Origin: Bugula neritina
Taxonomy: Eukaryota; Animalia; Bryozoa
NCBI GenBank assembly: GCA_964035545.1
Contig: CAXIUT010000118.1
Location: 1-18,528 of the forward strand
Reading direction: 5' to 3'
DNA length: 18,528 bases
The translations under genes and the position numbers were made by a program. Shown piece after piece: positions 1-18,528 of this stretch. Within the stretch, counting starts at the first letter, position 1. The number at the start of each line of letters is the position of its first letter. The notes under the pieces were generated by a model. That model did no database searches. It was not told where the DNA came from and worked only from the letters and a program-made list of their open reading frames with translations.

Positions 1-75
1 CCCAACCCCAACCCCAACCCCAACCCCAACCCCAACCCCAACCCCAACCCCAACCCCAACCCCAACCCCAACCCC
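1..75 (+). repeat. Left telomere, (CCCCAA)n (C4A2, Tetrahymena-type ciliate repeat)
   Basis: Perfect CCCCAA tandem array from the first base, ending abruptly at CCCC|GTACC. Confidence 0.98.
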
Positions 76-318
76 GTACCAAAATTATAATTATTAAAAT
101 ATGATAATAATGACATTTGTAAGATAAAAGATATAGTCCATTATGATAGTTCAATAAAATAAACCCAAGTAGATAATGATATTTTGATTTTCAAAAAATT
201 AATATAATTAAGAAAATATCCTCTATGATGAAAATACATCGAAAATATGTCTAAAATTGTTAATACATAGTGAAATAATTTATATTTTTCGATATTTAGA
301 TAAATCATGGGTTCAGGA

Positions 319-3132
319 TCAAACAAGATACTTGTCGTATAATTCTCCAAACTTTTCATTGTTTTATGCATTTTTCTTAACATAGTTAATTCCCTTTTTA
401 GCAACTAAACTGAATTGTTTTTCAGGATGATACTTTTAAATCCACTTAGAAATGAGATAAGTAATTACAGCAATTATGTTGGTTTCCTTTGATATTGATT
501 CTTGGATATTATTACCGAATAGCCGACCAACTAAATTGATGTCTTTCCATGAACCTTCAGCTGTTTGACATGCTACTATTTCTGTAATGTTGATAGTTGA
601 CAAACTTGTTTTAATAGTTTACTCTTTTTTCTTTTATATTTGGACCTAATTTTATCTTTTTTATATTTTTTTCTTTCTTTTTTTTTTATCCTTAACAACT
701 ATTTCTTCTTATAAATCATCATCTTCTTAATCAAGACAATCTATGAAATCGTGTGACTATTTAATAGATTTAGTATTCATATTCAATTTTATATTAGCAT
801 TTACATCTTATCTTTCAAATTTTTAAGTAAAATTTGGTTTTTAACATTCTTATTGGTATTCATCAAAAGTATAATTTTAATTCATATTCTAGCCCTTACT
901 ACCTGTAAAAAATGATGTCACTTTACTAAAGAAACTTTAATCCTCTTTTTCTTTTTTAGCTTTTGCTTTAACAACAGGTTTTGAAGTTATTTTTTTTCTT
1001 GATTTTAATGATTGTTAGGGAATCTCACGTTACATGCATAATTATTGTTTCATTGAAGCCATAGAATACGATTAAGATATTTGAGGCATTGCAAGGTTTT
1101 TGTATAAATTTTGATTAGATAATTTTTAATCAAATTTTCTTGGTTTTTTTAAAAATTGATTTGAGTGATACATTTAATACTCAACTGGTTTAGGATTCTA
1201 TACTTAAACCTTAATTTGTCCTTTATCTTTGATTTCCTCATATTTTCCATCAATTAATTATTTTTAAACACAAATAAAGGCAGTAAATTCTGATAAGATT
1301 TGATGTTTGACGGATTCTTTGATTATTTCTGCTTTTCTATCAACTACTTTTACATAGTACATAGTATCTTCAATACTAGAATTAGTTTTATTGGCATCTT
1401 CAAGTGCTCTTATCTTTTTGAAGTGACCCATTCTGTCAATAAAAGACTAGCTTTCATTCGAAGGATCTATCACTATCTCAGACTGGTAAGGTAGTTTGTT
1501 TATATTGTCTTAGTAAGAAAACGAAAAAACAGCTGGCTTTTCTAGCTGACCTTTGAATGTTATGTAAAAGTTGACTAGTTCATTCTTAAGGATGTAAGGC
1601 ATAGACTATGGGTTAGGAATGATGCTTTCAACTTAATTTTTATCAAAATTAAGTTTTATTTTACTTATTACAGGTGATAGTGAGTCACTTAGTAACTGAA
1701 TAATCTTCTAAGAAGGATCTTAAGCATCATTGATAAAGACATGAATGCCTTTACCTTTCTTAGCACAACCTAAAATCAACTCTTAAGAACAACCATTACC
1801 AATACCAATAGTATGAACTCTAGAGTATTTATTATTAAGACTAACCATCTTGATAACTCCTTCAGTATTAGATACTCCTCCATCTGTGAGCAAAAATATT
1901 TGTTTGGGATATCCTTCAATAGGCTTTTGATCGAGAATATTTTTCAAAGGATCATATATCGAAGTACCTCCCAAGTTAGCTGACATTACTTTGATTTTAT
2001 TGACAGCAGTAGATATATTATTATCACTATATTTGACACTCTTCCCAAACATAGTTTGACTATTTGATCCAAAACTGATTACATTAAAGTAGGTATCTTC
2101 TGGAAGACTTTTAATAAAAAGAATCAAAGCTTCTTTAGCTTTTTATATTCTTTTTCCTCCCATAGATCCACTTCTGTCTAATAAGAAGATATACTCTCCT
2201 TTACCATGTTAGATATCTGTTTCAAAAGCTTTGCCCAATATTGATGCCTTATAAGCATCATCAAGGTTAAGAGTACAAAACTTAGGAATAAAAGATAACA
2301 TGGCTGTTGATCCAGCATCTGTTCTACCGAACACTGAACTTGGTAGTTGGAAATCTTCAGTTGTATAACTAAAGCAGAAGTCTTTATTAGGGACACAAGC
2401 TTCATTCATAGCAAATATGCTTTCAGTTTGACAGTCATTTTGGGAAAGCAAAGTGATATCGTGAGTATTTGAGTCAAAGAAAACAACTTTTCTTGCTGTC
2501 TTTAGACTTATCTTGAAATTCCAGTAAAAATCACCTTTAGCCTTTGCAGCATCGTTTCTGAATCCAGCTTTGATCTTTTCTCCAGGAATGTGATTAAGAT
2601 ATTTTGGTGAAATAGTACCTATCATATGTAGTTGATAAAAAGTATTTAAAGATAAAGTCAACTCTTGAAGATAAACTATCTCTATTTTCACTGACTCTTT
2701 TGGAGGAATATTTCCCACTTTCAAGTTGAGAATATCTTTGCTTTAAGGATTAATCTCTCCATAAGCAGCTTTCTTACCTTGTTAAACTGCTTCTTTGTAT
2801 TCCTTTTTTGCTTCTTCTTTTTCCTTCACAATTCCTTCAATCCTTGTCTTTCCAAACTCAGCAACAAATCTATAAACACAGGCATCAGGATTGATAGGAA
2901 AGCTATATTCTACTTCTAAGAATTTATCAGTCGGATTGAAGTAAGCTTGAGTGAGCGTTACATTTGCAATAGCATTATGGACTTCAATTTAATATTCTGA
3001 TGATTTGAGTGGCACAAGAATATCTTCATTAGGACGGATTTTGATGAGATCAGGGTTTATAGCATAGCACCCACATCTTTGTCTTTTAAGATTCTTCACA
3101 GGTTCATAGACCAAATCGTATTCAGCAATCAT
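319..3132 (-). CDS. VIT + von Willebrand factor A domain protein (VWA5A/inter-alpha-trypsin-inhibitor-like), 937 aa, no introns
   Basis: With TAR=Glu one frame is open from ATG 3132 to TGA 321-319. It has a VIT domain (VPLKS...YFNPTDKFLEVEYSFP...GIVKEKEEAKKEY...VGNIPP), a vWA domain with MIDAS (YIFLLDRSGSMGG, FNVISFGS, ANLGGT, IFLLTDG, VHTIGIG), LSEFTAFICV, a long low-complexity linker and C-terminal IVACQTAEGSW. Confidence 0.92.
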
Positions 3133-3837
3133 TGTTAAAATTATAGCTTATCAATGGATATATCATTTAACAAGAAGTAATTGGTTATATTCTGATAGTT
3201 TAAAAATAATAAAAGAATAATTTTTCTATAATTGAAATATCCTCATAAAACATTTGATATTTTATATTTTGTTTCAATTTAACAAGTGAATAAAAGACTT
3301 CTCTACAATTTCTTTCATTTTAGTTTGAGCGAAAGAAAAAAATATCTTAATTTTAAGTTCCTTTAATAATGTTTTTTATTTGAGCTAAATTCTTCTCAAG
3401 TTATGAGTTTGCTTATAAGATGATCAATAGAATTATTTTTTATCTTTGATTGTATGTTATTTTTTAGAAAAATGGAAAGTATTTTAATTGAAAAAAAGAA
3501 AGATAAATCTTAAATAGCTTCTATAATAGAGAATTGCTGGAATTTATTTATAACAAGTACAACTTTTTGAAAAGATTATTCTTTTAAAAAGTCAATAAAT
3601 TAAAAAAAGTCATTTTAAATAACAATTTAGCTGGCAATATATGATTCCTTTCAACAAAATCATATATTTCGAGATTAATTTGATCTCAAATTATAATTTT
3701 TTTATCTGAAATAAAGCTTTCCCAATATTTATTAATTATTTTATTAATTTACGATTAATCTATTGCATAATAGATCAATTTTAGGAATGATTAATATTTG
3801 ATTTCATGAATTATATGAAATAAGGAAAGTTTCAGTA

Positions 3838-4802
3838 TCATTTTTTAGTTCCCTTCTTATTTTTGAAATCACTTCTTGTTCCTGATGCGCTTGCAAATGG
3901 TCTAGCTGGAACTCCTCTTTTTAAAGTGTGACTAAAATTCTGTGTAGTAGATCCTATACTTTTTCCTTTCCCTACATTCTTTACATTACTAGCTCTTTCC
4001 AAAATATCATCATTTAGTTTGAAATGATCTTATAAAATTTCATTTATCTGGTTGGAGTTCATTTCTTTATCAATTTTTAGAAGCTCTTCTTATGGAGATA
4101 TTAAGTCCATATTCTTTTGGATAGCACCGAAGTGTAAATTAGTTTTAAGTTGATCTGAAAGGTGATGTTGGTGTTGATGAAGGTGATTGATTTCCATTTG
4201 TTATTCTTCTTGAATATTTTATAACTATTCTATTTGTCTTTAAGCTTCAGCGACCTTCAACTCAATAGCACTTAGATACTCCTGTTTCTGTACCTTTTTT
4301 ATTTATCCCATTTATTTGTAATTAAACATTATTTCGTTTTGTTTATACTACCTGGAAGGAGAATTTTTGACTTATTGTGATGGAGATCGAGTGAATTCTT
4401 TAGAAGCATTGAATACAGGACTTGTTTTAAGGAAATTTTATGTTTATTTTTGAATTTGAGGGATGTTAGTTTTTCTAAATTATGGTTTATAACTGCTCTT
4501 GGCAATAGCTTGAGCAAGTTCTCTGAATAAAAATAAATTTACTCACTAATGCCTTCCTAATGAATAACAACATTCTTGGATAGAAGATTAAGATCTTGTT
4601 CATCACAGTCTCTGAGGTAGAGATTGCAGCGATTGTAACGATCAAAAAGAGAAGAAGAAGTAGGAGGTTGCTGATAGTGAGTAGGAACTCTTACAGAAAT
4701 AGCTTGAGATGGGTTGCCATGGACGAATGAATGAATATCTGCTTTGCTAAAGTTTCCAGGTTTGTAGTTCAGAGGTCTGCTCTTTATACTGCTGTTTTGC
4801 AT
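3838..4802 (-). CDS. Hypothetical protein, 314 aa, central Glu/Gln-rich probable coiled coil; one intron (4523-4542)
   Basis: ATG 4802. Removing the 20-nt GT-AG intron gives 945 nt open to TGA 3840-3838. No domain recognised. Confidence 0.7.
4523..4542 (-). other. Spliceosomal intron, 20 nt (GTAAATTTATTTTTATTCAG)
   Basis: GT-AG ends, AT-rich, matches the other introns in length and consensus, and joins two long open frames. Confidence 0.75.
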
Positions 4803-4970
4803 TATTATTTAGAAAAAAATAATCTTCAATAATTATGTATTCACTATTATCGATTTATGAATAAATACTCAAAAAAAATCATTTTAATAACTTTAGAATT
4901 TAATCAATAAAAATCTTTCTGTATCAGGTTTATAGCTTTTTATAACTAGGAGTAACTGCTATAATCTTTC

Positions 4971-5945
4971 ATGAAAAATAGATTTATTGAATCTAAAGAA
5001 TCATCATTTCTTCTTACTAGTGGACCTAATACAGCAAGTCTTCCTCTATCTAACGAACCTTCTCTCATATAGAAGTAACTTGATCAACAAGAAGTTTCCA
5101 ACATATCACAGACAGTGAATAATCAGCCTCTTCTTAATTATCTTTTCTTTAGTCGAGAACAGTCGTAAAATCAATAACTTCATCAACCTATATCTTTTCA
5201 AAATAGATAAATAATCAACTAAAGCTAAAAAGAGATGTCGAATGGAAAAAATCAAACCAAAAATAGGAAAACTTCTGGTCATTTTAGAATGAAAACTAAT
5301 GTCGATTCTTCAAGAATCAAGAATAAATAAGAAGTTTAGTCTTTAAGATAAGAAAATAATTTATTGAAAGAACAATTGCTTAGATATGAAAAGAAGATGA
5401 TAACTATGGAATCAGTTCAATCATAACTCTAGTATCTCAAAAAATTATCACTTCTACAACAGTCATAAATTGATAGACTAAGAGCATATTCTAGACAAAA
5501 TCAATGTCAAAAAGCATAGTTTATCTTTAAAAATAATAAATAAACTTACAATATTGATAAAACTCCTGATAAAAAATAATACAAATTGACAGATTTTTCA
5601 AATAAAAAGGGCAAAAACAGAGAAAGTCAAGAAAAATACCAAAGAGATAATAAAGATGTTTATTCCAAATACAACAAATAAAATTTCGAAAAATTAAGCA
5701 GCAACAAGAAATCACTCTATAAGGGAAGTCAATATGGACAAAAAAAATAATAATTAATTTTTGGAAATGAGTCTAAACTGTTCAATAACAACAAAGAAGA
5801 TTATGTTAGATTGGGAGATCGATGTCCCACATAATATTTGGATCATTCTGAATCAAAAAGCACAAAGTCAAAAAAAAAGAGTATGACCAATGTTGGTTCA
5901 AGAGTGAGAGGATCAAAGTCAACTCATAAACGATCCATTTTTTGA
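4971..5945 (+). CDS. Hypothetical coiled-coil protein, 324 aa
   Basis: ATG 4971 to TGA 5943-5945 is open under TAR=Glu. It includes a heptad-like segment, EVESLREENNLLKEQLLRYEKKM. No family recognised. Confidence 0.7.
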
Positions 5946-6199
5946 TATTGATTGTTTCGATTGTATTTATGAAAAAAAAATGAGAGAGAAAGTCTTACAA
6001 GTAACTTTACAGGTGACTTTACTTGGATAGAATATGTATTAAATAAGAGTATTCAGGATACCTTGGTTTGGTCTAATCATTTCGCGATGATCTTCATCGG
6101 CCTTCTGTATTTCATCATTTTCATAATATCTTTGATAAGGTCAGAATTATTTAGTTAATCGAGAGTTTTTACATCATATATCAGAAAAATTAAAAATTA

Positions 6200-7204
6200 A
6201 TGTCAAGTGGGAATTTCAATCAATAGAAGGTTCTTAAGACTCTAGTCTTCTAGAGACAAGACACACACCAATCGGTCATCATAGAGTAAAAAATAGACCT
6301 CAACTCATAGTTTATCAATCTTTCTGAGCTCCTAGATCTTTATTGCCAAACTATGGAAAACTAGATTTTTATCTATGACCCAGAAACCAACCAATTTATT
6401 TCTTTAGCTTAGATTTGTCCTCAAAGAGGAATGATTCCAAAATCTAAGTTAGATTGTTCCATCATCTTCATCAGATACACTTTATCTTCAAAAAACAAAG
6501 AAGAACATATGATCAAAGAAACTAGTTCAGAGTCAAATTCAAGAGAAGCAGATAGCAATCAAGGTAGGAGTAAAGAAAGGACCATCGGAGAAGTTATCTA
6601 AATTGTCAAAAAGTGGCGTGATCTTCATTTTAACAGATCTATGAAGAAGAAAATTAGTCTTCTTGAAGCTGCTCGTATGATAGGTATTTCTAAAAAAAGT
6701 CTTGACGACTACTATTGTCAGTTGAGGCTGGGATAGGGATTAAAATTTGACTTCAATAACCATCTTTATTAAAAAATGGGTATTCTCAGAAGTTATGTAA
6801 AGGAATATAGACCTGAACAAAATAGATCAAAAAGAAGACAAAACCAACAGCACCCTAAAGAGCTGAAAATAATCAACTATTATGACATTGAAACTCATAG
6901 CCTTAAATTACCTGAACATTTTTTGAATGACTCTGAGCTATTAGATAACTAACATACAAACAAATAAGTTAATACTATGCAGTCTATGCAACCAGATGCT
7001 GAACTGTATATGGAAAGTGAATGTGGTTCTTACTTTGGATTTGGCTAGAAAGAGAACTCAGTAGTTCTTTTCGGGTTATAAGATTAGTTTTTCAAAGGTT
7101 TTGAAATTGGCCTAGGAAATGAGGATCCATATTTCGATGTAAATAAAAACATAAGAGATATTGATTCAGATTTTGACAGCAATAGTTTGCTATTGCTAAA
7201 TTGA
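6200..7204 (+). CDS. Putative helix-turn-helix DNA-binding protein resembling an uncharacterised ciliate family, 334 aa
   Basis: ATG 6200 to TGA 7202-7204. The core RSKERTIGEVIEIVKKWRDLH...ISLLEAARMIGISKKSLDDYYCQLRLG...FDF...KMGILRSYVK contains an HTH-like 'EAA..IGIS..SL' signature. The tail is acidic. Confidence 0.8.
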
Positions 7205-7460
7205 TATTTTATGATATCAAATAGTTATCAATAATCCTCCTACTTATCTTATTTAGTAATAATATTTAAATCTTTTTCTCATTAAATAAAAATAAACTGA
7301 CAAAAATATATCTTGGATATTAGAGAATAATGCACTTAAGATGAAAAATAACAGTCAATGCTCTTTAAGTTAATATTTTACTTCTAGAAAATTTAGTTTT
7401 CAACATTTTAATTACATCAGAAATATTAAAAAATTAAATTTCGTTTGGGTAAACTCAAAG

Positions 7461-8231
7461 ATGGAAGTCTAAATGCAAGATGATACCTTATCCATTGGCT
7501 ATTATCCTTTTAGAGCTAAGGCTCAAGTTCTAAGGCTACTATGTGAATACCTTCACTTAAGTTATTCTGATCGCTTTTTCAGCCCAGATTAATGGAATCG
7601 CTTTAAAGAAACACAGACCAAAAGATGGATGGTTAAGGATCTACCTTTCCTCCAGCAAGGAAATTTCGTGCTGACAGGCAGTCATGCAATGGTCGGTTAC
7701 GTTGTGGAGCTTGCAGGCAGATATGATCTTCTAGGGAAAACTGAAGAAGAAAAAATAAAGATTGATAGTTTTAGGAGCAAATGTGATCTTAAAGATACTA
7801 TAGTTGGATTTTTGTGCAATAATAGGCCAACAACATGTCAAGAAAAACAGGAACAAAAAAGACAGCTTTCTGAGTTATATCAGAAAAAAATATCACTCCA
7901 AATGCAATAATATTAGCAAAATTGTTCTTCTGAAGGTTACTACTATGGCTACCTCACAGTAATTGATTTTGCTCTTTACGAAACAATGAACTATTTCAGA
8001 CGATTGTTTCCCAATAAAGTCAACAATTTTCCAAAGTTAGTCAAGTTGCAGGAGAAAGTAGCCAATATTCCTTAAATTAAAAACTATGAAGAATCAGATA
8101 GAGCAGTTGTCTAGTTTTGTCCTATGAAATACTTTAAGAAATTCAAAGAATAGAAATTAAGAATTTGGGAAAGAAATACTAGTTAGACAACGAATACAAG
8201 TCCTGAAAATAGAATTAATTCATAATTCTGA
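7461..8231 (+). CDS. Glutathione S-transferase (mu-class-like, divergent), 256 aa
   Basis: N-terminal IGYYPFRAKAQVLRLLCEY (compare LGYWxIRGLAQxIRLLLEY), DLPFL cis-Pro motif, GYLTVIDFALYE N-capping box, FPKL, IPEIKNYEES. Stop TGA 8229-8231. Confidence 0.9.
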
Positions 8232-8327
8232 TATTTCACTTGATGTTTATAGTACAAATCGTTATACTCTGTACACTTCTAACTCAAAATCAATCAATAT
8301 TTATTTTCTTATTAATATATTGAATAA

Positions 8328-8851
8328 TCACTATTCTTTTCCAAAAATGAGATCATTTAAAATACAAGTGTCTTGATTTTCATATTTTTTTGTTTGAACT
8401 TTTTGTTTCAAATATTATTATACTTAATTTTATGATTTTTTGAAATCATCTATAGATTTAAATCCTAAAAGATATCCTTCTGAAGCAAGTTTTTCAATAA
8501 GTTATGTTTGGTGGTTTCCAGAAAGAGTATCATTTGCAATAGCTATTATTTTGGTAGGACGAGGTTGATTCAAGCAACAAAGTAAAGTTCCTGCGCCTCC
8601 ATGAGTGATTATAATTGAATGTGCTTTGTAGACTTCTGATATATTATCACTTAATCTAAAATATTCACCTTCTGGAATGATTTTTCCACTGATTACAATA
8701 TTAATTACGTGGCACCAATCTGATAAGTAATAGGAACTGATTCCATTCCACAGCGAGCTATCAAGTTTTTGAACTAAGATGAAGAAGTATATGTTATTAA
8801 CTGATCAAATTCAGTTGTTCCCACGGTGACTAATATTTTCTATTTTATCAT
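8328..8851 (-). CDS. ALG13: UDP-N-acetylglucosamine transferase catalytic subunit ALG13 (GT28 C-terminal type), 167 aa; one intron (8689-8708)
   Basis: Motifs ILVTVGTTEFDQL, YQIG, IITHGGAGT and NDTLSGNHQTELIEKL. The frame is restored by removing the 20-nt intron. Confidence 0.92.
8689..8708 (-). other. Spliceosomal intron, 20 nt (GTAATTAATATTGTAATCAG)
   Basis: Needed to put the N-terminal TVGTT and the downstream HGGAGT motifs of ALG13 in one frame. Confidence 0.9.
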
Positions 8852-8907
8852 ATTATCTTTAACATTCGTGTAATTATTTGATTGAATCAATAGTTATATT
8901 ACTCTTA

Positions 8908-10051
8908 TCAAATCAAAGAAGCATAGTGATTGGAAGTAGATCTGAATCCTTTATAGAGACTAGATCTCATAGGCTCACCACCTAATAACATTTTCTTGGA
9001 ATAATCGGTCATTTTTACTGGATATTTATCTGTTTGATCTTGATAACCCTATCCAAGTTTGGCTTTTTCATAGTATTTTTGCTTTATCTTTTCAATGCGA
9101 TTTTCTAAATCTCTTCCTAAAGTTGAGCTATCTCGGTAAGGAGTGTCGATTTGATTATAAAAAGGTTGGAAAGAATTATTCACTGAACTTCTTTCCTTTT
9201 GATAGCTTTATTTGTTTTCCAAAACTGTTTTGTATTTATTTTCTGACATTCCTTTGTAGTTGTATTGGCTAGGCTGGAAGAAGGCAAGTTTATGTTCTGG
9301 ATTATACCTACTAGCTCTATACAAATCAGATTTTTATAGCGAGGGTTGTTCATACTGTCTTTTAAAATCTGTCATACTGGAGTTAACTTGCTTATGTTTG
9401 AACACATCACTTTCATAAATTTGTTTTGTCCTGTAGTTATTATGATGGACAGGAGTTTTATTTTATCTATCACTTGCAAGTGATTCTCTTCTACCTTTCT
9501 TTTGATTGATTTTTCGTTCAAATTATTGAAGTTGTTTCATAAAGCCTGGGTTGGGATTGACCTAAATCAAAGAATTGATACTCTATTTCTTTTTTTCAAG
9601 ACACTTGAAAAAGCTTATTTCAAAGAGAAATTCATATATTTCATAAGATAAGCCAAAACAAGAGTAGTTGAACGAGAAATACCAGCCATACAATGCACAA
9701 GAATGTTAGTTTATTTTCTGGCTTAGTGAATAAAATCAGTGGCAGTTTCAAAATGGAAACTTAGGTCGTAATCTGGATGATCTTCTCCAGGAATGTAAAG
9801 GGCATATGGTACGCTTTCTTTGGGATGCTTGATATGTATATTTCTGCAAGCAGTAAGTAAAGAACTGATATTGTGCTCTGAATAGAAAGTAAATTACTTT
9901 TGAGAGTTTGTAGATTTTATGCAGCTTCAAGATTACCGATATAGATAGCTCCTTTTCCATTAACAGCTTCCAGTACACAGTCAAGATCTTCAGGGAAGAT
10001 CATATGGGCTGGTCTGTTTCTAAAGTTTGTCTTTGAAGGGGTCGATGGCAT
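8908..10051 (-). CDS. Dual-specificity protein phosphatase with long low-complexity C-terminal tail, 367 aa; introns 9878-9897 and 9562-9581
   Basis: IYIGNLEAAENL, general-acid region GEDHPDYDLSFHF, catalytic ILVHCMAGISRSTTLVLAYLM, and VNPNPGFMKQL. Stop TGA 8910-8908. Confidence 0.93.
9562..9581 (-). other. Spliceosomal intron, 20 nt (GTATCAATTCTTTGATTTAG)
   Basis: Joins KKRNR to VNPNPGF in frame. Confidence 0.9.
9878..9897 (-). other. Spliceosomal intron, 20 nt (GTAATTTACTTTCTATTCAG)
   Basis: Joins LQTLK to KHNISSLLT in frame with the catalytic motif. Confidence 0.9.
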
Positions 10052-10210
10052 TTTCTATACTTCTATAATAAAACCTTATTAATATTAGTTATTTTTATTC
10101 ACAACATATAACCGTATTCTTAATTTTAACAATAATTCTATTTTATCAACTAAGCATGACTTAAATATCATTGATCGAATCAGTAAATTAATACAGGTTA
10201 TGAAAGACAA

Positions 10211-12273
10211 TCATTAATGAGCCAATTTGCTAACTTCATAGTTGCCTCTACCATCAAATTTGATCATGTATTCATGATATTTGAAGAGACTACTTCTATG
10301 AGAGACAGTGAATAAAGTAATTCCTCGTTATTTTGCTTTCATATAAAGCTCAGCTTCAACATCCATACTCATAGTCGAAGTACATTCATCCATTATAGCG
10401 AATAAAGGTTTGTGGTAGAATAATCTAGCCATCGCAATTCGTTGTTTTTCTCCTCCTGAAAGAACATCTTTCCAATCACTCACAACATCAAAACCTTTTT
10501 ATTTGTCTTCTAAATAATCTAATTTGACCTCTCCTAGCAGCTCACGCATGTATTCATCACTACAAAGAGATAAATCTTTAGCATGAGGATAAATAATTTG
10601 GTCACGGAGAGTTCCAGGAGGAAGATATGGTCTTTGAGGAATATAAAAGAGTTTATCCATATGAGGACGTTTAAGAATTCCTCCAGCTAGTGGCCATAAT
10701 CCACTTAAAATTCTGAAAAGAGAACTCTTTCCACAACCATTCGGGCCACTAATAACAGTATTCATACCTCTATAAATCTAAAAAGAAATTTATTTAACTA
10801 AAACATCTCCATTAGGTGATATAATAGGGACTCTGTCAAACACAATATAGTCTTAAGTTTAAATAGTTTATCCCTTTTGAATTTCATTTAGAGAACTAGC
10901 ATGTTGAACTACATGTTAGTCAACAACTTGAGTTCGAACGAAACGACCTGTTTCAAGGTCTTTCAGGACTTCCTTCATTTCATAGATAAGAGTAGTGTAA
11001 CCAGCTAAATTTTGAATTTCTTTGTAAGAAATAAGGAGTTTTCCAATAGCCTTAGCCAAGTTAATCAGAAGAGAAGAGTTCCTTATATAATCTCTAGTAA
11101 GAGCTCCAGCATTATCTCCTACTTCTTTTTGATATTGTTCTGCTCTTTGTCCAAATACTGGTAAACCTAGAACTCCGTAACCTACCATAAAAGCTCCATA
11201 TTTTACAAGCATACTGTCAAAAACTCCCATATATAATTTTTTATTCATAATTCCTTCACTGTGTTTAATAAATTTCTAGATAATTCAATAGTTTACATGG
11301 AAAATATTGTTCATTCTTGTTTTTTCCCATTCATTACCTCTAAAAAAGGCAATTTCTTATGCATGATGAACTAAATCAGTTTGAGTGGCTCTGTACTCAC
11401 CTTCAAGTCTTTGTTAACCTGCTATTAGCTTTCCGAAAGGAGGAGATACTATCTTTAGAACTACTCCTGAAAGCAAATACCAAGAGACCACAACAATAGG
11501 TCCCATCCAACCCATAATCTAAGCAAGTTTCTTAGAAAATAGGATAATATCCAAAGATGGCTTGGTAAAGTTGGCATAGATAGTCGAAAGAGAGTTTGCC
11601 CATTTTTCGATATCTGCAGTTAGACGTTGATCAGGATTACTAATACGACTGTCAAGATTTCCTAACTGGTAAAAGACCATGTCCTTAAGATATGTTGCAT
11701 GGAAGAAGTTAGTGAGTCTACTTCTGAAATTCAATGCAAGTTTTCTATTCTGGAAGTCCAGGAAGGAGTTCACAAAGGAAGCAGGAATGGCAACCATTCC
11801 AAGTCCAATTATCTACTTTAAAATTTAAATTACTCTTTGAATGAAAAGAGAAAGGTTTCTTTCAACGATAGCATTTACTATACCTCCGTTAACTGTAGCC
11901 ATATAGATGCTGAGGAAAGTTCTTATCACTAAAAAGACTGTGAGCAGTAATAGATCTCCCACTTAGGTACACTTCCAGGAAGGAATAACTATGGCCACTA
12001 ATTTTTTAATACGTTTCCAAAAGATCCCATCAACGTTACCTTTTCCTCCCTGTATAAATAGAATGGTACCTTTTATTTCTTTTTATGATCTTTTTCTATT
12101 TTCGATTCTCTGAGAGAATCTACTTCAGGTTTTTTATTTTTGATATGAAGAAGGAAGGCGATGATGAGTAGGATGGTGGCAGAGACGAGTTTTCTTTTAT
12201 TACTACCTACTAGTAGCGTCTGGAGGGTGTTTATGGTTGAGGCTTGTTGAGCTACTTTAGAATGAACGGGCAT
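10211..12273 (-). CDS. Peroxisomal ABC half-transporter, subfamily D (ABCD/PMP70/PXA-like), 666 aa; introns 12050-12069, 11813-11833, 11276-11296
   Basis: [36 protein letters not shown] motif HAEEIAFFRG, Walker [17 protein letters not shown], signature LSGGEKQR, Walker [10 protein letters not shown] and TVSHR. Stop TGA 10213-10211. Confidence 0.95.
11276..11296 (-). other. Spliceosomal intron, 21 nt (GTAAACTATTGAATTATCTAG), contains an in-frame TGA
   Basis: GT-AG ends. Its removal eliminates the only in-frame TGA inside the ABCD gene. Confidence 0.9.
11813..11833 (-). other. Probable spliceosomal intron, 21 nt (GTAATTTAAATTTTAAAGTAG), frame-preserving with no stop
   Basis: Fits the intron consensus. 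Removal gives 22 residues from IV to the AIP proline, the spacing recalled for human ABCD1. Confidence 0.75.
12050..12069 (-). other. Spliceosomal intron, 20 nt (GTACCATTCTATTTATACAG)
   Basis: Joins the N-terminal exon to [23 protein letters not shown] in frame. Confidence 0.85.
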
Positions 12274-12402
12274 CAACAACTCCTTAAAATAAATCTATTG
12301 ATGTCATAGTAGAATGTTGCAAACTAATTGTCTATTCATAATGTTTCATAAGTCCAATATCTATCAAATTCATTTTAAATAGTTAGCATAAATAATAAAG
12401 CA

Positions 12403-15400
12403 TCACTTCAAGAGAGTTAAATTATCCTGAATGAAATGGTGAAGTTCTTTATCTTCATCTGACCAATCTTATTCTTTCTTGGATCTTAATCTTCCAATTA
12501 CTTCTTCCATCTTCTTCACTGCTGCTCGTTTAAATACTGTTGAAGTTTTTCTTAGCTAAAGTAAAGCTCTTAATTCTTAAATATCTGATCTTGGTTTATT
12601 ATTTTTAGCTTTTGGAGTAGGACTTGTTGAAAATTTAAACTTTCGAAGATCGCTTAATTGAAGAGTGTTGTCAGTCCATTAATGATAATCAGGATAAACT
12701 AGATTAAAATTAAAATACTTTTTTGATTTTGCCATTCTTTAGCAATCATTTTAGAATATTTAAGGATACTTTATGGTTTAGTTCCTGTTTTGCATTTATT
12801 CATCTCCATTCCACTCACAAATAATATTGACATTTATCTTATCCATTGAACAGATATTTTCAATTAGATTAAACTCTTATTATTAGTAGTTTGCTAAATT
12901 GATCAATAATTACTCTGACAAGTTAAAGAGGATAGTTAAATACACTTTTTTGAGTTCCAAAACTTCCACTTGTTCCAAAACTAATCACCTTTAGACTATC
13001 ATTCAAAAGATAAAAAGAACGAGCACCTGCCACTGCCTGAATAACTCTTACTTTTCCATCTTCTGTTTCGAGCATTTCAGGTGTATGCACAAAACTAACA
13101 TTTTGGTTAGTTACTTGCTGAAAGCAGTTGTCTCCCCAAGTATATACGTATCCTAATTTTGATTTAGCTACAGTATGACCTAAACCAACAGATACTGTTT
13201 CAATAATCTACTTGGATTGACTCAAAGATGTTATCAATTAGGGTTAGATAATATCTTTTTTAGAAATGGAACCTAGACCTAGTTGTCCTTTACTATTATT
13301 TCCTTTGCCATAAACAAGTCCTTGAGTTGAAAGGAAAAGGATAAAGTTGTAAGAAAGAGCTACACTTTTAATTGAATTTTTAAGACCTAAGTCAACTAAA
13401 GATAATTTCCATTCATTATTAGATTAGTTATATTGATATACTTTTCCTTCAGAATTTGTAAAAACTCTTTGTTTTCCTTTACAATTCATCTAAACTATTC
13501 TATTCTTTGTCAATTTATGTTATTCTCGCATTTAAATAAATTATTCTTCTCCATTTTTGATAAAATTGTCATAATTAAATCCCCAAACATAAAGATGACC
13601 TTCAGATCTGATTGTATAACCTGCTCTATCTCCAACAACAATCGATTGAGAATTGCCTGGCATATCCCATTTTGAAACTCCTTTCTCTTCAGAAGCATAA
13701 AAAGTATACATTTTTTATTTATTCGAAAGAATCGAGGTAAATTCTTATCCTAAACTTACGTGAATAGGATACTACCCTTTCCTTTTGAGATCTTCTTTGA
13801 TATCGGCATATTTAGCCAACCATTTTCCTGAATAGTAATTGGTTCCCATTTGATCGTAGTCTCCAATATATATTTGAATAGAATTTTTATCACCATGATA
13901 GATACATTAATTAATGATCCATTCAGGAAGTGTTTCTATTTTCTTAGCATATCGATTTAGAAGCTATCGAGGATAGTATTGCATTTTACGGGTGACTGTT
14001 TCAGGATAATATTTAACTTTATCGATATTAAAAGATGGTTGACAAAGAAGAGATAATTATTTTGCTTTGTGATATTCATCTGTGTAAATGTGTTTGCGAT
14101 ATTCTCTCCATAATCTGATCAGATAATATTTCTTGCGAAGATGTCTTCTGAATGATTTTTGAATAAAAATGGCTGCTTTCTTTGTTGTTAAATAACTTCT
14201 TCGGACTAACTTTCCTCGTGCTAAGGCTTGTATTTTTATTATTGGATTTTTATAGCAATTGAGAAGTTTTAGATATTTTTGGAATTTATGTTGGAAAATG
14301 GCTTGCATAAAGTGATCTCGATATTTAATTAATTTTAGTTTTTTTCTTATTTATTACATAACTTTTTTGAAAGTTCTACGTACTGAATATCCTTTCCATG
14401 TTTTTTGAATCATAGTAGCTTTTCGATGTTAAACTTATGTCCATCCACATTAAAATATATATTTAGCTATTTCTCTACAATTTCTTTCCTTAACATAACT
14501 GGCCATATTGATAAAAAACCTAACTTTAGATTGTAATTTTATAACTTTATTTCTGGTGGCTAAAAATTTTCTTCTTTCTTTTTTCATTTTAAAGAAAGCA
14601 GCTATTTTAGTAACTGATTTAGTTCCTTGTTCTTTTATTTTTTGAAGTCTTTTTTATAAAATATATTTTTTACATGCTTTTTGAACTTTTGTGCAGTTTC
14701 TATTCATGATCTACATACGAACTTGGGCAACTAATCCACACAGCTATCCCTTGAAAATAGCAATTTGCTTGAAGAAATGATTTACTTTTCCCCGAAAAAC
14801 TGAACATTGATACATTCTTTTGATTTTATTAGCGCATTGAATTCTCATTTTTCTTTTTTATTTTGTCATTGCTTCAAGATGATTAAGAGCAGATTCTTTT
14901 ATGAGAATTTTTTTATGGCCCATAAGAATTTATCTATTTTATAGCATAGATTTTGCATGTTTCATTATAAATTTTCTAGAGAAGTCTTTGAAGTCATCTT
15001 CAGTTTTTCCATCTTCAAAAGTTTTGAAGGCATAGATATATTGTTCAATTTAAAAGAACTTTTTAACAAATTCTTTGAAGGGACGTCTATAAATATATCC
15101 TAATTTTCTAATCAGAATAGAATCTAGTACTCCCAGATATCTTAAACTTTGTAGGACAGCTTAAGAATTAAAATTTTTAGATTATTTTTTACTATTTGGT
15201 TTTATACATCTCACAAAATGGCAATCTGAAGAATAAAGTTATTAGATAAGTTTATTCATGTCATTAAGAAATTTCGATCCTAAAAACTTCTTTGATGCAG
15301 TTCGGTTTTTATTTTCAGTTAATTTAGATTATCCTATTATGATTACTTTCAATATTTCATTTGGACTTTTTAGAATTACTTACAATAATTGTTGAGGAAA

Positions 15401-17318
15401 TTAATCTTTATTGCGGCTTCCGAATCCAGAAGTTTTGTATGTAACTGGAGAACAAGAATGACTGATCAAAAACATTCCTCTTTTAGATTTAGGAATTTAA
15501 ACGAAATTATTTGAAGGGTGATTATTTATAATTGTTTCAGGCAAACGTTCATCAGGAGTATTTAGCTATGAAAACTGATTGATCAAGTGAAAAATTCCAA
15601 GAGGATAGAGTTAAAATAGATCAATAACAGGTTTGTTATCTTGAAAACCAATATCATGTGAAAAATCTTTAAGTCCTTCTCTTAGAAATTAATTTTGCTA
15701 TTCTTTGAAAATATAACTAACATATAACTGTTGTAATTTTTAATTAGCAAAGTTGATAAAAAACTGTTAAAGAGAATTGATTTCCAAAACCTAAAATCCA
15801 AAAATATCCAATAATCCTATACTTCTTCTTGCATTTCTTGCACTTTCTTCTAGGCTGACTTTTTCTATTTATATTTTATCATTGAGTTTACTGACTAAAA
15901 AATGAAAAGTTTTTTCATATATATTTTTAGAAAATGAATTTTGAAGTGCAGTTGCCTACTAATACTTCAAAGGTGAACGAATGACGCTGCCTACTACGTT
16001 ACGAGTTTTATATGCAAAGCATTCCTACAAAAACTAAAGATTCAATTCAAGCAATTTGGCAACATGTATTAGATATTATTTATTTGTGACTACAGCCATT
16101 TACTAGTTATTTTTAGATAGTTCTCTTTTGAAAGTTAGATTGCCGATATTTAGAATAGCAGCTATTATGCTAAAAATGCAATTTGATTATGTCTAGCTGA
16201 AATAGCTTGAAAATTAATTTTGTACTTAGATATATCTCTATTAATCGCTTATTCCCTTTATGTCGAATACTGAAGATTGATTTACATATTTATATTGATG
16301 TATGGGTTTGGTTAGAAGAAAATCTTTCTTTTGTTCGGCTGTTGTTCCCTTTAAGAAGTAATAAAATATGTGGTAATTACGTTCTCCTTAGGCTATTGAT
16401 ACTATTCTACTTTTTTATAATAAGTAACTCACAATAAAAGCACTTTTTATGTCTGTTTGAATCTACCCGTATAGTAATAGTATTAGTTTACCAAAACGAG
16501 AAGAATTATCGTTTCTAATAGTTTTTGCATTTCCAAAAGCTTAAAGAATCTAGTTGCATCCTAGGATTTTATCTTATATTCCATTTAGTTTTGAGACTCT
16601 GTTTATATTTTTTAAAGCTTTACCAGGTAATACTTTTTGAGCTCTTTAAAAAGGCAAAGCTTTCATATTTTTACCTAAAGAGGCTAAAAATTTTAAACAA
16701 AACTTTGTGTTTTATGTTTTTCCTGAACCAGATTATCCACTAATAACAATAGATTGGTTACGATTATTATCAAAGAGTTGCCATAGACAAAAGGCGGCAA
16801 GACTATAGATATGAGGAGGCAAAGTTTTATACTAAAGATTATCTTGAAAGACGTAAGTTTGATAATCTAGTAGCAATTGCTAATTGAATAATTTTTAGAT
16901 AAGGACATAGGGATTGATGATAACCAAAGTGGGTCCTAAATATATCAATATATACCACAGTAAGTGAAGATGGTATCGTCTAGATAGCGTCTTTTGAGGT
17001 TATAGAGTAGTTCTGGTTAATTGAGTTATTCTAGGTCAACCATATCTGAGACATCATGTGTTCCGTATGTAAGTTTTTGGCAATCTTAATAAATGACTCC
17101 ATATTATTTGCTGCTATAAAAATGCATATCTTTTTCATTTTATTTCACTACTATCATTATTTATCTTGGGAGAATATTTGTGACTTTTGCTTAAAGAAAA
17201 GCATCTCCTGAAGGATTGGGTAAATTGTTTTTAGCTATTACCCATACGCTACGATCTATGTTATATCTTTTATACCTTTTTATATCCACTTTTCAGTGGA
17301 ACTCTAGATTTTATTCAT
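12403..17318 (-). CDS. Unconventional myosin heavy chain: SH3-like N-terminus, motor domain, several IQ motifs, RCC1-repeat tail, about 1611 aa; introns 17256-17275, 16936-16955, 12894-12913, 12699-12718
   Basis: Motor: LNEPELLYNLKRRY, INPY, PPHIY, P-loop [103 protein letters not shown]. RCC1-like: GHLYVWGFN, GLVYGKGNNSKGQLGLG, GHTVAKSKLGYVYTWGDN. The last two exons are less certain than the motor. Confidence 0.93.
12699..12718 (-). other. Probable spliceosomal intron, 20 nt (GTATTTTAATTTTAATCTAG)
   Basis: Matches the consensus. The spliced frame runs to TGA 12405-12403; the unspliced frame stops earlier. Confidence 0.7.
12894..12913 (-). other. Probable spliceosomal intron, 20 nt (GTAATTATTGATCAATTTAG)
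   Basis: Matches the consensus. Without splicing, the frame hits a TGA shortly after the intron. Confidence 0.75.
16936..16955 (-). other. Spliceosomal intron, 20 nt (GTATATATTGATATATTTAG)
   Basis: Restores the conserved myosin motif IFTYCGPTLVIINPY. Confidence 0.93.
17256..17275 (-). other. Spliceosomal intron, 20 nt (GTATAAAAGATATAACATAG)
   Basis: Links ATG 17318 to the myosin frame (KWIEKDRSVWV). Confidence 0.8.
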
Positions 17319-17424
17319 TATTTATTAGTCCTAAAACTTATTATTGCAACAAAAACTGATATATATCTTTTATCGTATTTTATATAAAATAAGTATAAAT
17401 TAAACATTAATAAATTAAAGTTAA

Positions 17425-18399
17425 TCACAACTCTTAGTCGGCTACTTCTAGCAATTAACTTGATTCAATTGGATCTTTAGAATCAATTACTTCAGCTATT
17501 TTCTATGATTTATTCGAATTAGATTAATTATTACTCTACTCCTCAACATTCTGAGTATTCGATTCTTTCTTGGAGTGCAAAGAATACATATAAACAGCTG
17601 CTATAACTATACAAACAAAATAAAAAATATATTTTATGATTTTAGACTCATCTTTATTTTATTTTAGCTAATGATGTTGTTCATGATTGGCATTTTTAAC
17701 ATGCATCCTATGAGTCTAGCTCTATTTCGTTTTGTTATTTTTATCATTTTATGTATTTTAATGATCTTTGACTTATGCTGGTATTTCAATTTAAATTGAT
17801 TGTTCAACTTAGTGTATTTATTTTTATTAATTTATCTATTTAGGTTATTATTATTTATGAGGCTATACTGGTTAAACAGGTATTGCAGGAATAGATTATT
17901 TATTGTTAACTTAAACTTCTTGAGAAGACAACGAAACATGATTGATTTACTATTATTTTGGGTTCAAACTTAAACAGGCTTTTTCAATTCTTTAAAATAT
18001 TTGAGAAAGAACAGGAGCAGGATAAAAGCCGTGAATCTATTCATGAAGTTATCCATTTTGATTAAGTATAGCAGTATAAGGAAAAGAACTACTTCTTACA
18101 TGAGTCCTGCAATGCTAGGGATACCATTGACAATTGAAATCATATATTTTGAAGCACCATTCTTTTTGATGTTTTAACTAATCAAAAGCAGCTTTTAAGT
18201 ATCGACAGTAAGGACAGTGAGGAGTGAAATATTTAACAAATTTGAAACAACTTTTATCTTGGACAATATTTTTGTCAAATTATTTATCGCTTATCAGTCG
18301 AGAATCAGGCATGTACCATTCTTAGCAGTGACTCAGTGCCATTAATAGTAGAATAAGGACTATGATTTTGGAAGTAGGATTCGTAGGTTGATGATTCAT
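17425..18399 (-). CDS. Type I membrane thioredoxin-domain protein (TMX/PDI-like) with CPYC active site, 324 aa
   Basis: Signal-peptide-like KIIVLILLLMALSHC, then FVKYFTPHCPYCRYL (compare PDI FVKFYAPWCGHC), second Cys pair FNCQWYPEHC, SFP cis-Pro, Glu-rich stalk, TM helix YIFYFVCIVIAAVYMYSL and an acidic tail. Stop TGA 17427-17425. Confidence 0.85.
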
Positions 18400-18446
18400 A
18401 AAATTATCCTTATTATTAAATTAATATTTCTTATTTATTTCATCTA

Positions 18447-18528
18447 TTGGGGTTGGGGTTGGGGTTGGGGTTGGGGTTGGGGTTGGGGTTGGGGTTGGGG
18501 TTGGGGTTGGGGTTGGGGTTGGGTTGGG
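18447..18528 (+). repeat. Right telomere, (TTGGGG)n
   Basis: TTGGGG tandem array to the last base, in the orientation complementary to the left telomere. Confidence 0.98.

Follow-up and report, generated by a model that had tools for sequence, protein, structure and literature searches.

A strong genome-wide preference for U after the UGA stop codon in a ciliate co-occurring with Bugula neritina

All ten genes in the window (the whole stretch of DNA analyzed here, 18.5 kb in length) end in TGA followed by T, a local instance of a stop context found throughout the genome, in which UGA-U closes roughly 76 to 86% of genes. The context is an unusually strong version of the known influence of the base that follows a stop codon (position +4); it is neither an obligatory four-base stop nor a new mechanism.

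Both ends of the window consist of C4A2 telomere repeats, which were read directly as (CCCCAA)n at positions 1 to 75 and (GGGGTT)n at positions 18449 to 18528, so the window represents a macronuclear chromosome from end to end. Its source is a ciliate co-occurring with the sequenced host, Bugula neritina. The genome is 70% A+T, and the peritrich nuclear code (NCBI table 30), in which UAA and UAG specify glutamate, fits its genes. TAA and TAG make up 4.3% and 1.9% of codons in long open reading frames (ORFs), and in the myosin P-loop GESGSGKTE one or the other stands at each of the two glutamates. TAA or TAG also occurs at Glu55 of eRF1 and at other eRF1 columns that hold E or D in relatives. 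The same two codons in the ABCD transporter fall on what we take to be the D/E positions of human ABCD3. TGA is the sole stop, both in the ten window genes and, by construction, in all 93 confident ORFs of the wider sample described below. Introns are about 20 nt long, with a tight 20-nt length in 26 of 32, and tightly constrained intron length is known from peritrichs (PMC13685798). The organism would thus fit among the peritrichs, a placement drawn from the code and intron length rather than from rRNA or a multigene tree.

The initial annotation had counted T after the stop in ten of ten genes. This count was borne out, the position listed for each stop being the first plus-strand base of the TGA or TCA. 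In every gene, the coding ORF or terminal exon runs up to the first TGA in frame and stops there, so the +4 base could not have guided the choice of stops. Genes were identified by their ORFs and, for some, by Pfam matches. On the minus strand, TGA-T lies at 318 to 321 in a VIT/VWA-like gene (ORF 319 to 3150, 944 codons; VIT domain), at 3837 to 3840 in gene 2 (terminal ORF 3838 to 4542), at 8327 to 8330 in the ORF of an ALG13-like glycosyltransferase gene (Glyco_tran_28_C), at 8907 to 8910 in the ORF of a dual-specificity phosphatase gene (introns 9878 to 9897 and 9562 to 9581), at 10210 to 10213 in an ABCD-type half transporter (ABC_membrane_2 and ABC_tran), at 12402 to 12405 in a myosin-IQ-RCC1 gene (IQ and RCC1) whose terminal exon comes after 20-nt introns at 12699 to 12718 and about 12896 to 12915, and at 17424 to 17427 in a thioredoxin-like membrane protein gene (ORF 17425 to 18400). 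The three plus-strand stops are at 5943 to 5946 in gene 3 (ORF 4731 to 5945), 7202 to 7205 in gene 4 (ORF 6017 to 7204), and 8229 to 8232 in a GST-like gene (ORF 7215 to 8231), which converges with the ALG13-like gene. Gene 3 has a second in-frame TGA two codons past its stop (TGA TAT TGA). At the stop of gene 2, the +5 base (3836) differs between strains and the +4 base is kept, an anecdotal observation from DNA contigs over 3600 to 9500.

One more in-frame TGA in the window, followed by A (11284 to 11287), lies inside a 21-nt intron of the ABCD gene, GTAAACTATTGAATTATCTAG (11276 to 11296, minus strand), and is not a gene end. An intronic TGA followed by A had been described earlier and is indeed present, but it occupies 11285 to 11287 on the minus strand, not 11286 to 11288.

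A TGA anywhere in the window, on either strand, is followed by T in 37% of cases (306/828). On a background of 37 to 41%, ten T's at ten stops would arise by chance with a probability of about 5e-5 to 1e-4, in agreement with the earlier estimate of near 1e-4. Given the genome's own rate of 76 to 86%, that chance is 0.06 to 0.2, and the run of ten is unremarkable against what is found at real stops.

The genome-wide sample, which goes back to one batch of 20 loci, comprised about 200 kb of the ciliate's chromosomes, the window being counted with its sister chromosomes. Gene ends were taken not from annotation but from our own ORF and codon-score models, screened for introns and for coding sequence downstream; these filters replaced a simple longest-ORF rule, which was noisy and gave 64% T in the assembly. 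At 93 confident gene ends, the +4 base was T in 78% (73/93), A in 15%, G in 4%, and C in 2%. When the window was left out, 63 of 83 sister-chromosome ends (76%) were TGA-T (P = 1.5e-10 against the 41% of T after any TGA on the roughly 200 kb of sister chromosomes). The scoring method that was also used for other ciliates gave 80% T, and ORFs of at least 250 codons gave 86%, without any C or G at +4. Non-T ends lie on shorter ORFs (median of 180 versus 300 codons), and the true T fraction is therefore uncertain by about 10 points. A comparison of coding (codon) scores showed no difference between ends with T and ends without it (P = 0.19).

The enrichment is restricted to +4. T makes up 39% of the 3' flanks overall and 34 to 48% at positions +5 to +45. 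As an internal control, ORF ends explained by a 20-nt intron had T in 6 of 19, at background level, and ORF ends with coding-like sequence after them had T in 38%.

The bias probably reflects selection for the UGA tetranucleotide that leaks least, the property under selection presumably being efficient termination or low readthrough. UGA is the leakiest stop codon, and in this ciliate it would act without a UAA or UAG backup in the 3' UTR because both of these encode glutamate; a ribosome that reads through would then continue until it meets another UGA by chance or enters the poly(A) tail. A U at +4 would be the context least exploited by near-cognate tRNAs, in which eRF1 may most often win the competition. 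In yeast, readthrough follows the order UGA-C > A > G > U, with UGA-U preferred by no near-cognate tRNA (PMC4748822), and C after UGA is avoided in other UGA-only ciliates (PMC10553269). In mammals, UGA followed by U terminates rather poorly and a purine at +4 is best (PMC5829715); the order seen in yeast may therefore not apply to the present ciliate. The premise of the initial annotation, that a +4 purine favors termination in yeast and mammals, therefore agrees with the mammalian work but not with yeast, in which UGA-U shows the least readthrough.

The suggested comparison with Tetrahymena and Paramecium gave about 40% and 48 to 57% T, respectively, versus about 80% here. With the common scoring method, and in small samples, T followed the stop in 48% of cases in Paramecium aurelia species, 57% in Paramecium bursaria, and 38% in Tetrahymena malaccensis; at annotated stops, the counts were 33 of 61 for Paramecium and 2 of 5 for Tetrahymena. 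Both genera also rely on a single stop and show little bias, and selection for fidelity thus leaves the extremity of the present clade unexplained.

A change in the clade's eRF1 that made it recognize a true four-base UGAU, with U as part of the recognition element, overlaps with selection for fidelity and is an unlikely alternative. In the ciliate and in all related metagenomic lineages, the GTS loop of eRF1 is one residue shorter (NG-SVV), compared with NGTSM in standard-code eRF1 and GTS in Paramecium and Tetrahymena, and the NIKS motif has become QIKD, SIKD, or NIKD in the present clade. The metagenomic eRF1 orthologues have TAA or TAG as sense codons where the present ciliate has glutamate, and their genes end in TGA-T at 18 of 20 loci, representing 15 of 16 distinct lineages, while the sequence from +5 onward differs. 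Other genes on those contigs had T at +4 in 10 of 17 cases versus a 32% background, and a relative with 47% GC had T in 4 of 6 versus 25%. Contigs L053 to L060 (reached via P0001, P0391, P0002, P0004, and P0013) were set aside as unrelated eukaryotes, with TAA as the eRF1 stop in L055, L057, and L060.

The clade with the loop deletion is also the clade with the strong bias, which speaks for a changed eRF1. However, a correlation from one clade amounts to one evolutionary event, and the L040/L041 lineage carries the same deletion, yet its own eRF1 gene ends in TGA-G. A TGA-T end of the eRF1 gene was seen in nearly all ciliates examined. Stops without U, 14 to 22% of the total and including a secure TGA-A stop, also argue against a changed eRF1, as does the geometry of mammalian termination complexes, in which the +4 base is stacked against 18S rRNA without touching eRF1. 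We regard it as doubtful that the short-loop QIKD/SIKD/NIKD eRF1 co-evolved with its mRNAs such that the +4 U contributes directly to stop recognition. If it did, the clade would have a eukaryotic release factor whose preference at the fourth base is specific for a pyrimidine, the reverse of the purine-stacking rule at +4 known from mammalian termination-complex structures.

Less probable still is that the T after TGA is an mRNA-level signal, for 3'-end cleavage, polyadenylation, or transcription termination, rather than a translational one. The 3' UTRs must be very short, with 96 nt between the convergent stops at 8229 and 8328, which makes a signal near the stop conceivable. Such a signal sits poorly with the enrichment of a single position, the background levels from +5 to +45, and the lack of any TGAT excess elsewhere in the flanks. 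Among later TGAs within 60 nt past the 93 stops, T came next in 20 of 49 that were in frame and 32 of 76 that were out of frame. At 41 to 42%, the recurrence of TGAT in 3' flanks that had been pointed out earlier does not exceed chance, and TGAT is consequently not a repeated 3'-end motif; with only +4 enriched, the suggestion that it doubles as a 3'-end processing element is likewise left without support. Moreover, the T is locked to the stop in relatives whose flanks otherwise cannot be aligned, and we know of no other processing signal that keeps an exact, single-base register with the reading frame.

Stops other than UGA-U are a regular part of the genome, with TGA-A, TGA-G, or TGA-C at 14 to 22% of confident ends (20 of 93 non-T). 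In a Rab gene, TGA-A comes immediately after the codons of the prenylation motif ...KKGCC. Because such stops are real and in-frame sense TGA has left no sign, UGA-U is a preference and not a rule. Of the four-base UGAU signal that the initial annotation had inferred, the context holds, being genome-wide, limited to +4, and conserved in relatives, but its obligate character does not, given the 14 to 22% of stops without U. Nor was any support obtained for leakiness of UGA in other contexts, as had been supposed: about 200 kb yielded only four in-frame TGAs with coding-like sequence on either side, none of them convincing, one lying in a 21-nt intron and another being a frame artifact. In conserved domains, for which Ras was used, an in-frame TGA almost never occurred on ciliate contigs while TAA and TAG were many, and the single readable TGA in a Ras-domain match sits in a 20-nt intron. 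Scans for tRNAs in the window and at 19 loci turned up nothing but a tRNA-Pro adjoining eRF1, and no suppressor tRNA.

These observations make it highly improbable that UGA is efficient only before U and that UGA-A, UGA-G, and UGA-C serve to lengthen proteins through programmed readthrough or recoding. Beyond the bias itself, what speaks for this is that 20 of 93 genes have an in-frame tandem TGA within six codons past the stop, a hint that readthrough is of consequence; in-frame tandem UGAs are likewise enriched just 3' of the stop in other UGA-only ciliates (PMC10553269, PMC6879139). Against it, the non-T stops were selected for the absence of coding-like sequence downstream, the Rab protein must end at GCC-TGA-A in order to be prenylated, and the few in-frame candidates, in the 200 kb as in the Ras domains, include intronic cases and a frame artifact.

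A neutral origin of the bias, from base composition, neighbor-dependent mutation, or gene-model errors, draws on the A+T-rich genome, on T being the commonest base after TGA everywhere (41%), and on gene ends that are model based, but it is refuted in practice by the 78% of T at stops versus 39 to 42% after the same trinucleotide within the same flanks, by the persistence of the bias in the relative with 47% GC, by intron-terminated ORF ends that passed through the same pipeline and remain at background, by the roughly 50% T of Paramecium, which has a similar composition and was scored by the common method, and by stops that are set by the first in-frame TGA.

Tetranucleotide stop signals are known from bacteria, yeast, and mammals, and as in the present ciliate, they show one strongly non-random base after the stop, with C the rarest. 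The bias described here differs in being very strong, with 76 to 86% of a single base and G and C together at no more than 6%. In Escherichia coli, too, U at +4 is favored, in highly expressed genes. Few eukaryotic stop-context biases known to us are as strong as the roughly 80% U at +4 described here. This bias favors a pyrimidine; in mammals, by contrast, termination at UGA is best before a purine (PMC5829715). Tetrahymena, Paramecium, and Oligohymenophorea sp. PL0344 resemble the present ciliate in being UGA-only, in avoiding C, and in having tandem UGAs, but the papers on them describe C avoidance and not U dominance (PMC10553269, PMC6879139), and a full-text literature search found no report of a U-dominant +4 position in ciliates, peritrichs included. 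Condylostoma, Parduczia, and karyorelicts are also ciliates in which the setting of the stop codon matters for termination (PMC4967479). In those organisms, however, whether a codon acts as stop or sense depends on where it lies relative to the mRNA 3' end, and the same codon is also translated; the present ciliate shows no sign of sense TGA in about 200 kb or in the Ras-domain matches.

UGA-only ciliates, left with the leakiest stop codon, can be seen as natural experiments in termination accuracy after a change of the genetic code, and a preference for a pyrimidine is not what mammalian termination would lead one to expect. Should the preference reside in the clade's unusual eRF1, this protein would be a useful tool in studies of fourth-base sensing. 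The +4 base can also aid gene prediction, as about 80% of true ends carry T and TGAs in retained 20-nt introns carry it at background frequency.

The window begins with (CCCCAA)n and finishes with (GGGGTT)n, both read directly, and therefore represents one whole ciliate macronuclear chromosome of 18.5 kb. In the assembly (216 Mb in 321 contigs) it is contig C127; the assembly also includes multi-megabase host contigs and at least one bacterial contig. Reading frames in the window run through numerous TAA and TAG codons and terminate only at TGA. Both invariant P-loop glutamates of the myosin gene (G-E-SGSGKT-E) are coded by TAA or TAG, and the eRF1 of this ciliate, located on the minus strand of contig C314 (L021:1003-2340), carries TAA or TAG at Glu55 and at other alignment positions occupied by E or D in relatives; the code is therefore the peritrich code (table 30), in which TAA and TAG specify glutamate, and not the Tetrahymena code, which would read them as glutamine.

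As the initial annotation had claimed for all ten genes of the window, TGA is followed by T at 10 of the 10 listed stops, each of which is the first in-frame TGA closing a coding ORF or terminal exon. The Pfam domains in the corresponding genes are VIT, ABC_membrane_2 with ABC_tran, Glyco_tran_28_C, IQ, and RCC1. Of all TGAs in the window, 37% have T as the next base, and at that background ten of ten would be expected with a probability of about 5e-5. Against the genome's own rate at real stops, however, the chance is 0.06-0.2, and ten of ten in one window is ordinary given the genome-wide rate. Introns have a near-fixed length and the form GTA...A(-6)...AG, and 26 of 32 are exactly 20 nt. 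The long ORF of the myosin-IQ-RCC1 gene closes with TGA-A at 12860, but a 20-nt intron bypasses that TGA, and the terminal exon, reached via a second 20-nt intron (12699-12718), ends with TGA-T at 12403. TGA occurs within 10 of the 32 confident introns, not significantly different from the roughly 20% expected, and the base after intronic TGAs is at background. Four such introns lie in the window (9562-9581, ~12896-12915, ~16958-16977, and 11276-11296), and three of them have TGAT. The intronic TGA-A noted previously does lie within a 21-nt intron and is followed by A, but at 11285-11287 rather than 11286-11288.

The base after TGA (+4) was then tabulated over the first 10 kb of 20 neighboring contigs, or about 200 kb in total, using model-based gene ends and a codon log-likelihood score trained on long ORFs. 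Eighteen of these contigs are telomere-capped ciliate chromosomes. C135 (L015; 337 kb, 64% GC, without a telomere) is probably bacterial, while C131 (L011; 13 kb, 41% GC, no telomere at its start) may be organelle, rDNA, or another organism, and both were left out of all counts. At ends outside the window T was found in 63 of 83 (p = 1.5e-10 against a 41% background). The proportion of T climbs from 57% to 89% as coding confidence increases. Where a 20-nt intron could rescue an ORF end into a further coding frame, T is only at background (6/19), compared with 77/105 for the remaining ends, and ends followed by coding-like sequence have 38% T versus about 75% where non-coding sequence follows. 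A retrained method gave 66/82 overall and 38/44 for ORFs of at least 250 codons, with zero C or G. Because the ORFs with non-T ends are shorter (median of 180 codons versus 300 at T ends), some of them are probably false; the true rate is likely nearer 85%.

In the cleaned set of 93 ends, +4 is T in 78%, A in 15%, G in 4%, and C in 2%, whereas from +5 through +45 no position departs from the composition of the flank (T 34-48%, overall 39%). The proposed four-base UGAU signal is thus retained as a strong preference but not as an obligatory one. A Rab gene on contig C121 encodes ...KKGCC immediately before TGA-A, and this is a genuine non-T stop because prenylation requires that motif at the C-terminus. 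TGAT had also been noted to recur in the 3' flanks; in the 60 nt past the stop, however, later TGAs are followed by T at background rates (20/49 in-frame, 32/76 out-of-frame), so these repeats are attributable to chance, and the T enrichment is tied to the primary stop only rather than to a UTR motif. In-frame tandem TGAs within 6 codons past the stop are moderately enriched (20/93 genes), and the 3' flanks of the 93 genes (window plus L001-L020, the neighboring contigs) contain 26 in-frame occurrences versus 13-14 per other frame. Such enrichment is known from other ciliates in which UGA is the only stop (PMC6879139, PMC10553269), although the share here is higher than the 11.5-12.3% given for Tetrahymena and PL0344 (PMC10553269). 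The suggestion that UGA is leaky in other contexts found no support, as only four TGAs in about 200 kb have coding-like sequence on both sides in the same frame (one in the 21-nt intron, one an artefact of frame where the ABCD gene has its 5' end, and two others that were not convincing), and an assembly-wide Ras-family search returned dozens of ciliate matches with many internal TAA/TAG but almost never TGA, the single readable one being inside a 20-nt intron; neither survey supported sense or leaky UGA.

To find relatives, a stop-free C-terminal piece of the ciliate eRF1 was used, which yielded 20 metagenomic loci; all protein queries in this analysis were stop-free pieces of this kind, neither spliced nor extended past a stop. 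These have in-frame TAA/TAG where this ciliate has glutamate, which fits use of the same code. The eRF1 gene ends ...DDFI-TGA-T in 18 of 20 loci and 15 of 16 distinct lineages, with +5 onward free to differ. Other genes on these contigs have T in 10/17 (32% background), and a relative with 47% GC has T in 4/6 (25% background); these counts, though small, speak against base composition as the cause. Set beside Paramecium and Tetrahymena, whose annotated loci were reached via eRF1 homologues, the bias is much stronger here. With the ORF method, T reached 80% in this ciliate, 48% in the Paramecium aurelia group, 57% in P. bursaria, and 38% in T. malaccensis. Annotated stops gave T in 33/61 for Paramecium (primaurelia 11/25, sonneborni 7/12, tetraurelia 6/13, bursaria 9/11) and 2/5 for T. 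malaccensis, against backgrounds of 36-41%. Fisher's test of this ciliate against the P. aurelia group gave p = 0.001. In these small, partly syntenic samples, the extreme bias is not general to UGA-only ciliates; a weak preference for U may be. In all five Paramecium loci and in T. malaccensis the eRF1 gene itself has a TGA-T stop despite the weak genome-wide bias there; strong expression of the gene, or a feedback of the factor on its own stop, could be the cause.

Restriction to +4, locking to the reading frame, and conservation point to an effect at translation termination. In yeast, readthrough follows the order UGA-C > A > G > U; Trp-tRNA exploits UGA-A and Cys-tRNA exploits UGA-G and UGA-C, while UGA-U is preferred by no near-cognate tRNA (PMC4748822). 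Where UGA is the sole stop, readthrough is costly, since neither UAA nor UAG can serve as a backup in the 3' UTR, and selection would then favor the least leaky tetranucleotide, UGA-U, at gene ends. We regard such selection as the simplest account and a fairly probable one. It is weakened by mammalian cells, in which termination is better when a purine comes after UGA (PMC5829715), and by Paramecium and Tetrahymena, which face the same single-stop problem without a strong bias. In the eRF1 of this ciliate and all metagenomic relatives (L026-L040), the GTS loop is one residue shorter (NG-SVV versus NGTSM), QIKD, SIKD, or NIKD takes the place of NIKS, and YxCxxxF is YNCDSRF; GTS is kept in Paramecium, Tetrahymena, and a standard-code mollusc. 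The short loop is a candidate, clade-specific lead for altered fourth-base sensing.

Published work already describes the +4 base effect, the avoidance of C after ciliate UGA stops, tandem stops, and the peritrich code; in the literature searched, we found no report of U dominance of such strength in a eukaryote.

Several small contigs (C10, C11, and C14) have telomere repeats internally as well as at their starts, in C14 at about 18.5, 20.0, and 25.6 kb, a pattern suggestive of alternative sites of fragmentation or of chromosomes that the assembly has concatenated. A contig from sequencing run X2 joins the window at 8091, inside the GST-like gene, to GGGGTTGGGGTTGG-like sequence, a junction that resembles an alternative site of telomere addition used in a different strain or cell population. 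Runs X3-X5, from a different study with a second organism label, contain 22-57% of the window's words over 3600-9500 at a few per cent divergence, so this ciliate or a sister of it also accompanies a different host or sample.
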